From the IMG/VR virus record IMGVR_UViG_3300028610_002873: a stretch of DNA of 64,000 bases; one strand, given 5' to 3'. This document shows, piece after piece, positions 1-64,000 of this stretch. The notes below the pieces were generated by a model. That model ran no database searches and was not told the DNA's origin. It saw only the letters and a list, made by a program, of their open reading frames with translations. How positions within the stretch are numbered: position 1 is the first letter of the stretch; each line of letters begins with the position of its first letter. The position numbers and the translations under genes were made by a program. The stretch comes from a virus.

Positions 1-100
1 AAGAAATCTTTCAACAAAATTATTACCTTGTTTTTGGTCAATTATCCGAATTGGACGATGGAGGAATTTAAAAATGTCATGTGCGAATTGTGGATCAATT

Positions 101-268
101 TTACCCATCTAAAGTTCCTTTTTGTAATAATAATGCACAATCATGACAATATAATTCCAATTCATCATCACCAAAAATATCAGCAGCAGGTGGAAAATAT
201 GCTAAAGATTCTTCACATTCTGCACAACGAATTATCTCCCATGCTGTAATATTCCCATTTCCGCCCAT
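101..268 (-). CDS. small zinc-ribbon protein, 55 aa (CAEC...CHDC)
   Basis: ORF below the track cutoff, translated by hand: MGGNGNITAWEIIRCAECEESLAYFPPAADIFGDDELELYCHDCALLLQKGTLDG. AGGA lies upstream. It sits directly downstream of the baseplate-J gene. It has the same length and Cys spacing as 3465..3632. Confidence 0.4.
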   Translation of the reverse strand: MGGNGNITAWEIIRCAECEESLAYFPPAADIFGDDELELYCHDCALLLQKGTLDG

Positions 269-282
269 TTAAATTATTTCCT

Positions 283-3090
283 TCATATTACAGAAACCGT
301 TACTGTTCCAGCTATTGGTAATTCCCTTGTAGCCAAAACTACATCGGCTGATGGAGTTGTTAAAACTACTTTTTTAATATTTACTGGATCGACTTCAAAA
401 ATTTCAGCAATGATTACTGAAAATGGTATCTCTTGCCCAAATTCCCATCTTTTTGTTACACCATCATCAAATGTTGCTTCAGGATTTAAAAGTGATGTAA
501 TTGCATTTTTAATTTGTTCTTCATTACCTCCTGTAACAGTTGCAACAACATCGATAATTTTTGGTGTAAAATTGACAATTGTAACTTCATGATTGGATAA
601 AATAATTGGACTAATCCCAAGTACTTTATTCCCATTAAAAAAATCAGTTAATTCTGTTCTTTCAGCTTCAGTTAATAAAATTCCACCTTGTCCTACAACA
701 ACTAGTTCAATTGTTTTAACTCCAAAAGTTTCTTCAATTCCTAATGCTCGACTTACAATTTCACTCCCACTAGCAGCAGTAAATTGAGTAGCTAAAAATT
801 CAAAGTCTGGAATAGTAATAGCTCTACCTCTAGTTCGAAGTGTTGCTGGGCCTTCAATTTTTAATCTTGCTAAATCTTCATCAGTAGAGCCTTCTTTAAC
901 TGTAAATCCTTTAGCTTGACGTGGATTAAAAATTCGGTCAACAAAACTAATTCCACTTTTATTAACTGTGATAGTTTCAGCGCCAACATTTCCATCATTA
1001 TCGGCACCAATTCGATAAATCGCTCGTATATTATCGACACCAGCAAGAGGAATTTTACCTCTAGTTCCATCTCCAAATTTTATTGTAGCTTGATCATCAG
1101 CGGCGATAGTAACTGTTAAATCTTTTGATACTGAAGTAGAATTTAGAAAATTTTCTACAATATTCCAAGGTTGAAAACCTGATCCCTCGTTTGCTTCAAC
1201 AATTAATGTTCCTTCAATAATAGGATTGAAAGTTAATAAAAATGCTTGATCAGGAGTACCATTTGAACTCGCTAATGGGTCTTCAGCTACAGATTGTCCT
1301 TGAACTACAGGTACTAATAAAAATTGTTTTCCAGTATCAATTCTTATTCGATCTACATTTGGATTTTTTCCAATTCCAATATTTTCATGAGGGAAAGAAG
1401 TTTCGCTTAATCCTAATATTTCAAATGTCGCATCGTTGCCTGATGGTGCGACTAATCGTACAAGACTTAGACCACCTACAATGGGTGAAGTTAATTTAAG
1501 TTGACCGCCACTATCGCTTGCAACACTAGAAAGACTTGCATCAACTACAGTTAATGCTGCATTTATATTTGAAACAATTGTACTGATTGTATAAGGAGAA
1601 CTAACACCTGCATCTCCAGTTACATCAATTTCAGTTTCTGCAAACGCATCAACTTTAATTTTAATATTAAAATTAGATGTATCAAGAGCACTACCATCAA
1701 AACCTGTTCCAGTTATACTAGCTGCTGTTTCGGTAAATTTTGTTACTCGAAATCTTGACCAAGATCCAGCTAAACTATTGACAATAGTTGATATCCAATT
1801 TTGTGTTTGATTTTGTGGTAAATCAAATGAAACTTTACCATCAGCTGTAAAAAATGAGGTTAAATCATTGGTATTTGCTACTTCATTCCAGACTGATCCA
1901 ACTACATAAGCTTGTTCATCAAGATCAACAACTGCTTGTCCTAAAAGACCTTTAGTTGTAATAATATTTTTTCCACCAGTAAATGTACTTACAACAGTTT
2001 CTGATGCACCTGTTGCTGATAGAACAACTCGAACAACAGTATCTTTTCTATTACTTGTTCCTAAAAAATCAGTTAAATCAAATTCAAGATTTGATCCAAG
2101 ATTTGTTACAGAATCAGGTTTATCATCATCTAATGTATTATCAAAAAATTCCCAAACCCCTTCAATACCTGAACCAAAAGAATTAAAAACAAATTCTACA
2201 GTATCCCATAAAATATCTAGATGATTTATATAAATAATATCACCAGCTTTTGGTTTATCATCAAATAAGTCAAAAAATAAACCATCTGTTGATGCTAATC
2301 CAACTCGATTTAATCCAAATCCTCCACTTAAAACATCAAAATTATCAGTAGCACCATCATCTTCAACAATAGAAATTGATTCTACATCTTGGGCTAATGG
2401 GATGATTGAAATTATATCAATTCCATCGTTAATTGCGAATACACGTCCATTAATTTCATCAGCAACAGAATTATTAATTGAATCTGTAATAGCTTGTAAG
2501 GTTAAAGCAATGGTTCCGCCTGGTGTCCATTCAATACCATTTCTAAAATCAACACCCTCAATAGTAAGTTTATCACCACCATCAAAAGCATTATCTTTAA
2601 TTAAAATTTTACCAGCTGTAAATGTGAAAATAGATGTAGGATTATCTGTTGGTGTTATTGTAAAACTTAAATCAGTTTCATAAATAATTTGAGGATTTTC
2701 TTCTGTTTCAACTGTAGCAAACTGTGAATTGATTGGAACAATATTTGTACTAGCAAGAAATACTTTTGAAAATTCTAAGATAACATCAGCTTGAGCAGGT
2801 TTAGCCTGGCTCAATCTAACATCAATTAAAGCTAATTGGCCTTTAACTGATTCTAAAAGCCGTGAAGTAGGTAATAAAGTTTCTGTTGCAGCAATATCCA
2901 ATAGAACATTGTTTAAATGCGCAACTAATGCAAACGCACTTAAAAGCTGGATAAAGGGTTCATTTGGATTTTCATCTGTAATTTCAGGTACAAAAGTTCG
3001 TTTAAATTGCAATAATGATCGAAAAATTTCAGGATAATAAAAGCCAGAAAAATCAAAATCAGGAATTTCTATTATGTCACCATTAGCCAC
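283..3090 (-). CDS. baseplate J-like wedge protein (gpJ/gp47/Afp11 class) with large central insertions, 935 aa
   Basis: The N-terminus (FYYPEIFRSLLQFKRTFVPEITDENPNEPFIQLLSAFALVAHLNNVLLDIAATETLLPTSR) is typical of Baseplate_J. It follows the gp25-like gene, as in P2/Mu/eCIS baseplate modules. Confidence 0.75.
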   Translation of the reverse strand: MANGDIIEIPDFDFSGFYYPEIFRSLLQFKRTFVPEITDENPNEPFIQLLSAFALVAHLNNVLLDIAATETLLPTSRLLESVKGQLALIDVRLSQAKPAQADVILEFSKVFLASTNIVPINSQFATVETEENPQIIYETDLSFTITPTDNPTSIFTFTAGKILIKDNAFDGGDKLTIEGVDFRNGIEWTPGGTIALTLQAITDSINNSVADEINGRVFAINDGIDIISIIPLAQDVESISIVEDDGATDNFDVLSGGFGLNRVGLASTDGLFFDLFDDKPKAGDIIYINHLDILWDTVEFVFNSFGSGIEGVWEFFDNTLDDDKPDSVTNLGSNLEFDLTDFLGTSNRKDTVVRVVLSATGASETVVSTFTGGKNIITTKGLLGQAVVDLDEQAYVVGSVWNEVANTNDLTSFFTADGKVSFDLPQNQTQNWISTIVNSLAGSWSRFRVTKFTETAASITGTGFDGSALDTSNFNIKIKVDAFAETEIDVTGDAGVSSPYTISTIVSNINAALTVVDASLSSVASDSGGQLKLTSPIVGGLSLVRLVAPSGNDATFEILGLSETSFPHENIGIGKNPNVDRIRIDTGKQFLLVPVVQGQSVAEDPLASSNGTPDQAFLLTFNPIIEGTLIVEANEGSGFQPWNIVENFLNSTSVSKDLTVTIAADDQATIKFGDGTRGKIPLAGVDNIRAIYRIGADNDGNVGAETITVNKSGISFVDRIFNPRQAKGFTVKEGSTDEDLARLKIEGPATLRTRGRAITIPDFEFLATQFTAASGSEIVSRALGIEETFGVKTIELVVVGQGGILLTEAERTELTDFFNGNKVLGISPIILSNHEVTIVNFTPKIIDVVATVTGGNEEQIKNAITSLLNPEATFDDGVTKRWEFGQEIPFSVIIAEIFEVDPVNIKKVVLTTPSADVVLATRELPIAGTVTVSVI

Positions 3091-3093
3091 GAT

Positions 3094-3465
3094 TTACCCC
3101 TTTGCGAATGATCGTCTGAAAGTTTCAACCTTATTTGTTTCTAAGTCTACATAACTAACAATTAATGCTACCTCACCTAAAGTATCTTCATCAAATGTAA
3201 TCGGTGTACTAGGTGCTAATTCTAATAATCCTAAAAATTGTCCAAAAATTCGTTGCACTTCTCTTTTTGCTTTTCCTCTAAAAGCAGCGTCTTTAATGCT
3301 AAAAATGAGATTTGGATTCAATCCTAAATTCTGAAAAGCATTGTCATCCCCACCTTCAGATAATGCTAATGTGAGCAATTTTTTCTTTTGCTCAGCGCCA
3401 TTTTTTTCAATAGCTGCCCCTCCAGATTTATTAACTCCGACTGGAATTTTTAATCCTGTAGCCAT
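3094..3465 (-). CDS. baseplate wedge protein, GPW/gp25-like, 123 aa
   Basis: Size and position immediately upstream of the gpJ-like gene fit. The C-terminal pattern (REVQRIFGQFLGLLELAP...GEVALIVSYVDLET) resembles gp25/W. Confidence 0.55.
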   Translation of the reverse strand: MATGLKIPVGVNKSGGAAIEKNGAEQKKKLLTLALSEGGDDNAFQNLGLNPNLIFSIKDAAFRGKAKREVQRIFGQFLGLLELAPSTPITFDEDTLGEVALIVSYVDLETNKVETFRRSFAKG

Positions 3466-3632
3466 TATATAATCTTCCTTTTAATCAATTTTTTATATTT
3501 TTGAAATTTTTCCATTTTACAATCTTTACAAATATAAACTTTATCCCCATTTTTGCCTTTTAAAATACCAGTGAGTTTTTTAAAATTTAACCCCTTTTCA
3601 CAATTATAACAATTTCCTAGTTTATCATCCAT
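3465..3632 (-). CDS. small zinc-ribbon protein, 55 aa (CYNC...CKDC)
   Basis: Hand translation: MDDKLGNCYNCEKGLNFKKLTGILKGKNGDKVYICKDCKMEKFQKYKKLIKRKII. Its TAA stop overlaps the gp25-like ATG (TAATG), which suggests translational coupling. Confidence 0.5.
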   Translation of the reverse strand: MDDKLGNCYNCEKGLNFKKLTGILKGKNGDKVYICKDCKMEKFQKYKKLIKRKII

Positions 3633-3640
3633 ATCTTTTA

Positions 3641-4141
3641 TCATTCAACCCTCACACTTATATCAATATCAATATCTGGAATATCAGGTATTGGTATTGC
3701 AGGTAAATCAGGCAGATTTGGAAAAGGAATGGCCAAACTTGGTGGAAATGGGATGCTTGGTAATCCTAATGATGGCAAAGTTGGTAAATCAAGATCTGGT
3801 ACATCAAGATCAGATGAAAATTCAGGTAAATCAAGATCAGGTTGATTTGGCGAATCAGGTAAACTAGGAAATGGTATAGTCAAACTAGGTGGAAACGGAA
3901 TAGAAGGTAAACCTAATGATGGTAAACCAGCTATATTAACATCAGGTACATCGAGATCAGATGAAAATTCAGGTAAATCAAGATCAGGTTGATTTGGCAA
4001 ATCAGGTAAACTAGGAAATGGTATAGTTAAACTAGGTGGAAAAGGAATACTAGGTAATTCAAGTATTGGTTGACGAAATTCAAAATTAAAAACTTCATCT
4101 TCATCAATTTTTCCAATTGCTGTTGTTACAAGAGTTGACAC
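3641..4141 (-). CDS. proline-rich tandem-repeat protein, 166 aa (baseplate module)
   Basis: Contains 2.8 copies of a 49-aa unit, LPSIPFPPSLTIPFPSLPDLPNQPDLDLPEFSSDLDVPD... It is contiguous with its neighbours in the gene chain. Confidence 0.6.
   Translation of the reverse strand: MSTLVTTAIGKIDEDEVFNFEFRQPILELPSIPFPPSLTIPFPSLPDLPNQPDLDLPEFSSDLDVPDVNIAGLPSLGLPSIPFPPSLTIPFPSLPDSPNQPDLDLPEFSSDLDVPDLDLPTLPSLGLPSIPFPPSLAIPFPNLPDLPAIPIPDIPDIDIDISVRVE
3644..4057. repeat. 147-bp tandem repeat (about 2.8 copies) inside the proline-rich CDS
   Basis: The DNA segment caggttgatttggc[g/a]aatcaggtaaactaggaaatggtatagt recurs with a 147-bp period. Confidence 0.85.
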
Positions 4142-4549
4142 TTATTTCACCTTTTTCTTTATTTTTACTAAATCTAATCCAGTTAAATCATCTGATGTAA
4201 TTTCACCAATATCTGGCGCATCTTCTAATTTTGCTGGCCCATCTACTCTAGCTTCATCTTGTAATTGAAGTTCTAAAATTTGTCGTTTTAATAATGAAGT
4301 AATCGTTGATTTTGGTACACCTGGATCAAATTCAAGTTCTAATGTTCGATAAACTGGAACCATTTCATATTGAAGTTTATTATCTTTATCCAAAATAGGA
4401 ACATTTGTATTTGGATCTAATTTTGGTTTAGGAACATCAGCAATTTTAATTGGATGCCCACCACGTAAAAATTCAAATTTAAATGCAATTTTATTTGTAG
4501 CTTGGTTTACATATTTTCTAACTTGTTTAATTGAATATTTATGTTTCAT
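4142..4549 (-). CDS. hypothetical baseplate-module protein, 135 aa
   Basis: ORF in the co-directional chain. It has a 4-nt overlap with the upstream ORF and abuts the downstream ORF. Confidence 0.5.
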   Translation of the reverse strand: MKHKYSIKQVRKYVNQATNKIAFKFEFLRGGHPIKIADVPKPKLDPNTNVPILDKDNKLQYEMVPVYRTLELEFDPGVPKSTITSLLKRQILELQLQDEARVDGPAKLEDAPDIGEITSDDLTGLDLVKIKKKVK

Positions 4550-4821
4550 AAAATTATACCTACTCCTGGTTGTGCGACAATTGGAAATGGGCCTCCTAAT
4601 GGTCCAGTACCTGTAATCCCATTGACAAGTGTATTTACTAAAGCATTTATTTGAAAATGTAAAATAACATCTAATGCTACAGCTGTTGCAATTGCATTTG
4701 CTAATTTAATTTGATTAGCAGCAGCAACAGGATCTGCTAAAACTTCAGGAAAATTAGTTTGAAGTTGAGTTTGAAGACTTGCAAACATTGTTGCTGTTAA
4801 TAATGGTGGATTTAAAGGCAT
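4546..4821 (-). CDS. hypothetical protein, 91 aa, downstream of the spike gene
   Basis: It has a 1-nt overlap with the spike gene and a 4-nt overlap with the next ORF. No PAAR motif was seen. Confidence 0.5.
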   Translation of the reverse strand: MPLNPPLLTATMFASLQTQLQTNFPEVLADPVAAANQIKLANAIATAVALDVILHFQINALVNTLVNGITGTGPLGGPFPIVAQPGVGIIL

Positions 4822-5756
4822 TAGAGTAAATTCCCTTTCAATTTAATAAATGAAGCAGTCGGCGCTGTAGGTGGAGATAAATCAAATAACGCATAAGTAA
4901 CTGGAGCAAATGGCGGCCCAGTTAATCCAACAGCTGATGGATGAAAATGTGTGTCAAATAAAACAGATAAGTTCTGAGAAATAACCGCATTAAAAACAGC
5001 AAATTTACCAAGATTTACTGACCCCGCTTCAATATTTGCAACTCCAGTATTTGCAATAAATTCATCAGTTGAAATAGCTTGAATCGTCCCATCTTTTATA
5101 GTTAAAAGATTTCCATCTTTATCAGACAAAACAACATCGTCTTTTAATTTAAAAAATGATCCATCTTTTGAAACACCTGAAACAGTATTAGTTTCACTAT
5201 CTAAAAATAAATAAGCACCATCTTTTCCAATTAATTTAAATGATCCATTTTTATCAATTTGAAATAAAGCGCCTGAATTGTGACGAATCACAATTTGTGG
5301 GCTATCTGCTTTATCATCTAAAATAATTGAATGTCCTTTTCCAGTATTTAATTCAAATCTTTCTTCACCTTCAGTGTCATCAAACATTAAAATATGACCA
5401 CTATTGGTTTTCCAGCCCATTCGTTTTGTATAATTTTTTTTAAATTCTTCAGCAATATCTGCTGATGTTGAATAAACCATACATCGCCATCTTGGTTCTG
5501 GTAATTCAACATCAGTAGTATCAAAACTTCCATCATCCATTTCAATTTCGATTTCTATTTCATCCCCAACTTTAGGGACAAAAAAGAATCCGGCTCCATT
5601 AGCTGAAGCATATGGATAACAAGGAAGTGCAGGAAGTGGGTATTCACCATCAAAAATTGTAGGCGCTTCAAAAAACACACCACCACGAAGTCCAACACCC
5701 AAATCTGGATCTGTATTTCGTGTTACAATTGCATTATGGGTTTGTTTAACAGACAT
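4821..5756 (-). CDS. central baseplate spike (gpV / gp5 / VgrG-like OB-fold plus beta-helix), 311 aa
   Basis: Motif GVFFEAPTIFDGEYPLPALPCYPYASANGAGFFFVPKVGDEIEIEIEMDDG resembles the Phage_base_V / gp5 OB fold. The C-terminal half has short beta-repeat character. It follows the hub gene. Confidence 0.7.
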   Translation of the reverse strand: MSVKQTHNAIVTRNTDPDLGVGLRGGVFFEAPTIFDGEYPLPALPCYPYASANGAGFFFVPKVGDEIEIEIEMDDGSFDTTDVELPEPRWRCMVYSTSADIAEEFKKNYTKRMGWKTNSGHILMFDDTEGEERFELNTGKGHSIILDDKADSPQIVIRHNSGALFQIDKNGSFKLIGKDGAYLFLDSETNTVSGVSKDGSFFKLKDDVVLSDKDGNLLTIKDGTIQAISTDEFIANTGVANIEAGSVNLGKFAVFNAVISQNLSVLFDTHFHPSAVGLTGPPFAPVTYALFDLSPPTAPTASFIKLKGNLL

Positions 5757-7171
5757 TAAAAACCTTCTCCCACTCCGCTTGAAATAGTACTACTACGACC
5801 ACTTTCTTCTTTTTTAACTTTTTCAAATCTTCGATCAGTTTCACTAATTTCAAATGCTGGCGGTGATTGAACAACTTCATCATCAATTACATTTCTACAA
5901 TTAAAACTTGTTGAATAAGGACCATCTTTTGACATTTTATGAACAACTTTTGTAAAATAATATTTGCCTGAAAGTGTATCACTAATTCCTTCTAGATTAT
6001 GAACTTGTCTAGATTGAATAACTTCATTACCCACTAATGAACCACTTCCAGTTACAAAATGTTCTTTTTGTCTTTTGATGAATTCTTGAATTGATTTTCT
6101 AGCATCGGATTCTGATTTAAATCTTTTATGTGGAGGAAATTTAAAACTTCTTCCAAAAGCTTTGAATGCAACTTGAATCCCATCTTTATTAAATGGTGGT
6201 TTAGAAAATGCTTTTGCTCCAATTCGTGCTTCTTTTAATTCAGCAAGTTGTTTTTGTTCTTCATTCCCAAATTTTTTAAACGGATTAAATGACGATCCAC
6301 CAACTTTTTTATTTGTTACTAAAAATATTTCAAAGTCTGTACCTTGGTCATATGCATCCAAAGTCGGATTAAATGATAGTAATGTATTTTTATATGAAAG
6401 ATCACCTTCATTATATGTAAAAGTAAATACTTCTCTTTGTTTGGCTAATGCCCCCGGTTGAAAAAATAAAACGAATTTCTTTCGATCAGGATCAAATTTA
6501 GAAAATAAATCAAAACCATTTATACCTGCGATCTTTTTTAAAAATTCATAATCACTAACGCCTTTTGGTTGAACTCGGTTAAATAAACCAGCTGTTCTAC
6601 GAATATTTTCAAATGATCGTGAATCTTTAATTTTGATATCAAAACCATTTCTTGACCCAATGATTGAAGCAATTTGACTATCACGAAAATTCTTATAAGA
6701 AACTCCACTTCTTGGACGTTTTCTAGAAGCTTTATAAAGTAAATCAAAACATTCAATACTTAATGTAGGTGGTGAATCCTTTGGAAAATCAGGTTCTTTT
6801 TTTACAATAATTCCTGCTCCAATTGTAACAAGACTTTTTCCATAACCCATTTTTAATTCAATAATATGCCCTTCAGCAAATAATTTTGAATCTAAAATTG
6901 ATAACACTTTACCACCACCAAAATTATCTATTTGATTACTAAAATTTATTATCAATTTATCAAATTGAGTAGCATTATCTTCATAACTAATTTCACTAAT
7001 AAAAGTTTTAATTTCTTCAGTAATTTGCATTGCCTGAGACCCAATACCAGCTCTAATAAATAATTCATAAACTGGGGTATGAATATCTCTTGGTTTTACT
7101 ACATTAGAACCAAGTGATTGTGTTTCAGTAGCTGAAATTTTTCCTTGATTTATTAATGATGTAACGGACAT
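5756..7171 (-). CDS. baseplate hub / late control gene D-like protein, 471 aa
   Basis: Its size and its position between the LysM protein and the spike match gpD/gp27/Mu gp44 synteny. Confidence 0.6.
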   Translation of the reverse strand: MSVTSLINQGKISATETQSLGSNVVKPRDIHTPVYELFIRAGIGSQAMQITEEIKTFISEISYEDNATQFDKLIINFSNQIDNFGGGKVLSILDSKLFAEGHIIELKMGYGKSLVTIGAGIIVKKEPDFPKDSPPTLSIECFDLLYKASRKRPRSGVSYKNFRDSQIASIIGSRNGFDIKIKDSRSFENIRRTAGLFNRVQPKGVSDYEFLKKIAGINGFDLFSKFDPDRKKFVLFFQPGALAKQREVFTFTYNEGDLSYKNTLLSFNPTLDAYDQGTDFEIFLVTNKKVGGSSFNPFKKFGNEEQKQLAELKEARIGAKAFSKPPFNKDGIQVAFKAFGRSFKFPPHKRFKSESDARKSIQEFIKRQKEHFVTGSGSLVGNEVIQSRQVHNLEGISDTLSGKYYFTKVVHKMSKDGPYSTSFNCRNVIDDEVVQSPPAFEISETDRRFEKVKKEESGRSSTISSGVGEGF

Positions 7172-7180
7172 GTATCACCT

Positions 7181-8044
7181 TTAAAGAAAAATTGTTGTTG
7201 GCCTATTACGTGAAGCCAATTTTAAATCCCTTAAGTCTAAATTTTCTGGAGTGTTTTTTAAAGCTATACTCTGTTGTGTAACTCTAATTTGTGAAATTTC
7301 ATCTGCTTCAATAAGAATAATTTCATCACCTGGAGTCAATGTAGCTTTGCCAGGTTGAACCCGTCTTAATACATCACCCAATAACGGATCTCCATATTCT
7401 TTGTCAGCAATTGATTCAAGAGTATCACCATCTTTCACGTTTACTGTTCTACTTTGTGTATGTAAAGACGCGCCTGGAATATTAACAAGGCTTTTTACAG
7501 TTGAAGCAATACCAATTCCACCAGCGATAATTCCAGCACCAAATTTAATTGCGCCAGCTAAATTAGAAGCTGAATCTTTTATTTCATTTTCGGTTGAAGT
7601 TTTTTGAAATTGAATATCAACAATAGCTCCACGTAAAGCGCCATTTGTTCGAATTTCATCATAACTAATCCGAACACCACGAATAAATCCGACAAATTCT
7701 AGATCAGTTCCAATGACTAATTGAACTTTTGGAGCGCGTTTTAAAGTTGAATCTCTACGTGCAAATCTTTTTAATTCAGCTAATTGTTGATTAATACTTG
7801 TAAAAAGATCAGAAGTTTTCCAAAGTCTAGCAGTAAAACTAATTGTTTCAGCTTCTCCACGAACCCATTGAAATGCTGGTGTAGATTTATTAATTGTAGT
7901 GGTTTCTCCTAAAAAAGCACCAATAGTTTCTTCTAAATTTTGGGCAATAAAATCACCTTCAAACTCAGTTTCAAAGCCTGAATCCAGTCCGATGATTTTA
8001 AAAGTTTTTGAACTAAACCCTAAAAGTTCACCAATAAAACCCAT
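7181..8044 (-). CDS. LysM-domain tail protein (gpX/Afp7-like tube initiator class), 287 aa
   Basis: C-terminal LysM-like motif VKDGDTLESIADKEYGDPLLGDVLRRVQPGKATLTPGDEIIL. It lies directly after the tape measure gene. Confidence 0.7.
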   Translation of the reverse strand: MGFIGELLGFSSKTFKIIGLDSGFETEFEGDFIAQNLEETIGAFLGETTTINKSTPAFQWVRGEAETISFTARLWKTSDLFTSINQQLAELKRFARRDSTLKRAPKVQLVIGTDLEFVGFIRGVRISYDEIRTNGALRGAIVDIQFQKTSTENEIKDSASNLAGAIKFGAGIIAGGIGIASTVKSLVNIPGASLHTQSRTVNVKDGDTLESIADKEYGDPLLGDVLRRVQPGKATLTPGDEIILIEADEISQIRVTQQSIALKNTPENLDLRDLKLASRNRPTTIFL

Positions 8045-8045
8045 T

Positions 8046-10412
8046 TTATTTTCCTATACCCAATCCGTTAGTTAAAAGTTCTGTTTTATTTAAAACTGTT
8101 CTTCCATTTGCTTCACTATTTTCAATCATTCCTTTTGTGACAGCTAATACTAAATCTTTATTTCTTAATCTAAATTCACCTTGTAAATTCACATTTGTTT
8201 GTTGAGATGCTTGCCCCTGTCTACCTTGATTGGCAGATAATTGTCTTATTTCACTCAATAAAGCATCTTCACTTGGGGTTTTAACAGATGCTTTTTGTTT
8301 TAATGTTTCAGTAGTAATTCTTTTAAAATTAAGATCAGCATTTAAATCACTATTATTTATTCTAGGTGTTACTGAAACTCCAATTCCAGCTAATGCATCT
8401 ATTCCTGCAATACCTGGAAGTGCTGATAAAGCTGATTTAATTCCACTTGTTGTTAAACCAAGTTTATCAAGAAATGAAGTTGGTAAAAAACCAACAAGTC
8501 CAGCAAATAAAATTTTAAGTGTGGATATAACTGCTTTGAATGGGAATAATAATGCTTGAATAATAGATGATCGTATTTTAAACAGAATACTTATTAATGG
8601 TTGTGCAAAAAAATCTTTTACTGAATTAAATGCGGATATGGCAGTATCCTTTATTTCTTTTCTAAAAATAAATAAAACTGCTCCAATTCCCGCTATTCCA
8701 GCAATTATTAATCCAATCGGGCTGAGTAGAAATGAAAAAAGACCAAAAGCTGCAACAAGAACAAATTTCATTACAGCAAATATTCCAAGTAAGACTGACC
8801 CCATTAAACTAAACAATCCAATTATCCCACTAATAGCACCGCCGATAACAAAAAATGCAATTCCAAGAAATCCTAAAATTGGTGCTGCAACGGCACCAAT
8901 GATAAGAATTTTTGCTGCAATTTTTCCAAAATCTTTTGCTGATAAACCAGTTAAATCAATAATTGGTTTTAAAAAATTACTAATTGTTTTAAAAGTATCT
9001 TTTGCTGTTGTTTTTATTTCTTTGAATCCTTCTTTAAATCCTTCTGCAAATAAAATTGATGAAATTAATAATCCTGCAAATTGATTATCTTTTAAATTTT
9101 TCATCTCTTTATTTAAATTTATTGTTTCACCACCAGCAAGTTGAAATCCTCTTACTAAAACTTGAATAAACTGTACTGATTTTTTTACAAGTGGTTCAAT
9201 CCCAAGAGCTAAAATTGCACCAATTTCAATTCCTAATCCTTCTGTAGCAGATTTTAAAAGTGTAAATTGGCCTATTAAACTTCTTAATCTAATTTTAGCC
9301 ATTAAAGTAGCTGAACCTGCTGCACCTAATAATTGAACTCGTAATGCAGTAATAAATGGAATAGTCCCTTCTGAAAGAATTTTATTAATTTCTTCTTGGC
9401 TTTTCCCTAATTTTTTAAATCCGGCAATTAAAAATCCTGAATTTTTGTTAGTAATTTTTACACTTCTACTAAATTGCGCATCAAAAGCACTAAAGGCCCC
9501 CGCGCCTCTTAATCCAAAAACTTCAAATGCAATTCTTGCTTTTTCAGCTGGATCTCGAATTGCAGCGATCTTTTTCGAAATGTTTGCCATAATAACAGGC
9601 ACTGGTCGAAGTTTAATTTGTCCATCAACTACTTCTTTCATTGCTCTAGCAAGACCTTCTTTTCCACCTAACGCTTTAAGTGCTAATTTACTAGGCTTAG
9701 TCAATCTGACTAAAGCATTTTTAAAAGCAGTTCCAGCAAGTGTACCTTTAATACCAGCATTTGAAATAATACCTAATGCAGCAGCAGTTTCTTCAAATGG
9801 AATTCCAAGTTGTTTTGCAGCTGGACCAGCAAGTTTTAAAGCATCTCCTAATTCAATCATGTTTGTATTAGTTCTTGCTGTCGCAAGGGCCAATACGTCT
9901 GCGACTCGAACGGCTTCTTTTGCTTCTAAACCAAATGCTCCTAATTGATTAACTGTAATTCTTGCTGAATCAGCCAAGGTAATTCCAGATGCAGCAGCTG
10001 CATCTAAAACGCCTGGGAGTGCAGCAATGACTTGTCGTTGATTTAATCCTGCTCTGGCAAGAAATTCTGCTCCTTCACCAGCTTGTTTTGCTGTAAAAAT
10101 TGTAGTCGCCCCAAGAAGTTTTGTTGTACTATTTAATTCTTTCATATCTTCATCAGTAGATAAAAGAATTGCCTGAACAGTTGCCATTTGCGCTTCAAAA
10201 CTTGCAAAAGTTTTAATAGCAGCAGCAGCTCCAATTGTAAGTGGTGCTAATCCAATTCCTGCTGAACGTAATCCTTGACCAACTCGACTTACTGCTTCAC
10301 TTGCTTTTCTGACTGAAGAACGAAAACTATTAAATTTTGCTTTAGTTCGTTGAAGGGAGCGTTCTGCACCAGTTGAGCTAAATCTTAAGATGGCATTTAA
10401 TTGAAAAGCCAT
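8046..10412 (-). CDS. tail tape measure protein, 788 aa
   Basis: The N-terminal half is Ala/Gly/Leu-rich and helical (TMP core-like: LGATTIFTAKQAGEGAEFLARAGL). Hydrophobic segments lie in the middle. Its position after the chaperone pair fits. Confidence 0.85.
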   Translation of the reverse strand: MAFQLNAILRFSSTGAERSLQRTKAKFNSFRSSVRKASEAVSRVGQGLRSAGIGLAPLTIGAAAAIKTFASFEAQMATVQAILLSTDEDMKELNSTTKLLGATTIFTAKQAGEGAEFLARAGLNQRQVIAALPGVLDAAAASGITLADSARITVNQLGAFGLEAKEAVRVADVLALATARTNTNMIELGDALKLAGPAAKQLGIPFEETAAALGIISNAGIKGTLAGTAFKNALVRLTKPSKLALKALGGKEGLARAMKEVVDGQIKLRPVPVIMANISKKIAAIRDPAEKARIAFEVFGLRGAGAFSAFDAQFSRSVKITNKNSGFLIAGFKKLGKSQEEINKILSEGTIPFITALRVQLLGAAGSATLMAKIRLRSLIGQFTLLKSATEGLGIEIGAILALGIEPLVKKSVQFIQVLVRGFQLAGGETINLNKEMKNLKDNQFAGLLISSILFAEGFKEGFKEIKTTAKDTFKTISNFLKPIIDLTGLSAKDFGKIAAKILIIGAVAAPILGFLGIAFFVIGGAISGIIGLFSLMGSVLLGIFAVMKFVLVAAFGLFSFLLSPIGLIIAGIAGIGAVLFIFRKEIKDTAISAFNSVKDFFAQPLISILFKIRSSIIQALLFPFKAVISTLKILFAGLVGFLPTSFLDKLGLTTSGIKSALSALPGIAGIDALAGIGVSVTPRINNSDLNADLNFKRITTETLKQKASVKTPSEDALLSEIRQLSANQGRQGQASQQTNVNLQGEFRLRNKDLVLAVTKGMIENSEANGRTVLNKTELLTNGLGIGK

Positions 10413-10431
10413 TTATTTTTTCTCCCCCTAT

Positions 10432-10689
10432 TTATTTCCCCAAATATTTCATTTTACCAGTTGTTGTAGGTTTAATGCTTGATTTTGATTTCTCCATTGC
10501 TCTAGTTTCATCAATTTTTTGTTTTGTTAATCTTTTTAAGGCAAAAAAGAAATCCTTCCTTTTCATCTTTCGAATCTCCGTCCAAGTCACACCGCCTTGC
10601 ATGTTGTAGGACAAAACAAATTTGCCCTCCAATATTTCATCCCTTGCGGTTATAGGGATGAACTGTCGAAAAAATATTGATAACTCCAA
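10432..10689 (-). CDS. -1 frame extension ORF (gpT-like part of a G-T fusion)
   Basis: It overlaps the 3' end of the chaperone ORF in the -1 frame and has no own ATG (TTG only in the track). The reading frame opens exactly across the T_TTT_TTC site. Confidence 0.55.
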   Translation of the reverse strand: MELSIFFRQFIPITARDEILEGKFVLSYNMQGGVTWTEIRKMKRKDFFFALKRLTKQKIDETRAMEKSKSSIKPTTTGKMKYLGK

Positions 10690-11519
10690 TCTATAGCTTT
10701 ATAAAAAGGTCTTTTACAATGGCTACATTTACCTTCCATCGCCATAAGTGGACCCCCACTATTATCTGTTATCAATTCTGAAATTTTCTCAATATCAATT
10801 TTTTTCAACTTTTTAATAATAGTTTTAATATCGAAAAATTTTGTATTATCTGGTTTAGAAGTGGAAACTTTTTCGATACTTGTTTCAAAAAGTAATTTTT
10901 TCATCTTACCTGCATTTTGAACAACACTAATATCCGCCTTTTCCATTGTATACCATTTTGAATGGTTTACCCAAATTGTAGTGATAATATCTTTATCAAT
11001 ATGAATTGGTTTTGCTAAATCATATCTTTTTAATCGTTCATGTTCTTCATTTTTTTGATGAATTTCTAAAGTTTTAAGATCTGCTTTAAAATTTTTCATT
11101 AATTTAAAACAACTTGGACACGATATTTCCATTTTTAATTCATATCCAAGTTCTTCAGTTCGAAGAAACATGTACATATACATCATGTTTGCAAAATCGA
11201 CTTGATTTAATTTTGCAGTTTTCTGATCGTCTGAAAATGATTTGAAGTCTTCACCCGCAAGTTGATCTAATAAAATGCCCATCATTTTATTAATCATTAT
11301 TCCGACATTATTTTCATCATTCCAAATTGCAGCGATTTTTTCTTCAATATCCATATCCCATTCAATAAAACTGAAACTACGATCCTTGATAAAAGCACCG
11401 TCTTCTCTCGTTGGGATAACAGGCAGGTTTGGTCCTAGATCAAATAGTGTTGTAATTTCATACGGTTTATCACTAAATGATTTTTTTTCTTGTTTTACGT
11501 TTTCTTCTTTATTTTCCAT
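10650..11519 (-). CDS. tail assembly chaperone (gpG-like position), unusually large, with two CxxC pairs
   Basis: Lies between the tube and tape measure genes. The track starts at a TTG (11534). The ATG at 11519 has GGGGGAA 7 nt upstream. Motifs CPSC...CSHC are present. It ends 18 nt after a slippery heptamer. Confidence 0.6.
   Translation of the reverse strand: MENKEENVKQEKKSFSDKPYEITTLFDLGPNLPVIPTREDGAFIKDRSFSFIEWDMDIEEKIAAIWNDENNVGIMINKMMGILLDQLAGEDFKSFSDDQKTAKLNQVDFANMMYMYMFLRTEELGYELKMEISCPSCFKLMKNFKADLKTLEIHQKNEEHERLKRYDLAKPIHIDKDIITTIWVNHSKWYTMEKADISVVQNAGKMKKLLFETSIEKVSTSKPDNTKFFDIKTIIKKLKKIDIEKISELITDNSGGPLMAMEGKCSHCKRPFYKAIDWSYQYFFDSSSL
10668..10674 (-). other. programmed -1 ribosomal frameshift heptamer T_TTT_TTC
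   Basis: The zero frame reads TAT TTT TTC (Y F F). After a -1 slip the reading continues CGA CAG TTC, which is FFRQF of the 10432..10689 ORF. Confidence 0.55.
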
Positions 11520-11590
11520 TTTGCATTCCCCCAATTAATAATCTTTTTGATTATTTTGTTTGGAACGTTAATTAATTTTATAAATCGTAC

Positions 11591-11609
11591 TGTTTTACAA
11601 TGTTATACA
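11591..11609. promoter_or_regulatory. TGTTATACA-type dyad (TGTTTTACA a TGTTATACA) upstream of the chaperone/TMP operon
   Basis: Direct dyad in the tube-chaperone intergenic region. It belongs to a recurring motif family. Confidence 0.5.
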
Positions 11610-11634
11610 ATTATCTTACTTTAAAACCTCTCGA

Positions 11635-12078
11635 TTAAACAGGGAGTGGTCTATCAGCAGAAAATGTCCATTCAAGCATTGCTGGTTCACCTTCATTTGC
11701 GAGATCCAAATCGGGTGTCTTTTTCTTCAGAATCCACAATCCAGTCAAAGAGGTAGTCGATGCTATGTTTCCAAAGATACTGCGCTTAACAAGCGTTCCT
11801 ACCTTCTTGTAGAGCGGATCTACAGGATCTCTACCTTGAACAAACCAAAATTGTAATGCTGTGCGCTCTGCAACATGATGTTCAAAGGTTGTTCCTGTAA
11901 ATTCGATTGGTTTGCTATTACCACCAGATGCTTTAGTTCTATCTGGTAAATCGACAGCTTCAGTTTCATCTTCAAATCCTGTAAGAGTTGCAAAAACAAT
12001 CGGAGGAAGGCCGACGATTATTAATGAATAATTATTTACAGGAATATGACCAGCTTGAACCGATCCTTGTAAAACCAT
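11635..12078 (-). CDS. contractile tail tube protein, 147 aa
   Basis: Size and position after the sheath gene fit. The N-terminus (IPVNNYSLIIVGLPPIVFATLTGFEDETEAVDLPDRT) resembles the gp19/TIGR02241-type tube family. Confidence 0.75.
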   Translation of the reverse strand: MVLQGSVQAGHIPVNNYSLIIVGLPPIVFATLTGFEDETEAVDLPDRTKASGGNSKPIEFTGTTFEHHVAERTALQFWFVQGRDPVDPLYKKVGTLVKRSIFGNIASTTSLTGLWILKKKTPDLDLANEGEPAMLEWTFSADRPLPV

Positions 12079-12109
12079 ATTGTTCTCCTTTTTTAATCAA
12101 CTAAAAATA

Positions 12110-14752
12110 TTATGTTTCTTCTGTAACTCCCAATTTCGAAATTCTGATAATGAATCTCTCAACGGTATCTGCCAATCTCAATTGAATTTCTGCATTCAAA
12201 TCGCCAGCAGCTCTTGTGGCATCAGTGTTATTTTCATCATCAATTTTAATTCGAGCAGCATCATCGACATCTTTACCTCGAATTGCGCCTTTGGCAAATT
12301 CAGGAATAAAGAATGCTCTAAATGCTGAAATAAGACTTTGTTGGGCCTCATCATCATTAAGTGCGAAAATAATGAAATCAAAGTTTTCAAGAAAGATGTT
12401 TTCAAAGTGAGACATCGTTTCGCGTTGGTGTTTGAATTTAAATGCTGTATCAAGACCAACAGTACGATCACCCCACATAATGAAGTTACCTTCTTTACGT
12501 TTGATAATATTAATTCCAGCAGGATTTAAAAATTCTTCATCCAATTCTTTTCCTTCTAAACCGTCTGGAAGTTTAACGATATTTGAAAGAATAACATCAA
12601 CACCAGCTGCTGCTTTATGAAATCCATCGAAATCATTTGCTACTCTAGCTTCTTTTCCATGAATAGCACCAGTCAGGCTAATTAATTTATTTCCTGGTCC
12701 TTCTGTATTTACAACAAATGCAAATGATGGAAAATGAACAACTCCAAAATCATTTTTTCCAAGTGTTTCAGAAATAAATTCATCAACTGCTTGTTCATCA
12801 ACAATATTGGATGGAACTTCATATCTATATTGCCAATTTTGACTTGCAGCAAATGCTACCCCTGCTTTTTGTACAGCAGCAACAGTGTTACCTGGACTTG
12901 CCAATTTAACTAATCCAAGATTTCTATTTCTTAAGCCTTTTAATGCTGAAGTTCCGGTATTATAAGCATCAATAAAATCTTGGTCAGCAATTTCAGAAAG
13001 TCCATCAAACCCAGCACTCAACTCCTGAATATATTCGACTCTAAAATTATCACCCAATGCTGCATCAACTGTCATATCTGATCCAGCTGCAACTGTTATT
13101 GAGCCAGCAGTATTAGAAACAATTCTAAAACGCTTTCTTCTTTCAATAACATTTGGAATTAAAATCCCATCAACAAGTTTACCAACTTCAAGTGGACAAA
13201 CTCGAAGGATAATCGTGTCGGCGACTGCAAATACTTTTGTCGAATCCTTTGAAGTATCAATAATTGTGAAACCAACTCCAAATTCATTTGGTGCTGCAAA
13301 CGCAACTCCTGAAGTTACTGTAAGACCAGTCAAGAATGGCATTTTTTCAGAAACATAATCCCAAATTTGATCTAATCCACCTGCAAGTGTAGCTCCGCCC
13401 CAAGTTGGTTGACCACCACCTCCAGCGGAAGTTGTAGTAAATGCATTACCAGCAAGACCTGCTGTTTGCGCAAACAAATCCATCGTGGATGCTGATGCTT
13501 TTTCAGCAAAAAGAAGATCAAGCAACAACACATCTTGGCTTGCATTAATAAACGCTACGAGATTATCAAGCGTTGCTTCCGCTGAACCGCCAATTAAAAC
13601 TTCAGCAGTTGCATCTGCAACTACAGTTTTGAAAGTGATTGTCTTACCATTAATTACAACAGTATCTGCATCAGCAGGTTGACCAGGGAAAGTTGCAAGA
13701 CCTGCGGCTCTTGCACCAGCAGTCGATACTGTCAAAGTTACTCGGTCTAAAATAACGGATGCTCCAAGAGTCAATGGCGCTGCTTTTGCAGTTGCAGCAG
13801 CAACAGAAGAAACTACTTCATCATGAATTTTTGCAGTCAATACTGTTGAAGTAAGTGTCAATGATTTACTAAACACGTTTGCTGGTCGAATTGCAGCGCT
13901 AACTGATCCAACAAATAAATCTTCTGCTTTAAGTAAGAAATCAGCATTTGGATCATCATTAATGGTATTTAAAAAATATTTCAATGAATTTGGATCAGAA
14001 CTAAGATTATCTAAATCTTTTACTTTAACTGCGATTCCACCTTCGACCAAATAAACTTCAAGCCCCCATTCATCAGCAGGTTGGTCTAAACCTTCTTTTA
14101 TTAAAACAGCTAAAGCTAATCCATCATTTAAAAGTTCAGCAGAAAATAATAAATTCGCACTTCCATCAATTTCAACTACTAAATCAATATCAGATGGTAC
14201 TGTAATAACTCCTAATGCGGTATTTGAAAGAATTTCAAAAGATTTTCCAGGTACAGCAGAAAGTGTTAATTTCCCACCTGCTAATTCATCTTTTTTCAAA
14301 CCAGCTGGTATATTAGTAAATGTGATTGTAGTAGGAGTAATAGCGGCATAAGAATCAACATGTTTTTGTTTCTTTCCAGCCCAACGTCCACCATTTCCAG
14401 CAAGCCATTTAATTGAATCGCCACGAACATCAAGACGATTTTTTTGAATTAATTCAGCGGCTTTTTCATTTCCATCAGTTACTCGACTAAGCCATAATGA
14501 GCCAGCAGCGGCACCTTGGTCAAAAAAATCAAAAGCGGCATCAGGACCAAGTGATTCAGGAATTCGATTTCCTGCTTTAAATTTAAATTGAGTTTCATTT
14601 AGGGCAAGAAATGCTTTTCCAACCGGGCCTTTTTGTAAAACGGTAGTATAAGCAGTCGTTCCTAAAGCGCCTGGTTCAATTGTACCAGCGGCTTGTTCTT
14701 CAATGATTGCAACTCCAGCACCCCTTAACGGTCCAAATCTTCGTTGTGCCAT
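12110..14752 (-). CDS. contractile tail sheath protein with large inserted domains, 880 aa
   Basis: N-terminus GVAIIEEQAAGTIEPGALGTTAYTT and C-terminus AIHGKEARV...NPAGINIIKRKEGNFIMWGDRT are typical of sheath proteins. It lies directly upstream of the tube gene. Confidence 0.85.
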   Translation of the reverse strand: MAQRRFGPLRGAGVAIIEEQAAGTIEPGALGTTAYTTVLQKGPVGKAFLALNETQFKFKAGNRIPESLGPDAAFDFFDQGAAAGSLWLSRVTDGNEKAAELIQKNRLDVRGDSIKWLAGNGGRWAGKKQKHVDSYAAITPTTITFTNIPAGLKKDELAGGKLTLSAVPGKSFEILSNTALGVITVPSDIDLVVEIDGSANLLFSAELLNDGLALAVLIKEGLDQPADEWGLEVYLVEGGIAVKVKDLDNLSSDPNSLKYFLNTINDDPNADFLLKAEDLFVGSVSAAIRPANVFSKSLTLTSTVLTAKIHDEVVSSVAAATAKAAPLTLGASVILDRVTLTVSTAGARAAGLATFPGQPADADTVVINGKTITFKTVVADATAEVLIGGSAEATLDNLVAFINASQDVLLLDLLFAEKASASTMDLFAQTAGLAGNAFTTTSAGGGGQPTWGGATLAGGLDQIWDYVSEKMPFLTGLTVTSGVAFAAPNEFGVGFTIIDTSKDSTKVFAVADTIILRVCPLEVGKLVDGILIPNVIERRKRFRIVSNTAGSITVAAGSDMTVDAALGDNFRVEYIQELSAGFDGLSEIADQDFIDAYNTGTSALKGLRNRNLGLVKLASPGNTVAAVQKAGVAFAASQNWQYRYEVPSNIVDEQAVDEFISETLGKNDFGVVHFPSFAFVVNTEGPGNKLISLTGAIHGKEARVANDFDGFHKAAAGVDVILSNIVKLPDGLEGKELDEEFLNPAGINIIKRKEGNFIMWGDRTVGLDTAFKFKHQRETMSHFENIFLENFDFIIFALNDDEAQQSLISAFRAFFIPEFAKGAIRGKDVDDAARIKIDDENNTDATRAAGDLNAEIQLRLADTVERFIIRISKLGVTEET

Positions 14753-14779
14753 AACTTTTTACCCCTTTTTATAGTTCAT

Positions 14780-14798
14780 AGTATAACAGTGTTTTACA
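14780..14798. promoter_or_regulatory. degenerate inverted TGTTATACA-type dyad (aGTATAACA g TGTTTTACA) 27 nt upstream of the sheath ATG
   Basis: Intergenic location; member of the motif family. Confidence 0.45.
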
Positions 14799-14812
14799 TT
14801 TCAACCAAAAAA

Positions 14813-16144
14813 TTATTGTAATGATGTAATTACCCCCAAACCACCATCCGCGACAAGTGGTACATCTTTTGACAATTTGTCATAAAAACTCACTGCTAAT
14901 AGTTCAAAACTACCTGTTGCAGTCATTGTATCAGTAGCGTCATCGGCACCACCAGCTTCTTTAGAAGCTTTATTACGACTCGTGTCAATTCTATCGACTA
15001 AATCTAGATCATATCCACTTGCTAGTCCAAAAGAAGTGATTGATTTTTTGTTTGCAAAAAACCTATTAAAATCATTTTGAAGTAATATTTGATCTAATTG
15101 TCGATCAGTAAATATAGCAAATTCAAATCGGATTGCTTCTTGTCTGGCACCAAATTGTAGAACAGCTGTAAGATTTGGTTTATCCCTTACAAAATCTTTT
15201 CCAATATTATTTGTATCTTGAACAGTAAAACCGGGCCTATCAAATGCACGAATGCTTTCAAAAATCATGCTAGGAAATTCTGGTACTTGAAAAAAGTCTT
15301 GTGATTGTCTCACATAAATCCTTGGAAAATATTCAAACGTTATTTCAATCAACTTTCCTAATGCAATCGGTGCATCGAAAGTTACAACCCCCGGTTCATT
15401 TGTAAATCCATCCTGTCTTAACGTGCCAAGTGCATAACTGAGAAATTTATTATCCAATTTTAAAGGATCGTCATCTCTAACAATGACCTTCTTAATTCCA
15501 GTTATGTTGTAATTTTTGTTTTCAAGCACAGTATTTAGATCAACGGTTGAGGCCGTTGCTGTTGCTCGATAAACGACTCGGCTCGTAGACCTGAATTCAT
15601 TATTCAGTGTCCTTATTACACTATCATAAATAAGATCTTCTAAAAATTCAATATCAAATTCACCAAGAATTTTTAATTCTTTGACTTTGGGTGTTAAAAG
15701 TGGGTCAGTTGTAACCAAATTAATAATTAAACCTATTGATTTATCTAAGATTACTGTAGCAATTGGAAGCGTATCAAAATTTGCATTTAAAACACTTTCA
15801 GTCATCCAATCAGAGGCTCCAGCTGTTGCCCATACTGATCCATTCCAAAATAAATCACTCCCAGTAGTTCTTACTTTAAATCCAATACTTGTTCCAGCTG
15901 GTAAATCTTCAAATAAACGTGCTTCAAATTTTAACCATTTTTGAACCGCATTAGGAGTAATCAATGGTGTTTTAATATAAAGATTAGCATCCAAAGGAAA
16001 TTTATCATTTACATCTGCTTTTAATTGAATGAAAGTTTCAGCTTTATTTTCTGTATTTAATCTTATTTTTGTTGCGTCTGAAAAGATAAGATCAGATCGT
16101 ATGCTTTCGTCAAAAGTAAAATTTTTAATTAATCGATTTATCAT
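14813..16144 (-). CDS. hypothetical virion (neck/tail) protein, 443 aa
   Basis: Large ORF immediately upstream of the sheath gene, with a 1-nt overlap with the upstream ORF. Confidence 0.5.
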   Translation of the reverse strand: MINRLIKNFTFDESIRSDLIFSDATKIRLNTENKAETFIQLKADVNDKFPLDANLYIKTPLITPNAVQKWLKFEARLFEDLPAGTSIGFKVRTTGSDLFWNGSVWATAGASDWMTESVLNANFDTLPIATVILDKSIGLIINLVTTDPLLTPKVKELKILGEFDIEFLEDLIYDSVIRTLNNEFRSTSRVVYRATATASTVDLNTVLENKNYNITGIKKVIVRDDDPLKLDNKFLSYALGTLRQDGFTNEPGVVTFDAPIALGKLIEITFEYFPRIYVRQSQDFFQVPEFPSMIFESIRAFDRPGFTVQDTNNIGKDFVRDKPNLTAVLQFGARQEAIRFEFAIFTDRQLDQILLQNDFNRFFANKKSITSFGLASGYDLDLVDRIDTSRNKASKEAGGADDATDTMTATGSFELLAVSFYDKLSKDVPLVADGGLGVITSLQ

Positions 16145-16788
16145 TATCTGTCCTTAAAATCTGGTGCTCCAATTTTAGTTTTTCTAAATGCTTCTTCTAC
16201 AGCTAATCTCCAATTTCTTTTTATTACTTCTTGTACAGCTTTATTTTTAAAAGTTCTTGTTAAAAATTTTCTTGGTGGTACACGAAAAGTATCTCTGCCA
16301 GATCCCGTATTAACATTTGCTGCTTTACGTGCGCTAGCTGCTTGTCTTCCCCCTTTTTCTCTTAATGCAGCTGCAATTGCTGCCCTCATTTCTTGAGTAA
16401 CAGTAATTGTATAGCCCTCATGTAATAATAGCACAACTTTTTTCATATCAAACGGCGGACTTCCACTTCCTTTACCGCCAGTAGTTTTTATATTTTTTAC
16501 AATTCCAACTTCAGCTTCAAAACTACTTTTTATTTCTTTTGATATTGCCTTTAATAGATTTCTTTGATCAATTAAAGGCGTATTGCCTCTTTTTAAAGCT
16601 ATTGTTAAAGGTGAATTTTTTGTAAATTTTTTCTGGCGTATTGATTCTTTTACTTTTCTAACTAAAAATAATGCATTTTTAATTGTGGATTTTCTAATTT
16701 CTCTTTCTAAAATTTTTAAAGTAATGCCTGAAGTCAAAAAGCGTTGATAATTAACAACGTCACCTGTAATGATGATTCCATCAGACAT
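16144..16788 (-). CDS. putative tail completion / HK97 gp10-like or virion morphogenesis protein, 214 aa
   Basis: Position fits, and the motif TPLIDQRNLLKAISKEI is reminiscent of the tG-L-rSi motif of these families. Confidence 0.4.
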   Translation of the reverse strand: MSDGIIITGDVVNYQRFLTSGITLKILEREIRKSTIKNALFLVRKVKESIRQKKFTKNSPLTIALKRGNTPLIDQRNLLKAISKEIKSSFEAEVGIVKNIKTTGGKGSGSPPFDMKKVVLLLHEGYTITVTQEMRAAIAAALREKGGRQAASARKAANVNTGSGRDTFRVPPRKFLTRTFKNKAVQEVIKRNWRLAVEEAFRKTKIGAPDFKDR

Positions 16789-17228
16789 TATCCTATTGGG
16801 TTCCTATCAGTAAATAACGCGCGAATAAAACTAAATCCACTACCACTAAAATGAGAACTTAAATCACCTGCACTATGAACAAAATAAAGAGGATTAGATA
16901 AAACTCTTTCACCACCATTTGAATCAATAAATTTTATAATTCTATCACCACGTTTAATAGTTTTGCCTAAATCTGTTAAATCTTTAGGACGAATAATTAT
17001 ATAACCACTTGCTTCTTCATCAGTACCAAGTTGGCTAGAATGTTGAACCTGTTCTGTATTTCCGAATACTACTTGTGCTGGAATTACAAATAAAGTTCGA
17101 ACAATATTATTAATTGGTTCTCTGCGACCACCTGGACCAATTGAATACGTTGTTTCGCCTTTATCAATTGATTCAATTTCAAGATTGATTGGTTCAATCA
17201 ATTCAGGTTCATCAAGAAAATTAGACAT
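16788..17228 (-). CDS. putative head closure / head-tail adaptor protein, 146 aa
   Basis: Called on size and synteny only. Confidence 0.35.
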   Translation of the reverse strand: MSNFLDEPELIEPINLEIESIDKGETTYSIGPGGRREPINNIVRTLFVIPAQVVFGNTEQVQHSSQLGTDEEASGYIIIRPKDLTDLGKTIKRGDRIIKFIDSNGGERVLSNPLYFVHSAGDLSSHFSGSGFSFIRALFTDRNPIG

Positions 17229-18183
17229 TATCGATATCCCGTAAAATTTTAAAACTTCCAGATACTAAAAATGGTCTTTTATAAATAGCCAAAATATTAT
17301 TGACCTCTTTATTCCCAGTAGCTTGAAAACCGCGATTAATACCACGATCTTCAAAAAATTCTTTTTCATGTAAATCAACTTTAACTCTACGTAAAGTTCC
17401 AGCAGAAGTTCCAGCAGCTTTTGTACTTCCAAGTTTTGCAATAAGATCAAAAGCAATTAACTTTGTTGCTTTTTGAACTAAAATAGGTGTACTTCCATCT
17501 GGTTCTAAAAATCCAAAACTACCTGTAATTTCAGTTCTAGTATCTTTTAAAAATACTCGATTTGTAAAAACGCCTGAAAAGATACTATCAGTTCGAATAT
17601 TAATTTTAATTTTTGGATTCCATCTGTCATCTTGAGGTTGTGCTCGACCTTTAAAAGCTTCAAAATCTTTATCTTCACCTTCTAAAAGTTCAGTTGAAGT
17701 ATCATTGATTATCAATTTAGTAATTTCAATAATAGGCACATCAAAATGCATCATATGTGAATTATTACCTTCAACTTTAAATACACCAGTTCGTTTATTG
17801 AAAAATCGACCTGTATGCCTATCAATTAATTCCATTGCTTCTAATATTAATTTATTACCCGTTGCTTTTGGAATATCATCAGAATGAAGTAAATTAGCAG
17901 TTCCATTTGCAATTGGATTTTCAGCACCTGTTTTAACAATCCTGAGTCGATCTGGTGAAGCAAGAATTTCAATAATGCAGTCTGGAAATCCTGCTTGGGA
18001 TATAACATCTCCAACTAAAGGTACAGGATCTGCACCAGCAACAACAAAATTATAAATATCTCCGCTGACATCTATTGTTTTAGAGGAAAGAGTAATACTA
18101 GATTTTTTAACTTTAGGATTACCAGCAATCGATAATTCTAAAAGTAAATCTGCATATTCAATATAATTACCTGTGTTATCCAT
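17221..18183 (-). CDS. hypothetical head-tail connector region protein, 320 aa
   Basis: Called on synteny only. Confidence 0.4.
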   Translation of the reverse strand: MDNTGNYIEYADLLLELSIAGNPKVKKSSITLSSKTIDVSGDIYNFVVAGADPVPLVGDVISQAGFPDCIIEILASPDRLRIVKTGAENPIANGTANLLHSDDIPKATGNKLILEAMELIDRHTGRFFNKRTGVFKVEGNNSHMMHFDVPIIEITKLIINDTSTELLEGEDKDFEAFKGRAQPQDDRWNPKIKINIRTDSIFSGVFTNRVFLKDTRTEITGSFGFLEPDGSTPILVQKATKLIAFDLIAKLGSTKAAGTSAGTLRRVKVDLHEKEFFEDRGINRGFQATGNKEVNNILAIYKRPFLVSGSFKILRDIDNV

Positions 18184-18212
18184 TTAGACTCCTTATGACA
18201 GTATAAGTTACC

Positions 18213-18518
18213 TTATAACGGTAATCCATCCCAAAAACCCTTTTTTAAAGTATCAGATTTTGATTTTTCTTCTTCATCAATTTTTAAAGCTTCTGCTTTA
18301 TTTACACATACCCCATTTCGACGAACTTTCCCTGGAGGGCATGGTCCATTAAGATGTGCAGATTTTTTTGTTCTACACATTGAATGAGCTACAGCTTGTG
18401 CTTGTTCAGGCGACATTCCTTCTCTAATTAAAATAGGAATACCACGCGCTACACAAGCTTGTTCTGATTCACCAGGTTTTCTTTCTACTTTATTAATATT
18501 TTTCATTTTACCTTTCAC
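18213..18518 (-). CDS. hypothetical protein, 101 aa, Cys-containing
   Basis: ORF in the gene chain. Confidence 0.45.
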   Translation of the reverse strand: MKGKMKNINKVERKPGESEQACVARGIPILIREGMSPEQAQAVAHSMCRTKKSAHLNGPCPPGKVRRNGVCVNKAEALKIDEEEKSKSDTLKKGFWDGLPL

Positions 18519-18519
18519 A

Positions 18520-19017
18520 TTATATTTTTACAGTTCTATTTATTTGTATTTTACCTGAATCACTTTCTCTTATTAAAAAAATACTGTTTTTTCCATCAAA
18601 CGATATCTCGTCATTGTTATTCAAAAAACCAAAAGTATTATCTACTCCGGTAACAAAACTATAATATAGTTTTCCTGTACCCAAAGAAATAACAGTACAT
18701 TTTAATTGATTTACAACTGCTTTTATTTCTAATTCAGATGTGGTAACTGTTTTTTTAATGGTAGTTAAATTATTTGATAATTTTTTATTATTCCATTCAG
18801 GTTTAGCTATTTGTGTTAAAATTTCATTATAAGTATATTTTATATAACCCTTCATAATATCTGGAAATTTTGTGTTAAATTTTAATATAGTTCTAGATCC
18901 ATCCGCAGTAAATCTTAAGGCATTACTATTATTTAACGAGGCGTTTATCATAGAATCTGTTATGTCTTCTTTATTTATAATAATATAAGTTTTTTGATTA
19001 CGGAACATCATTAACAA
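18520..19017 (-). CDS. hypothetical protein, 165 aa
   Basis: ORF in the gene chain; its start overlaps the upstream ORF by 20 nt. Confidence 0.45.
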   Translation of the reverse strand: MLMMFRNQKTYIIINKEDITDSMINASLNNSNALRFTADGSRTILKFNTKFPDIMKGYIKYTYNEILTQIAKPEWNNKKLSNNLTTIKKTVTTSELEIKAVVNQLKCTVISLGTGKLYYSFVTGVDNTFGFLNNNDEISFDGKNSIFLIRESDSGKIQINRTVKI

Positions 19018-20020
19018 TATCTCCTAATTCCATATTTATCATAGTGCCGTCATTTCCACCCTTATTGTCTGTTATTGTAGGAAATGTATCTCCATCACCC
19101 ATTCTCCACCAATGCAATAGGTTTGTAGAAGTTGCATCAGATAATAAATTTGTAGGGTTGCCGGTATTATACAGTCTAGTTATATCAGTGGAAGATAGAT
19201 TAATATTCCAAACAGCTACCTCATCCATAAGTCCTAATAAAAAACTGGAAGTAACTGCATTAGAGGTTATCGCAGCTAAATCAAATCTACTTATATTAAT
19301 AGCCCCAGGACTATATGTTTTAGTGGCGGAACTAGATGCATTATCAAATAATTCCCAACTAGAACCGTTTCTTACTAATACTAAAAAATGCCAAGTATTA
19401 TTTTCTGCATTTCCTTCGACTACCCCAGAATCTAAACCAGCATTATCTCTTATAAAAAATCCATAAAGATTGTTATCAGAGATTAATATTTGAATTCTAG
19501 GTTGCGTACTTGAATCATCACCACCACCAAACATAGTCCTAAAAGTACCAGTCAATCCATTACTTTTGACCCAAAAACCGATAGACATAGTAGTATCTGT
19601 TTCCAACCCCGGAATATCAGATATATTAACTCTTTCATCTATACCATCAAATATTAAACTTGAAGAACTTAGAAGTGAAGTAGGAGTAGCACTAATCTCA
19701 CTAGATAGAGCAGATTCTCCTCCTAAGCCTACTGAGGCTATTTTATAAAAATAAGTAGTGCCATTAATTAATCCGAGATGTTCAAAAGTTAATGCAGGAG
19801 CAAAAGCTTTAATTTTAGTATCAGCAGTAGTTACTCCTCCAGTAGTATTAAAATATATGTGATACCTTAATGCTCCAACAGTAATATTCCATTCTAAATC
19901 AATTTTAGAATTTCCAGATGTAGCTGTAAAACCTGTAGGAATTCCTAATGGAGAATCTGTGCTTCCTTTATCAAATTCCACGTCAGAATTAACAGGTAAA
20001 ATTATAGTGTTTCTTGACAT
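18998..20020 (-). CDS. FN3 plus LamG/concanavalin-like lectin domain protein, 340 aa (decoration or fibre candidate)
   Basis: FN3-like segment: PTGFTATSGNSKIDLEWNITVGALRYHIYFN...GTTYFYKIASV. LamG-like segment: LIFDGIDERVNISD...MSIGFWVKSNG...MDEVAVWNINLSSTDITRLYN. Confidence 0.6.
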   Translation of the reverse strand: MSRNTIILPVNSDVEFDKGSTDSPLGIPTGFTATSGNSKIDLEWNITVGALRYHIYFNTTGGVTTADTKIKAFAPALTFEHLGLINGTTYFYKIASVGLGGESALSSEISATPTSLLSSSSLIFDGIDERVNISDIPGLETDTTMSIGFWVKSNGLTGTFRTMFGGGDDSSTQPRIQILISDNNLYGFFIRDNAGLDSGVVEGNAENNTWHFLVLVRNGSSWELFDNASSSATKTYSPGAINISRFDLAAITSNAVTSSFLLGLMDEVAVWNINLSSTDITRLYNTGNPTNLLSDATSTNLLHWWRMGDGDTFPTITDNKGGNDGTMINMELGDIVNDVP

Positions 20021-20021
20021 T

Positions 20022-20624
20022 TTACCACCTAAACAAAGTAAATAAAGTTCCAGATCCTAGAGTAACTGAGTTAGAAGTATAATCAAGTCTAATAAATTTA
20101 CATGAAATACCGATCATTTCCCATACTTGAGAATCGGGGCTATCTATTAGAATTATACCTCCTTTCTGTCCTCCTAGATTATTCCAATTAGTTCCATCGT
20201 CTGAACCTTGTAATATAGCTCTAGCATTAAAAGCATTTAAACCAGTCCAAAGAAGTTGTATACTACCTCCAAATTTAAAATTAGATATATTTAAAGCAGC
20301 GGTAGTAAAATTTGAAGTTAAATCAAGAATTGTGGAAGTTTCAGAAACAGAAATTATATCTTTAGTTTTCAACTGACCGTTTAAAATATCGACTAAACCA
20401 AAAAGCGAATTATGTAAATTACCTCCTGCTTTAAAGTTGTCTTCGAAATCTACCTGATGAACATTTCTTGGTATATTCTTTTTAACTGTGTGCTCAAATG
20501 TTATATCACCCTTTCTAGCCATTAAAAAATAGTGATCCCCATTTTCAACAAATTGAATAGATACATTAAAGGTTGTAATTAATAGTTTAAATTCTGGCCA
20601 AGTATTTGTTATTAGTTGTTCCAT
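20022..20624 (-). CDS. hypothetical beta-rich virion protein, 200 aa
   Basis: ORF in the gene chain. Confidence 0.45.
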   Translation of the reverse strand: MEQLITNTWPEFKLLITTFNVSIQFVENGDHYFLMARKGDITFEHTVKKNIPRNVHQVDFEDNFKAGGNLHNSLFGLVDILNGQLKTKDIISVSETSTILDLTSNFTTAALNISNFKFGGSIQLLWTGLNAFNARAILQGSDDGTNWNNLGGQKGGIILIDSPDSQVWEMIGISCKFIRLDYTSNSVTLGSGTLFTLFRW

Positions 20625-20626
20625 AA

Positions 20627-21397
20627 TTAATTGTCCAATAAAATAAGATCATAACCAGACACTAATGAAAGTGATCCAGTTGCTGCTTGCCCAAAAATTT
20701 TGATATCTGATTTTTCAGTTAATATTAATGGGATTTTAAACTGATGGTCCACATGACCAGCAGATGCACTAATACGTATTTTTGTTTGAAACACTTGCCC
20801 AAAAGGTTTAATTTTTAAACTAATTCTAGGTGCCCTATTTGACTCACCCGAACCAAGCCACACCCTAATTAAAAGACCTGTTTTATTACTTGGAATGGTA
20901 AACATTGTCATCAGAGACTCGTTATCACTCGGATTTATCGCCGCAAGAGCATCTCCATTAGATTGATTTCTTGCAATGATTGTTCCATCATTTTCTCCAA
21001 GAATGCCTGCGCTGCGAATGATCATTAAAAATATACTGCGATATTGATTAGTAGTGTTTACTGTAGTTAATCCATTAAGATTTACAATTTCATTTTGAAA
21101 ATTAAAAAGATCATCAAGACCAAATACTTCCATGGTATTCGCGCCTGTTCCAAGTAAAGTATCGTTCACACTAGTACTATCTATATTTAATATAACAGCA
21201 GCAGTTGGAGATGGATATATAGATACATTGTCAGGATTATTCCAAATATCTTCTCCAGAAACAGGAACGGATAAATTTTCTCCTGCCTGTATAATTGCTG
21301 TAGCACCTGGAATAAATCCTCTTTGTACAGCTATGAAAAAATCATCAGATATAGTTCTTTTTTTATTAAAACCTGACATTATAGTCTCCAGGCCCAC
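20627..21397 (-). CDS. hypothetical beta-rich virion protein, 256 aa
   Basis: ORF in the gene chain. Confidence 0.45.
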   Translation of the reverse strand: MGLETIMSGFNKKRTISDDFFIAVQRGFIPGATAIIQAGENLSVPVSGEDIWNNPDNVSIYPSPTAAVILNIDSTSVNDTLLGTGANTMEVFGLDDLFNFQNEIVNLNGLTTVNTTNQYRSIFLMIIRSAGILGENDGTIIARNQSNGDALAAINPSDNESLMTMFTIPSNKTGLLIRVWLGSGESNRAPRISLKIKPFGQVFQTKIRISASAGHVDHQFKIPLILTEKSDIKIFGQAATGSLSLVSGYDLILLDN

Positions 21398-21660
21398 AAT
21401 CTAATATTTGCTGAAGCAGTTGCTCTAAACCAAATTTTTGATTCGCTTAGTCCATCAAATGTAATTGCACCGTCCTCATCAGTTAATATTCCATCAAGAT
21501 TAGGTCTACGAAAAGAAAAATCAATTGTTTGGTTTTTTGAATCATTTATGATTATAATTTTTGTTGCTAAAAACGGAAGTATGATTTGTGCTTCACTGGG
21601 AAAGCTAACGGCATTAATTGGTAATGATATAAAGAAGAAAGTTCGATTTGTTAAAGCCAA
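21379..21660 (-). CDS. small beta-rich protein, 93 aa, paralog of 21738..22028
   Basis: TTG start with GGGGAAAG 6 nt upstream. It shares the pattern DG-IT--DG--TF ... R-WA with the 96-aa ORF. Confidence 0.5.
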   Translation of the reverse strand: MALTNRTFFFISLPINAVSFPSEAQIILPFLATKIIIINDSKNQTIDFSFRRPNLDGILTDEDGAITFDGLSESKIWFRATASANIRLWAWRL

Positions 21661-21675
21661 TTTTTTCTTTCCCCA

Positions 21676-21768
21676 TTAATTATTTGCCCAAATTCTGACT
21701 AAAACATCAATTGTAAGCCTAAATTGCGACCAAAACATTAATTGTAAGCCCAAATTCTGACCAAAGTA
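21676..21768. repeat. three tandem 31-bp units; the third is the real 3' end of ORF 21738..22028
   Basis: Units 21676-21706, 21707-21737 and 21738-21768. On the minus strand they read VLVRIWANN*, VLVAI*AYN* and LVRIWAYN*. Confidence 0.8.
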
Positions 21769-22028
21769 TTTGTTCCACTAGGTTTTCTAACAGCAATTCG
21801 TCCTATATCTACATTTGTAAATGTAACCATTCCATCTGCAACAGTAATTAAACCGTCTTTTTTAGTCCCATCAGCCCCAGTAGTAGTAAATTCTAAACTT
21901 GCACCTTCTGTTTTAATTTTAAGATTCCGCATTGAATCTGTAAATTGAAAACTATTGTCTATGTAATTAATAGTTAAATTGCCTAATTCCACATAAAACA
22001 TTCCATTTCTATTTGCAAAAACTGTCAT
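21738..22028 (-). CDS. small beta-rich protein, 96 aa, paralog of 21379..21660
   Basis: See the paralog entry for 21379..21660. Confidence 0.5.
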   Translation of the reverse strand: MTVFANRNGMFYVELGNLTINYIDNSFQFTDSMRNLKIKTEGASLEFTTTGADGTKKDGLITVADGMVTFTNVDIGRIAVRKPSGTNTLVRIWAYN

Positions 22029-22029
22029 G

Positions 22030-22422
22030 TTAATCTCCTATTGCATCAATCGATTGGCCTGGAAACATTTGTTTACCGACTTTTCTTAAATCAATTCTTG
22101 CTGAAATTGGTGGAGGTGGGTTGTCATAAGTATAAACCATGATTTCTAATTTAATATAATCTGCGTGACAAATAAGTTTTTCTCCCACTTTTCTTTTAAC
22201 CCCGTTTTTTTCGTTATAAACTAATTCAGCATAAAATCTAACTAGATTAAACTTTTTTGGAAATGGTAATGTATGAAACTTCCCATTATGTAAAATCCCA
22301 ATTCCCGAAATCCTATTTTGAAAATCTGTTACGGATGACCATTCTAACCATTGCTTTTGATCTTCTTCTCGATTTAAATCAAAAGCTAAAGTTTGACCAT
22401 CACGTAAATTGACCTTTATCAT
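22030..22422 (-). CDS. hypothetical protein, 130 aa
   Basis: ORF in the gene chain. Confidence 0.45.
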   Translation of the reverse strand: MIKVNLRDGQTLAFDLNREEDQKQWLEWSSVTDFQNRISGIGILHNGKFHTLPFPKKFNLVRFYAELVYNEKNGVKRKVGEKLICHADYIKLEIMVYTYDNPPPPISARIDLRKVGKQMFPGQSIDAIGD

Positions 22423-22470
22423 TCGAACATTCCTTTTGTGCTAGGGCCAATTAAGGGATGCTAAAAACTT

Positions 22471-22794
22471 TTACCTCCGCTTATGCTTTGGTGCCTTTAA
22501 TTCCTTCTTTTGTTTTTTCTTCGATTCCTCTTTATCATCGGATTTCTTTGCAGGAGCCTCGGCACCAGCAGGTTTTGCTGGTGCTTTGGCTTTAGCTTCT
22601 TCAACTCTTTCTGCAACGACCTTGATTCGGGCTTTTGGATAAGCCATTTTAATGTAAGCCAACTCACCTTCAGTAACTGTGATTGGTTTACGCGGCATTA
22701 AATGGATTGAACCCTTACATGAGCGTTTGCAGTCCTTTGGAAACCCTTCGACATAAAGAGGGGAATAATCGTAATACATAATTAGTTTTTTCAT
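22471..22794 (-). CDS. small protein with polybasic Lys/Ala-rich C-terminal tail, 107 aa
   Basis: C-terminus AKAKAPAKPAGAEAPAKKSDDKEESKKKQKKELKAPKHKRR. Confidence 0.5.
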   Translation of the reverse strand: MKKLIMYYDYSPLYVEGFPKDCKRSCKGSIHLMPRKPITVTEGELAYIKMAYPKARIKVVAERVEEAKAKAPAKPAGAEAPAKKSDDKEESKKKQKKELKAPKHKRR

Positions 22795-22818
22795 ATTATT
22801 TAACCCCCTTTTTCATTT

Positions 22819-23094
22819 TTACGCCTTAGATTTTTTTCTTTTCTTCTTTTTTGATCCTAAAACTTTACGCTTTTTTAATTTCTTAGGTTTAGAAGATGCC
22901 ATTTCTGTTTTAAGCAAAGCGACATGAAAATGTCCATTTGCTTTATATTCAGCCACTACATCTTCACCTTTGATAATTCGTGGGACATCTCTGACCCATC
23001 TCATTTTTCCAAGTGTATAAGTTTTTGGACCTTTTAAAACGACTCTTGCAGTTACCATTTGTGCTCCTTTCATTGCCAAATATGGGCTACTCAA
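22819..23094 (-). CDS. small protein with polybasic C-terminal tail, 91 aa
   Basis: C-terminus SSKPKKLKKRKVLGSKKKKRKKSKA. It lies directly after the capsid gene. Confidence 0.5.
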   Translation of the reverse strand: MSSPYLAMKGAQMVTARVVLKGPKTYTLGKMRWVRDVPRIIKGEDVVAEYKANGHFHVALLKTEMASSKPKKLKKRKVLGSKKKKRKKSKA

Positions 23095-23106
23095 CTATTT
23101 ATCTAA

Positions 23107-24321
23107 TTAGGCTAATCCAATGTTAATGCCAAGAACAACAGCGTCAGTTTCTTCAATCTGACTTGCTACTCTTGCTGTCATAGCAAACTCTGTAACCGAA
23201 CCAAAGATGTTTCGATCACGTTCCAACCGAATGTCACGACCAATTCCAAGTATCATATTCCTGAATTCAGTCAACCACATTTGGCTTTCAGCTAGATAAC
23301 TTAATTTCACATCACTAGGATCAGAAATCGCTCCTGAACCTGGATGAGTAATAGTTCCAGCTGCGTTATCAATCGTGTAATCGGTAGGATTCACAAAAGG
23401 AGTAACAGGAACCTTCGGATTTGCATTGATAGTTTGCAAAACAAGAATGTCACTACCAGCAACAATATTCTTATTTTTCAATGCAACTGGACTTACACCA
23501 GTTCCCAAAGAAAATTCTTCGGTAATCAAAGGCGTCTGAGGAAGTAGAGCCAATGGCACCAATTCAATTCCAAATGGGCGAAGATTTACTTCACTTGTTG
23601 CAGCTGTATCACCAAGACCAGTTGCGCGTGAAGCCAGGTTATTCCTGAAAAGTTGTTCGGTGGTATCCGAAATGAAAAATTTCAGGTTACGCTTGTTACG
23701 TTTGAACTTGCTAGGCATTTCAACAATCATGTCACTGAAAATCTGATGCTTAATATTTTCGCCATCATTATCAACGATATGACTTAATCCAGCTAGTTTC
23801 ATCCAACCATCTTGCAATTTAAGATAAGTATCAACGATCACTTCCGTAGCTGATCCGCCATCGACCAATTCACTTTCGAATTTAACTGCACCAAGTTTAT
23901 CACCTTGGATATACAATTCTTCAAGATCGTTCGAAAATTGAGTCGCCATCAATCTCATGATGGTATCTTCAACAGCTTCACCTTCTAAGTTTTCAGAAAG
24001 GAACTCATCTGAAATTTCCCATGGAACCATAATTTCTTCTGGTTGTAGGGTGACCTTACTGGTGTTGATTTTTCGTCGAACACCTGGATCAACAGCTTCT
24101 TTCTTAGGAACAGCAACTCTGGCTCCAACTCCAATTTTATCGATATCTAATTTATCATTTCGAAATCGAATAACTCGAACGCGACCTTGAAGACCAGTCA
24201 CATCAATAACAAAATCAATGAAACGATCTGCTTGTGCATCGTTCAATCTTCCTGCTGCTGCGATTTCCGCAGTTGTGATTACTGCTTTTTCCAGCAATTC
24301 TTTATTAGTTAGCTTACTCAT
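23107..24321 (-). CDS. major capsid protein (HK97-fold class), 404 aa
   Basis: Size and position after the scaffold gene fit. The N-terminus (LLEKAVITTAEIAAAGRLNDAQADRFIDFVIDVTGL) is typical of phage capsid family proteins. A strong RBS, AAAGGGGG, is present. Confidence 0.8.
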   Translation of the reverse strand: MSKLTNKELLEKAVITTAEIAAAGRLNDAQADRFIDFVIDVTGLQGRVRVIRFRNDKLDIDKIGVGARVAVPKKEAVDPGVRRKINTSKVTLQPEEIMVPWEISDEFLSENLEGEAVEDTIMRLMATQFSNDLEELYIQGDKLGAVKFESELVDGGSATEVIVDTYLKLQDGWMKLAGLSHIVDNDGENIKHQIFSDMIVEMPSKFKRNKRNLKFFISDTTEQLFRNNLASRATGLGDTAATSEVNLRPFGIELVPLALLPQTPLITEEFSLGTGVSPVALKNKNIVAGSDILVLQTINANPKVPVTPFVNPTDYTIDNAAGTITHPGSGAISDPSDVKLSYLAESQMWLTEFRNMILGIGRDIRLERDRNIFGSVTEFAMTARVASQIEETDAVVLGINIGLA

Positions 24322-24341
24322 TTTTAACCCCCTTTAAGGTT

Positions 24342-24360
24342 TGTTATACAGTGTTATACA
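24342..24360. promoter_or_regulatory. perfect direct dyad TGTTATACA g TGTTATACA, 20 nt upstream of the capsid ATG
   Basis: Read directly from the sequence; intergenic. Confidence 0.55.
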
Positions 24361-24374
24361 AACAACTCAAATCA

Positions 24375-25667
24375 TTATTTAGTTCGACCTGATCCAGACT
24401 TACCACTATTCGCTGCATTTCTTTTTCGAATAGAAGTACGAATATTATCTAAATTAAGTAAATCTTTAAATACAGATTCAGTTTTAGTTGTTTGATTTTC
24501 ATCATTATCATCATCTTCGTCGTCGTCATCTTCGTCATCTATGGCTCCAGATGCACCTGCTGTAACTTCGAGATCATCAAATCGTTTTTTAAGTTTGTCA
24601 GAACTAGTTTTTACTTCAGTTTTGACAGATTCAACTGCTTCTTCAATAGATTCAACTGCTTCTTCCAGATTTTTTATCTGCTTCACAGTTTCATCCATAG
24701 ATTTTTTCATTGAAGAACCTTTCTTTTTTTGGCCCATCACCGAAGCGATAAGACTTGAAAGAGATTCAGCAATTTGTCTCAAAGTAGCCAATCTTTGAGA
24801 TGAAATTTTAGCACCTGCTTTTTCGACTTGATTTTCATCATCAGAATCTTCGTCAGAATCTTCATCTTCATCAGAATCTTCATCAGATACTTCCGATTTT
24901 ACAGCCTTGATACGGTCTAGAAGTTCAGCATACCCAGTTTCAGTTTCATCAGACTTGTTTTTGTCTGCGACCTGTTCAACTTGGTTTGAACTAGCTAACA
25001 TAGTAACTTGCTCTAAAGCTGCCATGTTTAACGCGACGACTTCATTAAGAGCACTCGCACTGCTCTCATGTAACGTTAACGACTGCTCTAACAAGCCTTT
25101 CAATTCACCTATATTCTTTTCTAACGCTTTAATACGTTTTTCTAAATTCATATTAATTTTTCCTTTTTCTTGATCATCAGAATCTTCATCTTCATCAGAA
25201 TCTTCATCAGTTTCTTCGTCTGAATCAACTTCATCTGTCTTTTCAAACTTTTCAGGATGTTCTGATTTGAATTTTTCAAAATCAAAATTACCATCCATAC
25301 AAGCGCCAGCAATATCATGTTCCATTGCACATGAGAAACAAACAGAACAAAGAAGTCCGATCTTAGGTTCGCTTCCACCTACTTGTTTACAGAAAACGCA
25401 AGTGCCTTCATCTGAATCAGATTTTTTTACTTTTTTAATCCAATTCCCACCTTTTACTGCTGCATCTTTATAAAGTTCTTGCAAAGATTGCGCTATATTT
25501 TTAAAATTTTTCGCATTGGCGTTTTTAAATAAATAAAATGATTCACCAATTGCTGGTTTATCGACACTTGAAACCTCATGCACTTCAAGATCAACAATTC
25601 GTTTCTTCCCATTTGATTTAATTTTCTTTTTTCTTTTTTTCATTATGAAGCCCTCTTTATTTCCCAT
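24375..25667 (-). CDS. scaffolding protein candidate: acidic repeats, coiled coil and Cys cluster, 430 aa
   Basis: Lies between the protease and capsid genes. Features are DSDEDEDSDEDSDD-type runs, heptad-like segments and the cluster CVFCKQ...CSVCFSC. Confidence 0.6.
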   Translation of the reverse strand: MGNKEGFIMKKRKKKIKSNGKKRIVDLEVHEVSSVDKPAIGESFYLFKNANAKNFKNIAQSLQELYKDAAVKGGNWIKKVKKSDSDEGTCVFCKQVGGSEPKIGLLCSVCFSCAMEHDIAGACMDGNFDFEKFKSEHPEKFEKTDEVDSDEETDEDSDEDEDSDDQEKGKINMNLEKRIKALEKNIGELKGLLEQSLTLHESSASALNEVVALNMAALEQVTMLASSNQVEQVADKNKSDETETGYAELLDRIKAVKSEVSDEDSDEDEDSDEDSDDENQVEKAGAKISSQRLATLRQIAESLSSLIASVMGQKKKGSSMKKSMDETVKQIKNLEEAVESIEEAVESVKTEVKTSSDKLKKRFDDLEVTAGASGAIDDEDDDDEDDDNDENQTTKTESVFKDLLNLDNIRTSIRKRNAANSGKSGSGRTK

Positions 25668-27436
25668 TTCATATTAGAATTGGGAGTAAATTCAATACAT
25701 TTGGTTTTTTGTCCTTCTTCAATAAGTCTAGCACGACCACCGATACTAAACCCAGTAATTTTTCCAGTTTTGATTAAAATCCATACTTCATCATCAAAAA
25801 CTTTAACAGTCATTACCCACGTTCCTTTAACAATCTTTCGACCATTAATCTCAAAATTGACAGGAGCCATATAACTTTCGACAACAGCAATTTTTCGACT
25901 AAAGTCAACATGCATAAATCCTCGATCTGCTTTGTCATCTAATCCGATAGAATTTAAAAATTCTGGGTCATTTTGAAATGTAAGCTTAATCATGTAATTA
26001 TGTCCAGCATTTTCAATTTCTTCTGCACTTACAATTTCATCTTGAAGATCAATACTTTCAGGAATTAAAACTGGCCCCATTACAAGTCTTTTTTCTTCAT
26101 CTTGTTTTACAATATCATATTTTAACGATTTAAATTTTGTTCCTTTTCGAAGTTCTAATTGTTTCAAAAATTCATTAAATGATAAATGTAATGGCCAAAC
26201 AATATCACTATCTAATTTTTTAACCCCTGCTTTTAATCGACCAAAAACACCTTTAATGCCGGATGTTAATTCTTTAGTTCGAAAAGAATCTCTTTTAAAA
26301 TCATTTGGTTTACGTTGGCGTAAACGAAAGAAATTTTCTGTTTCATCTACTTTACTTGATTTAAAATCATGATCTTTAGCCCATGATACTGCTTGAGATC
26401 TTGAAAATTTCTTTTTATCAAAAAGCAAAGTTTGAATAACTAACGATTCTTGTTTTTCTAAATAGGTTTGTTTTAATGCAATAATTCTTTTTTTCATATC
26501 TAACATAGATTCAGATTCCTTTGCTTCATTGTCTTCAAATGAATCAAGTGTGTCAGTTCTAGTTTCTGTCTGATTTTCATTTTGGACAGCATTTTCTGTT
26601 AATGAATCCGCTGCACTTGCATCTAAACTTTCTGCTACTTGTAATTCTTCTTTCAGGAAGCCTACTACTGCTTCGACTCCTTCAGTTAGTCGAACTCGAA
26701 TCAATGTAGCTTCCTGAAACTTATCATTTGATAATACCATAAAAGTGAAGGCATCATCTCTTTCTTCGGATGCCCGTACATTTAAACCATGATCCATTAC
26801 AAATCGTCTTGCTTGCCCTATATCAACAAATCGTTGACGCGAAAGAACAAGTGATTGAATTCGTAATCCATCTCCTAAACGACTCAAATTTTTTATTAAT
26901 GCTTTAAGACATGCTTCTTTAAGCACCGCATTAAAATTTGGACTATTTAATCGTTTAATCAACGCAAAATCCATTTCAACAGGATAATTTTTATCCCTTT
27001 TAATTTTATAATCTTTAAGCCCTGGCTTATTTTTTACAGAATTTTGAACTTCAGAAATTAAATCGCCTGGAAGAAGTGATACGAATTTCTGTTCATTAAT
27101 ATCCAAAATATGAGTATGAAGTCCAGATAATGTTGTGTTCTCTACTTGTAATTCATGTGGGTGTGGTGTGCCTGAATCAGTTTCAATAACCTGTATTCCT
27201 TCTTGAGTACGAATAGAGATTCTATGTATATGTTTAGGCTGTGATTCAGCACCTACTTCACTTTCTTTTGCATTAATTGGATGCCAGTGTTCTCCATCCA
27301 ATTCAGTCATAATTAATCTATCTTGAACAAAAAATAAATGTTTGTGAATTCCATCTTTGAGAGTTTTTGTAGGCGACTCAAGTCTGTGAAGATGAGCACC
27401 ACCTTCACCGATAACTTTTATTTTTTTATTACCCAT
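25643..27436 (-). CDS. prohead protease candidate, XkdF-like (Peptidase_S78_2-type) C-terminal domain with long N-terminal extension, 597 aa
   Basis: C-terminus VMGPVLIPESIDLQDEIVSAEEIENAGHNYM...GFMHVDF...VVESYMAP...GTWVMTVKVFDDEVWILIKTGKITGFSIGGRA matches the XkdF family pattern. The N-terminus carries six HxH motifs. Confidence 0.75.
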   Translation of the reverse strand: MGNKKIKVIGEGGAHLHRLESPTKTLKDGIHKHLFFVQDRLIMTELDGEHWHPINAKESEVGAESQPKHIHRISIRTQEGIQVIETDSGTPHPHELQVENTTLSGLHTHILDINEQKFVSLLPGDLISEVQNSVKNKPGLKDYKIKRDKNYPVEMDFALIKRLNSPNFNAVLKEACLKALIKNLSRLGDGLRIQSLVLSRQRFVDIGQARRFVMDHGLNVRASEERDDAFTFMVLSNDKFQEATLIRVRLTEGVEAVVGFLKEELQVAESLDASAADSLTENAVQNENQTETRTDTLDSFEDNEAKESESMLDMKKRIIALKQTYLEKQESLVIQTLLFDKKKFSRSQAVSWAKDHDFKSSKVDETENFFRLRQRKPNDFKRDSFRTKELTSGIKGVFGRLKAGVKKLDSDIVWPLHLSFNEFLKQLELRKGTKFKSLKYDIVKQDEEKRLVMGPVLIPESIDLQDEIVSAEEIENAGHNYMIKLTFQNDPEFLNSIGLDDKADRGFMHVDFSRKIAVVESYMAPVNFEINGRKIVKGTWVMTVKVFDDEVWILIKTGKITGFSIGGRARLIEEGQKTKCIEFTPNSNMKWEIKRAS

Positions 27437-27445
27437 ATGTTTTCC

Positions 27446-27464
27446 TGTTATACATTGTTATACA
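27446..27464. promoter_or_regulatory. perfect direct dyad TGTTATACA t TGTTATACA, 9 nt upstream of the protease ATG
   Basis: Read directly from the sequence. Confidence 0.55.
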
Positions 27465-27547
27465 GACTACTTAAAAAATATCAAACCTTTTAATTTTTTG
27501 AAAGCTTTAAAATATAATCCCCTAATTAATATAATAGCAAATAAATA

Positions 27548-28621
27548 CTAAACTGGCACGATTTCAGATCTACATCTGAAATGCGCTGGTGGAACAATTG
27601 GTACACCGTTTCTTGCCAACAAATTCGCAGCATCATTTGAATTCAATTTTTGGCCTCTAGATAAATTAAATTCCGATAAATCTTTTCTCCATTTGAAGTT
27701 TTCTACGATGTCTTGGCTATTCTTTTGTTTAAGAATATCCTGCATTTGACTCTGCGCTAACTCAATTGGAAAAACTCGACCATCCATTTGTAGACAAATA
27801 GTAGAAGTTCGATTATCAACTATAGAAGACCATCGAAGTTGTGTAATTCTGGCTCCGACCATAAGATTTAAATTACTAAAAGCCCTTGCTCTAGTAATTG
27901 TTGTTGCGGATAATCCTTCAAAATAAGATGTAATAGATTTTTGGCCATTTAATAAAATCGATCTTGGTACAAGTTGTTGAAAACCACCAATTCTTTTAGA
28001 TATTTGATTTCTTAAAACCACACCAGCTTCTTTTTTAGACAATCCTTTTTCAAAAACTCGTTTTTGAATTATATTAATTAAAGTTGGTTTTATATTTTTA
28101 AAAAAATAAGCTCCAACTGCAATAACATGAAGCCTATTTAATTCTTTTAAAGTAGATGTATCTGTTTCTGTGAATGATGAACTTAATTCTGGAGTGATTT
28201 CTCCTTCATCTTGTTTCCTAACAATTGATGTTATTTTTATATCAAGATAATAAAGACTTTTTTCTTTAGTTTTGAATCGACGAACAAATTGTTTTCTTTC
28301 TATTCTATAAGCTGTTTTTACATCTCTTTTAATTCGTTTTTGAACTGCTGTGTCAAATGTAGTAAAAGGTTTGTCTAAAGCTGCAATCATACTTTTTGTT
28401 TCGCTTTTTGTAACCTTCTTATTTGAACGTAAATTGATTTTAGAAACGACATTATTCACTAATTTAGTAGCTCTACGATTCCATTCTCTCATAATAAAAC
28501 GGGTAAGATTTTTTTCAATTCGATTAATTGCACGACCATCATTATCCCCAATAGACTTCTCTAAAATAATTGAAGTCAAATCGAAGATAATTTCTTTTTG
28601 ATCAAATGTGAGTTGTTTCAT
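27548..28621 (-). CDS. head morphogenesis protein, Mu F / SPP1 gp7 family, 357 aa
   Basis: Motif WSSIVDNRTSTICLQMDGRVFP ... PPAHFRCRSEIVPV. It follows the portal gene with a 4-nt overlap. Confidence 0.8.
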   Translation of the reverse strand: MKQLTFDQKEIIFDLTSIILEKSIGDNDGRAINRIEKNLTRFIMREWNRRATKLVNNVVSKINLRSNKKVTKSETKSMIAALDKPFTTFDTAVQKRIKRDVKTAYRIERKQFVRRFKTKEKSLYYLDIKITSIVRKQDEGEITPELSSSFTETDTSTLKELNRLHVIAVGAYFFKNIKPTLINIIQKRVFEKGLSKKEAGVVLRNQISKRIGGFQQLVPRSILLNGQKSITSYFEGLSATTITRARAFSNLNLMVGARITQLRWSSIVDNRTSTICLQMDGRVFPIELAQSQMQDILKQKNSQDIVENFKWRKDLSEFNLSRGQKLNSNDAANLLARNGVPIVPPAHFRCRSEIVPV

Positions 28622-30369
28622 TTAAAATAATCGGAGCGATCAGAGCCGAATCCCTCTTTATCTAATTCAAGTTCCAAAATATGTTGAATATCCATTAAAT
28701 TTTTAATTAAAGTGTTTGGATTCTTAAAAAGTTTTTTCAAGACTTTTTGTTGTTCAGCATTTGGTGCTTTAGGTATTTGACCTTGTGGGGCAAAAGTTCC
28801 ATTGGCATTTGCATTTCCAGCTGAGTGCATCAACATAGCAAGGCTAAGAGAGAACGGAATATCAGGATGAAAGAATTTCTTAAATTCTTCAGGAATATTC
28901 TCATCAACTTCGGGAAGGTCTTGATTCAAAACATCACTCAGAAGTTCCCGCGCAATCCTTGGGCTCAATCCACCTGTCTTCTCGCCCCCAACAAGAATTC
29001 TCACTATATCCTCATCATTAGTGACATTTGGACTATTTGATTTGAAAGTCCAAAATCGAATACCTTGTTGCATCATAATCTTGTTAAAAGCAGTATCAAA
29101 ATCTTCTCTTTCTGGATTGTATACATACTTCTCAGCAAATCTTTCAGATTCTTGAGCAATAGATCGATTTAAATTTTCAACTCTACCTACCATTAATGGG
29201 GGAACTCTAAACGATCTACGCAATTTATCAGCGTTATTTGAATCATATTTTTGCCACAATTGATCAGAATGTTGAGCCTGGGTAAGCGGTTTAATTTCAA
29301 TTTTTACATTAGATGGATTGGATAAACCATCGTGACTTGATTCGGCTTCAATCAATAAAAATTTTGAATAATTAGAATTACCTTTTACTTGTGAATCAAC
29401 AAACTCTCTCAATCTTTGAACTGATCCAGATGTTAACATTCCACCATTTGCTAAAATTGCCATTGATGGAACATGGTTATTCATCATTGTTAAAATATTA
29501 GTTTCATCCGTTTGTCTAGATCCTTTAATGGAAATAATATTGCCTGTGAATCGTGGCATTCCATAAGGTGTTCGTCTTGTAGTTGGAATTTTAAAATGAA
29601 AAAGTTCATTAGCATGGAATTTTTTATTCAAGCGTTTATTAGCAACATCTCCATTTCGGAGATCAATAATTCGAGTATCACCAAATTCCTTGAAGTAAAC
29701 TTTCTTTGTACCTACAACTTGTACATAGCGTCTAAACCGTCGCATAAAACTTCGTCTTACCAGTTTCAAATCATCTCTTACAAAAAAAAGGCTCATTCTT
29801 GTAAGTTCTTTATCAGGTTTAGAAATTAAAACCGTTGCAGCAGAAATATGATTAATACATGAATATCGTTTTGCATTAGTAAATGAAGGAATTAATTCCC
29901 ACCAAGCATTCCCTGTTTGTTCTCGATCTTTTCTGCTTTTTCGTCTTAGTTTAACAAAAGAATCCTCTGGATTAGGATAAGTTAAAAGGCCATCAAGAAA
30001 TGCTTTTTCTTCAGCCATTTTTGATTTATTTGCTGCCATTTGGCTTTCAGTCATTTTTCTAGATTTTAATCTTCCACCAAAACCATCAATACCAATTTCC
30101 ATTTGTTCAATTGTTTGACCTAATTCAGTAGAAAACTCTGAAAGAACGGCCAATTCACTTAATGATAATGGTGGAGCAACGATTTTACTTCCAAGTCTTA
30201 ATTGTTCATGTTCAGTTTCTAGAATTTCATTACTTTGAAATTTTTTAATTTGGGTTGGGCTTACACTTATAACTGTAGCTTTAAGAATATGACGATTACC
30301 TTTTTCATCTATAACAGGAATTTTTTTACTAACAGTATTTTTTGATTTTTTAATTAATTTTTTTGCCAT
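28618..30369 (-). CDS. portal protein, 583 aa
   Basis: Called on size and position between terL and the Mu F-like gene. Confidence 0.75.
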   Translation of the reverse strand: MAKKLIKKSKNTVSKKIPVIDEKGNRHILKATVISVSPTQIKKFQSNEILETEHEQLRLGSKIVAPPLSLSELAVLSEFSTELGQTIEQMEIGIDGFGGRLKSRKMTESQMAANKSKMAEEKAFLDGLLTYPNPEDSFVKLRRKSRKDREQTGNAWWELIPSFTNAKRYSCINHISAATVLISKPDKELTRMSLFFVRDDLKLVRRSFMRRFRRYVQVVGTKKVYFKEFGDTRIIDLRNGDVANKRLNKKFHANELFHFKIPTTRRTPYGMPRFTGNIISIKGSRQTDETNILTMMNNHVPSMAILANGGMLTSGSVQRLREFVDSQVKGNSNYSKFLLIEAESSHDGLSNPSNVKIEIKPLTQAQHSDQLWQKYDSNNADKLRRSFRVPPLMVGRVENLNRSIAQESERFAEKYVYNPEREDFDTAFNKIMMQQGIRFWTFKSNSPNVTNDEDIVRILVGGEKTGGLSPRIARELLSDVLNQDLPEVDENIPEEFKKFFHPDIPFSLSLAMLMHSAGNANANGTFAPQGQIPKAPNAEQQKVLKKLFKNPNTLIKNLMDIQHILELELDKEGFGSDRSDYFK

Positions 30370-30379
30370 AAAATTTCCT

Positions 30380-31936
30380 TCATATTAATCCAGGTTCTTC
30401 ATCTCTTGTTTTTTTTGATCCACCAAAAGCTAAATTTACTGCAATATCAAGAGCATCAAATAAATCTTTAAATCGACCTGACGGCATTTTTAAAAGATGT
30501 TCCATTAAATCATGCATCCCTTCAAGAAAATAAATTTGCCCTCTTTCAAAATACGCTGAAAGTTTCCAAGCCCTCACTGTTTTATCTTTATCGGTAAAAA
30601 CTGGTACTGCTCTTATATTAGCTAATTTTTCATCAGTTTGCATATCCTGAATTAAGGCCCGTTGATATCCATTAGCTTCAATTCCCAACTTAATTGGGTC
30701 ATATCTGTCAAATTCACGCTTAATAATAGCCTTTTGGTCAGTATAATGCGTTACAGCATTATGGTAACTTAATACATAAATATTTTTTGTTTTCTTGTCA
30801 ATTCCGATTGTAATGTGCGCAAATTTATCAGCATCATCACTTTGTTTAATCGCTAAATCCGCTCCTTGTATTTTAATCAATTTACTAACATTGATATCTT
30901 CCAGACGATACCATTTGAACCAATCAATCTTAAATATTTTTCCTTTCATTCCTTCGACATCATTTTGCATTTGAGCATTAAAAATAATTCTGCCCATAAT
31001 TTTACGTAATCGAAGTAAATATCGAACACTTGCTTTTTCAGGCCATAAAGCTAAATACTTTTTTGACTCTGGAGTATTTCGTTTTAAAAGTTTTTTAATT
31101 TCTATTAAAGCTGGATAAACTTGATAATATCGTTTTTTTATTTTTCCTTTTTTAGTTTTTTTACAAAGAATATTATGTTGAAGATACCCCCACAAGTCTT
31201 CTGGATAATATCGAGTACCAATCAACGACATTTCCCCACCATCAGGTTCTAAACAAGGTAATAAAACTTTCAAAAACCAAGTTCTAATTTTTTCACGTTG
31301 TCCTTCAGTGCGTGAATTTTCTTCATCAACTAAATCATCACCAATAATTAAATCAAAATGCTTTGAGGCTGGACTTCCACCAACTCCCATCGTTGTAATT
31401 GTATCTTCTTTAGCATCTGATTTTCTTGGTGCTACTCTTATATTACCATCATTCCAAATCGTTCCAATATGATTACCAAATAAAGCTACGAATTCTTTTC
31501 TTTTTAATTTCTGTTTAATTTCAGAAAGAAATGTAACAGCATTATCATCAGTTTTTGAAGCTATAAGAATTCGAATATCTGGATTTTGTATTATTTTTAA
31601 AACACAACGAGAAATATTTAAAATTGTTGATTTACCATGACCTCTAGGAGCTAAAGTTAAATTCCATCGTTGATCTTTTCCATCTACTTGATTAGGGATA
31701 ACTAAAGAATTAAACTTAATTCCAAGATACATAGCCCAATGAAAATCTTTAATCTGATAACCTAAAACTTCAGTCATTAAAAGATCCATTCGATCATGAT
31801 TCTCAATCTGGTCTTTTAACCAATGTTTCTTAGCTAGCCTTTTCTTTTTTAATTCATCAACAATTGTTTGACGATTTCTTAATTTTTTAGTTTTAGACCC
31901 ACCTGAAGTTTGTTCGCTATCAGTAATAAAAACCAT
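30380..31936 (-). CDS. terL: terminase large subunit, 518 aa
   Basis: Walker A-like LAPRGHGKST and Walker B-like DLIIGDDLVDEEN are present. The C-terminal nuclease-like region has GADLAIKQSDDADKFA, GIEANGYQ and KDLFDALDIAV. Confidence 0.9.
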   Translation of the reverse strand: MVFITDSEQTSGGSKTKKLRNRQTIVDELKKKRLAKKHWLKDQIENHDRMDLLMTEVLGYQIKDFHWAMYLGIKFNSLVIPNQVDGKDQRWNLTLAPRGHGKSTILNISRCVLKIIQNPDIRILIASKTDDNAVTFLSEIKQKLKRKEFVALFGNHIGTIWNDGNIRVAPRKSDAKEDTITTMGVGGSPASKHFDLIIGDDLVDEENSRTEGQREKIRTWFLKVLLPCLEPDGGEMSLIGTRYYPEDLWGYLQHNILCKKTKKGKIKKRYYQVYPALIEIKKLLKRNTPESKKYLALWPEKASVRYLLRLRKIMGRIIFNAQMQNDVEGMKGKIFKIDWFKWYRLEDINVSKLIKIQGADLAIKQSDDADKFAHITIGIDKKTKNIYVLSYHNAVTHYTDQKAIIKREFDRYDPIKLGIEANGYQRALIQDMQTDEKLANIRAVPVFTDKDKTVRAWKLSAYFERGQIYFLEGMHDLMEHLLKMPSGRFKDLFDALDIAVNLAFGGSKKTRDEEPGLI

Positions 31937-31937
31937 T

Positions 31938-32591
31938 TTATCTTTTTCTCACAATAAATTTAATTTTAGTTTTAGCTTTAGTTTTAATTTTAGTCTTTGA
32001 TATATTTTTATTTTCCAATAATTTTTGAGGAATAAATTTTCTTACTTCTTCTGGCATAACCCCTAAAAGTTCAGGACGCATATCAATCACACCCGTACTC
32101 AATCGTTGAATATTTTCAACTTCTTTTTGTATTTCTTCTTTTACTTCTTTTTCAGACATTGTACTAAAACTCATCTCACCTGATACTTTAAATTCAGTAG
32201 CTTTCTTTTCAATAAATCCAAAATCTTGACCCATTTTAATAACAGAATCATAAATTTCTTTTTTCTGTTTTACAGCGGCTACCAACGCTGTCCATTGACC
32301 TTTATTTCTAAATTTAACTTTTAATTCATCTAGTTCTTTAACCATCTGTCTGGATTTCAATAAATAGTCTGAATAAACACCAACTGAATCAAGATTTTCT
32401 AAAACGTCTTTATCATTTCGTAAAATTTGTTGTTTATAATGGGATAAATCATCTGGTCTAATTTCCAGTTGTTCCATTATTTCATAATCAGTATAATTTT
32501 TTCCTATTAAACGACGAATGTCCGACATCAAATGGCGTTGTTGTTTTAAACTTCGTTGAGCAGGTTTTTTTTTAGACTTATTTTTTTTCAT
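31938..32591 (-). CDS. terminase small subunit candidate, 217 aa
   Basis: Lies immediately upstream of terL. It has a basic N-terminus and a helical central region. Called on position only. Confidence 0.45.
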   Translation of the reverse strand: MKKNKSKKKPAQRSLKQQRHLMSDIRRLIGKNYTDYEIMEQLEIRPDDLSHYKQQILRNDKDVLENLDSVGVYSDYLLKSRQMVKELDELKVKFRNKGQWTALVAAVKQKKEIYDSVIKMGQDFGFIEKKATEFKVSGEMSFSTMSEKEVKEEIQKEVENIQRLSTGVIDMRPELLGVMPEEVRKFIPQKLLENKNISKTKIKTKAKTKIKFIVRKR

Positions 32592-32594
32592 TAT

Positions 32595-32613
32595 TGTTAT
32601 ACAGTGTTATACA
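32595..32613. promoter_or_regulatory. perfect direct dyad TGTTATACA g TGTTATACA, 3 nt upstream of the terS-candidate ATG
   Basis: Read directly from the sequence. Confidence 0.55.
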
Positions 32614-32633
32614 AAATGGATAAAAAGAAAAAA

Positions 32634-32975
32634 CTAAGATTTTATTTTAAGAAATCTCATACCTTTACATTTTGTACAAACTTTTCTTCCCTCTAATTCA
32701 AACGATAAAGCTTCTTTGATCACATCTGACATAAGAACTACTTTTTGATCTTTCAAAGTTTCTAATGGATCAATACCCCCAAATCTAATCATAGCAGTTT
32801 TTCTAGTTTTTCGATTTTTTTCAATTATAAACCCTTTACCCTTACAACCTGTACATATTTTTTTACCTGAAAAAAATCGAACTAATGTTTTATAATAAAA
32901 TTCACTAGCATTTAAATTCTTCTTTGGTTTAACTTTTGGAATATTCCGCATTGAAATCCAACCATATTGTCCCAT
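32634..32975 (-). CDS. small protein with DnaJ-type CxxCxGxG zinc-finger motifs, 113 aa
   Basis: Motifs CTGCKGKG and CTKCKGMR. I place the start at the internal ATG 32975, which has AGGAG 6 nt upstream and lies just after the TAA of the upstream 64-aa ORF. The track ORF extends to 33080. Confidence 0.55.
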   Translation of the reverse strand: MGQYGWISMRNIPKVKPKKNLNASEFYYKTLVRFFSGKKICTGCKGKGFIIEKNRKTRKTAMIRFGGIDPLETLKDQKVVLMSDVIKEALSFELEGRKVCTKCKGMRFLKIKS

Positions 32976-32988
32976 TTTTTTCTCCTTA

Positions 32989-33183
32989 TTAAACTCTTTT
33001 TTTACTTGGTGGTAATGGCGTATATCTTTTTCGAAATTTTGCCATATCTGTTTTCTCATAAGATCCAATTGCTTTTCCATTCATTGAATAAACAACAAAA
33101 AGTATGTTTGGTGGATCTCCAACCCGTTCCACTCTCACCTTGTTACCCGTTTTATTTCTAGTATGCGATGGTCTACTATTCAT
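32989..33183 (-). CDS. hypothetical basic protein, 64 aa
   Basis: Its ATG overlaps the dUTPase stop (ATGA). Confidence 0.5.
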   Translation of the reverse strand: MNSRPSHTRNKTGNKVRVERVGDPPNILFVVYSMNGKAIGSYEKTDMAKFRKRYTPLPPSKKRV

Positions 33184-33617
33184 AATCCGGTACTTCCAAA
33201 TCCATCAACACCTCGTTCAGTTTGTGTGAGATGTTCAATAGCTACCCAATGTTGTTTTATATAATCGGCTAAAACAGCTTGGCAAATTTTCATTCCTATT
33301 TCGATTTGAAAACCTTGATAACCTAAATTAATAATAGGAACTTTTATTTCTCCACGATAATTTGAATCAATAGTACCTGGTGCATTTAAAACTGTAATTC
33401 CATGTTCAATTGCTAAACCAGAACGCGGTCGAATTTGTAATTCTGTGCCTTTAGGTAATTCAACATACAATCCTGTTTTAATTAAAGTCCTCCTATGGGG
33501 TTCTAAATAAACTGATTCGGTTGAACATAAATCAACCCCTGCATCACCTTCATGAGCATGAAAAGGCGCTGAACCTTTAATTTTAGATACAAAATGAATA
33601 TGTGTCCCTTTTGACAT
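33180..33617 (-). CDS. dut: dUTP diphosphatase, 145 aa
   Basis: Trimeric dUTPase motifs are present: GDAGVDL, RSGLAIEHGITVLNAPGTIDSNYRGEI and ERGVDGFGSTG. Confidence 0.9.
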   Translation of the reverse strand: MSKGTHIHFVSKIKGSAPFHAHEGDAGVDLCSTESVYLEPHRRTLIKTGLYVELPKGTELQIRPRSGLAIEHGITVLNAPGTIDSNYRGEIKVPIINLGYQGFQIEIGMKICQAVLADYIKQHWVAIEHLTQTERGVDGFGSTGL

Positions 33618-33637
33618 AGTGTAACCTCATTTAATGA

Positions 33638-33665
33638 AATATACTACACTGTAATACTAAGTCAA
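33638..33665 (-). promoter_or_regulatory. sigma70-type promoter for dut (TTGACT-16-TATATT)
   Basis: -35 at 33665-33660 and -10 at 33643-33638 on the minus strand. A GAGG RBS follows. Confidence 0.5.
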
Positions 33666-33699
33666 TGAAATCATTTAAAAAGTTTTTTGCAGATAGTCA

Positions 33700-33728
33700 T
33701 TGACATTTATATTACAGTGTGTTATAGT
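33700..33728 (+). promoter_or_regulatory. near-consensus sigma70 promoter TTGACA-17-TATAGT with TGn extended -10
   Basis: TTGACA at 33700-33705 and TATAGT at 33723-33728. The ATG at 33735 lies 7 nt after the -10, which predicts a leaderless mRNA. Confidence 0.65.
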
Positions 33729-33734
33729 ATTAAT

Positions 33735-33935
33735 ATGAAGTCAAGAGAAAGAGAAAATTTTGATAAAGGTTTTAAAAAGGGTGTCGAAGACGCTAAAGAT
33801 TTAAACCCAAACGAAACCAACGCTCGATCAAATGAAGATTATTCAACTGGATATATGCTCGGAACTATCTATTTTACTGAAGGTAAAAATACCGATTCTA
33901 CTAATGACGCTTGGTCTGAGATTCAAGCTGCTTAA
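33735..33935 (+). CDS. hypothetical protein, 66 aa, plus-strand, probably leaderless
   Basis: One of only two credible plus-strand genes in the window. The track ORF starts at a TTG inside the promoter (33687), so I use the in-frame ATG 33735. Its 3' end overlaps the convergent gene by 4 nt. Confidence 0.5.
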   Translation: MKSRERENFDKGFKKGVEDAKDLNPNETNARSNEDYSTGYMLGTIYFTEGKNTDSTNDAWSEIQAA

Positions 33936-34216
33936 TTTTTTAATAATTCATCTCTGACATCCTTATCTAATCGTAAAAGTTCTTTAATGAGAGGTTTCAA
34001 AGTTTTCAATGTCACTTGAGACATATACCTGTTTCTTTGTTGATCTTGTAAAATCATTAGTATTGAAGGTTTGTCATCCAATGCGCCATCAGGTTTGATA
34101 TAAATAATATTCAATCCTACATTGATCATATTAGTTGCAATAATTGGATAAGGTAGATTCCGTTCTACTCTAAAAATTGCAAATGGATTGATTTTATCTT
34201 CATAAATTTTTTCCAT
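33932..34216 (-). CDS. hypothetical protein, 94 aa
   Basis: ORF in the gene chain, with a 1-nt overlap with the upstream ORF. Confidence 0.5.
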   Translation of the reverse strand: MEKIYEDKINPFAIFRVERNLPYPIIATNMINVGLNIIYIKPDGALDDKPSILMILQDQQRNRYMSQVTLKTLKPLIKELLRLDKDVRDELLKN

Positions 34217-34440
34217 TATAATAATTCCCTACCATCTAATCGATATTTATTTTTTGGATGAAACAATTCAATCTCTGGCCCTAACCATTTATTTGTCTTT
34301 TTATCCTTCAATCTAAATCTCTCATACATCCCATCTAAAAATGAACCCCAAACTAATTCATAACCGTCAAACTGTTCTAAAAATCGGTAAGCGTTAATCC
34401 ACCATTGACCAGTTCTTTTCATGCTACTTTTTTCTTCCAC
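34216..34440 (-). CDS. hypothetical protein, 74 aa
   Basis: ORF in the gene chain. Confidence 0.5.
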   Translation of the reverse strand: MEEKSSMKRTGQWWINAYRFLEQFDGYELVWGSFLDGMYERFRLKDKKTNKWLGPEIELFHPKNKYRLDGRELL

Positions 34441-34985
34441 ATTTTATTCATACATCCACGAATCTTTTCTGAACTTTCAACATAATCTAAATATTTTAAA
34501 GTATTTTCGATTATTTTATGTCCTAAAACGGTCTGAACTAAATGAATATCTCTAGATGAATCATAAAGTCTTACTCCTTGAGTATGCCTGAGTGAATGCA
34601 ATCCTTTATTTTTATTTGGTCTATATTGATCCCAAATTTGTCGGCATCTTCTAACAGATATTGGAAAAAGTTTTTGATTATCAGAGAAGTGTTTTGCGTA
34701 TTCTTTTAACTCATTAAAAAAGGGTTTGGGTAAAGGAATAGTTCTATCATTACTTCTTTTTCGCCCTTTTATAGTAATACATTCATCATTACCTAAATTT
34801 GATTTTAATATGTTAATTAATTCAATCCCTCTCGCGCCTGTAAAAAGACTAAGCCGCAACATGATTGAATCTCTTTCACCTTTATGGTTTTCAAGTAAAG
34901 TGAAAAGTTGATTTACTTCACTATCACTTAAAAATTTATTTTCAGTTAACCTAGAGTCTTTTTTATTAAAATTATTCATTTTCAA
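34419..34985 (-). CDS. short tyrosine recombinase (catalytic domain only, FimB/XerC-like size), 188 aa
   Basis: Catalytic signature: TGARGIE (R), HSLRHT (HxxR), LGHK (H) and LKYLDY (Y). Confidence 0.75.
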   Translation of the reverse strand: MKMNNFNKKDSRLTENKFLSDSEVNQLFTLLENHKGERDSIMLRLSLFTGARGIELINILKSNLGNDECITIKGRKRSNDRTIPLPKPFFNELKEYAKHFSDNQKLFPISVRRCRQIWDQYRPNKNKGLHSLRHTQGVRLYDSSRDIHLVQTVLGHKIIENTLKYLDYVESSEKIRGCMNKMWKKKVA

Positions 34986-35449
34986 TTTCTCCTTAAATCA
35001 AATTCAGGATAATCATCAACATACCAACCTTGTTTTCTTGCCTGGTTTTCAATAGACGACCCCAGTTCACCACATTCTTGAGCATCCTTTTTAATTTTGG
35101 ATGTTTCTTTTTTTGAATCTTCATGCTTAGCAAGTGAATAAAATGTATTCGCAGTATTGAAAAGAACTTGTATAAACATTTGTACCTGAAAAGGAGATAA
35201 TTCAAAGAATCCTAAATTAGAATTTATATCTGCTTTTTTACATTTAATTTTTAAATTATTAGTATTCATTAAATCTATATATTCATCAAAAAATTTCGGT
35301 ATTTTTTTTCCTGTTTTTTTTACTCCATTCACGAAATGATATAGATCAAATAAACAAACTAATTCTGATTTTCGTAATAAAATTTCTATCACTTCTGGCT
35401 GTTTAGACTGGAATTTGTGATCGACTATTTTTAATTTAAATTTTTCCAT
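34982..35449 (-). CDS. hypothetical protein, 155 aa
   Basis: First gene after the promoter at 35493-35521. It has a 4-nt overlap with the recombinase gene. Confidence 0.5.
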   Translation of the reverse strand: MEKFKLKIVDHKFQSKQPEVIEILLRKSELVCLFDLYHFVNGVKKTGKKIPKFFDEYIDLMNTNNLKIKCKKADINSNLGFFELSPFQVQMFIQVLFNTANTFYSLAKHEDSKKETSKIKKDAQECGELGSSIENQARKQGWYVDDYPEFDLRRN

Positions 35450-35492
35450 TCCATATCTCCATTTTCAATTTCATTTTCCTAATTATCTACAA

Positions 35493-35521
35493 ACTATAAC
35501 ACAATGTAATATGAATGTCAA
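35493..35521 (-). promoter_or_regulatory. near-consensus sigma70 promoter TTGACA-17-TATAGT (minus strand)
   Basis: TTGACA at 35521-35516 and TATAGT at 35498-35493. It matches the 33700 promoter at 28 of 31 positions, in inverted orientation. Confidence 0.65.
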
Positions 35522-35550
35522 GTAAAAACGGAAGTATTTTGTCGTTGAAA

Positions 35551-36855
35551 TTACAGGTTTTTCAGACGTGTCATTGCTGACACATATCCACCATCATAAG
35601 AATCACATAATATAGGTGTTCTCATGACCATACCTAATTCTGGATTATTAATCCATAAAGCTTGCATAGGACGTTGGAATGTAAAATTACACATATTTGC
35701 AAATTCACAATATCCTTTAATTGAACCATTAACAATGATGTTATTTGTATGAATATATTGATGAAAATGCCCTAACATCATAACGTCAAAAGAAGCATGA
35801 ATTGCAGCTTGTTTCGTTTGTTTACGATGTAATCCCAAATGAAGTGGGGTAAAAATTCCAGAAATTCCACTACCCCCTTTAAATTGATCTCCATGAGTTA
35901 AAAGAAAAGTTTTATCATAAACTGTGAAAACCGCATCTGGTCCATCTGGAATAACAAAATTCACATCCTTATTATCATTAAATTGTCGCGCTAAATTTTG
36001 ATAAATGAGCCATTCAAAATTATCAAATACCCGATTTTTCATTCTAGGCTTTTTATGAAGACGACCATGATTTCCTACAACACAATAAACACTAACTTTT
36101 TTAAAAATTTTAGAGCACTCAGAAATACCTTGATGTAAAAGTTCAGTTAAATCAATAATAGATTTCATAATTGGTTTTTCATTTGTTTCATTTAATTCTT
36201 CATGAATATTGCCTGAAAGGAGATCACCACCAAGACAAATTATTAAGCCGTCATACTTTGGATTTGAAACATAATTCATTAAAATATTAATAGCAGTTTT
36301 AAAAGTATGTTGAATTCTTTTTATAGCAACTTGTCGATTGTATTCATTTACATAACCTATTTGAGCTGGATCAACGTATTCATCGAAATGGATATCGGAA
36401 ATAAATAAAATTGGAATACCATGAATTGTGCGAACTTTTATTGGATTTTTTAACCATGAAGCATGTTTATTAAAACTAACCCCTTTAATATCATGAATAA
36501 GAGCTGAAAGAGCACCTGAAGTCAGCGCTCTTTTTTCAGCTTCTTTAAGATCTGAACTTAATCGTGAAATTTGTTCTTTTAATTGTCGAACTTTTAAATG
36601 TTCATCAAATGTTAAAGGTTCTTTGGATGTAGGTGCAGACGGCTGAATACCACCAGTTCTTTGAACGACATGGTAATTTTCACGTCTTAATATTCTTACC
36701 CATCTTTCAACTGTAGTTATACTAATTTTTATTTCTTGAGCGACTGACTCAACTGTTGAAAATTTCTCAATATTATTATAAACGTCAAGAAATTGATCCC
36801 TTTTATTTTTATCCTTTAACCCATTTGGAACCTTCCGTTGGTTCTCTTTGCTCAT
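35551..36855 (-). CDS. HTH domain fused to calcineurin-like metallophosphoesterase, 434 aa
   Basis: N-terminal HTH-like segment VESVAQEIKISITTVERWVRILRR. MPE motifs: SDIHFDE, GGDLLSGN, VGNHGR, LTHGDQ and GHFH. Confidence 0.75.
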   Translation of the reverse strand: MSKENQRKVPNGLKDKNKRDQFLDVYNNIEKFSTVESVAQEIKISITTVERWVRILRRENYHVVQRTGGIQPSAPTSKEPLTFDEHLKVRQLKEQISRLSSDLKEAEKRALTSGALSALIHDIKGVSFNKHASWLKNPIKVRTIHGIPILFISDIHFDEYVDPAQIGYVNEYNRQVAIKRIQHTFKTAINILMNYVSNPKYDGLIICLGGDLLSGNIHEELNETNEKPIMKSIIDLTELLHQGISECSKIFKKVSVYCVVGNHGRLHKKPRMKNRVFDNFEWLIYQNLARQFNDNKDVNFVIPDGPDAVFTVYDKTFLLTHGDQFKGGSGISGIFTPLHLGLHRKQTKQAAIHASFDVMMLGHFHQYIHTNNIIVNGSIKGYCEFANMCNFTFQRPMQALWINNPELGMVMRTPILCDSYDGGYVSAMTRLKNL

Positions 36856-36893
36856 ATTACCCCTTAAGGATGGTTAAACAATTTGATATATAA

Positions 36894-36899
36894 ATTATA
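36894..36899 (-). promoter_or_regulatory. candidate -10 element TATAAT upstream of the metallophosphoesterase gene
   Basis: Perfect hexamer in the intergenic region. No good -35 is present. Confidence 0.3.
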
Positions 36900-36940
36900 G
36901 CTGATTTGTAGAAAAAAAGAAAAAATAAACAAAAATATTA

Positions 36941-37138
36941 TTATAATCGAGTTTTGTTGTTTGACTTTTTTTGCTTTTTAAGTTTCTTCCAGGCTTTCCA
37001 TAGAGCTACTTCTTGATTACTGGCACCCATAATAGTGCTATATTTGCCATAAATAAGTTTTATATAATATTCTGTTTTTCCAGATTTATCTATTTCTTTA
37101 AAAATTTTAAAATTCTTACCTGGTTTTGGCAACTTCAT
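36941..37138 (-). CDS. hypothetical protein, 65 aa
   Basis: ORF in the gene chain. Confidence 0.45.
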   Translation of the reverse strand: MKLPKPGKNFKIFKEIDKSGKTEYYIKLIYGKYSTIMGASNQEVALWKAWKKLKKQKKSNNKTRL

Positions 37139-37141
37139 TAG

Positions 37142-37408
37142 TTAAATCTTTTTTAATTTAGTGCAATGCTTTTCAATATCACTTTCAATATTTTCAATAT
37201 CCATTAAAACATATACTAAAATATTTTTAACTTCCTTTTCAGTACAACTTGATAAATTATTTTTAATAATCTTATAAACATCATGATTATCAAAATCGTC
37301 TAAATTAGAAAGTTCTTCTATAATATTAGTTATTTTTTTAAACAATAACTTTTTTGAATTAAATTTTTCCTGTATTATATCTAACGATGCTTTTCTGGAC
37401 TGTTCCAT
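37142..37408 (-). CDS. hypothetical protein, 88 aa
   Basis: ORF in the gene chain. Confidence 0.45.
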   Translation of the reverse strand: MEQSRKASLDIIQEKFNSKKLLFKKITNIIEELSNLDDFDNHDVYKIIKNNLSSCTEKEVKNILVYVLMDIENIESDIEKHCTKLKKI

Positions 37409-37577
37409 CTTTTTTAAAACTCTCTCTTTCTTCCTGATACATTTTCATTACAATATTACTTTTACAATTAGGGCATTTCTTAGTCAAGTACACAGAATAG
37501 TAATAATTACAATTTACACAACGCCACACAATAGTTCGTTTAACTTTACGAACTGTAATATCAATAAAATTTCCCAC
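37359..37577 (-). CDS. zinc-ribbon protein, 72 aa (CVNC...CPNC)
   Basis: GTG start and two CxxC pairs. Confidence 0.45.
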   Translation of the reverse strand: MGNFIDITVRKVKRTIVWRCVNCNYYYSVYLTKKCPNCKSNIVMKMYQEERESFKKDGTVQKSIVRYNTGKI

Positions 37578-37612
37578 GTTGTTTTATACCACAATGCAAT
37601 AATAAATCAAAC

Positions 37613-37708
37613 TTATTTTCTAGTGATAAAAGCTACAATAATAATGGTTATACAAAAAACAATAACTGAGAAAATAATACCTAATCCAGCATCAACCGCC
37701 ATATACAT
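37613..37708 (-). CDS. possible 31-aa single-pass membrane peptide
   Basis: Hand translation: MYMAVDAGLGIIFSVIVFCITIIIVAFITRK. A strong SD, GAGGGGGG, lies 6 nt upstream. Confidence 0.35.
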   Translation of the reverse strand: MYMAVDAGLGIIFSVIVFCITIIIVAFITRK

Positions 37709-37735
37709 AATAAGCCCCCCTCATAATAAATCATA

Positions 37736-37969
37736 TCATGAGGCTATTGGATCATCATCATTTGACCATTCCATAAATATACGGCGCTTTTTTGTATCAG
37801 TATAACAATATCTTACAATTTTTCGAATGCCTGTTAATGGACAAACCAAACTGAAACCGTTTAAATGACCTTTAGAGATTGGCAAAATACGAACTGACCC
37901 ATTTTTAAATCGAACTACAGCAACAGCGGCTTTTCTTACTGACTCAATTCTAATTGCCATCTCAAACAT
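37736..37969 (-). CDS. hypothetical protein, 77 aa
   Basis: ORF in the gene chain. Confidence 0.45.
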   Translation of the reverse strand: MFEMAIRIESVRKAAVAVVRFKNGSVRILPISKGHLNGFSLVCPLTGIRKIVRYCYTDTKKRRIFMEWSNDDDPIAS

Positions 37970-37973
37970 TTTA

Positions 37974-38573
37974 TCAGCTTATTTGTTTCGTGTATTTACT
38001 TATTGCATTATAATAATTAAATCTTCTATCAAAAAAAGTATCACCGTCAAATTCTTGAAGAATGGGGTATACATGTCCACCACTGTATAAACGATGCCAC
38101 AACCATAACAAACGTCCTATTCTACCATTACCATCAAAAAAAGGATGAATTCGTTCAAACTCATAATGTAATTGTAAAGATTTATATAAAAATCCTTTTT
38201 GAAAATTTTTAATAAAATTTATTAAATGGTAATGAACAACTTCCGCTTTAGGTGGAACAGAATCGCCTACAAAAACTTGACCAGTACGAAATGAACCAGC
38301 CTGTTCGTCACCCATTAATCCGTTCATTAATTTAAAATGTAAAGTTAAAATGTCTGTAATATCTATAGCTCGTCTATAATTTTGTAAAATATACTGAAAC
38401 GCAAAAATTGATCTCGTAATGACTAATTTAGATGATAACGATTCTGGATTCATTAGAACCTGAAGATACGCAGATTCAGGATAATCATACCCCTCAATCA
38501 TATTACTTTCTCTTAAAAACTGAACAATTATTTTATTATCTATTTTCATTAGCTTTAAACCTAAAAATATCAT
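37974..38573 (-). CDS. Fic-domain protein (AMPylase family) with N-terminal inhibitory-helix motif, about 191-199 aa
   Basis: Canonical Fic motif HPFFDGNGRIGR. The N-terminal SNMIEG fits [S/T]xxxE[G/N]. An alternative start is the ATG at 38549. Confidence 0.85.
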   Translation of the reverse strand: MIFLGLKLMKIDNKIIVQFLRESNMIEGYDYPESAYLQVLMNPESLSSKLVITRSIFAFQYILQNYRRAIDITDILTLHFKLMNGLMGDEQAGSFRTGQVFVGDSVPPKAEVVHYHLINFIKNFQKGFLYKSLQLHYEFERIHPFFDGNGRIGRLLWLWHRLYSGGHVYPILQEFDGDTFFDRRFNYYNAISKYTKQIS

Positions 38574-38811
38574 TTAATTTATTCAAATTCAAAAATAATT
38601 CTTGAGCCAATCTTTGAGCATCAGAACTTTGAGGGCAACGAAAAGCCTCTCTCTGAATAATATCATATAATTGTAAAAGTAGCTTTTTTGCGGATTTGAT
38701 TCGAACTAATCGATATAATTTGTATTCATGCAAAAGTTCAACAGATTTTTCTAAATCTTTAATATTTACAATCCCGTATTTCTTTTCATCAATATCTAAA
38801 ACTATTTTCAT
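38536..38811 (-). CDS. hypothetical protein, 91 aa, overlapping the Fic gene start
   Basis: It overlaps the Fic ORF by 14-38 nt. Confidence 0.45.
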   Translation of the reverse strand: MKIVLDIDEKKYGIVNIKDLEKSVELLHEYKLYRLVRIKSAKKLLLQLYDIIQREAFRCPQSSDAQRLAQELFLNLNKLNDIFRFKANENR

Positions 38812-38820
38812 AATTCCTAC

Positions 38821-39045
38821 TCAATCATATTTTCCTTGTTTCACATCATTACCCATATCATTAAATCCAGCATCATTTAAATCCATAACCAATTGAATTT
38901 TAGGAGTAGCAATTGAACATTCAAAATCGTGATAAAAACCTATTTGTGCTCTTTCAATAATGCGATTTCGTTGTGGGCTTTCTGGTTGTTTTTTTAAATC
39001 TTCAATTAACAAAGTTTTTGTTTTATCATTTATTTTCATTTCCAT
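38821..39045 (-). CDS. hypothetical protein, 74 aa
   Basis: ORF in the gene chain. Confidence 0.45.
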   Translation of the reverse strand: MEMKINDKTKTLLIEDLKKQPESPQRNRIIERAQIGFYHDFECSIATPKIQLVMDLNDAGFNDMGNDVKQGKYD

Positions 39046-39370
39046 TTTCCTTTTTTATTTTTTGTACCCATTGCTCATTACACGAATGCATCTCCTCAAA
39101 TGCTAAATGTAAACCACCAAGTAAACTATTAACATGTTCGACATAAGAAAAAAATAAACCTAAATTTTCAGTTGTCACTCTTTTCTTATCAGGCCCAAAT
39201 CGAAAATCATGCCCCTTATGACCATATAAACGTATTGGAAGCCATTTAGGAAATTTACAAAGTACACCTGATCCTTCTTTATCTGCAATAACAACAATGG
39301 CTGATAAATCTTTTTCATCTAAAAATTTTGCTAATTCTTTGCTTTTAATTTCAATATTAGAACTCATCAT
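39026..39370 (-). CDS. hypothetical protein, 114 aa
   Basis: ORF in the gene chain. Confidence 0.45.
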   Translation of the reverse strand: MMSSNIEIKSKELAKFLDEKDLSAIVVIADKEGSGVLCKFPKWLPIRLYGHKGHDFRFGPDKKRVTTENLGLFFSYVEHVNSLLGGLHLAFEEMHSCNEQWVQKIKKENGNENK

Positions 39371-39582
39371 TATTGATCCAGAACCCTTTCAATATGTTCT
39401 CTAATATTTTTAGCTGATTTTAATACAAAATCTTTTTGATCTCGCATTGACATAATATTAAAAATTTCATTAAAAATAAAAACAAGTACAGTTTTATATT
39501 TTTTATTTTGAAGTTTTAATTCATTATTTTTAATATTCGCAAAACGAAGTTCACATTTTAATTTTTCAATTTCAAATTCCAT
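39370..39582 (-). CDS. hypothetical coiled-coil protein, 70 aa
   Basis: An AGGAG RBS is present. It has a 1-nt overlap with the downstream ORF. Confidence 0.5.
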   Translation of the reverse strand: MEFEIEKLKCELRFANIKNNELKLQNKKYKTVLVFIFNEIFNIMSMRDQKDFVLKSAKNIREHIERVLDQ

Positions 39583-39593
39583 TTATTTTCTCC

Positions 39594-39773
39594 TTAAAAA
39601 CTATCAACAAATCTAATCTCCCAAGGATGTTCAAAAAACACATGGCCTTTTTCATCTTCTATAATAGCAACACTTTGACCTTCATCATTTGTGCCCCATT
39701 TATGGAAAAATGCATTCAAACCATTTCTCGATTTAATTTTTCGTAAATTTTCTGTAAATTCTATATTATCCAT
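39594..39773 (-). CDS. small protein, 59 aa, FHxWG...IEDE-G family (paralog of 44380..44634 and 51206..51478)
   Basis: Hand translation: MDNIEFTENLRKIKSRNGLNAFFHKWGTNDEGQSVAIIEDEKGHVFFEHPWEIRFVDSF. It falls just under the track cutoff. Confidence 0.5.
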   Translation of the reverse strand: MDNIEFTENLRKIKSRNGLNAFFHKWGTNDEGQSVAIIEDEKGHVFFEHPWEIRFVDSF

Positions 39774-39782
39774 AATATTATT

Positions 39783-39811
39783 GTATTACAACGTGTTAAA
39801 TAACATTGCAA
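39783..39811. promoter_or_regulatory. overlapping divergent promoter candidates sharing an ATTACAacGTGT core
   Basis: Plus strand: TGtTAAATA extended -10 at 39794-39802. Minus strand: TTGCAA (39811-39806)-17-TAATAC (39788-39783). Confidence 0.4.
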
Positions 39812-39836
39812 TAAAAACTGTGCTAAACTATTTTAG

Positions 39837-40214
39837 ATGAGATGGCTTTTCATAATTCTATTTATACCTAATTTGTGCAATGCATTAGAAATAACTGAAT
39901 CCTATTTCGAATTCAGAAAATTCTATTTCTCCTCTAACATGGCTGAGATCCCACAATACAAGCCTAAAGAGTCAGTAGCGCTCCTTATGGACGTCAACCT
40001 ATACAAACCCCTACACTGGAACAATCGCGTCCACGGTGTCTCTACAGACGGGCAATTTCGACTCATTGGGTGGCAATTCTATCTGCATTTTAAAATTTTG
40101 ACGCACTTCGAAATTGGATGGGAACATCATAGCCAACATATTTTAGAAAATAGACACCCTATTTTACGATTCCCACATGAAGATAGTTTCTTATTAAGAA
40201 TAAAATTAAAATAA
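39837..40214 (+). CDS. secreted / outer-membrane protein candidate, weakly PagL-like, 125 aa
   Basis: Plus-strand gene with a signal-like N-terminus, MRWLFIILFIPNLCNA. C-terminus EIGWEHHSQHILENRHP...FLLRIKLK parallels the HISN...FLLAKLIFPI end of 40682..41164. Confidence 0.45.
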   Translation: MRWLFIILFIPNLCNALEITESYFEFRKFYFSSNMAEIPQYKPKESVALLMDVNLYKPLHWNNRVHGVSTDGQFRLIGWQFYLHFKILTHFEIGWEHHSQHILENRHPILRFPHEDSFLLRIKLK

Positions 40215-40217
40215 AAT

Positions 40218-40466
40218 TTAATACTTTTCAATGGTAGAGCCATCTTCAAATGGACCCATAATATCATAAGCATAATCATCTAAAAGCACGATACTTTTTT
40301 CTTCATTACCTTGTTGTTCTTTTATTACAAAACCAACAATTGGATTTGCAGTAAATCCCTTTTTGTCTGAAAGTTGAGCCAAATTAATTGGCAAATTTCC
40401 ATGCTTTTTTTGTATTCCAGCTAACCAATCAATACATTTACTAATAGTCATCGTTTCCTTATCCAT
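40218..40466 (-). CDS. hypothetical protein, 82 aa
   Basis: ORF in the gene chain. Confidence 0.45.
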   Translation of the reverse strand: MDKETMTISKCIDWLAGIQKKHGNLPINLAQLSDKKGFTANPIVGFVIKEQQGNEEKSIVLLDDYAYDIMGPFEDGSTIEKY

Positions 40467-40669
40467 TTTTCTAAACTGCCTTTCATATTTTCCATTGCAT
40501 TTACCATTTCAGGAGTTTCACATTCCATATATTCTGCGCTTTCACAAATATCTTTTGCTTTTTTCATTACACTTTCAGAAAATTCTTGAGCCGGTCCATA
40601 GTTTGAAATTTGTTCAGCTAAATCTTCCATGTCAGAATATATTTCAACAACTTGAAGTGGTGCGCTCAT
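40448..40669 (-). CDS. hypothetical acidic protein, 73 aa
   Basis: ORF in the gene chain. Confidence 0.45.
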   Translation of the reverse strand: MSAPLQVVEIYSDMEDLAEQISNYGPAQEFSESVMKKAKDICESAEYMECETPEMVNAMENMKGSLEKWIRKR

Positions 40670-40681
40670 TAATAAGTTCCT

Positions 40682-41164
40682 TTATATTGGGAATATAAGT
40701 TTTGCTAAAAGAAAATCCCTACCCCTATTTGGTTTTTTAATTCCTGTATTACTAATGTGATCAATAAAATTTAAACCCACTGCAACACCAGATGAAGGAT
40801 CACGAAAACCAACGCCTATTGAAATATTAAATTGAACAATTGACCCTAAAATATCATCGGTACGAGTAATAAATCCAGGTCCAAATGTATTTTCAATCCA
40901 AAACCATTCTGCTGGCTTAATCATTGGTCCGAATTTCACAAATCCATAACCAGTAATTGAATTGCGTCTATTATCAAAAAACCCCCCACCATTCATACGC
41001 CAACATAATAATTGATTGATTTCTCCCCCAATACCAATACCAATATTCTTAACTTGACTATCGGGGGTAAATGCTTCGCCCGTTCCTAGACCATATTTAA
41101 TCATAAAATCCGTAGCGAAAACTGGTTGCGATAAAAACATAAATAGTAAAACTAATTTTTTCAT
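40682..41164 (-). CDS. outer-membrane beta-barrel protein, lipid A deacylase (PagL)-like, 160 aa
   Basis: Signal peptide MKKLVLLFMFLSQPVFA. The body has alternating Gly/aromatic beta-strand character. The C-terminal motif DHISNTG fits the PagL His-x-Ser active-site pattern. Confidence 0.45.
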   Translation of the reverse strand: MKKLVLLFMFLSQPVFATDFMIKYGLGTGEAFTPDSQVKNIGIGIGGEINQLLCWRMNGGGFFDNRRNSITGYGFVKFGPMIKPAEWFWIENTFGPGFITRTDDILGSIVQFNISIGVGFRDPSSGVAVGLNFIDHISNTGIKKPNRGRDFLLAKLIFPI

Positions 41165-41165
41165 T

Positions 41166-41315
41166 TTATTTTCCTTTTATTAATTTCTTTTTCTTTAAAT
41201 CTTTTATTAAAAGGCAATTAAGATATTTTTGCCAATTCTGATCACTATCAATTAAATATTTTTTAGCAATTTTATAAATATTGCCCTCTAAAGCAACTTG
41301 AACATGTTTTTTCAT
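41166..41315 (-). CDS. possible 49-aa ORF upstream of the PagL-like gene
   Basis: Hand translation: MKKHVQVALEGNIYKIAKKYLIDSDQNWQKYLNCLLIKDLKKKKLIKGK. No SD is present, so it is speculative. Confidence 0.3.
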   Translation of the reverse strand: MKKHVQVALEGNIYKIAKKYLIDSDQNWQKYLNCLLIKDLKKKKLIKGK

Positions 41316-41380
41316 AAAGTCATGGTTACATGATTACATGCATCATGTCAAGAACAATAATTTCTTCAATAATATTCAGT

Positions 41381-41389
41381 ATTATAACA
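41381..41389 (-). promoter_or_regulatory. consensus extended -10 element TGTTATAAT (minus strand)
   Basis: It overlaps the stop codon of 41382..41723 and is positioned to drive the 41166-41315 ORF and the PagL-like gene. Confidence 0.4.
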
Positions 41390-41723
41390 ACGGTTTTAAT
41401 TGATTTTTCAATTTTTCAGCATCTCTTAAAGCGCGTTCAATAGCGGATTTGAAAATTTTATTTTCCATTTCATAGTAAACCATCTTTTCACGTAATGTAG
41501 TAGATGCAACGGACATTAAACCACTTCCATCACACATACATTTACTGCCCGATTCTGGTCTACCTGTGCCACAACAAACATCACACATATTTTCCAATTT
41601 TAATGTTTTAATTTCGGATAATAAAATAATACAATCATTTTTAAAATCTGAATAACCAAAATGATGATTTATTCTATCTTCAATTTGTTTAATCTGTGTT
41701 TGTCGTACTTTTTTATTTAACAT
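41382..41723 (-). CDS. small protein with DnaJ-type CxxCxGxG zinc finger, 113 aa
   Basis: Motifs CDVCCGTG and CMCDGSG. Confidence 0.5.
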   Translation of the reverse strand: MLNKKVRQTQIKQIEDRINHHFGYSDFKNDCIILLSEIKTLKLENMCDVCCGTGRPESGSKCMCDGSGLMSVASTTLREKMVYYEMENKIFKSAIERALRDAEKLKNQLKPLL

Positions 41724-41725
41724 TT

Positions 41726-42199
41726 CTAATCTCGATATTGAATTAATGGGCAGATTTTCTGTTTAGTTGCTTGAAAAGACTTTATACAAATTTCTCCAAA
41801 ACCGTCTGAAGTAACATGGTCCCATTTATCAGATGTGATATCTTTAGCATCAGAAAATCCTGATTTAATTTTATCTTCAAAAAAGATCGCCATAAAAACT
41901 AAATCAATAATCGAAACTGCAATTAAACCCCTCATTGCATTTGAACTACCATTCATAAGCCAACTCCAAGTGAAAATAAATGGTCCTATAACAAGAAATA
42001 GAATAAGACAACCTGCGGCCAAAAGTAAAATACAAAGCCCTATCGCCATCAAATTTGTCAAAACAAATGTCCAAAAATATGTACAAATACTTTTTGGGGC
42101 ATCAAATCTCAAATCACTCGTAGATTTACAAAACATCATAAGCAACTCCAACCAACGGTAATGCCAACTTTTTCTACTTATTTTTATTTCCATTTTCAT
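41726..42199 (-). CDS. integral membrane protein, 157 aa
   Basis: Three or more hydrophobic segments are present. Confidence 0.5.
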   Translation of the reverse strand: MKMEIKISRKSWHYRWLELLMMFCKSTSDLRFDAPKSICTYFWTFVLTNLMAIGLCILLLAAGCLILFLVIGPFIFTWSWLMNGSSNAMRGLIAVSIIDLVFMAIFFEDKIKSGFSDAKDITSDKWDHVTSDGFGEICIKSFQATKQKICPLIQYRD

Positions 42200-42395
42200 C
42201 TCCTTTTATATTAATTTCTATTTCAATTAACTTATAATCACCAATAGATGGTTGTCCAGTAAATTTAGTTTTATGGCTAAAAATATACAACGCAGTATCA
42301 CCATTCACTTGATCACGCATTTCTTCTAAAGTTTCAAGTGTGTCTTCACGCATAAAAAATCTATGATTTGTTATTTTTTTCATATTTTTTTTCAA
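42174..42395 (-). CDS. hypothetical protein, 73 aa
   Basis: ORF in the gene chain. Confidence 0.45.
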   Translation of the reverse strand: MKKNMKKITNHRFFMREDTLETLEEMRDQVNGDTALYIFSHKTKFTGQPSIGDYKLIEIEINIKGDENGNKNK

Positions 42396-42398
42396 ATT

Positions 42399-42614
42399 CT
42401 ATTTATTTATCCCTAAAATCTTATGCTCTAATTTTAATTTTTCTAAAACTATTAAATTATGAAAAAATGATTTCATAACGCTATTAAAAATAATAACGCC
42501 AAAAAAAGATAAAAATCCCCAAGCAATACTGTTTGTTACAAACCCAATAGCTATGCCAAATCCAATATAAATAAAAAAGAAAAAAACTCCATCCCAACTA
42601 TCAATATTTCGCAT
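42399..42614 (-). CDS. small membrane protein, 71 aa (2 TM)
   Basis: Hydrophobic segments are present. A holin-like role cannot be supported because no endolysin lies nearby. Confidence 0.45.
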   Translation of the reverse strand: MRNIDSWDGVFFFFIYIGFGIAIGFVTNSIAWGFLSFFGVIIFNSVMKSFFHNLIVLEKLKLEHKILGINK

Positions 42615-42801
42615 TAAATGCTCCTTTTATAATCCCGACTAAAAGAAAAAAAGCAAAAACTGGCGATGCAAAACCAAATAAAATCGAGCTAAGAATACGA
42701 TTCAAAACAGGCACATATCTTAATTGTTTTCGAAAATAAAAAAAATTACAAATTGCAACCAATAATGATATTAATAAATAAATATAAACAACAATAATCA
42801 T
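42601..42801 (-). CDS. small membrane protein, 66 aa (2 TM)
   Basis: Hydrophobic segments are present. Confidence 0.45.
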   Translation of the reverse strand: MIIVVYIYLLISLLVAICNFFYFRKQLRYVPVLNRILSSILFGFASPVFAFFLLVGIIKGAFNAKY

Positions 42802-43025
42802 TTTTCAATTTCTCCTTCTTTATTTTTATAATCTATAACAATTAACTTACCTGATTCTTGAGCCTTAATAAACCATCCCATAAAATTTTCAAAAACATGT
42901 GTAATATATAATCCTTCTTTTTTTACAGATGCAACAAAATTTTGATAAAGTTCTGCTTTTGCCCAAAATGTTATTTGATGATTTGGGCTTTTATTCTTTG
43001 CTCGTTTTGTAAAAATTAAACTCAT
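42798..43025 (-). CDS. hypothetical protein, 75 aa
   Basis: 4-nt overlaps on both sides. Confidence 0.5.
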   Translation of the reverse strand: MSLIFTKRAKNKSPNHQITFWAKAELYQNFVASVKKEGLYITHVFENFMGWFIKAQESGKLIVIDYKNKEGEIEK

Positions 43026-43240
43026 TTTATTTCTTCCTTTTTATCGTTAGATGTTATGTACCGCTCTCCACACACTCTGCATGATTCTATTTTAGGTTTT
43101 CCAAGTCGTTCCATTTTAATTTCAATCATGGGGTTCATGAGCGCGCTGGGCGTATAAATGAGTTCCTTTTGTTCACGCGGGAAAAGTAACGTCAGAGATT
43201 TTTTCCTGTTCAGCCATACTGTTAATTCAATTGTGTCCAT
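43022..43240 (-). CDS. hypothetical protein, 72 aa
   Basis: ORF in the gene chain. Confidence 0.45.
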   Translation of the reverse strand: MDTIELTVWLNRKKSLTLLFPREQKELIYTPSALMNPMIEIKMERLGKPKIESCRVCGERYITSNDKKEEIK

Positions 43241-43243
43241 TTC

Positions 43244-43534
43244 TTATTCCACCGTTCTTGTAAATTTATTTTGTTTTAAATCAAGATATCCATCTGGTTT
43301 AGGAATTTTCATGCCTATACATACTTGTTCTATAATCTTAGGTATCTCTAATTTCATAGCCTGAATTGCAACATCCTTAGAAATGTATTTCTTTTTATCA
43401 AACTTCATATGAATAGGATGATTATCGTCAGTCTCTGGACCAATAGTTATAAATACTTCAAATGCAAATGACTTTCCAATAGGATATGCGCGTCCTCGAA
43501 TTCTTGGCATGTATCCTTCTTTAAAATTATTCAT
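43244..43534 (-). CDS. hypothetical protein, 96 aa
   Basis: ORF in the gene chain. Confidence 0.45.
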   Translation of the reverse strand: MNNFKEGYMPRIRGRAYPIGKSFAFEVFITIGPETDDNHPIHMKFDKKKYISKDVAIQAMKLEIPKIIEQVCIGMKIPKPDGYLDLKQNKFTRTVE

Positions 43535-43604
43535 TTATCGATCCCCTTTTGTTCGCTATTCACATTTTTTTCAATGATATTTAATCGTTTTTGTTCTTTA
43601 TGCA

Positions 43605-43955
43605 TTATTCTTTTCTTTTCTTGGTTGCCAAAATGGCTTCATAAGAATTATTAGCATCTATTAATTTTTCTAAATGTTTTTTAAGTACCTCCGGCTCAGC
43701 CACACTCGCATGAGCCATCGCAATACCAGCTAAAACACCACTTAAGTGTGCATGAAAAATAATACGTGCTTTTTCTTTGTCTACAAATTTCATGCACCTT
43801 TGTAACTCGAAAAAATCATTTTTAGTTGCAGCTCCAGGTGCAGCTTTTACAATATCAAAAAATCTTTTATTTTTTGTCCGCGCAGTGGGACCGGATATCC
43901 CTCTTGGTCCCATTTCTGATATAATTTTTTCACATAGATCAAAATCAATTTCCAT
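43605..43955 (-). CDS. hypothetical protein, 116 aa
   Basis: ORF in the gene chain. Confidence 0.45.
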   Translation of the reverse strand: MEIDFDLCEKIISEMGPRGISGPTARTKNKRFFDIVKAAPGAATKNDFFELQRCMKFVDKEKARIIFHAHLSGVLAGIAMAHASVAEPEVLKKHLEKLIDANNSYEAILATKKRKE

Positions 43956-44207
43956 TTATCGACCTCCTTGAGATTGTTGATTTTCAGCCCATTCCGCATA
44001 TCGAATTAACCATGCAGATATGGCTCTTGCTCTTTTACCTGTAAGTCTAAAACTAATTACATGATTTTTTATTTGAATTAATAATTTGGGTGTTTGTCTC
44101 ATATGAAACTCATTAGCTCTAAAAACAACACGACAATCTTTTTCTGCATTCCAATCAAGTTTTGTTGGTTTTGGGGGGGTTAATTCTTTTACAGATTCTA
44201 ATATCAT
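43956..44207 (-). CDS. hypothetical protein, 83 aa
   Basis: It abuts the downstream ORF, and its ATG overlaps the stop of the upstream small ORF (ATGA). Confidence 0.5.
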   Translation of the reverse strand: MILESVKELTPPKPTKLDWNAEKDCRVVFRANEFHMRQTPKLLIQIKNHVISFRLTGKRARAISAWLIRYAEWAENQQSQGGR

Positions 44208-44380
44208 TTAAGTCTCTTTTCAATAGGAACACAAAACATGAAACCAACTGTTATTGATTGAATAATAATCATAAACATTTTTAGAATTGCTGAATGAGGT
44301 TCTGTATTATGTAGAACTATTAAAAGAGAAATTAAACAAATTATAAATCCTACATAATCAAATACGCGATCAAAATTCAT
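44204..44380 (-). CDS. small membrane protein, 58 aa
   Basis: Hand translation: MNFDRVFDYVGFIICLISLLIVLHNTEPHSAILKMFMIIIQSITVGFMFCVPIEKRLK. TAATG and ATGA overlaps link it to both neighbours. Confidence 0.5.
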   Translation of the reverse strand: MNFDRVFDYVGFIICLISLLIVLHNTEPHSAILKMFMIIIQSITVGFMFCVPIEKRLK

Positions 44381-44634
44381 TAAATCTCTTTCATCGGTTC
44401 TTTAAAAGTAATAAATTCAGGAAGTACCCGAACTATTTGACCATCTTCTAGTTCTACAATTCCTATTGTCTGATAAAGTATTGGGCTTTCTTTTTTACGA
44501 ACTAGATTACTTCCCCATTGATGAAAAATACCAGTTTCAACAGTATCAACAGGTTCTTTTTTTCCACCTTCTTCTGGTTTTTTCCAAACTCTTAATTGAA
44601 CTTCAAGTTTACGACCTAAATTTGTTAATTTCAT
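44380..44634 (-). CDS. small protein, 84 aa, FHxWG...VELEDG family
   Basis: Segment FHQWGSNLVRKKESPILYQTIGIVELEDGQIVRVLPEFITF is shared with two other ORFs. Confidence 0.55.
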   Translation of the reverse strand: MKLTNLGRKLEVQLRVWKKPEEGGKKEPVDTVETGIFHQWGSNLVRKKESPILYQTIGIVELEDGQIVRVLPEFITFKEPMKEI

Positions 44635-44674
44635 AATGATCCCTCTTTCACTTGTTTAAAAAATTTATTTGTCT

Positions 44675-45043
44675 TCATATTATTTCTGGGTGTCCTTTAC
44701 TAAAATTACAATATATACAATCCCATTCTTTAGTGGGTGTTGTTCTTCTACAATAATTACACCAATGGGGCTTATTCATCCATTTTTTAGACCATTTTAC
44801 TTTTGGGTCTTCTAAAGTATTATCTTTATAAAACAACATGCTTACTGATTCATCAATTTCTGCCTCAAATAAAACACTCGTTCCATCATTAAAATGAATT
44901 ATCTTATTACCAAGCCAATTTTCTATTGAATCAATCATTTTTCCAATCATTTGTGGGCCACTTTTAATTTCTTTAATACAAGCATGGAATTTTCGACCAA
45001 GAATAATTGATCCACATTGTCTGCATCTTCCAAGCCGTTTCAT
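44675..45043 (-). CDS. Cys-rich (multiple CxxC) protein, 122 aa
   Basis: Motifs CRQCGS, and CNYC...CIYC at the C-terminus. Confidence 0.5.
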   Translation of the reverse strand: MKRLGRCRQCGSIILGRKFHACIKEIKSGPQMIGKMIDSIENWLGNKIIHFNDGTSVLFEAEIDESVSMLFYKDNTLEDPKVKWSKKWMNKPHWCNYCRRTTPTKEWDCIYCNFSKGHPEII

Positions 45044-45249
45044 TTATTCCTTTCAAAGAGTTGTTCTAATTTGTTATGGCATTCTTCCAATGCCGGTTCA
45101 ACTTCTTCAACCAATTGTGAATCAATAACTTCCAATTTATTAAGACATCTTTTAAACATAGGTGCAGTCATATAATATAAAATAGTTCCACGTATTAAAA
45201 AAATAACTGCAAAAACATAAATAAATTTATAAATAACTTCTAATTTCAT
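45040..45249 (-). CDS. small membrane protein, 69 aa
   Basis: It has an N-terminal TM segment and a 4-nt overlap. Confidence 0.5.
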   Translation of the reverse strand: MKLEVIYKFIYVFAVIFLIRGTILYYMTAPMFKRCLNKLEVIDSQLVEEVEPALEECHNKLEQLFERNK

Positions 45250-45581
45250 TATTTCTTCTTTTGTAATTTAAGGGCTTCTTCCCAAGCACCAGACGATACC
45301 ATCAAAATTTGTCGTATATAAATGAATTCCCTTTTTGGCATTTCTGGCGCATAATGTTTTATTAAAAATAAAACCCTAAATTTTTCTAATTTTTCTAAAT
45401 CCTTAAATCGTATAAGATAGTCTCCACACTTCGGACACACTGAAACTTCTTTATCTATTACAAATATTTCAGGGTAAGCTATATCAGGTTTAATAATTGT
45501 CTTTTTCTGATAAACAATATTTTCACCACAATGTATACATCTATTGGGTAATTTAGACATTTCTTTTCCTTGCCAAAGCAA
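45249..45581 (-). CDS. zinc-ribbon protein (YgiT/MqsA-like N-terminal CxxC...CxxC), 110 aa
   Basis: Motif CIHCGEN...CPKCGD. The resemblance to MqsA-type zinc fingers is by eye only. Confidence 0.4.
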   Translation of the reverse strand: MLWQGKEMSKLPNRCIHCGENIVYQKKTIIKPDIAYPEIFVIDKEVSVCPKCGDYLIRFKDLEKLEKFRVLFLIKHYAPEMPKREFIYIRQILMVSSGAWEEALKLQKKK

Positions 45582-45756
45582 CTAATGATTTCATTATTTC
45601 ATGTGACGATACAAAATCTGGTAAATTGCCAACTGGTTCTTCACCAGCTAATTCCAACATTCGATTAATGTGTTGTCTACTAAACAAAGCACGTTCAGTT
45701 TCTGAATGTAAATCACAATAATCAATTAGCTGTTCATCAGTCATTTTATCGGTCAT
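45553..45756 (-). CDS. hypothetical protein, 67 aa
   Basis: ORF in the gene chain. Confidence 0.45.
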   Translation of the reverse strand: MTDKMTDEQLIDYCDLHSETERALFSRQHINRMLELAGEEPVGNLPDFVSSHEIMKSLVALARKRNV

Positions 45757-45986
45757 ATTGAATCACCTCTATGTTTTGGATTTTCTTCAACTGCGATTAA
45801 TTTTTCCAAATAAGCCCGAGCCTTGTATAAAGCTTTTATCCCATCTTTATGTCGATATCTGGTAACGTATTTCACCACATTACCATCTAAAAATCCCATT
45901 TTGTGTGAAACAATATAATCCCAACATTCAATTCCATGTGTATAATGTTTTGGGTGTTTGATTTCTGAATCATTTTTCTTAATCAT
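45753..45986 (-). CDS. DUF3310-family phage protein, 77 aa
   Basis: Segment KHPKHYTHGIECWDYIVSHKMGFLDGNVVKYVTRYRHKDGIKALYKARAYLEKLI. I place the start at ATG 45986 (ATGA overlap with the upstream stop). The track extends to 46004. Confidence 0.65.
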   Translation of the reverse strand: MIKKNDSEIKHPKHYTHGIECWDYIVSHKMGFLDGNVVKYVTRYRHKDGIKALYKARAYLEKLIAVEENPKHRGDSI

Positions 45987-46174
45987 AAAAGTATCCTTAA
46001 ACATCGAACTACTCTAGCTCTTTTTATTGAAGACAACGGACCCAATGCCGCACATACCTGTTCAATAACACCTGTCTCTTTCCATGCTTTTGCAACAGTC
46101 ATTTCTTTTCGACGACGATGCACCCGAAAATAATCACATGCTACTTTACGTCTTCGCCATTCTTTTCTAGTCAT
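45983..46174 (-). CDS. hypothetical basic protein, 63 aa
   Basis: 4-nt overlaps on both sides. Confidence 0.5.
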   Translation of the reverse strand: MTRKEWRRRKVACDYFRVHRRRKEMTVAKAWKETGVIEQVCAALGPLSSIKRARVVRCLRILL

Positions 46175-46566
46175 CTTGCACCTTTCAAAATTTGCTCAAT
46201 TCTTTGTTTACTAACCCCATATTTTTTACCTAGCTTACTCATAGTTGTTTTATGTTGAAGATGTAAAGCATATCGTCTTAGAATATCTTCCTTATGTTGT
46301 TTATCAATTTTCATCACACTATTTTGATGAGATGGTTTTACGCATTTTTTATCACCGCATTTTGAAGTTAGATGCCCATTATTAGAATAAGAATATGTTA
46401 GACTAAATAATAATTTTCTTACAGAACGAGTAGGAATACCACGAATATAAAATTCAGGACTATTATAACCATTAGTATGCCCAGTCCAATACCAATGTGG
46501 CTCTTTTTTTTCTACATACTTCCAAATTCTTTCCTGCCAGGGTTTTATTTTTGGTCCTCGTTTCAT
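46171..46566 (-). CDS. DNA-binding protein candidate: degenerate HNH_3-like N-terminus plus sigma70-region-4-like HTH, 131 aa
   Basis: The segment CGDKKCVKPSHQ resembles C-n--CvNP-H. The C-terminus LGKKYGVSKQRIEQILKGA is HTH-like. Confidence 0.45.
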   Translation of the reverse strand: MKRGPKIKPWQERIWKYVEKKEPHWYWTGHTNGYNSPEFYIRGIPTRSVRKLLFSLTYSYSNNGHLTSKCGDKKCVKPSHQNSVMKIDKQHKEDILRRYALHLQHKTTMSKLGKKYGVSKQRIEQILKGAR

Positions 46567-46868
46567 TGCTTCACCTTTTTATATGTGTCTTTAAAAATAC
46601 TCGGTTTACATGGATAAAATTCCCCCACAATATCTTTAATAATCCAATCATTAGGACAAACTTTATACCCATCTTCTTTTATATCTATCCAACCATGATC
46701 ATGAAATTTTTCATTGCATTCATTACATTTTTTATCCCCAGAAATATCTGGCCTTCTAAAATATCTTACAAGATCGTTTTCTGGTTCATGAAGATTATGT
46801 CCAAACCATTGAAATGCAATCACCTGAATAGGTAATTTTTCAAAAAAAGCTCTATTTCCTCGTTTCAT
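46563..46868 (-). CDS. conserved phage protein with GEFYPCKP-IF motif, 101 aa
   Basis: Segment DWIIKDIVGEFYPCKPSIFKDTYKKV. The family has no known function. Confidence 0.5.
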   Translation of the reverse strand: MKRGNRAFFEKLPIQVIAFQWFGHNLHEPENDLVRYFRRPDISGDKKCNECNEKFHDHGWIDIKEDGYKVCPNDWIIKDIVGEFYPCKPSIFKDTYKKVKQ

Positions 46869-46879
46869 TCTTGCATCTC

Positions 46880-47236
46880 CTAATCTAAAAATTTATTTGC
46901 TCTTAATACAGCTTCAAATGTATCTAATCTTTTCACATTATCATTATTCCAATTATATGCGCGCTCTGCAAAAAGTCTTGATGCCTTCACTTCTTCCACC
47001 AATTTTAATCCTTGATTTTTATCATCACGAAAAAACTCAGTCAAATCCTCAAGTTTCTGTTTTATGTCCCAATAATTATAAACATAATTATTTTTTAACT
47101 TATCTAATTCGTCTTTAGCTAATTCTTTAATTTGATTAATCTCAGAATATCTACAAGTAATTTTTACAGCATAATATCCAAAAATACCCATTAAGAATCC
47201 ATTAAACGCGGTCAAAAAATATAATACATTTTCCAT
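46880..47236 (-). CDS. membrane-anchored protein, 118 aa
   Basis: An N-terminal TM segment is present. Confidence 0.45.
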   Translation of the reverse strand: MENVLYFLTAFNGFLMGIFGYYAVKITCRYSEINQIKELAKDELDKLKNNYVYNYWDIKQKLEDLTEFFRDDKNQGLKLVEEVKASRLFAERAYNWNNDNVKRLDTFEAVLRANKFLD

Positions 47237-47241
47237 TTTTC

Positions 47242-47679
47242 TTACTCCTTAATTATTATTTTTCCATCTTCCCAACCATTACAAACTGTATCAACCCAAG
47301 GTTCAATGTCTGGGTATTTAGATGTAATATATTTCTTACATCCAAAAATTTCTTCCATATTTTGTTGGTCTACATATTTGCAAGTTCCACAACTTATAAG
47401 TTCAAATTTTCTAAACTTTGGCGCTTTCAATTTCTCTATTTTTTCAAAAGTTTCTTCAGAATAATATGTTTTAGTTAATTGATCCATCACAGTTATCGGA
47501 TCACAAACAGTATTATTGGCTAATCTTAATATTGATTCAGCAAAAGTCCATTTATGTTTAACTGACAATACTTGAAATCGTTTGTCTTCTGAAATTAAAT
47601 CATAAAGTTGTTTAATTGTTATTGAACTAAATGTATATTTTTTACTTAATTGTTCTTCTATATTATTCATCGCTATCAT
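47242..47679 (-). CDS. hypothetical protein, 145 aa
   Basis: ORF in the gene chain. Confidence 0.45.
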   Translation of the reverse strand: MIAMNNIEEQLSKKYTFSSITIKQLYDLISEDKRFQVLSVKHKWTFAESILRLANNTVCDPITVMDQLTKTYYSEETFEKIEKLKAPKFRKFELISCGTCKYVDQQNMEEIFGCKKYITSKYPDIEPWVDTVCNGWEDGKIIIKE

Positions 47680-47965
47680 CCACTTCTTCTTTTAATCCAA
47701 GCATTTCTGTAAATAAAGTTGAAAGCCCATTCATATCTTCCAGATCAAGTTCACCGACTTGTTTTTCAGTAAGATTACTAATCCTAGAAATTAATTTTGC
47801 AAGATGTAATGGGTCTGAACCCTCTTTCTTTAATTGTAATCCAAAATAGTCTCTTGTTTTTGGTCTACGCAAAGTAACCGTCTGGATAATATCAACCCCA
47901 ACAAACCATTTTGATGGTGTTTCAAGTGGGTATTTTAGATTATAAGTTCTAACTAAATCCTTCAT
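47663..47965 (-). CDS. hypothetical protein, about 100 aa
   Basis: I place the start at ATG 47965 (ATGA overlap with the upstream stop). The track extends to 48007. Confidence 0.45.
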   Translation of the reverse strand: MKDLVRTYNLKYPLETPSKWFVGVDIIQTVTLRRPKTRDYFGLQLKKEGSDPLHLAKLISRISNLTEKQVGELDLEDMNGLSTLFTEMLGLKEEVDDSDE

Positions 47966-48345
47966 ACAATTTTCTCTAAACGAGTTTTTTCTTTTCTCCT
48001 TACGCAAGCATCTTTAACCGCTAAGGCAATTGATCTAATCGAATAACTTTTTGCATAAGCTGTGAAATATAAATCCAACCATCTTTCTTCTGATATTTTA
48101 CCCGCTTTGTAATTAATAGAAGTGATTGTTGAAGCGATTATTTCAAAAACATGGGGTTCATAGACAAGACTATTACCAGTTATCTCTTTCACTTGTAATC
48201 TATAACCAGCTCCTATGCCAGCACTCAGCATACCAAGTTGAATCGCAAAATCTCGTTTGGAATATTTGTCCGTTAAATTATCAGCCCAGCGGCTGTGTCT
48301 CGAATATAGTTCCAACCATGGTTTTTTTATTCTAAATGGCCACAT
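47962..48345 (-). CDS. hypothetical protein, 127 aa
   Basis: ORF in the gene chain, with a 1-nt overlap with the upstream ORF. Confidence 0.45.
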   Translation of the reverse strand: MWPFRIKKPWLELYSRHSRWADNLTDKYSKRDFAIQLGMLSAGIGAGYRLQVKEITGNSLVYEPHVFEIIASTITSINYKAGKISEERWLDLYFTAYAKSYSIRSIALAVKDACVRRKEKTRLEKIV

Positions 48346-48539
48346 TATTCCTCCTCAATCATTCTTGGTGAATTAGAATTTGTAAATATCTGATTTTCTA
48401 ATCGTTCAATCTCATCACAAAGTGCTGGAACAGCCATTCTTAAACTTTCATAATTTTTAATATATTCTTTTTGTATACCTAATTTTATTGAATGTGGGGT
48501 TCGATGATGTTTATTTCTTAGGCGCTTTATATTAATCAT
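48345..48539 (-). CDS. hypothetical protein, 64 aa
   Basis: ORF in the gene chain. Confidence 0.45.
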   Translation of the reverse strand: MINIKRLRNKHHRTPHSIKLGIQKEYIKNYESLRMAVPALCDEIERLENQIFTNSNSPRMIEEE

Positions 48540-48781
48540 TTTGATATTTTCTTACTTATGCATTCAATTTTTTCTTTAAACTGTATAGCATCTTCTATAT
48601 AAATAAAAGAACTATTGGGGATTTCTTCACACGATCGTATAAACTTTTTAAATAATGCATGTTGTCTCAAAAGTTTATCGCGTTCTTTACTTAAACTATG
48701 AATCTTATCCCTTTTTCGATTCATTCCCGTGTTTACTTTTTTTACTTCATTTCGATATTTAGTAGATTTTTGTTTTCTCAT
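48536..48781 (-). CDS. hypothetical basic protein, 81 aa
   Basis: 4-nt overlaps are present. Confidence 0.45.
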   Translation of the reverse strand: MRKQKSTKYRNEVKKVNTGMNRKRDKIHSLSKERDKLLRQHALFKKFIRSCEEIPNSSFIYIEDAIQFKEKIECISKKISK

Positions 48782-49101
48782 TTCTTTACCTTATCAAAAT
48801 GTTTAGCAGCATTTAATCCCACACCCAAAAAACAATTCTGACCATTTTCAATAAGCCAACCTATTTGTACTAAAACCCCAAATTTGACTTTTCTATCTTT
48901 CATATCTTTTCCAAATGCTTGTTCAGATTCATGGGCTTCGGTTCCCACTATTGGATCTGGAATTTCATACCACGGTGCTACCTTTACAATCTTTCCTGAT
49001 ACTTTATGCTTCCATTGTGTTGCTATTTTAGGATTGGGTTGTTTGATTTTATTCATTTCTTTTCTTGCTCTTTCATTTTTTCCTTTCACTTTGATTTCCA
49101 A
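48778..49101 (-). CDS. hypothetical protein, 107 aa
   Basis: ORF in the gene chain. Confidence 0.45.
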   Translation of the reverse strand: MEIKVKGKNERARKEMNKIKQPNPKIATQWKHKVSGKIVKVAPWYEIPDPIVGTEAHESEQAFGKDMKDRKVKFGVLVQIGWLIENGQNCFLGVGLNAAKHFDKVKK

Positions 49102-49304
49102 AACACTTTCGCTTCTTTATTAGCTTCATGCCATAATGATCCACTTTTTAAATAATCCTTTTGACGATAACCTTTCCAAATTTTATCACGAATCTTTTTA
49201 GGCAATATCATCCAGTGATAATAACATGCATAATTATCAATTGGTTTTTTCCTAAAGCATCTAGAATGAGGACAATATACTCCAAATTTTAATTTTTGTT
49301 TCAT
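49086..49304 (-). CDS. hypothetical Cys/His-containing protein, 72 aa
   Basis: ORF in the gene chain. Confidence 0.45.
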   Translation of the reverse strand: MKQKLKFGVYCPHSRCFRKKPIDNYACYYHWMILPKKIRDKIWKGYRQKDYLKSGSLWHEANKEAKVFWKSK

Positions 49305-49425
49305 AAAAAAACACCTCCAAACACATTATTGCAATAACCCACAATCCTAATGTAGTCAAAAATCCAAAACCAAAAAAAAGTCCAAATTCATATCCATTTT
49401 CAATCTTCATTTATATTGATTTCCT

Positions 49426-49737
49426 TTATTTTATAGGTAGGGCACATGTGATAACAAAATCAAGATCTTTCCAAATATGACAAACCTTATTCTTAATTTT
49501 ACAAGTTTCTACAATCACATGTGATTTTACAACTTCAGTTTTACAAACCCAATCAAAAACTACATCTTGTTTAATATCACCTGCAAGAACACAATAACAA
49601 ACTGCGGATGATCTCTTAAGTTCAAGCTGTGTTTTACCTGTAGAGATATCAACAACATTATTGATACCTGTACTAGAACGAATAGCTGGTGTACCCAATT
49701 GGAAAATAATACTTGCGGCTATTAATAATTGTTTCAT
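49426..49737 (-). CDS. secreted Cys-rich protein candidate, 103 aa
   Basis: Signal-like N-terminus MKQLLIAASIIFQLGTPA. Confidence 0.45.
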   Translation of the reverse strand: MKQLLIAASIIFQLGTPAIRSSTGINNVVDISTGKTQLELKRSSAVCYCVLAGDIKQDVVFDWVCKTEVVKSHVIVETCKIKNKVCHIWKDLDFVITCALPIK

Positions 49738-49760
49738 AAAATTAACCTACTTTTTCTTTC

Positions 49761-50138
49761 TTAATGAACATAATTAGATTGAGAACTGGTTTTTTTCTTA
49801 GCAATAACTAACATCTTTGATGCCAATTTTTTCTCAATCCTTTTCTTAAGCACACCTTTATAATCTAAATGACCACCTGGATTAAATATTCTAATCAATT
49901 CAGATAAACAATTTAAATCTAAACGTTGATCATTATCCAAACGTAAATAAGTAACAACATTTTGATTGGTGCTTTTAGAAAATAATTTTAATTTATTACG
50001 TTTTCTATTAATAAAAGCAACATGCTCACCTTGATCCAATCGTTTCAAATTTACATTTGATTTGGAAGCAAGTTTAACCAATCCATCATGTTGGCCTCGT
50101 AAATCAGTATTAAAAAATACTCTTAATATTTTATTCAT
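49761..50138 (-). CDS. IS66 Orf2 (TnpB_IS66)-like protein, 125 aa
   Basis: Segment RVFFNTDLRGQHDGLVKLAS...GEHVAFINRKRNKLKLF...TYLRLDNDQRL parallels the IS66 orf2 pattern D-R-g-dgL ... G-lfvF-Nrr-d-lKiL ... KRLe-g-f. Confidence 0.5.
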   Translation of the reverse strand: MNKILRVFFNTDLRGQHDGLVKLASKSNVNLKRLDQGEHVAFINRKRNKLKLFSKSTNQNVVTYLRLDNDQRLDLNCLSELIRIFNPGGHLDYKGVLKKRIEKKLASKMLVIAKKKTSSQSNYVH

Positions 50139-50152
50139 TTATAATTCCTTTT

Positions 50153-50452
50153 CTATAATCTTTCTAATGCAGCTACTACTTCGTCTGGTGAACCAACCAA
50201 AGCAATTAATCTTTTATTAGAAACATTTTTTACCTTTTTTATCTTCTTTTTAGTTGGGTTACCAGCATTATAAGTAATTACTTTTGGAATTTGATTAGTT
50301 TTCCAATCATAATACATAGAAGGGTGAATATTATATTTTTTACAAGCATCACCAATACTCGTTCCAGTATTACGAAGATTAGTAATCTTATTAACAAGAT
50401 CTTCCTTTTGTTCAATTGTTCTTCTAGTGAATTTTTTTATTTTCATTTTCAA
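50153..50452 (-). CDS. IS3/IS66 Orf1-type HTH (HTH_Tnp_1-like) protein, 99 aa
   Basis: Segment TRRTIEQKEDLVNKITNLRNTGTSIGDACKKYNIHPSMYYDWK fits the transposase orf1 HTH pattern. Confidence 0.5.
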   Translation of the reverse strand: MKMKIKKFTRRTIEQKEDLVNKITNLRNTGTSIGDACKKYNIHPSMYYDWKTNQIPKVITYNAGNPTKKKIKKVKNVSNKRLIALVGSPDEVVAALERL

Positions 50453-50462
50453 TTTCTCCTTT

Positions 50463-50768
50463 TTATTTTTTTAAAACCGAATTAACTAAATCTTGATTTG
50501 TTGGATATTTATTTATCCATGATTGATAATCGTATGTTGGTTCACCATGTATAATTTGCCATTGGTTATCTCCTTTATGTTTAATATTTAATTTGACCAT
50601 TCGGCCTTGAACATAATCTAAATTCAATCCAAACTTATCAATATTAAAATCTTTATTAGTAAAAACACGATTTGTATAATGCAAAAATCCCATACCCATA
50701 GGTTTTGACGCATTTACTGCATTAGCAGCAATTTGTTTCACTTGTTCTTCAGTAGCTTTAAATATCAT
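50463..50768 (-). CDS. hypothetical protein, about 101 aa
   Basis: I place the start at ATG 50768, with AGGAG 8 nt upstream. The track N-terminal extension overlaps the 49-aa ORF. Confidence 0.45.
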   Translation of the reverse strand: MIFKATEEQVKQIAANAVNASKPMGMGFLHYTNRVFTNKDFNIDKFGLNLDYVQGRMVKLNIKHKGDNQWQIIHGEPTYDYQSWINKYPTNQDLVNSVLKK

Positions 50769-50790
50769 TTTCATTTTCTCCTTTTTAATT

Positions 50791-50940
50791 TTACTTTGCA
50801 TAAAATATAACATAAGTATTAACATCTTTTTCAAGCATCTTTTTTATTTTTGTAATTCGCATAAATGCAAAATAATCAGCTAATAATTCTGCTTCAATTT
50901 CATTACATTTATATTCTTTCAAAAATTCTATAAAACTCAT
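50791..50940 (-). CDS. small ORF, 49 aa
   Basis: Hand translation: MSFIEFLKEYKCNEIEAELLADYFAFMRITKIKKMLEKDVNTYVIFYAK. Its ATG overlaps the upstream stop (ATGA). Confidence 0.4.
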   Translation of the reverse strand: MSFIEFLKEYKCNEIEAELLADYFAFMRITKIKKMLEKDVNTYVIFYAK

Positions 50941-51209
50941 TGTTTCTCCTTAAAAACATGAAAAACTAAATCACCATCTGCCAATTGAAAAGTTCCAATG
51001 TATTTCTTATGTTCATCATCATGAACATTGTGTCCAGTTCCATAAACATAAAATCTATGCGTAACTTTTACAACTGATTCAGTATCAACCAATGCCCACA
51101 AACATAATTTACCTCTTTGCACCTGAACAGTTAAAATTTCTGCATCAATTGGTAATTCAATTTGTTGTTCACCCCCTATTTGTAATTTATATTTATAAAC
51201 ACTTTTCAT
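50937..51209 (-). CDS. conserved small phage protein, 90 aa
   Basis: The beta-rich pattern VYKYKLQIGGEQQIELPIDAEILTVQVQRGKLCLWALVD is seen in many prophages. The function is unknown. Confidence 0.5.
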   Translation of the reverse strand: MKSVYKYKLQIGGEQQIELPIDAEILTVQVQRGKLCLWALVDTESVVKVTHRFYVYGTGHNVHDDEHKKYIGTFQLADGDLVFHVFKEKQ

Positions 51210-51478
51210 TTTTTCTCTCTGTCTGTGAATCTCACCAATTTAGGTTTAACAAAAACTATCTGGCCATTTTCTTTTTCAATAACTGCATATGTAGATTGTT
51301 CAGAAATTTCACCAATTTTTCGTCCTTCATGCGACCAACAATGAAACCAACCACTATAATCTATCTTCACTCCTGATGGGTTAGTCTCAACATCATGTTC
51401 AGTAGTGTTTCGATCGTAAATTTCAACTGGTCTTTGGCTTTCCATTATCATTTTTTTACCTCTTTCACATTGATCCAA
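51206..51478 (-). CDS. small protein, 90 aa, FHxW...IEKENG family
   Basis: Segment FHCWSHEGRKIGEISEQSTYAVIEKENGQIVFVKPKLVRF. Confidence 0.55.
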   Translation of the reverse strand: MDQCERGKKMIMESQRPVEIYDRNTTEHDVETNPSGVKIDYSGWFHCWSHEGRKIGEISEQSTYAVIEKENGQIVFVKPKLVRFTDREKK

Positions 51479-51714
51479 TCCCCACCGATTGCTGGATTAT
51501 GATCAAATATATCTATCTCTCTCACCCAACCCTTCCTTGGCTCTTTTTCGATTACCCACAAATTAGATGTAATTTCATCAGGCCCAAGATTGAGCCGTTT
51601 GCCTTGTAGGTCGAAGAAATATTCATCCCCAAGTTTGTAACCACGTATCCAACACATTCCACTATTAAGGATTGTGTAGTTTTTACCGCTCTGGATAACT
51701 TCATCGATTTTCAT
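51448..51714 (-). CDS. hypothetical protein, 88 aa
   Basis: ORF in the gene chain. Confidence 0.45.
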   Translation of the reverse strand: MKIDEVIQSGKNYTILNSGMCWIRGYKLGDEYFFDLQGKRLNLGPDEITSNLWVIEKEPRKGWVREIDIFDHNPAIGGDWINVKEVKK

Positions 51715-51995
51715 CCATTCACCTTCTCTATTGCTTCATTAATTAAATTATAAAAGTAGTGCCAATTTTTAGCGTGGTCATTTTTCTGGCAAAGAATAGC
51801 GGCCCTTTTCATGCCTCGGAGTTCAGCTTGATCTAAAGCCGATTTAATATCTGCTTCTTGATCATCAAAAAGTGATCCGTCATCTGTTTTATCTTCTAAT
51901 CTATCTTCTAAATGGCCTACTAACTCAGTGGCTCGTACAAGATTACTCATTATTTTATTTGTCATTCTGGTTCTCCTGCTCCATTTGCTTTTCAA
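51711..51995 (-). CDS. hypothetical protein, 94 aa
   Basis: ORF in the gene chain. Confidence 0.45.
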   Translation of the reverse strand: MKSKWSRRTRMTNKIMSNLVRATELVGHLEDRLEDKTDDGSLFDDQEADIKSALDQAELRGMKRAAILCQKNDHAKNWHYFYNLINEAIEKVNG

Positions 51996-52377
51996 TTTTT
52001 TTTATTTTTACTAAAGCCACATTCATGCAACTTGCTACTTCAACAGGTTTCCCATTTTGACCAGTAAAATGATATTTTCCTTCCCCACGAACTATCTTCA
52101 TCACATCTTTCTGGTTCTCTAATAAAATTTCTATCACCTGATTGGCTCTTTCAATGGTTACATCCCTTTTCAGCATCTCATCAACTATTTTTTTCTCCTT
52201 TATCCGATCCAAAATTATTTTTGCCAATGCACTATTAGGACATGACATTCTTAACCAAGATGGCTGAAAATTTTTAGTTCCATAATAAAGTTCCTCAATT
52301 CGATAACCATTATTCGTTTTCACAATGCGATAGCTGTCACTTAATTGGAGTACTACTTCAAACCATTGCTTACTCAT
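51955..52377 (-). CDS. hypothetical protein, 140 aa
   Basis: ORF in the gene chain. Confidence 0.45.
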   Translation of the reverse strand: MSKQWFEVVLQLSDSYRIVKTNNGYRIEELYYGTKNFQPSWLRMSCPNSALAKIILDRIKEKKIVDEMLKRDVTIERANQVIEILLENQKDVMKIVRGEGKYHFTGQNGKPVEVASCMNVALVKIKKIEKQMEQENQNDK

Positions 52378-52571
52378 TTTTCTGACTTTCCTTTTGCTTC
52401 ATCCATCAAAGCTAAAACATCTTTTGATGAATCATTTTCTGTTTCATACATACAATAAATATTTGCGTCTGGTAACATCTTCGCAATATTCTTTTTATCT
52501 TGGTCAGTCAAAATCAAAATTAGAGGTTGGTCTTGCGGAGTAATCATTTTCCTATTAACATAAAATTTCAT
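52374..52571 (-). CDS. hypothetical protein, 65 aa
   Basis: 4-nt overlaps are present. Confidence 0.45.
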   Translation of the reverse strand: MKFYVNRKMITPQDQPLILILTDQDKKNIAKMLPDANIYCMYETENDSSKDVLALMDEAKGKSEK

Positions 52572-52792
52572 TCTGGTTTTTCTCCTAAACCAAATAACGC
52601 CCCTTTAGCCAAACCTAATGCTTGCCATACATTGGCGTCATTTGTAGTTTTTATCCCATTTTTTAGATTCCAAACAATCTCATTGAGCAACTTGATATAT
52701 TGGTGCCGTTTCATTGCAACGTCATCCATTTGATCAATACAAGACCAAATTCCCTCTAACGCTTCTGTAGTTGGGCCTTTTTTCTTTTTCAT
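52568..52792 (-). CDS. hypothetical protein, 74 aa
   Basis: 4-nt overlaps are present. Confidence 0.45.
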   Translation of the reverse strand: MKKKKGPTTEALEGIWSCIDQMDDVAMKRHQYIKLLNEIVWNLKNGIKTTNDANVWQALGLAKGALFGLGEKPE

Positions 52793-53106
52793 TTTTCTAT
52801 ACCATAAATTCCACGTCCGGCCCTGGCCATGTTTCTTCCAGATTCAAACGCTTCCTTGATTGTAGGTGTACGATCACCGAATATCGGATGTTTCACATTG
52901 AACAACTTTCGCATCCCTGTTCCTGTCTTTGGATTAAAATAGCCTGTCATGTAACCAATATTATCTTTAAAATGTTGCCCACATTTTTCACCAGTTTCCA
53001 TAAATTTATCTGCTTCCTTTTGATCACCACATTCGTAAACGGCTTCCATCACTTCTATGACATCACCCATTGTTCCCAATGTTTTATTTTTCCAAACAAA
53101 CTTCAT
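52789..53106 (-). CDS. hypothetical protein, 105 aa
   Basis: ORF in the gene chain. Confidence 0.45.
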   Translation of the reverse strand: MKFVWKNKTLGTMGDVIEVMEAVYECGDQKEADKFMETGEKCGQHFKDNIGYMTGYFNPKTGTGMRKLFNVKHPIFGDRTPTIKEAFESGRNMARAGRGIYGIEK

Positions 53107-53115
53107 TTTATTTCC

Positions 53116-53481
53116 TCAATCTATAATCCGGCCACATCCCCCACACACTTTCAAATCTGGATTACGATAATGTGGAGCCAGTTCTTTATGTTGACAACCA
53201 TTATTAATTTTCTTCAACATCTTCGAATATTCATAGTCTTCAAATTTAAAGTCTGGGACCTTATTAAGTTTCTTTTTTTTATTTAATTGCTCAAACATAT
53301 GCTTTTCACATACCAGTGGTGGTCCAAAACTATTCTGACTATGGGTAAGTAATTCACACTTAGGACAACTGGCAATTTCAGCGGCTACTCTTTTCTCTAA
53401 TTCACCATAATCAAAATGAATATGTTGATTAATTTTTTTCTTACTGAAAAAATTTTTCAACCAATTGGTCAGCTTTTTCAT
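53116..53481 (-). CDS. leader-family protein 1 (N-terminus NWLKNFFSKKKINQHIHFDYGELEKRV), Cys-rich, 121 aa
   Basis: It shares its first ~30 aa and about 100 nt of DNA with 56279..56476. Confidence 0.55.
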   Translation of the reverse strand: MKKLTNWLKNFFSKKKINQHIHFDYGELEKRVAAEIASCPKCELLTHSQNSFGPPLVCEKHMFEQLNKKKKLNKVPDFKFEDYEYSKMLKKINNGCQHKELAPHYRNPDLKVCGGCGRIID

Positions 53482-53483
53482 AA

Positions 53484-53675
53484 CTATTTTTTAAAAAAAT
53501 TAAAAATCCAAGCCGCACCACTCACCCATTGACCCATGCTCATCTTCTGATTATTTAATGGAATTGAATCGCCACAAATTGCACATGGGTAAGGATCTTT
53601 TCCAGATGATCCACCTTTCTCGTAATCCATGTGACTTGTAAATAAATGCCCAATCCAACCGAATATAAATATCAT
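53484..53675 (-). CDS. small membrane protein, 63 aa
   Basis: It has a hydrophobic N-terminus. Confidence 0.45.
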   Translation of the reverse strand: MIFIFGWIGHLFTSHMDYEKGGSSGKDPYPCAICGDSIPLNNQKMSMGQWVSGAAWIFNFFKK

Positions 53676-53715
53676 TTTATTTCCTTTCGTTTATTCATCT
53701 GAGTTCACCTTTATG

Positions 53716-53922
53716 TTAACTGTCATCTATGTTGAACTTTTCTTTCAGCCCATTTATAACTTCTTCAAGATTACTCATTGAAGTCTTAGCAACTAGCATT
53801 ATTTTTTCATACTCAGTCCCAATTAAATCCTTAAGATATCCATTTTCTAATGCATACCATGGCCCCTCAGCGTCCCACTTGTAACAAATTATTTCTGCTT
53901 GTTCTTTTGTTAACTTTTTCAT
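53716..53922 (-). CDS. hypothetical protein, 68 aa
   Basis: ORF in the gene chain. Confidence 0.45.
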   Translation of the reverse strand: MKKLTKEQAEIICYKWDAEGPWYALENGYLKDLIGTEYEKIMLVAKTSMSNLEEVINGLKEKFNIDDS

Positions 53923-54221
53923 TTTTTCTCTTTATTTTTATTGATAAATTCCCAAACTTCTTTCTTTGGAGCAACAGTCGATAATATTGATGCTGACAAT
54001 GCATTATGAATTTCATGGCTTACATTTTGTTCTTTCAGAAACTTCCACGTTACTTCAGAAAAATACTCTTTAGCATCATCCCAACCTTTTTCGTAATCAG
54101 CCAATAACTTTCGCAATGTTAGATTTGGAACAGCAGTGGACTTCATAACCCCCAATTGCATATCCTTAAACAATTTCCGTTTTTCATCGCCAGTCAAAAT
54201 AATATTTTTATTATCAGTCAT
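53919..54221 (-). CDS. hypothetical protein, 100 aa
   Basis: ORF in the gene chain. Confidence 0.45.
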   Translation of the reverse strand: MTDNKNIILTGDEKRKLFKDMQLGVMKSTAVPNLTLRKLLADYEKGWDDAKEYFSEVTWKFLKEQNVSHEIHNALSASILSTVAPKKEVWEFINKNKEKK

Positions 54222-54441
54222 TTTTTATCTCCTGCGTTTTATAATTTCTTTGGCTTTTTCTAACCGATCCGTTTGTTCTCTTTTCTAAAAACTTCATAAA
54301 ATCTAAAATACGTAGATAATCGTTTAGATCAAATTCTGGAGTAGATTTTTTCCCAATAGGAATGTACTCATTCGCCAGTTTAATCAATCGACTAAATCGT
54401 ATTGATTTGTTTTTAAAACGAATACGAATTTTTTTAGTCAT
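54214..54441 (-). CDS. small basic protein, 75 aa, possible ribbon-helix-helix DNA binder
   Basis: It is the first gene downstream of the repeat array. The N-terminus KKIRIRFKNKSIRFSRLIKLANEY has a strand-helix character. The RHH call is speculative. Confidence 0.4.
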   Translation of the reverse strand: MTKKIRIRFKNKSIRFSRLIKLANEYIPIGKKSTPEFDLNDYLRILDFMKFLEKRTNGSVRKSQRNYKTQEIKND

Positions 54442-54460
54442 CGCGCACCTCTTTTAAATA

Positions 54461-54899
54461 ACTTTACTTTACATTACTTCACAAAACTACACTCTACATT
54501 ACAAAACCTGACAGCACTTTCTTCACTTTACAAAACAGCACAGAACAGCACGCTACTACACTCCACGATACTTCACTTTCTTTACTTTACAAAACAGCAC
54601 AAGACTTCACAGCACACAACGTAACAATACGCTACTTTCTTTACTTCACAATACTCTACGAGACATGACTCAACGATACACTACTCTACTTTCTTTACTT
54701 CACTTTACTGAACCGGACGCTACGATACGAAACATGACGTTACTTTCTTTACTTCACCCCACATCACAAAACAACACATCACTTGACAATACTTTCATTA
54801 CTTTACTTCACAATACTACACACTACTTCACATTATTTCACTTTCATTACTTTACAAAACAGAACCAAACTATACACAACTACACAACACAATAAATTT
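54461..54899. repeat. G-depleted periodic repeat array: about 8 units of 49-59 bp headed by yACTTTCwTyACTTyAC
   Basis: Perfect 17-mers TACTTTCTTTACTTCAC lie at 54633, 54687 and 54741, exactly 54 bp apart. Degenerate heads lie at 54461, 54515, 54574, 54790 and 54839. By my count there are only 26 G in 440 nt on the plus strand. Confidence 0.85.
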
Positions 54900-55517
54900 T
54901 TAACATTTTAAATTCTTTTTCTCCTTCCATCGAATTACTTGAAATTGACCAAAATAACCACCTTTATTAACTCGAAAAGATCCTAATCCTGATCGTCTAC
55001 CAGCATCTTCTAAAATCTGTAATGCAATTTCAGGTTCTAAAATTGAATCGTCTACTTGTACATCAAATTGAATATTCCATTTTTCAAATCTAGGTCTACA
55101 AACTATAACTGCACCAGCTTTATAATTTGTTGCTTTTCTAATATCAACTTCAAATTTCTTAATTGGTTTCTTTTTCTTATCAATTAATGTAGCTGATTCA
55201 CCAATTGGTCTAAATACTCCACCAGCAACTGCTTTGATACTTTTTCTACCAGAATTTTTTTGTTTATAATCAGAAGCAACATGGTTAAACGCGCCTGAAA
55301 CATAACCCAATGGAATACAAAAACTACCATCAGTATTTTTATAAACATGTTTCTCAGCAATTTGTCTTGGTGTTAATTCTTCTTTAATTTTTTTCTTACC
55401 AGACTTAGCACCAAGTAATTTAAACTTGTCTTCATCACTCATCTTATGATGTAAAAGCGGTGTGGTTCCTTCTAAATTTACATTATACATTTTCATTTTC
55501 AATTTCTCCTTTTCCAA
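54900..55517 (-). CDS. hypothetical protein, 205 aa, with C-terminal glycine-rich loop (GLGSFRVNKGGYFGQF)
   Basis: The ORF ends at the first base of the repeat array. I recognise no family with confidence. Confidence 0.5.
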   Translation of the reverse strand: MEKEKLKMKMYNVNLEGTTPLLHHKMSDEDKFKLLGAKSGKKKIKEELTPRQIAEKHVYKNTDGSFCIPLGYVSGAFNHVASDYKQKNSGRKSIKAVAGGVFRPIGESATLIDKKKKPIKKFEVDIRKATNYKAGAVIVCRPRFEKWNIQFDVQVDDSILEPEIALQILEDAGRRSGLGSFRVNKGGYFGQFQVIRWKEKKNLKC

Positions 55518-55779
55518 GTTTTAATTTAAATAATCGTCTGTATACATTATCTAACGCAACCATCGGGTCTTTATTAAATATATTAGCAATGATCAATGCT
55601 AATTCAACCAATTGCCATCTATTATTAATATGAAATTGATTAAACAAGCCATTCTTCCCAGTTGCATCATAAATTTGATTAATTGTTTTCAAACTATACG
55701 GATACTTTTCAAGCAATTTAATACGATAATCAATTTGGGGGGGCTTCTTACTGAAAAATTTTTTCAACCAATTAATCAT
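55483..55779 (-). CDS. leader-family protein 2 (N-terminus MINWLKKFFSKK), 98 aa
   Basis: It carries the shared N-terminal leader. Confidence 0.5.
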   Translation of the reverse strand: MINWLKKFFSKKPPQIDYRIKLLEKYPYSLKTINQIYDATGKNGLFNQFHINNRWQLVELALIIANIFNKDPMVALDNVYRRLFKLKLGKGEIENENV

Positions 55780-56282
55780 ACTTCCACACCAAGTTTAATT
55801 TTATAAATTCCCCAAAGTCCCAATCGAAACGCAAGTTCTTCTTTTACCGGCCTTCCGCCATTGCAAATGATTTTTCCTTCCCACGCTTTAATGCCGGCCA
55901 AAATTGATTGCAACGTGGGTTCAGTTACCTTTTGTCCCATATAATATTTCAAATCAGGTAAATAATCATCCATAACCTTTTCACAAATTTCTAAAACTTT
56001 GGGTTTGTCTTCCGGTGGAAATATTTCAAACATAGGAATCCATTCACGATTGTTAAGATTCCAGACTAACGGGAATTCCAAACCGCAATGAATATCTGAA
56101 CGGATCTGGTCTGACGGACCAACAATCCAACTGCCTGTCCGTTTCACAAAATCGGTCAACATGATTTCAGCAGTCATCCAATTCGGAAACAAATTCGTCA
56201 CTGAAACACCTATGTTTTCAATCCAATCAATTGGCCGATTGTCTGCTGGTGTTTGTTTTATATCAAAAATAATAGGTTTCAT
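55776..56282 (-). CDS. hypothetical protein, 168 aa
   Basis: 4-nt overlaps on both sides. Confidence 0.5.
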   Translation of the reverse strand: MKPIIFDIKQTPADNRPIDWIENIGVSVTNLFPNWMTAEIMLTDFVKRTGSWIVGPSDQIRSDIHCGLEFPLVWNLNNREWIPMFEIFPPEDKPKVLEICEKVMDDYLPDLKYYMGQKVTEPTLQSILAGIKAWEGKIICNGGRPVKEELAFRLGLWGIYKIKLGVEV

Positions 56283-56476
56283 TTCTTTTCCTGCATCATC
56301 CTTTTTATCAATATCTTTTTTTCTAAATCTATTTGATTAATTATAGCTGAGGCGTCCAAAGTCGGGAGAACTGGCAATTTTATCGCAATTACCCTTTTCT
56401 CTAATTCACCATAATCAAAATGAATATATTGGTCATTAATCTTTTTCTTTCTGAAAATTTTTTTCAACCAATTCAT
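56279..56476 (-). CDS. leader-family protein 3 (MNWLKKIFRKKKINDQYIHFDYGELEKRV), 65 aa
   Basis: I place the start at ATG 56476, which overlaps the stop of the 55-aa ORF (ATGA). The track extends to 56533. Confidence 0.5.
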   Translation of the reverse strand: MNWLKKIFRKKKINDQYIHFDYGELEKRVIAIKLPVLPTLDASAIINQIDLEKKILIKRMMQEKK

Positions 56477-56640
56477 ATCAATCTTCCCAACATAATTAAA
56501 ATCATCACAATTCCCCATATAATAAAAACCCATCTCGGCGGTAAAACATCAGTGATTGATGGTAATGGTGGAGGTGGGTCTGTATTGATTGTCCCATCAT
56601 CATTAAATATACGTCTGGTGTCTTCACATCGTTTAACCAT
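56473..56640 (-). CDS. tail-anchored small membrane protein, 55 aa
   Basis: Hand translation: MVKRCEDTRRIFNDDGTINTDPPPPLPSITDVLPPRWVFIIWGIVMILIMLGRLI. Confidence 0.4.
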   Translation of the reverse strand: MVKRCEDTRRIFNDDGTINTDPPPPLPSITDVLPPRWVFIIWGIVMILIMLGRLI

Positions 56641-56661
56641 TATTTTTTTAACCTATTTCTT

Positions 56662-57285
56662 TCATAAAATTGCTCCATATCCAACAGCCCAATCATTCTT
56701 ATCAACATGATACATTTTTTGTACTGACTTAAAATAGAAACCTTTTTCATCTTTTCGCAAAACTAATACAGAAATATTATTCACTTGTGCCTGTTTAATT
56801 TCACAAAAACAACCTTTACCAATATGTTTTCTATATTCAGATACAACAACTAATTTTGATTTCTTAACTCTATCGAGATAAGGCTGAATTCTTCCTTTTT
56901 CTCCCATATCACGATTAGGGCATATAACCTTCTTAAAGATCTTTTCCAAAAAAACCAGCTCTTGTTTTTCTCTTTTTGTTCCATAAATCTTTTTGCTATG
57001 CGCATAATAAACCATATAATCCTCTATAGGTTCTAAATTAGAATTAACTGAAGATTCTAATCTTTTCAATTCAATGTCTGTCAATCCATTAATTTCATCA
57101 GATATAGGTTCTAAATAAGCAATTGTATCCATAATTTGTTTTTTAGTAAGCAATTTACAAATACATCTATGTTTACAAATTTCTCCACCACAATTTTTAA
57201 TTGAATTGTTATATTCAGAATAGCATCTTGGTAAATTAGATAGTTTCTTACTGAAAAAATTTTGGAAAAAATTTTTAAGTGACAA
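56662..57285 (-). CDS. leader-family protein 4 (MSLKNFFQNFFSKK), Cys-rich N-terminal region, 207 aa
   Basis: TTG start with GGAGA 5 nt upstream. It is the first gene after the 1.15-kb ORF-free region. Confidence 0.55.
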   Translation of the reverse strand: MSLKNFFQNFFSKKLSNLPRCYSEYNNSIKNCGGEICKHRCICKLLTKKQIMDTIAYLEPISDEINGLTDIELKRLESSVNSNLEPIEDYMVYYAHSKKIYGTKREKQELVFLEKIFKKVICPNRDMGEKGRIQPYLDRVKKSKLVVVSEYRKHIGKGCFCEIKQAQVNNISVLVLRKDEKGFYFKSVQKMYHVDKNDWAVGYGAIL

Positions 57286-57544
57286 TTGGTTCTCCTGTTT
57301 GGCCCAATTCGTGCCAATTTCAATTAAATTGTTTCAATTTGATTGATATTACATTGTATTATGTCTTGTCAAGTAAATGGTGCGAATTTACAGTGTTTCC
57401 TTGCCCACTATCAAAACCTTAGACAATCCTCAACTTGGGCATACCGGGGGGGTGCCATACTATTGTAATCATTGAATAATATAGTTCAACTACATTAGTT
57501 ACAATAAGCCCTTTAAAAAAACGTGTTAGTTCAATAAGTTATCC

Positions 57545-57561
57545 TGTCTAAAGTTTAGACA
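57545..57561. promoter_or_regulatory. perfect palindrome TGTCTAAA g TTTAGACA (second operator-like motif)
   Basis: Related copies lie at 60565-60581 (TGTCAAACTTTTAGACA) and 63896-63912 (TGTTAAACTTTTAAACA). Confidence 0.45.
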
Positions 57562-58213
57562 CCCTGCTGGACTGCTGATCTCGTAATGATATCAAATAGA
57601 TATTCAATATGCGTATTGAATATTCAATTCAAAACATAGTCTATGAGCTACAATATAATGCGCCATAATATACTGTAACACAATGTAATATATGGACTAA
57701 TACCTAATCCTTAATTACATCAACCCAATCGAACCGCTGTATTGACATTGGATAAAATCAAACTAACTACTGATGCCCGTCCGTGTCCACTACAGGGCAT
57801 AGTTTCCGGGTATACCTATAAGCGGTAGTGCTGAGTCACGGTATGATAGGGCTATTGCAGTCTGAGTCTGGTCGAATTCAAATTGAATCAAATTACTTTA
57901 TATTGTGTCAATTTAAACATGTGTCCTCAGCGACACAATAAGAGAGAGAAATCGATGTCTCTTTACAGCGCTTGGTAAGGATTATCGGGCCCATTGTTCA
58001 ATTATCAAGTCTATTGTTTAAGTATGTATATGTATATACCATAGGTATTGCATGTATATGTATATACATCTAGGAATTAACAGTCCTATAGTCTGATACC
58101 AATTGACTTCTTAACATGCCTTACAATCGATCCTTATAGGGTCTATACTGTATTCTATTACACTGTATTATCTAATTTAGATTGTCTTAATTGTTTGTTT
58201 TTATTGGATTATC

Positions 58214-58232
58214 TGTATAACACTGTTATACA
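58214..58232. promoter_or_regulatory. perfect palindrome TGTATAACA c TGTTATACA
   Basis: It is flanked by 17-bp direct repeats TTAGATTGTCTTAATTG at 58177-58193 and 58257-58273. Confidence 0.55.
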
Positions 58233-58455
58233 CTTGATTAGTATTTAGATCATTAATTAGATTGTCTTAATTGAATTGCTTATAGTTTAGATACCATTCA
58301 ATTGTATTGATTAATCTATTATTTAAAATCTTATTATGCTTTATTATCTAATAGTCCTACACTATTAGTAATATTAAATAACTATGTATTTTTAGCTGTA
58401 TAAATAGCTAAATATCAGTAATTAGCTAAGTTAGTAGCTATTTGTTATTGATCTA

Positions 58456-58794
58456 TTATTTAAAATAGCCCGGATCAATTATAAATTGCTTAGATTTAAC
58501 AACTTGATCTAAAAATAACTTAGCATTGTTAATCATAGTGAGTGTAGTATTATGTTTACAATTAGTAGTTCCGTTTGTTTCATTACATTGGTAACATGGA
58601 GTAAATCCGAAATGTATTGCTAAACTTGGCCAGTTCCAATCTGTTTGAACTAGTTTACCTCTACCGTCTAAATGTCTGATTGTATAACACCCGAAATATT
58701 CGAATTCTAATGAGATAAGATTGGATTGACTTTTTTTGATTTCTTTTTGTCTTAATAGTCGTTTTATTAATTGTCTTAATTGTGAATATTTCAT
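58456..58794 (-). CDS. hypothetical Cys-containing protein, 112 aa
   Basis: It is the last gene before the ORF-free region. Confidence 0.45.
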   Translation of the reverse strand: MKYSQLRQLIKRLLRQKEIKKSQSNLISLEFEYFGCYTIRHLDGRGKLVQTDWNWPSLAIHFGFTPCYQCNETNGTTNCKHNTTLTMINNAKLFLDQVVKSKQFIIDPGYFK

Positions 58795-58799
58795 TATTA

Positions 58800-59120
58800 T
58801 TAATCAATTGATTCAAATGTTACATAAATATATCTATATGCACCGTCGTCCGAATCAATATCGTTCAATTCATTGAATTGTTTTTGTGTTATATCATTCC
58901 CATCATTATCGTAATATCCTGTAATAAGTTCATATCCATTATCTAATTCAGTTAAGTCTGATTTTTTACATTTGTAATTTTTTAATATCCATTTTTTACA
59001 CTTTTTAAAGGCGTCGTCAATATCAGTAACTTGAATATCATTATCATCAATATAATATCCATTATTAAATCCCATTATAGAATCACAATCGTGTCCGTAA
59101 TATCGTCTAATTTTTTTCAC
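58800..59120 (-). CDS. hypothetical acidic protein, 106 aa
   Basis: GTG start with AAGGAAAGGG upstream. Confidence 0.5.
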   Translation of the reverse strand: MKKIRRYYGHDCDSIMGFNNGYYIDDNDIQVTDIDDAFKKCKKWILKNYKCKKSDLTELDNGYELITGYYDNDGNDITQKQFNELNDIDSDDGAYRYIYVTFESID

Positions 59121-59274
59121 TGTTTACCCTTTCCTTTGTTTCGATTAGTTCAATTAGTTTTATTGCAAGTTCGCCGATTTCTTTTAGCTCTGGGTTATCA
59201 AGCGATGCCAACTCTTTGGCGTCCTTTATTGACAACCCATTTTTTATTGACTCAAGTGCATATGATTTTTTCAT
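59107..59274 (-). CDS. small HTH-like protein, 55 aa
   Basis: Hand translation: MKKSYALESIKNGLSIKDAKELASLDNPELKEIGELAIKLIELIETKERVNSEKN. Confidence 0.4.
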   Translation of the reverse strand: MKKSYALESIKNGLSIKDAKELASLDNPELKEIGELAIKLIELIETKERVNSEKN

Positions 59275-59277
59275 GAT

Positions 59278-59547
59278 TCACCCCTTTAAGATTAATTGTC
59301 GGATAAATCTAATTTCATCCGGGTATGATTGACCGGCGCAATATTCAACGGTCTGTTTATTTATAAAGACGCGTTGATATATACCATAATTTGGCATTAA
59401 TGATGTTAAAGACAGTCGGCGCTCTAGTCTGTCCTTTGTGTCTTGTCGGCACCCTTTGCCTAGTAGGTCGATCAACCAATAAATTTGTTCACTACTTAGG
59501 TCGATCTTTTTACTTACGTAATGGTCAAGCGTTTTTTGTTTTTTCAT
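59278..59547 (-). CDS. hypothetical protein, 89 aa
   Basis: 1-nt overlap with the upstream ORF. Confidence 0.45.
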   Translation of the reverse strand: MKKQKTLDHYVSKKIDLSSEQIYWLIDLLGKGCRQDTKDRLERRLSLTSLMPNYGIYQRVFINKQTVEYCAGQSYPDEIRFIRQLILKG

Positions 59548-60101
59548 TATGTACCTCTCTTTTCATTTAAATTAATTAAAAACACATTATTATATCGATC
59601 GACTGAAAAGAGACCAGGAAAATAACCGTTTTTTTCCATCCAATTATTAACTAATTTATTCCTTTTTGATTTATTGGTATATTCACTATGATCAATTATA
59701 AATTCTTGTGAATCTTCATCGTATATATTCCCATCATGATCTAAAATTAAATTAAAGCCCTCGTTTTTCATAATTGCATCATTCTTAATATCAATATTTA
59801 TAAAATGGTGTTCATTTAGATATTGTTCTAAGTATTCTATTACTTCATTGTTATCCTTATAATCATCAAAATCGAATCTATTCCATCTATATATTCCATC
59901 ATCAATACCGAATTCCTTTGAATCTTCTAATTCTTTTATAGCAGTCTGTAATTTAGTATCTTTTTCAAATATTTTTGAATATTCCTCAAGTAATTGTGAC
60001 TCGACTTGACTCACTACTTGATTCATTTCAAGCCTATGTTTTTCTAATGATTTAATTTTAATTCTCAACTCATTCATTTTTTTATTATCCATTTTTATCA
60101 C
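59547..60101 (-). CDS. hypothetical protein, 184 aa (coiled-coil N-terminus)
   Basis: GTG in the track. The ATG at 60092 has AGGTGA upstream. Confidence 0.5.
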   Translation of the reverse strand: MIKMDNKKMNELRIKIKSLEKHRLEMNQVVSQVESQLLEEYSKIFEKDTKLQTAIKELEDSKEFGIDDGIYRWNRFDFDDYKDNNEVIEYLEQYLNEHHFINIDIKNDAIMKNEGFNLILDHDGNIYDEDSQEFIIDHSEYTNKSKRNKLVNNWMEKNGYFPGLFSVDRYNNVFLINLNEKRGT

Positions 60102-60194
60102 CTATGCCCTTTCAATTATATTGATTTATTATTAGAACCAATAAAATGATTAATAAGTTAAATCCATTTATTAGATCAATTTTTAAACTTTGCA

Positions 60195-60371
60195 TTATAA
60201 TACTCCATCATTTAAAGCTAACTGTAATTTATATCGTCTATATGATTCCCTATATAATTCTAAATATCTCTTTTTTTCATTTTCATTAGGAGTCACTTGA
60301 GATCGTCTATATAGCTCGTTACATGACTTTTTAAATCTTTCAATTATCTGTTTTTGCTTTTCATTATTCAT
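60195..60371 (-). CDS. small basic protein, 58 aa
   Basis: Hand translation: MNNEKQKQIIERFKKSCNELYRRSQVTPNENEKKRYLELYRESYRRYKLQLALNDGVL. It is the first ORF after control-region copy 1. Confidence 0.45.
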   Translation of the reverse strand: MNNEKQKQIIERFKKSCNELYRRSQVTPNENEKKRYLELYRESYRRYKLQLALNDGVL

Positions 60372-60411
60372 TTTAATACCCGTTTCCTTTCATTTCATTC
60401 AATATCTAAAC

Positions 60412-60606
60412 ATTGTAATTGCAACGAGCATGCCAGTTTTGTATAACAGTGTTATACACATAATCATTGGATATTTTGTATAACAGTGCTATACATGATT
60501 GATTAAAATGACAAAAATTGTAATGGTGTATAACACTGTTATACAATATCGAGCACTTATAAACTGTCAAACTTTTAGACAGTGTATAATACTTAGACAC
60601 TATAAC
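60412..60606. repeat. control-region repeat, copy 1 (about 195 bp) with three TGTATAACA-n-TGTTATACA palindromes
   Basis: Palindromes lie at 60440-60458, 60477-60495 (one mismatch) and 60527-60545. A second motif lies at 60565-60581. The region aligns with 63743-63937. Confidence 0.8.
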
Positions 60607-60607
60607 A
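60599..60607 (-). promoter_or_regulatory. extended -10 candidate TGtTATAGT preceded by the ATTACAacGTGT core
   Basis: It has the same core as the 33700 and 35493 promoters but lacks a good -35. Confidence 0.35.
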
Positions 60608-60670
60608 CGTTGTAATAACAAGTGTTTTTCCCGGCCTGAATAGCACAATAGTTTAAACACTACATGAAAG

Positions 60671-60880
60671 TTAATCATACTTAGAACGCCTAACTTTCAA
60701 GCCAAAAACAGATAATCGTAATTTAATGTCTGTTATCTGCAATTGTAAATCTTCAAGTAAATCTATACTCGGTTCCCTCACATAAATTGAATTACGCAAA
60801 CGTAAACGTATTGCTTTTAAATTTTCTTTTAATCTTTCAATTTGTAATTGTTTTTCTGATTCACTCATATCACTCCTCAC
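60671..60880 (-). CDS. hypothetical coiled-coil protein, 69 aa
   Basis: ORF in the gene chain. Confidence 0.45.
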   Translation of the reverse strand: MRSDMSESEKQLQIERLKENLKAIRLRLRNSIYVREPSIDLLEDLQLQITDIKLRLSVFGLKVRRSKYD

Positions 60881-61109
60881 TTTCAGACTTAATTTTAGAT
60901 ATTAATTTTTCAAATGGTTTTTGAGCGCATGAACATGATTTTAAACTACCTTGCACTATAGTTAATTGATTAAACATAAAATCACAAAAATTTGCCTCAA
61001 TAATTCTAATCATATCAACTGAACATTCAATATTATTATCATCGGCATCACATTTAATATGAATTAACATCTGTTTCAAAGTTTTTGAGGTTCCTCTAGG
61101 CTTATTCAT
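60870..61109 (-). CDS. hypothetical protein, 79 aa
   Basis: ORF in the gene chain. Confidence 0.45.
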   Translation of the reverse strand: MNKPRGTSKTLKQMLIHIKCDADDNNIECSVDMIRIIEANFCDFMFNQLTIVQGSLKSCSCAQKPFEKLISKIKSESEE

Positions 61110-61112
61110 AAT

Positions 61113-61586
61113 TTATTCCTTTCCTTTATTTTTCTTTTCTAAAAATTCCAAATAAGGAATTCTCTTTTCTTTTTCTGACAAATAAACAGCAGAACATAAA
61201 ATTGTTTTAATAGCATGTTTTTGATCCAAGCCCGAATCAATTGCTTCGTAACCTAATAACTGAATGTGTTTCAATGCATTTCTAAAATCCTTTTTTTTCT
61301 GTGCTCGACTTTTTAAATCGCCTGAAAAATTCGAATCAAGATTTTTAAATAGATCAATTGCATTCAATCCATTTTTAACATCTGAAAAAGGCTTATCATC
61401 AATTACGGAATGTAATTTAATATTATTGTAACTAGTTACTTCGCCGCATTGAGGGCAAGCCGACCGCATCTCAAATCGAATCACTCGACCGAAAAATGGC
61501 AAGTAGGCCGTCTTAAAAGGTTTTATCTTAAAAGCATAAAAGAAAAAATCAGCTATAAAATTGATAAGCGGTCTAAAAATTTTCAT
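61113..61586 (-). CDS. hypothetical protein, 157 aa (CPQC motif)
   Basis: Its ATG overlaps the stop of the 55-aa ORF (ATGA). Confidence 0.5.
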   Translation of the reverse strand: MKIFRPLINFIADFFFYAFKIKPFKTAYLPFFGRVIRFEMRSACPQCGEVTSYNNIKLHSVIDDKPFSDVKNGLNAIDLFKNLDSNFSGDLKSRAQKKKDFRNALKHIQLLGYEAIDSGLDQKHAIKTILCSAVYLSEKEKRIPYLEFLEKKNKGKE

Positions 61587-61750
61587 TTTCTTTTTCCTTT
61601 AATTTTAAATAATTTTTTAATTCCCTCAATTATAATTTGTACAATTTCATAATTATTAGTACTTGCTACACATTCATCATTTACCATTATATGAAATCTT
61701 TCTTGATGATAAATAGGATCATCTTTTCTATCAATTATTTCAATTTTCAT
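61583..61750 (-). CDS. small protein, 55 aa
   Basis: Hand translation: MKIEIIDRKDDPIYHQERFHIMVNDECVASTNNYEIVQIIIEGIKKLFKIKGKRK. A strong RBS, GAGGTG, is present. Confidence 0.5.
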   Translation of the reverse strand: MKIEIIDRKDDPIYHQERFHIMVNDECVASTNNYEIVQIIIEGIKKLFKIKGKRK

Positions 61751-61782
61751 TTTACACCTCTTTTTTCATTTTCAAACTACCT

Positions 61783-61829
61783 TTTAAAAATTGGGTGCCG
61801 GTACAAAGGTAGTTTGAAAACCGGCACCC
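61783..61829 (-). terminator. rho-independent terminator candidate: GGGTGCCGG-19 nt loop-CCGGCACCC followed by AATTTTTAAAA
   Basis: A 9-bp all-GC-rich stem lies 38 nt after the stop of the 397-aa gene. A T-tract follows on the minus strand. Confidence 0.6.
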
Positions 61830-61866
61830 TTGATTAATTGAAATTGCAATTACAACTAATCAAAAC

Positions 61867-63060
61867 TTAATCGACATCACCTGTTATAGTGAAAGATTTA
61901 ATCGCTGTATTCGGTATCGCTAAGTGCCAATCTTTCAAAATTAAATCAGCATGTTCACGCCCACTATGACTAATTTTACCTTTCACATAATTCTTTTTTT
62001 GAATACCATATTGCGCTTTATTCGGCCTATTAGGTCCGGCTTGTAAAGTCATAGGTCTGAATTCCGGCAACCAACGCCTATCATGTTTTGGCGTTTTATC
62101 AGCTTTTAATTCTTGTGTGTGTTTAATTGGAATAAAAAACCATTCGCCTTGACGTTTTATTTTTAAGCCTTTCATTTCTGCTTTTCTCACTTCTTTAGGC
62201 TTAAGCGATGCATATGCTGCTTTAATAGAACTAACCATAACTGGTAACTCGACTAAAAACGCATTGAATACATTATGTTTAATTTCACGCCTATCAATAT
62301 CGAATAAGAAATATTTTTTATTAACTTTAAATAAACTTGCACCCGTGTAATGTGTTTCAAGAATTCGATATTTAGTTTTATTTTCTTTTCGATCATAATA
62401 TTCCTCTTTTCGCTTTACTATTTCATTAGGACCGCGTTCTAAAATCTCAATATCATCCAATTTTAAGCCGGCTTCATGAAAAACATTAAAAGGCAACATT
62501 GGAATAAGATTCGATAACCTTGCTTGAATCTCAGTTTGCTCATTATTATCCTTTTCATGACCAAAACAAACAGTTCGACCAATCAAAGACAATACTGAAC
62601 TATTAGCCAAAAAGAATGAATTATTATTAAGTTTGATTTTTTGTGCGATTAGATCAGACCTTAAAACCCTGACCTTAAGTGAATGGACACAATGAGGATT
62701 ATCTAATTTTTCTTGTAATTCTTGCAAGGTAAAATCACATACTACAATATAATTCTTTTTAACAGCCTTGATTAATTTTCTTAAATCAGCCTTGTTACTC
62801 CTATCATTTTTTGAATTCAAACGAAGTGAATCAGTAATAACCGTTTTATAAAACAATTTTTGATTTTCAATAAAATATCGACCGAATTTTTTATTAGTTT
62901 CATCTTTCAAAAACGCTTGAATTACTTTATCAATATCATCCTTTGGTTTTTTAAATTTAAATTTAAGTTTTTTAAATTTAGAATCCATTAATTTTGACAT
63001 GCCATCTGATAATTTTTCACTTTTCATTTTCTTTCCCTTTCTTTTATAAATCGAATTCAA
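61867..63060 (-). CDS. hypothetical protein, 397 aa
   Basis: It is the largest ORF of the early region. C-terminal pattern KRQGEWFFIPI...HSGREHADLIL; I cannot name a family with confidence. Confidence 0.55.
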   Translation of the reverse strand: MNSIYKRKGKKMKSEKLSDGMSKLMDSKFKKLKFKFKKPKDDIDKVIQAFLKDETNKKFGRYFIENQKLFYKTVITDSLRLNSKNDRSNKADLRKLIKAVKKNYIVVCDFTLQELQEKLDNPHCVHSLKVRVLRSDLIAQKIKLNNNSFFLANSSVLSLIGRTVCFGHEKDNNEQTEIQARLSNLIPMLPFNVFHEAGLKLDDIEILERGPNEIVKRKEEYYDRKENKTKYRILETHYTGASLFKVNKKYFLFDIDRREIKHNVFNAFLVELPVMVSSIKAAYASLKPKEVRKAEMKGLKIKRQGEWFFIPIKHTQELKADKTPKHDRRWLPEFRPMTLQAGPNRPNKAQYGIQKKNYVKGKISHSGREHADLILKDWHLAIPNTAIKSFTITGDVD

Positions 63061-63634
63061 CGCCAGTTTTCATTAATTTAGTTGAATTTCTGGCGACTCG
63101 ATTTGTTTTTTCTCTTTTCTTTTTCTCATAACCTTTATTATCTAAATCATTTTTAATCACTTCTTTTTTTAATTCTTTCATTTGTAATTTAGTGAATACA
63201 GCACCTAAAGCGCGATATTCTTTTATTGTTTTTTTCAATTCTTTGATTTGATTTTTTCTGTTTTTGATTAATTTTTTTTGCGCATTTTTTCGGCCTAATT
63301 GCAATTCAATATGAAAAATTGATTCATATAAGGATTTTAAAGCCGAATGTTCAAAATCATTCAAACTTTGACGTATACAAACAATATGATCAATTTTGAT
63401 TTTTAATTGTTTTAATAAACTACGCATTGCTGATTGATGCCCACTAGTAGATGGAGAATAAGAATAATCATTAAATACGACTTTTCCTTTGATTTTCTTA
63501 ACAAAAACCCACCAATTATAAGAATCAGCCTGACATATCTCTGGATTGAAAGTACAATTACCCGTACTTATTTTCCAAATGTTAGCCATTTTATAATATT
63601 TTAAACTTCCACAAACTCCATATCCATAACTCAT
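63044..63634 (-). CDS. hypothetical protein, 196 aa
   Basis: N-terminal pattern ADSYNWWVFVKKIKGKVVFNDYSYSPSTSGHQ, with a basic coiled-coil C-terminus. It is the first gene after control-region copy 2. Confidence 0.55.
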   Translation of the reverse strand: MSYGYGVCGSLKYYKMANIWKISTGNCTFNPEICQADSYNWWVFVKKIKGKVVFNDYSYSPSTSGHQSAMRSLLKQLKIKIDHIVCIRQSLNDFEHSALKSLYESIFHIELQLGRKNAQKKLIKNRKNQIKELKKTIKEYRALGAVFTKLQMKELKKEVIKNDLDNKGYEKKKREKTNRVARNSTKLMKTGVEFDL

Positions 63635-63654
63635 AAAAATTCTCCTTATTATAT

Positions 63655-63679
63655 GAGGCCAGATTTATTGTCTGGCCTC
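63655..63679. promoter_or_regulatory. GC-rich hairpin GAGGCCAGA-tttattg-TCTGGCCTC in the leader of the 196-aa gene
   Basis: A perfect 9-bp stem lies 21 nt upstream of the ATG, next to the AAGGAG RBS. Confidence 0.45.
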
Positions 63680-63742
63680 ACTTAATTTCTTTTCTCATGT
63701 TAATCTTTCTTTTTTAGATTGATTAACTACCTTTGTTGATAA

Positions 63743-63937
63743 ATTGTAATTGCAACGAGCATGCCAGTTTTGTATAACAGTGTTATACACGTAATTACTG
63801 AATATTTTGTATAACACTGTTATACACGATTAGTTAAAATGACAAAAATTTGTATTAAACATTATCAGACAATGTAATATCAACCACTTATAAACTGTTA
63901 AACTTTTAAACAGTGTAAAATCCTTAAACACTAAATT
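63743..63937. repeat. control-region repeat, copy 2 (about 195 bp)
   Basis: Palindromes lie at 63771-63789 and 63808-63826. The third site is degenerate. The second motif lies at 63896-63912. Confidence 0.8.
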
Positions 63938-64000
63938 ATGAATTCATATAATAGCTATTATTCAAATTATTAAAATCATTACATTTAAAATTATTTTAAT

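Follow-up and report, generated by a model that had tools for sequence, protein, structure and literature searches.

The largest non-coding gap in this stretch of DNA from an uncultured phage is most likely an enlarged promoter/operator region rather than a known RNA gene, a replication origin or a genome end. The gap, here called the island, occupies positions 57286 to 58455 of the window, by which we mean the whole 64,000-nt stretch of DNA that was analysed. We hold with roughly even confidence that it is an expanded early control region for the operon downstream, which comprises genes for proteins of 207, 55, 84, 168 and 98 amino acids, vipr, and a vrRNA array. Readings of the island as an origin, a noncoding RNA, a genome end or leftover DNA are weaker. 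If the main reading is true, the island belongs to a familiar class, the early regulatory regions of phages, and is unusual for its size. What makes it interesting would then be the genes under its control, because among candidate promoter regions it is the closest to an operon with a VIPR system at its end. VIPR is a recently described phage RNA-guided DNA-silencing machinery, and to our knowledge the timing of VIPR systems during infection has not been studied so far. Current understanding is unchanged unless transcripts or binding proteins are mapped.

Extent and non-coding status

The island is a true non-coding gap of 1170 nt, the biggest in the window. The gaps that rank after it measure 458 nt and 366 nt, the latter being clipped by the window end (525 nt in full), and the genome is otherwise tightly packed. 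Each of the six frames contains 25 to 41 stops of all three kinds, so reassignment of a stop codon cannot rescue a gene. Small peptides were also rejected, because the island contains no small ORF that has a Shine-Dalgarno site. Gene callers leave it empty on three public contigs. The claim of the initial annotation that this stretch is free of ORFs is thus borne out.

Neither is the island decayed coding sequence. Six-frame HMM searches against PHROGs and Pfam were empty, the codon-usage score is below zero in all six frames even when stops are disregarded, and a period-3 signal is lacking. The sequence is 100% identical across three independent assemblies (ENA, JGI and Logan) and is therefore not an assembly artefact. 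An inverton appears unlikely, the orientation being the same in all three.

Sequence features

The genome contains two paralogous early control regions, CR1 (63635-64159, 525 nt) and CR2 (60372-60670, 299 nt), which are true paralogues by alignment (score 267). Features of the island are listed below in the order of the sense (minus) strand.

57286-58455, unstranded: ORF-free island as a whole, flanked by the genes for the 112-aa protein (58456-58794, minus) and the 207-aa protein (56662-57285, minus)
58393-58440, unstranded: four TAGCT(A/G) mini-palindromes forming overlapping 7-bp hairpins (58391-58412 and 58405-58428), within the 21%-GC block 58200-58455 and immediately past the point where the 112-aa gene stops
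58348-58368, unstranded: hairpin CTAATAGT-ccTac-ACTATTAG with 8-bp arms, without a U-run after it on the sense strand
58257-58273, unstranded: copy 2 of the exactly repeated 17-mer TTAGATTGTCTTAATTG, flanking the operator
58214-58232, unstranded: perfect operator palindrome TGTATAACAcTGTTATACA (9+1+9), with two to three copies in each of CR1 and CR2
58177-58193, unstranded: copy 1 of the 17-mer TTAGATTGTCTTAATTG, an exact repeat
58156-58171, plus: promoter-family motif TATTACACTGTATTAT with a TATTAT -10-like hexamer, pointing away from the genes
58024-58067, unstranded: two copies of the self-complementary ATGTATATGTATATAC, 28 nt apart
57920-57937, minus: terminator-like hairpin TGTGTC-gctgag-GACACA, then UGUUUAAAUU; the only one on the sense strand
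57770-57880, unstranded: GC-richer core (51% GC) with an ATGCCC...GGGCAT hairpin, a GGTATACC palindrome and GACTCAG twice at a 30-nt spacing
57672-57690, minus: promoter-family motif TATTACATTGTGTTACAGT with extended -10 TGtTACAGT, sense-oriented
57600-57628, unstranded: hairpin ATATTCAATA-tgcg-TATTGAATAT next to an ATTGAAT/ATTCAAT palindrome; CR1 has a comparable ATTCAAT cluster in its upstream portion
57545-57561, unstranded: palindrome TGTCTAAAgTTTAGACA, with a degenerate relative at 57409-57425
57444-57456, unstranded: G7/C7 tract, 13-mer CCGGGGGGGTGCC, inside the imperfect inverted repeat GGCATACC-GGGGG-GGTGCC
57346-57372, minus: predicted sigma-70-type promoter by consensus match, TTGACA (57372-57367), 15 nt, TAATAT (57351-57346)
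57301-57317, minus: sigma-54-like element TTGGCACGAATTGGGCC with GG/GC at -24/-12 spacing, directly upstream of the ribosome-binding site

Much of this inventory had been reported before, and every feature so reported was found where it had been placed: the G7 13-mer, the ATGCCC/GGGCAT pair (57773-57800), the CTGAGTC copies (57832 and 57862), the ATTGTGTC/GACACAAT inverted repeat (57902-57939), the 16-mer pair (58024 and 58052), the exact 17-mer pair (58177 and 58257) and the perfect operator copy between them. The hairpin described at 57601-57622 with 9-bp arms is present, with arms one base pair longer (10 bp, 57600-57623). The palindrome TGTCTAAAgTTTAGACA had been said to have relatives in both control regions. 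It does have one in CR2 (60565-60581), and the relative in CR1 is looser and has a different centre spacing.

Base composition varies sharply along the island. Overall GC content is 32%, compared with 51% in the core, 52% at 57400-57460 and 21% at 58200-58455, so the contrast of the core with its surroundings is real. Composition is also strand-symmetric, with a GC skew near zero inside the island and a strongly negative one in the flanking genes, which counts for a control region.

The richness in palindromes and direct repeats noted earlier exceeds chance. Perfect hairpins with 7-bp arms and loops of at most 12 nt number 16, compared with 2.2 +/- 1.8 in 300 dinucleotide shuffles, making short hairpins about seven times commoner than in shuffled sequence; none of 104 other 1170-nt segments has more than 11. 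Direct repeats reach a length of 17 nt (10.4 in shuffles). The most enriched words are of the TGTATAT type, ATTGAAT occurs seven times (1.0 expected), and three of the window's 12 copies of TAGCTA fall within 31 nt. Such an excess of short perfect palindromes is what DNA-binding sites produce, and RNA folding gives no matching signal.

Elements shared with other control regions

The island has in common with CR1 and CR2 an operator palindrome (TGTATAACAnTGTTATACA), a promoter motif (TATTACAnnGTGTTATAGT), a TGTCTAAA palindrome and ATTGAAT clusters, the last being evident in CR1. Operator half-sites occur 19 times where 0.81 are expected, and palindromic copies are found at 60440, 60527, 63771 and 63808. 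The promoter motif is followed by palindromes of the TGTCTAAA type in the island as well as in CR2, where the relative of TGTCTAAAgTTTAGACA stands after the same motif. Both CR1 and CR2 also carry a sigma-54-like TGGCATgctcgTTGCA. Near its first gene the island has TTGGCACGAATTGGGCC, which, when compared with the TGGCAT-N5-TTGCA type, has GG and GC correctly spaced and a poor -12 block.

The promoter-family motif, TATTACAnnGTGTTAT(AGT), is found 16 times in the window at no more than three mismatches, compared with 2.25 expected, so the cores previously reported in the island belong to an enriched motif. Copies outside the island lie directly upstream of genes and in the same orientation as the genes:

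35511-35496, minus: motif with TTGACA-N17-TATAGT, preceding the 35449 gene
33656-33641, minus: motif preceding the 33617 gene
33710-33725, plus: motif preceding a 66-aa plus-strand ORF starting at 33735
about 39.8 kb, plus: motif preceding a plus-strand ORF (39837-40214)
heads of CR1 and of CR2: motif copies

Three copies lie within the island, one sense-oriented (57690-57672) and two opposite (57347 and 58156, plus). In form, the sense-oriented copy matches the copies that immediately precede the minus-strand genes at 35449 and 33617 and the plus-strand ones at 33735 and 39837. The copy at 57347-57362 overlaps the TTGACA promoter, and it forms a 15/16 inverted repeat with 57676-57691.

Several observations count against a control region. 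Two of the three island motif copies have weak -10 elements in either orientation, and the spacer of the TTGACA promoter is short, at 15 nt. Generic sigma-70 and sigma-54 consensus scans of the window gave matches not above chance.

The island also differs from CR1 and CR2. It has one operator, whereas they have two or three; its sigma-54-like match is only partial; and it is 1170 nt long, compared with 525 and 299 nt. Because CR1 and CR2 manage with these lengths, about 450-700 nt of the island are surplus to a simple promoter/operator role. Extended homology to CR1 and CR2 was rejected: once the 19-nt operator is masked, Smith-Waterman scores are at shuffle level (55 vs a null of 59, and 47 vs 43), and only short motifs are shared.

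Proposed organization of a putative control region

The island would join CR1 and CR2 as a third early-gene control region, much the longest of them, and would act as a DNA-level regulatory sequence composed of promoters, an operator and further palindromes that bind proteins. It would separate two co-oriented early operons and drive the downstream one, that is, the genes for the 207-, 55-, 84-, 168- and 98-aa proteins, vipr and eight vrRNAs. Transcription from the upstream operon would enter the AT-rich block and probably stop at the 57937-57920 hairpin, the sole terminator-like site. This hairpin is nested within the ATTGTGTC/GACACAAT repeat, which represents an alternative pairing.

Transcription might then restart from two places, the extended -10 promoter (57690-57672) and the TTGACA promoter (57372-57346). 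Candidate sites for phage or host regulators are the operator with the two 17-mers beside it, the TAGCT cluster, the hairpins with ATTGAAT and the TGTCTAAA palindromes, and sites of these types recur in the other two control regions. No repressor or activator was identified. The sigma-54-like element adjoins the ribosome-binding site AGGAG (57296-57292), which is followed by N6 and the TTG start (57285) of the 207-aa gene. The island ends at this ribosome-binding site and start codon, and the gene is the first of the co-oriented block.

The plus-strand motif copies at 57347 and 58156 point the other way, and one of them would face the 57690 promoter across 314 nt. With motif copies so opposed, convergent transcription or antisense RNA may add a switch. 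The GC-richer core and its surroundings (approximately 57700-58140, about 450 nt) are left over by this model and could hold upstream activator sites.

The interval that separates the island from the vrRNA array has neither a sense-strand terminator-like site nor a further promoter-family motif, and promoter-like matches in it are not above chance. The absence of a terminator-like site or promoter motif in between makes the island the nearest candidate promoter region for vipr. The analysis establishes that the island is non-coding and absent from relatives, which motifs it has, where they lie and how enriched they are, and the order of the genes; that its promoters are active, that transcription terminates, that proteins bind and that the genes are co-transcribed as far as vipr is inferred.

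Phage T7 has clustered early promoters at its left end, and P2/186-type phages have face-to-face promoter switches. Like these regions, the island is non-coding, lies directly upstream of an early operon and contains several promoter-like elements; its operator recurs at the genome's other early promoters, and convergent promoters are possible. In contrast, its GC-richer core of about 450 nt has no counterpart.

RNA structure

The GC-richer sequence, of which about 450 nt are unexplained, and the terminator-like hairpin on the sense strand might instead reflect one or more noncoding RNA genes of an undescribed family, either an RNA of about 230 nt that has the 57937-57920 hairpin at its end or one that spans the core. 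We consider this doubtful. A putative 375-nt leader (57660-57286) folds somewhat better than shuffled sequences (z -1.95), and phage VIPR loci have long ncRNA-encoding flanks (10.64898/2026.04.26.720920). However, the core on its two strands gives folding z-scores of -0.8 and -0.5, and the segment 58150-57905 gives -0.6. Folding of both strands in sliding 150-nt segments, together with five targeted folds, gave z from -0.2 to -2.1 inside the island, with nothing below -2.1, and the signals that do appear sit over DNA palindromes of the AT-rich block.

A structured RNA had been among the suggested roles, and an Infernal search against Rfam had been suggested as a check. That search (Rfam 15) gave no match at the gathering score nor at E<=10, and together with the fold scores it speaks against this role. 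ARAGORN found no tRNA or tmRNA in the island, and pentamers of the vrRNA type are absent from it. Moreover, no homologue was found in phage, plasmid, viral-contig, metagenome and genome collections, and there is therefore no covariation support.

Comparison with replication origins

Alternately, the island could be a replication origin, in which the AT-rich block (58200-58455) unwinds, two-copy repeats or palindromes bind an initiator, and a promoter may give a priming transcript, as in transcription-activated phage origins. We regard this as unlikely, although we would rank it before an RNA gene. The 21%-GC block, an AT-rich segment of the kind that unwinds, adjoins several distinct repeats and palindromes, and the promoter-family motif at 58156 points into it. 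Origins are known in large repeat-rich non-coding regions of other mobile elements, for example, PLE, in which a 2.7-kb non-coding region is bound by RepA_N (PMC7145576). The island resembles the PLE origin in being large and non-coding and in having several repeat types and an AT-rich segment, but it lacks an iteron array, an adjacent initiator gene and a skew change (PMC7145576).

Exact repeats in the island have at most two copies each, spaced by 28, 80 and 137 nt and without helical phasing; no iteron array of at least three copies is present, and the TAGCT sites are four words of only 5-6 nt. The DnaA box TTATCCACA has no match at up to one mismatch in 57286-58455, and no GATC cluster was found in the island. 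Third-position GC skew of the sense strand, a profile whose inspection had also been proposed, is positive on both sides without a change in polarity. Signatures of an initiator, a helicase or a primase are absent from the flanking genes; the genes for recombination and DNA metabolism are located on the far side of CR1, over 6 kb upstream; and the island is missing from relatives. With no iterons, DnaA box, GATC cluster, skew switch or neighbouring initiator gene, the suggested role as an origin is not upheld.

Relatives and genome position

The island is restricted to this lineage as far as the searched collections extend. Full-length relatives of the two flanking proteins were sought among 5.8 billion proteins, giving self-matches only, and IMG/VR scans with these proteins were empty. 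BLAST of the island against phage and plasmid collections was empty as well, and DNA pattern scans of viral, metagenome and genome collections, run with pieces of the island or with the CR promoter, gave no match. A pattern search with TGTATAACAnTGTTATACA returned ten unrelated prophage contigs that have only the operator in common. Six related phages were reached through the vipr gene. All lack the island, are not syntenic upstream and have no similarity to it beyond the operator. Upstream of the shared vipr these relatives carry ordinary genes and no such island, one half of the outcome that the initial annotation had named as counting against it. The absence from relatives also counts against the control-region reading, since it leaves selection on the island without comparative support.

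A lineage-specific island flanked by two genes without full-length relatives could be residual DNA, that is, a scar left in a hypervariable early region where control-region modules, or a mobile element since lost, underwent recombination, duplication and decay. The early regions of relatives are not syntenic, only short motifs are common to the island and CR1/CR2, and imperfect 28-nt inverted repeats occur at 57315-57342 and 57878-57905. These repeats are not flanked by a target-site duplication, however, and a transposon or MITE was rejected on this ground and because they are of low complexity. Also, residual coding signal is absent (six-frame HMM, codon usage and period-3), the rest of the genome is tightly packed, and the palindrome excess, perfect operator and exact 17-mer pair argue for maintained sites. 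We therefore judge residual DNA to be improbable, ranking it after an RNA gene.

It is very improbable that the island is a physical landmark of the genome, be it the boundary of a terminal repeat, a packaging site or an injection-stop region like that of T5. The phage genes all point the same way, as in phages with polar cell entry. The untranslated injection-stop (iss) region of T5, which by definition lies within the terminal repeat and downstream of pre-early genes, has paired DnaA/DnaA* boxes in inverted repeats and is conserved among relatives (10.1101/866236). Paired DnaA boxes, the hallmark of T5, are absent from the island. T5-like phages retain the T5 region in conserved order, whereas the relatives of this phage lack the island. 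No PHROG family matches the neighbouring proteins, and therefore no A1/A2-like genes are seen. In lacking all three, the island differs from the T5 region (10.1101/866236), and the earlier suggestion of an injection stop fails in particular on the boxes and the conservation.

Moreover, ordinary early operons border the island on its two sides, and the terminase and portal genes are about 26 kb away. The public assemblies appear circular or permuted, and their contigs break at the repeated CR1/CR2 operators, not at the island. Overall, none of the roles originally proposed gained positive support, and the promoter and operator motifs listed with them proved the best clue to function.

Relation to the VIPR system

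The VIPR system is found at 54900-55517 plus 54461-54890, with UNNNG repeats. The array of eight vrRNAs is located downstream of vipr (54461-54890), and this is the only place with phased runs of at least five GT or GG pentamers; vrRNA-type tandem pentamers (YNNGG/YNNNG) do not occur in the island. Phage VIPR loci are flanked by long ncRNA-encoding intergenic regions (10.64898/2026.04.26.720920). The island is similar to those regions in lying upstream of vipr and in the same putative transcription unit, but it has no pentamer tract, and five genes separate it from vipr (10.64898/2026.04.26.720920).

Targets of the eight vrRNAs of this phage and of 47 from relatives are not above shuffles in the window under skip rules 0-3. 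For the product of the downstream gene, a single-sequence AlphaFold model was useless (pLDDT 31), and its C-terminal 120-aa family has no match in Pfam, PHROG, NCBIfam or PDB.

A more specific possibility, which we consider a long shot, is that the island is a dedicated VIPR switch. Convergent promoters at 57690 (minus) and 57347 (plus), together with the operator, would time vipr and its eight guide RNAs, and the core would be either a new noncoding RNA or an enhancer-type protein-binding platform without described relatives.

With respect to the control-region reading, the same 9-bp half-site forms a palindrome in the early control regions and a direct repeat before late genes. This dual use hints at a single regulator that orders the whole infection programme.

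A noncoding island ahead of an early operon

The island (57286-58455; 1,170 nucleotides) separates the gene for a 112-aa protein (58456-58794) from that for a 207-aa protein (56662-57285, minus strand) and is the largest noncoding gap of the window; sense denotes the minus strand throughout. Gene callers annotate nothing here in three assemblies. Each of the six frames contains 25 to 41 stop codons, of all three kinds, which bears out the initial annotation's description of the island as free of ORFs, and every feature listed in that annotation is present at its position. Short perfect hairpins number 16, compared with 2.2 ± 1.8 in dinucleotide shuffles (roughly sevenfold more), and this count exceeds that of every other 1,170-nucleotide window of the sequence. 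The reported GC contrast is also genuine: two short blocks reach 51-52%, and 58200-58455 has only 21%. Because all 1,170 nucleotides are identical in three public copies, an assembly artefact is ruled out; the same identity leaves no variation for covariation tests. The island is a real, statistically unusual noncoding region.

Present or recently decayed coding sequence was rejected as an explanation. Six-frame translations have no matches in PHROGs or Pfam, the island lacks small ORFs preceded by a ribosome-binding site, and no period-3 signal is detected there. When trained on the phage's own genes, a codon-usage score is negative in every frame over 57300-58200, even with stops ignored, and positive for the flanking genes.

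Searches of phage and plasmid collections, and exact-pattern scans of viral, metagenome and genome data sets, turned up no DNA similar to the island, and neither flanking protein has a full-length relative among 5.8 billion proteins. Homologues of the gene at 54900-55517 are numerous and gave access to six related contigs. In these contigs no comparable island is present upstream, synteny with the early region of the window is lacking, and the only sequence shared with the island consists of weak operator-like matches. Judging from this lack of a counterpart, synteny or shared sequence, the island is lineage-specific. The absence of the island at this locus in relatives is the first of the findings that the initial annotation had named as counting against its proposals. 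Residual DNA would fit such a lineage-specific, hypervariable setting, but fits poorly with a perfect operator, exact 17-mers and an excess of palindromes, and we regard it as distinctly doubtful.

Proposed RNA, origin and terminus functions

The suggestion of a structured noncoding RNA found no backing in Rfam, in which no family matched at its gathering score or at E<=10. The island contains no tRNA or tmRNA, and folding energies on both strands are ordinary (z about -0.2 to -2.1); the few folding signals coincide with DNA palindromes of the AT-rich block. An undescribed noncoding RNA in the core has nothing positive in its support and is rather improbable.

The only pointers to a replication origin are the AT-rich block, the variety of repeats and an analogy with repeat-rich noncoding origins, of which that of PLE (PMC7145576) is an example, and an origin is unlikely. 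The island has no iteron arrays, DnaA boxes or GATC clusters, an initiator gene is missing, and GC skew at third positions of the sense strand is positive on both flanks of the island, so that the skew change expected of an origin is absent. Also proposed was a terminus or an injection stop like that of T5. The T5 region has paired DnaA boxes and is conserved among related phages (10.1101/866236); neither of these defining features is found here, and this explanation is very improbable.

Shared putative operator and promoter motifs

The island shares short motifs with CR1 (63635-64159) and CR2 (60372-60670), the phage's two other early control regions. CR1 and CR2 are clear paralogues, both noncoding, and five or six small genes follow each as a block. 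The promoter and operator motifs noticed initially in the island recur in CR1, in CR2 and upstream of genes, as follows.

Predicted operator and promoter elements
58214-58232, island: perfect copy of operator palindrome TGTATAACAnTGTTATACA, with an exact 17-mer pair on either side
57690-57672, minus strand, island: sense-oriented TATTACAnnGTGTTAT motif, TGtTACAGT
57347-57362 and 58156-58171, island: TATTACAnnGTGTTAT motifs in opposite orientation
57372-57346, minus strand, island 3' end: predicted promoter with perfect TTGACA, 15 nt, TAATAT
35511-35496, minus strand: TATTACAnnGTGTTAT motif, TTGACA-N17-TATAGT, preceding the 35449 gene
33656-33641, minus strand: TATTACAnnGTGTTAT motif preceding the 33617 gene
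Plus strand: TATTACAnnGTGTTAT motif preceding the 66-aa ORF at 33735
Plus strand: TATTACAnnGTGTTAT motif preceding ORF 39837-40214
Heads of CR1 and CR2: one TATTACAnnGTGTTAT motif each

The TATTACAnnGTGTTAT(AGT) motif is enriched (16 copies, 2.25 expected). Since its copies outside the island lie directly upstream of genes and in the orientation of the gene, it appears to be a promoter that acts in one direction and has an extended -10 element. The island holds three copies, one sense and two opposite. The TGTATAACAnTGTTATACA palindrome has two or three copies in each of CR1 and CR2, and the island likewise shares TGTCTAAA-type palindromes with CR2 and ATTGAAT clusters with CR1. Immediately before the 207-aa gene, a sigma-54-like TTGGCACGAATTGGGCC and then AGGAG-N6-TTG come after the TTGACA/TAATAT pair; the equivalent place in both CR1 and CR2 has TGGCATgctcgTTGCA. 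Only short motifs make up this kinship: once the operator is masked, the island scores no better than shuffled sequence when aligned with CR1 and CR2.

These elements suggest an oversized regulatory region for early genes, whose core they leave unexplained, and we consider this explanation, including the following mechanism, to have about an even chance of being correct. Read-through from the upstream operon would enter the AT-rich block and probably stop at the single sense-strand terminator-like hairpin (57937-57920). Putative regulator sites comprise the operator with its 17-mers, a TAGCT cluster, ATTGAAT hairpins and the TGTCTAAA palindromes. Transcription might then restart at 57690-57672 and 57372-57346 and continue through the 207-aa gene to vipr. 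The motif copies at 57347 and 57690 form a 15/16 inverted repeat, and because the former faces the 57690 promoter across 314 nucleotides, convergent-promoter interference is possible. The regulatory explanation has several weak points: some 450-700 nucleotides of the island are surplus by comparison with CR1 and CR2, its GC-richer core is left unexplained, several -10 elements are weak, matches in generic promoter scans are not above chance, and no regulator was identified.

The TGGCATgctcgTTGCA sequences after the last TGTATAACAnTGTTATACA palindrome (minus strand; 60435-60420 in CR2, 63766-63751 in CR1) are identical. Use of sigma-54 promoters by a phage would be unusual, and here the match is to the consensus only. 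CR1 occupies 63635-64000 of the window and runs on to about 64159 in another contig (L020, 9477-10000); a 72-aa gene diverges from it, and breaks in public contigs fall at the CR1/CR2 repeats.

The exact operator palindrome also occurs in promoter-like settings in unrelated prophage contigs (L005-L014, IMG/VR; GC 36-54%), sometimes with five more matching flanking bases (for example, TTGACAttaTGTATAACAGTGTTATACAAT in L013), which suggests a widely used type of repressor site. The same 9-bp half-site forms a direct repeat, TGTATAACAnTGTATAACA, on the minus strand at 11591-11611, 24342-24360, 27446-27464 and 32595-32613. Three copies lie 3-20 nucleotides upstream of late-gene start codons (24321, 27436, 32591), so near that leaders would be very short, and a looser copy is 57 nucleotides upstream of the start at 11534. 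In relatives, a single half-site is placed likewise ahead of terminase-region genes (L015 17853, L016 14279, L023 12775). The repeat may serve as a late promoter or bind a regulator.

The downstream VIPR system

The main value added here lies in the island's position ahead of a VIPR operon and in the system of regulatory motifs that it has in common with the remainder of the genome. VIPR systems are already known from 2026 preprints (10.64898/2026.04.26.720920 and 10.64898/2026.04.26.720927), and the definition in the former (bioRxiv) is applied. By homology, the gene at 54900-55517 (minus strand) encodes a Vipr protein: the profile of its family matches SUSP1 Vipr, a solved structure, over its full length (PDB 36pp, E 2.4e-7), and its AlphaFold model (pLDDT 78) matches Cas7/Csm3 RAMP proteins. 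The 458-nucleotide gap after vipr contains eight vrRNA units set apart by AAAGAAA-type punctuation, each made of 8-12 phased GUNNN pentamers; the array has only 6% C on its sense strand. A similar array, of 2-14 units, follows the homologous gene in all six fetched relatives. On this sequence evidence, 54461-55517 (minus strand) is a complete VIPR system of the YNNNG repeat variety.

Because no sense-strand terminator-like site, promoter-motif copy or sizeable gap lies between the island and the vrRNA array, no candidate promoter region lies nearer to vipr and its guide RNAs than the island, which is itself free of pentamer repeats. Under simple spacing rules, matches in the window to the phage's own vrRNAs and to 47 from relatives are not above chance, and no VIPR self-target was found in the window. 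In the intervening 207-aa protein, residues 91-206 belong to a widespread family of approximately 120 aa (254 hits), for which Pfam, PHROG, NCBIfam and PDB offer no counterpart; the same search gave no match for the Cys-rich N-terminal half.

Genome setting

The phage is uncultured and has a low GC content (32%), and its genes are also found on public contigs of about 106 kb. Contigs with the same genes come from ENA (106,127 bp), from a metagenome at JGI and from Logan. The window carries a contractile-tail gene set with sheath, portal and terminase, and cultured phages are only distant relatives (best portal protein identity about 34%). Nearly all genes are on the minus strand. Two plus-strand regions are likely antisense genes in this otherwise one-directional genome: 33710-33935, with a 66-aa ORF from 33735, and 39790-40214, with a 125-aa ORF (39837-40214). 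Tandem repeats occur at 3705-4057 (minus strand; 147 nucleotides, 2.4 copies, 84% identical), within a tail-region ORF of 166 aa (3641-4141), and at 21686-21765 (31 nucleotides, 2.6 copies), mostly within a short gap between genes of the structural region. A short tyrosine-recombinase-family gene (34419-34985, minus strand; 188 aa) adjoins the packaging genes and is conserved in relatives L015, L016 and L023; candidate roles are dimer resolution, integration or inversion. The sole relative found in species-representative genomes (L019, JAGOVF010000171.1) is a 6.4-kb contig binned in an Oligoflexales MAG, a weak hint at this group as the host.

Follow-up and report, generated by a model that had tools for sequence, protein, structure and literature searches.

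The window, a stretch of 64,000 nucleotides from an uncultured tailed phage (a myovirus with a genome of 106 kb), contains a control module that is present twice and encloses a cassette of early genes:

60412–60602, minus strand: module copy 1, upstream of a gene for a 58-aa protein (60195–60371), in ungapped alignment with copy 2
60671–61750, minus strand: four small ORFs of 55, 157, 79 and 65/69 aa at the end of the cassette
61780–61863, minus strand: internal intergenic element, an AT-rich palindrome (61830–61863) followed by a GC-rich terminator hairpin (61793–61829) and a T run
61867–63027, minus strand: 386-aa protein, from a large family of hypothetical proteins
63044–63634, minus strand: 196-aa protein, the first cassette gene, with an N-terminal domain rich in beta structure and a C-terminus that is long and helical
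63654–63680, unstranded: 11-bp GC-rich leader hairpin just upstream of the Shine–Dalgarno sequence of the 196-aa gene (z = −6.75)
63743–63933, minus strand: module copy 2, upstream of the 196-aa gene, in ungapped alignment with copy 1

A duplicated module with clustered palindromes

The original prediction described a duplicated region of about 195 bp at this locus, and formal alignment of the two copies confirms it as a single gap-free block of 191 nt with 34 differences (82.2% identity). A repeat search returned matches of 108 nt (92%) and 58 nt (88%), both at an offset of 3331. Similarity extends well past the palindromes described below, as non-palindromic DNA aligns too. The ends of the module are sharp and lie inside two intergenic gaps, with a Shine–Dalgarno sequence and then a same-strand gene after each copy, and each copy heads a block of minus-strand genes, as had been proposed. 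No homologue of the module sequence was found in any collection searched. The sequence family is new, while its architecture is ordinary and that of conventional phage gene control. The features within the two copies, together with one related site outside them, are as follows:

60412–60459, identical to 63743–63790, minus strand: 48-nt block with 100% identity, comprising O1 plus AAACTGGCATGCTCGTTGCAATTACAAT
60440–60458, unstranded: candidate operator O1 of copy 1, TGTATAACAGTGTTATACA, perfect
60477–60495, unstranded: candidate operator O2 of copy 1, one mismatch, in the TGCTATACA arm
60527–60545, unstranded: candidate operator O3 of copy 1, perfect, overlapping −10/+1 of the candidate promoter TTGACA-16-TATTGT
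60563–60583, unstranded: upstream dyad of copy 1, ACTGTC-N9-GACAGT, with TTGACA (60570–60565) on the coding strand
63771–63789, unstranded: candidate operator O1 of copy 2, perfect
63808–63826, unstranded: candidate operator O2 of copy 2, perfect
63850–63875, minus strand: 26-nt patch at the O3 position of copy 2, reading ATATTACATTGT-CT-GATAAT on the coding strand, promoter-core-like
63894–63914, unstranded: upstream dyad of copy 2, ACTGTT-N9-AACAGT, with TTAACA on the coding strand
58214–58232, unstranded: solitary sixth palindrome, perfect, within a 1170-nt non-coding gap (57286–58455)

Identity along the module is patchy, running through 100%, 85%, 31% and 88%. The identical block, which is O1 plus 28 nt and forms the final 48 nt of the module, has a probability of about 0.0009 of showing zero differences at the rate of the flanks and a longest-run permutation p of 0.05; its plus strand also contains TTGCAA-17-TATAAC. 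At the other extreme, 18 of the 26 positions in the patch differ (31% identity, the random level), compared with 85–88% identity in its flanks; outside the patch only 16 of 165 positions differ (90.3% identity). The third site of copy 2 had been described as decayed, which would imply point mutation. A block at random-level identity between similar flanks, with a recurrent 12-mer inside it, instead leads us to conclude from the alignment that this position is a patch replacement. The 12-mer, ATATTACATTGT, recurs exactly at 35501, 57346 and 57680, all promoter-like intergenic sites, and together with the −10 it has the same arrangement in the patch as in the promoters at 35.5 kb and 57.7 kb.

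The palindrome shared by the copies, TGTATAACAnTGTTATACA, occurs three times in copy 1 and twice in copy 2. Its positions, and the starts 37 and 50 bp apart in copy 1 (spacers of 18 and 31 bp), agree with the original prediction, from which the sixth palindrome at 58214 was absent. Five of these six palindromes match all 18 specified bases, which argues for selection on dyad symmetry, and the remaining one has a single mismatch. When up to three mismatches are allowed, TGTATAACAnTGTTATACA has 11 matches in the window versus 0.08 expected from shuffles, and no complex 11-mer in the window is more over-represented than this motif. It is built from a 9-bp unit, TGT-ATA-ACA, itself a pseudo-dyad, with two units set 10 bp (one helical turn) apart. 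All 12 sites of the motif family are intergenic.

The dyad farther upstream differs between copies by a paired C/G to T/A change, from which covariation under selection had been proposed. The paired difference is real; only one compensatory event separates the two sequences, and the evidence from it is weak, with p = 0.034–0.046 in a mutation simulation before allowing for the choice of feature. We rejected a terminator or stable hairpin here, as the dyad is no more stable as RNA than shuffled sequence (−9.7 kcal/mol, z = −1.35 in copy 1; −4.1 kcal/mol, z = +0.51 in copy 2). On the coding strand the G-to-A change turns a perfect −35-like TTGACA into TTAACA. The candidate promoter of copy 1 matches the consensus at 10 of 12 positions; candidates in copy 2 are TTAACA-16-TATTAC, or GATAAT with no −35. 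In a scan for sigma-70-type promoters, promoter-like sites were no commoner than in shuffles, and these assignments are by consensus only and ambiguous. Clear sigma-70-type promoters are present elsewhere in the phage, for example TTGACA-17-TATAGT at 35.5 kb.

The 9-bp unit upstream of late genes

The same 9-bp unit recurs in front of late genes, a feature that the original prediction had missed:

32595–32613, minus strand: late-type site TGTATAACAcTGTATAACA, 3 nt before the ATG of a 217-aa gene in the terS position (preceding the large terminase)
27446–27464, minus strand: late-type site, 9 nt before the ATG of a 597-aa prohead-protease fusion
24342–24360, minus strand: late-type site, 20 nt before the ATG of the 404-aa major head protein
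14780–14798, unstranded: weak inverted site before the tail sheath gene, reading TGTAAAACAcTGTTATACT on the coding strand
11591–11609, minus strand: late-type site TGTATAACAtTGTAAAACA, in the gap that precedes a 294-aa ORF

In the direct-type sites, TGTATAACAnTGTATAACA, the unit is arranged head-to-tail, with only the 3-bp core of the second unit flipped (ATA..ATA in late sites versus ATA..TAT in early ones). Four such sites are present in the window versus 0.00 expected, and they lie 3–56 nt upstream of four late genes, all four on the coding strand. A further weak inverted site precedes the lysis genes and falls outside the window. The relative L133, whose major head protein is 76% identical, has a late-type site (2566–2584) at the orthologous position upstream of that gene, 41 nt from the ATG, and the spacer around it has diverged.

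The strict directionality of the late-type sites and their proximity to start codons suit a promoter or RNA element no less than they suit an operator. The 9-bp unit could be a phage-specific promoter element, with TGTATAACAnTGTATAACA acting as a 19-bp, −35-less late promoter for host RNA polymerase and a phage factor (compare T4 TATAAATA); in that case the early palindromes would be copies placed back to back and firing both ways, or a sink for the factor. We consider this unlikely, if the most serious of the alternatives. Two sites in the relative are, like the four direct-type sites in the window, in coding orientation, and there is no consistent −35 upstream of direct-type sites. The genes so marked (terS-position, protease, head and 294-aa, with weak inverted sites before sheath and lysis) recall those served by T4 late promoters, and the genome encodes T4-like recombination genes (RecA/UvsX-like and SbcCD/gp46-47-like). 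However, although the unit includes TATAAC, the conserved T that closes a −10 hexamer is missing from both TATAAC and TATACA, a normal leader would not fit where a site ends just 3 nt ahead of the ATG, and no sigma-like or late-activator protein was detected. Nor would a promoter require perfect symmetry at five of six early sites, or clusters of two to three sites.

The motifs could instead act as RNA, forming 8-bp hairpins in early leaders and, as tandem units near late ribosome-binding sites, binding a translational regulator or a processing endonuclease. The late sites adjoin a Shine–Dalgarno sequence or start codon and are strand-specific, and RNA folding of the operator region is strong (z = −4.9), as it would be for any palindrome. 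However, the late sites here lie anywhere from 3 to 56 nt from the ATG, with 41 nt for the site in the relative, and the early palindromes keep perfect arms where G-U pairs would serve. A single variant precedes both the sheath and the lysis genes, and its orientation with respect to the coding strand is opposite in the two cases, which suits recognition as DNA. A search of Rfam with the window from 56.6 to 64 kb and beyond gave no family match (one chance snoRNA hit, E = 0.84). We regard action as RNA as improbable.

The enclosed cassette and its relatives

The content of the cassette had been predicted essentially correctly, except that the 397-aa ORF is better read as 386 aa (its start is the ATG at 63027, and M1 is invariant) and the last small ORF as 65 aa. 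The proposed internal terminator is real: the hairpin GGGTGCCGG...CCGGCACCC is followed by a T run, and the intergenic fold has z = −4.2. The leader hairpin before the 196-aa gene reads as a terminator on the plus strand. The four small ORFs gave no family hits. Confident structure models of the 196-aa and 386-aa proteins matched no known fold. The 386-aa protein has more than 360 homologues, and the two genes form a conserved pair that belongs to the stable core of the phage family.

Five relatives carry this pair among small early genes together with two to four promoter-like modules of 40–120 nt. One of them (L017) has a duplicated 118-nt region with one copy directly upstream of the pair, and the other four (L096, L097, L111 and L113) have three to four copies of CTAAAGT-N15-CGATAAGTTA. 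That consensus is absent from the window and, conversely, the TGTATAACA palindromes are absent from these relatives. In distant marine relatives (L022 and L057; also L018, L031 and L032), arrays of 12-bp tandem repeats lie on both sides of the 386-aa homologue.

These arrays, and a conserved pair with no known fold, raise the possibility that the repeats are replication or partition sites bracketing the gene of the protein that acts on them, as in P1 repA incC/incA, P4 ori/crr and tubC/parC; a unit in both direct and inverted arrangement also recalls RepE/RepA-type initiators. However, this proposal would leave the sites before six late genes or operons unexplained, the replication module is located elsewhere and has no sites of the motif family, and neither protein resembles the initiator, ParB/ParR, actin or tubulin families. 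It strikes us as quite improbable. An iteron-type origin or centromere was rejected, as the palindromes, at 37 and 50 bp, are not in helical phase and the two proteins match no known fold or family.

It is slightly less probable still that the direct repeats are a functionless by-product of cassette acquisition, through promoter-region recombination or a mobile insertion. The cassette has its own terminator and directly repeated DNA on both sides, and the patchy identity of the copies resembles mosaic recombination or gene conversion. However, both copies retain perfect operators and are correctly placed before genes, the 196/386-aa pair belongs to the core of the phage family, and a recombinational origin would be compatible with present function. 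A mobile cassette of the transposon or integron type was rejected, since none of the six cassette proteins has a recombinase or transposase domain. Loss of the cassette between the repeats, also proposed, is possible in principle through the 48-nt identical block, but no deletion variant was seen: the cassette is intact in all four contigs (from three samples), and breakage of the assemblies at the repeats is the only signal.

A putative early and late regulon

On balance we think it slightly more likely than not that the two copies are paralogous promoter–operator modules heading successive early units, within a regulon of at least 13 sites served by one putative factor. Copy 2 would drive the 196-aa and 386-aa genes as far as the internal terminator, and copy 1 the 58-aa gene with the small genes that follow. 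One sequence-specific factor is predicted to bind the 19-bp palindromes, and the placement of two 9-bp units 10 bp apart points to a pair of symmetric dimers, or to a dimer of dimers. Because two to three palindromes overlap the candidate promoters or follow closely downstream, occupancy would be expected to shut off the early units. Because the unit, with its core flipped, also lies directly upstream of the main late genes, one factor could couple early shut-off with late-gene control. In a bolder version, which we doubt, core orientation in the second unit would set early repression (ATA..TAT) or late activation (ATA..ATA) by one factor, and the 196/386-aa pair might be DNA-binding machinery; it would then form a class of its own, new among phage regulators or replication/partition proteins.

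A search for the factor covered 95 proteins, either early or adjacent (some 3.2 kb of the genome lies outside the data), and gave no HTH or RHH hit; the sole exception was an HNH homing-endonuclease-like ORF. The small proteins that the original prediction put forward as binders yielded no DNA-binding domain hit. A 188-aa integrase-like ORF is the only hint of a lysogenic lifestyle. In unrelated prophages, an RHH-like gene is preceded by an identical 19-mer; in IMG/VR, matches to this 19-mer are near the background level, and the window has no homologue of that gene.

The value of these findings is as an entry point rather than a new principle. They provide a regulatory map for a large phage lineage that is uncultured and otherwise lacks annotation, with a temporal programme that is directly testable through a single 19-mer. 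The map comprises two control modules for early genes, one solitary operator and six sites at late genes, each built from the 9-bp unit. They also flag a widespread gene pair, 196/386-aa, that is consistently found amid repeated DNA resembling binding sites.

The original prediction likened the palindromes to tripartite operators. As in lambdoid OR/OL (cI/Cro), near-identical dyad sites cluster in a promoter region and the whole cluster occurs twice, a few kilobases apart, heading early operons. The comparison is otherwise loose. Lambdoid sites are 17 bp with spacers of 3–7 bp, whereas those here are 19 bp with spacers of 18 and 31 bp, and copy 2 has only two. The phage also has no divergent repressor/cro pair and no adjacent HTH protein, its flanking genes lie on the same strand (the only reverse ORF, of 72 aa and beyond the window, has no Shine–Dalgarno sequence), and its unit marks late genes as well.

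P1, a myovirus of about 100 kb, has intergenic C1 repressor operators, single or paired and in varied orientation, at many operons, as well as Lpa-dependent late promoters. The resemblance to the C1 network lies in one recognition sequence at many intergenic sites of a myovirus of this size; the C1 operator is an asymmetric 17-mer unrelated in sequence to the palindrome described here, and no homologues of C1, Coi or Lpa were detected in the phage. RHH operators (those of omega of pSM19035, MetJ and Arc) consist of short sub-sites in direct or inverted order. Like them, the sites here use a short pseudo-symmetric unit at helical-turn spacing in either orientation, although the window, unlike those systems, has no RHH protein. 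Finally, p4 of phi29 binds repeated sites, represses early promoters and switches on late transcription. Its sites lie in one compact divergent region, and sequence and protein are unrelated to those of this phage; by analogy, a single binder of repeated sites could likewise serve the early/late switch proposed here.

The duplicated module and its internal elements

The original prediction of a duplicated control region bracketing an early gene cassette holds at the level of the alignment: a repeat search of the window returned two repeat blocks sharing one offset of 3331 nt, and MAFFT together with a direct count resolved them into one ungapped 191-nt alignment with 34 differences. The features concerned are these.

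Copy 1: 60412-60602, minus (coding) strand; control module with the 19-bp palindromes, or operators, O1, O2 and O3
Copy 2: 63743-63933, minus (coding) strand; control module with O1 and O2
Cassette: minus-strand genes between the copies; 196-aa and 386-aa proteins, an internal terminator and four small ORFs
Solitary operator: 58214-58232; a sixth perfect 19-bp palindrome

The palindromes in the two copies lie where they were first placed, and the solitary operator had been missed. Matches to the palindrome with at most three mismatches number 11 versus 0.08 expected, and among complex 11-mers in the window its motif shows the strongest over-representation.

Identity between the copies is strongly patchy, running in coding-strand order from 88% (58 nt) through 31% (a 26-nt patch) and 85% (59 nt) to 100% (48 nt). 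The identical block comprises operator O1 and AAACTGGCATGCTCGTTGCAATTACAAT; 48 identical positions have P ~0.0009 at the substitution rate of the flanks, and a permutation of the longest run gives p = 0.05. Either tighter constraint or recent homogenisation could account for such a block. A purely passive duplication, with no function of its own, is a less likely reading of the module pair. Searches of IMG/VR, GTDB genomes and INPHARED returned no homologue of the module's sequence, and the 22-nt conserved block 3' of O1 does not occur in IMG/VR.

The third operator of copy 2 was previously described as decayed; its position is better described as a patch replacement. Here copy 2 has 26 nt that match copy 1 only at random level, between well-conserved flanks and with no change in length; on the coding strand the patch reads ATATTACATTGT-CT-GATAAT. 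Exact copies of the 12-mer ATATTACATTGT (63869-63880 in copy 2) are found three more times in the window (35501-35512, 57680-57691 and 57346-57357), each time in promoter-like intergenic DNA. A textbook promoter at 35.5 kb, TTGACA-17-TATAGT, has the 12-mer as its spacer, and the layout at 57.7 kb is TTAGTC-17-TACAGT; wherever the 12-mer is on the same strand, a -10-like hexamer begins 2 bases 3' of it. At the position of O3, copy 2 therefore carries another element that looks functional. The core of the 12-mer, ATTACAnTGT, and the operator core ATAACAnTGTTAT are one base apart in each half.

A second palindrome was proposed to covary between the copies, and the compensatory pair is genuine (ACTGTC-N9-GACAGT versus ACTGTT-N9-AACAGT), although it represents a single event between two sequences. 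When the observed 16 substitutions (12 transitions) were placed at random, an intact stem with one or more compensatory pairs arose in 3.4-4.6% of simulation runs, a rate that makes no correction for the feature having been chosen after it was seen. The RNA hairpins of this dyad are no more stable than shuffles (-9.7 kcal/mol, z = -1.35; -4.1 kcal/mol, z = +0.51). The pattern is only suggestive, and the dyad may be a protein site.

The dyad also overlaps promoter-like sequence. On the coding strand its right arm in copy 1 holds a perfect TTGACA with TATTGT 16 nt 3', the best promoter-like site of the module (10/12 matches), and O3 covers the -10/+1 region of this site. In copy 2 the compensatory-pair change turns TTGACA into TTAACA, and the candidates there are TTAACA-16-TATTAC or the GATAAT of the patch without a -35. 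On the opposite strand, both copies have TTGCAA-17-TATAAC within the 100% identical block. Judged from its sequence, the phage clearly uses sigma-70-type promoters; a consensus scan found promoter-like sites no commoner than in shuffles, and promoter assignment inside the modules is ambiguous.

Further repeats and hairpins surround copy 2. The 10-mer AACTACCTTT or its complement occurs three times in the window (0.24 expected), at 61775-61784 (+), 61805-61814 (-) and 63725-63734 (+), and two more copies were seen by eye just 5' of copy 2, beyond the window (L011, a contig stretch of the same phage, 9537-9560). These copies lie around copy 2 and the internal terminator, and those at the terminator can form an alternative 11-bp stem; AACTACCTTT resembles an anti-Shine-Dalgarno sequence and its complement a Shine-Dalgarno sequence. 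Just past the window end, the 430-nt non-coding stretch 5' of copy 2 (L011 9267-9700) holds an unusual C-rich tract (CCCCCCTCTCCCCC), a hairpin CTGTGTC-TTTTTT-GACACAG and a terminator-like hairpin at 9566-9585.

A 9-bp unit at early and late genes

Each operator consists of two inverted copies of a 9-bp unit, TGT-ATA-ACA, and the same unit recurs among the late genes.

Late-type and weak sites built from the 9-bp unit
32613, coding strand: head-to-tail (direct) site TGTATAACAnTGTATAACA
27464, coding strand: direct site TGTATAACAnTGTATAACA
24360, coding strand: direct site TGTATAACAnTGTATAACA
11609, coding strand: direct site TGTATAACAnTGTATAACA
14780-14798: weak inverted site AGTATAACAnTGTTTTACA, 5' of the sheath gene
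20552 of L094 (same phage, outside the window): weak inverted site AGTATAACAnTGTTTTACA, 5' of a 124-aa gene and the holin

The direct sites (0.00 expected) all lie on the coding strand, and the weak inverted form was found only in the two occurrences listed. All unit sites are intergenic; the late ones end 3 to 56 nt 5' of start codons and precede the terS-position gene, the prohead protease, the major head protein, the sheath gene, a 294-aa ORF and the lysis block. The unit has a pseudo-dyad symmetry of its own (TGT-N3-ACA), so only the 3-bp core of the second unit distinguishes the inverted from the direct arrangement: all six early sites have TAT there, and the four direct late sites have ATA (or AAA). 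In a relative whose major head protein is 76% identical (IMGVR_UViG_3300025018_000113), a 98.7-kb contig of which 33 kb was read, a late-type site 5' of that gene is kept within an otherwise diverged spacer, and there are two further direct-type sites.

We lean, with moderate confidence, towards a model in which the modules are a paralogous promoter-operator pair within a regulon of at least 13 sites, bound by one putative factor that would link the early and late programmes. In the main alternative, which we consider unlikely, the unit would be a directional promoter element specific to the phage: the direct-type sites are strictly oriented with the coding strand and have no -35 boxes, as that would predict, but the early sites are clustered and have perfect dyad symmetry. 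Every palindrome has a right arm (TGTTATACA) similar to the extended -10 of the 35.5-kb promoter (TGTTATAGT), although the conserved final T is missing. Action at the RNA level is a less likely reading of the unit. Origin or partition sites are likewise a less likely identity, and no unit sites occur in the replication module.

A search for the putative factor turned up no regulator: among 95 early and adjacent proteins Pfam gave no helix-turn-helix (HTH) or RHH family except one Sigma70_r4 match, and PHROGs gave no relevant match in the remaining modules. The Sigma70_r4 match (131 aa, 46174-46566) was rejected as the regulator; with an HNH endonuclease-like N-terminus and a sigma-70 region-4-like HTH, it is probably a homing endonuclease. 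The small proteins originally put forward as DNA-binding candidates have no match in Pfam, PHROGs or NCBIfam. The exact palindrome occurs on 10 IMG/VR contigs, seven of which belong to one unrelated prophage family with the site 5' of an RHH-like gene; the product of that gene was rejected too, as the window has no homologue. In a degenerate IMG/VR scan the background was ~5 matches per specific 18-mer and matches to the 19-mer were near it, which does not establish that the 19-mer is conserved across phages. GTDB genomes scanned for double palindromes yielded one unrelated chromosomal contig, from an Obscuribacterales MAG (GC 54%), with three perfect 25-bp palindromes TCTTGTATAACAnTGTTATACAAGA around a 124-aa ORF beside enolase (L110 1567-2142); their core equals the phage operator core, in an unrelated bacterial-chromosome context. 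A literature search for the motif returned primers and unrelated sequences only.

The solitary operator lies in a 1170-nt non-coding gap (57286-58455) with no Rfam match, several sigma-70-like promoters and a terminator-like hairpin at 57920-57937. It is flanked by 14-mers ACAATTAAGACAAT (58181-58194 and 58261-58274), which recur once more at 58770. An operator-like dyad with three mismatches, AGTATAACCATGTTATACG, lies outside the window (L152 18080-18140, same phage), just 5' of the strong TTGACA-17-TACAAT promoter at the head of the opposite-strand gene block.

The cassette, its phage and its relatives

The window comes from a myovirus-like uncultured phage encoding tail sheath, tape measure, portal, prohead protease and large terminase, with GC ~30% and every gene on the minus strand. 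Exact-protein look-ups placed it on a 106,127-nt ENA contig, and coordinates from two look-ups close into a 105,993-bp circular map, the rest of which was read through cluster look-ups except for ~3.2 kb at contig positions 45625-48859. In the direction of transcription the order starts with primase-helicase, PolA, 5'-3' exonuclease, RecA, SbcCD and some small genes, followed by a 735-nt non-coding gap with copy 2, the cassette, copy 1 and ~27 kb of small early genes, then terminase and structural genes, tail fibres, lysis genes and finally a short opposite-strand gene block. A near-identity search of the region against INPHARED phages gave no match, and the large terminase is <28% identical to that of any catalogued phage.

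Several other features of the window were recorded. Early proteins with Pfam matches include Fic, PagL (lipid A deacylase), dUTPase and an IS66 TnpB-like domain, the PagL match hinting at a possible diderm host; a short integrase-like ORF (188 aa) lies at 34422-34985. A paralogous small-protein family starting M-x-NWLKKFFSKKK (53363-53466, 56365-56473 and about 55763, 45106 and 55603) includes a 109-nt DNA repeat with 85% identity. Directly 5' of the ATG at 54441, a 458-nt non-coding stretch (54442-54899) consists of irregular G/T-rich 8-12-nt repeats (GTGAAGTAAAG, TGTGTAGT and similar) with strong coding-strand skew.

Within the cassette, the protein first called at 397 aa has a better start at 63027 (386 aa), which has a Shine-Dalgarno sequence, is the gene callers' choice and is the invariant M1 of the alignment. 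At E <= 0.001 the 386-aa protein has 362 homologues; every one is hypothetical, and their contigs are phage-like and reach 171 kb. For this protein AlphaFold gives a confident model (pLDDT 87), to which Foldseek matched no PDB entry (best E = 0.22) and a single viral one without a name. The 196-aa protein has 17 matches including itself and a model (pLDDT 91) with no Foldseek fold match. In all relatives examined the two genes sit side by side. The 386-aa gene is followed by an AT-rich palindrome, a good terminator hairpin and then the four small ORFs; no cassette protein, these four included, matches Pfam, PHROGs or NCBIfam.

The 48-nt identical block could serve as a recombination substrate. 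No cassette-deletion contig turned up: the cassette is intact in each of the four contigs, which come from three samples. Breaks in the Logan assembly coincide exactly with both copies, as a repeat longer than the k-mer would produce, and are not evidence of variants.

The layout of the module, unlike its sequence, recurs in relatives. One of them (L017) has a duplicated 118-nt region of 73% identity, 2.9 kb apart, with one copy directly 5' of the 196/386-aa pair. In four others (L096, L097, L111 and L113) a promoter-like consensus, CTAAAGT-N15-CGATAAGTTA, is present three or four times within the early region; the window lacks this consensus. Distant marine relatives have 12-bp tandem-repeat arrays (TTTACTACAGTT or TTTACTAGAGAT, 6-10 copies) on both sides of the 386-aa homologue (L022 1826-1904 and 3568-3634; L057 2388-2460 and 3997-4125). 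Together these cases make repeated regulatory DNA around the gene pair a lineage-wide theme. The architecture is of a known kind, and its new details, of moderate interest, are the sequence family, the split between direct late and inverted early sites, and the fold-novel gene pair.
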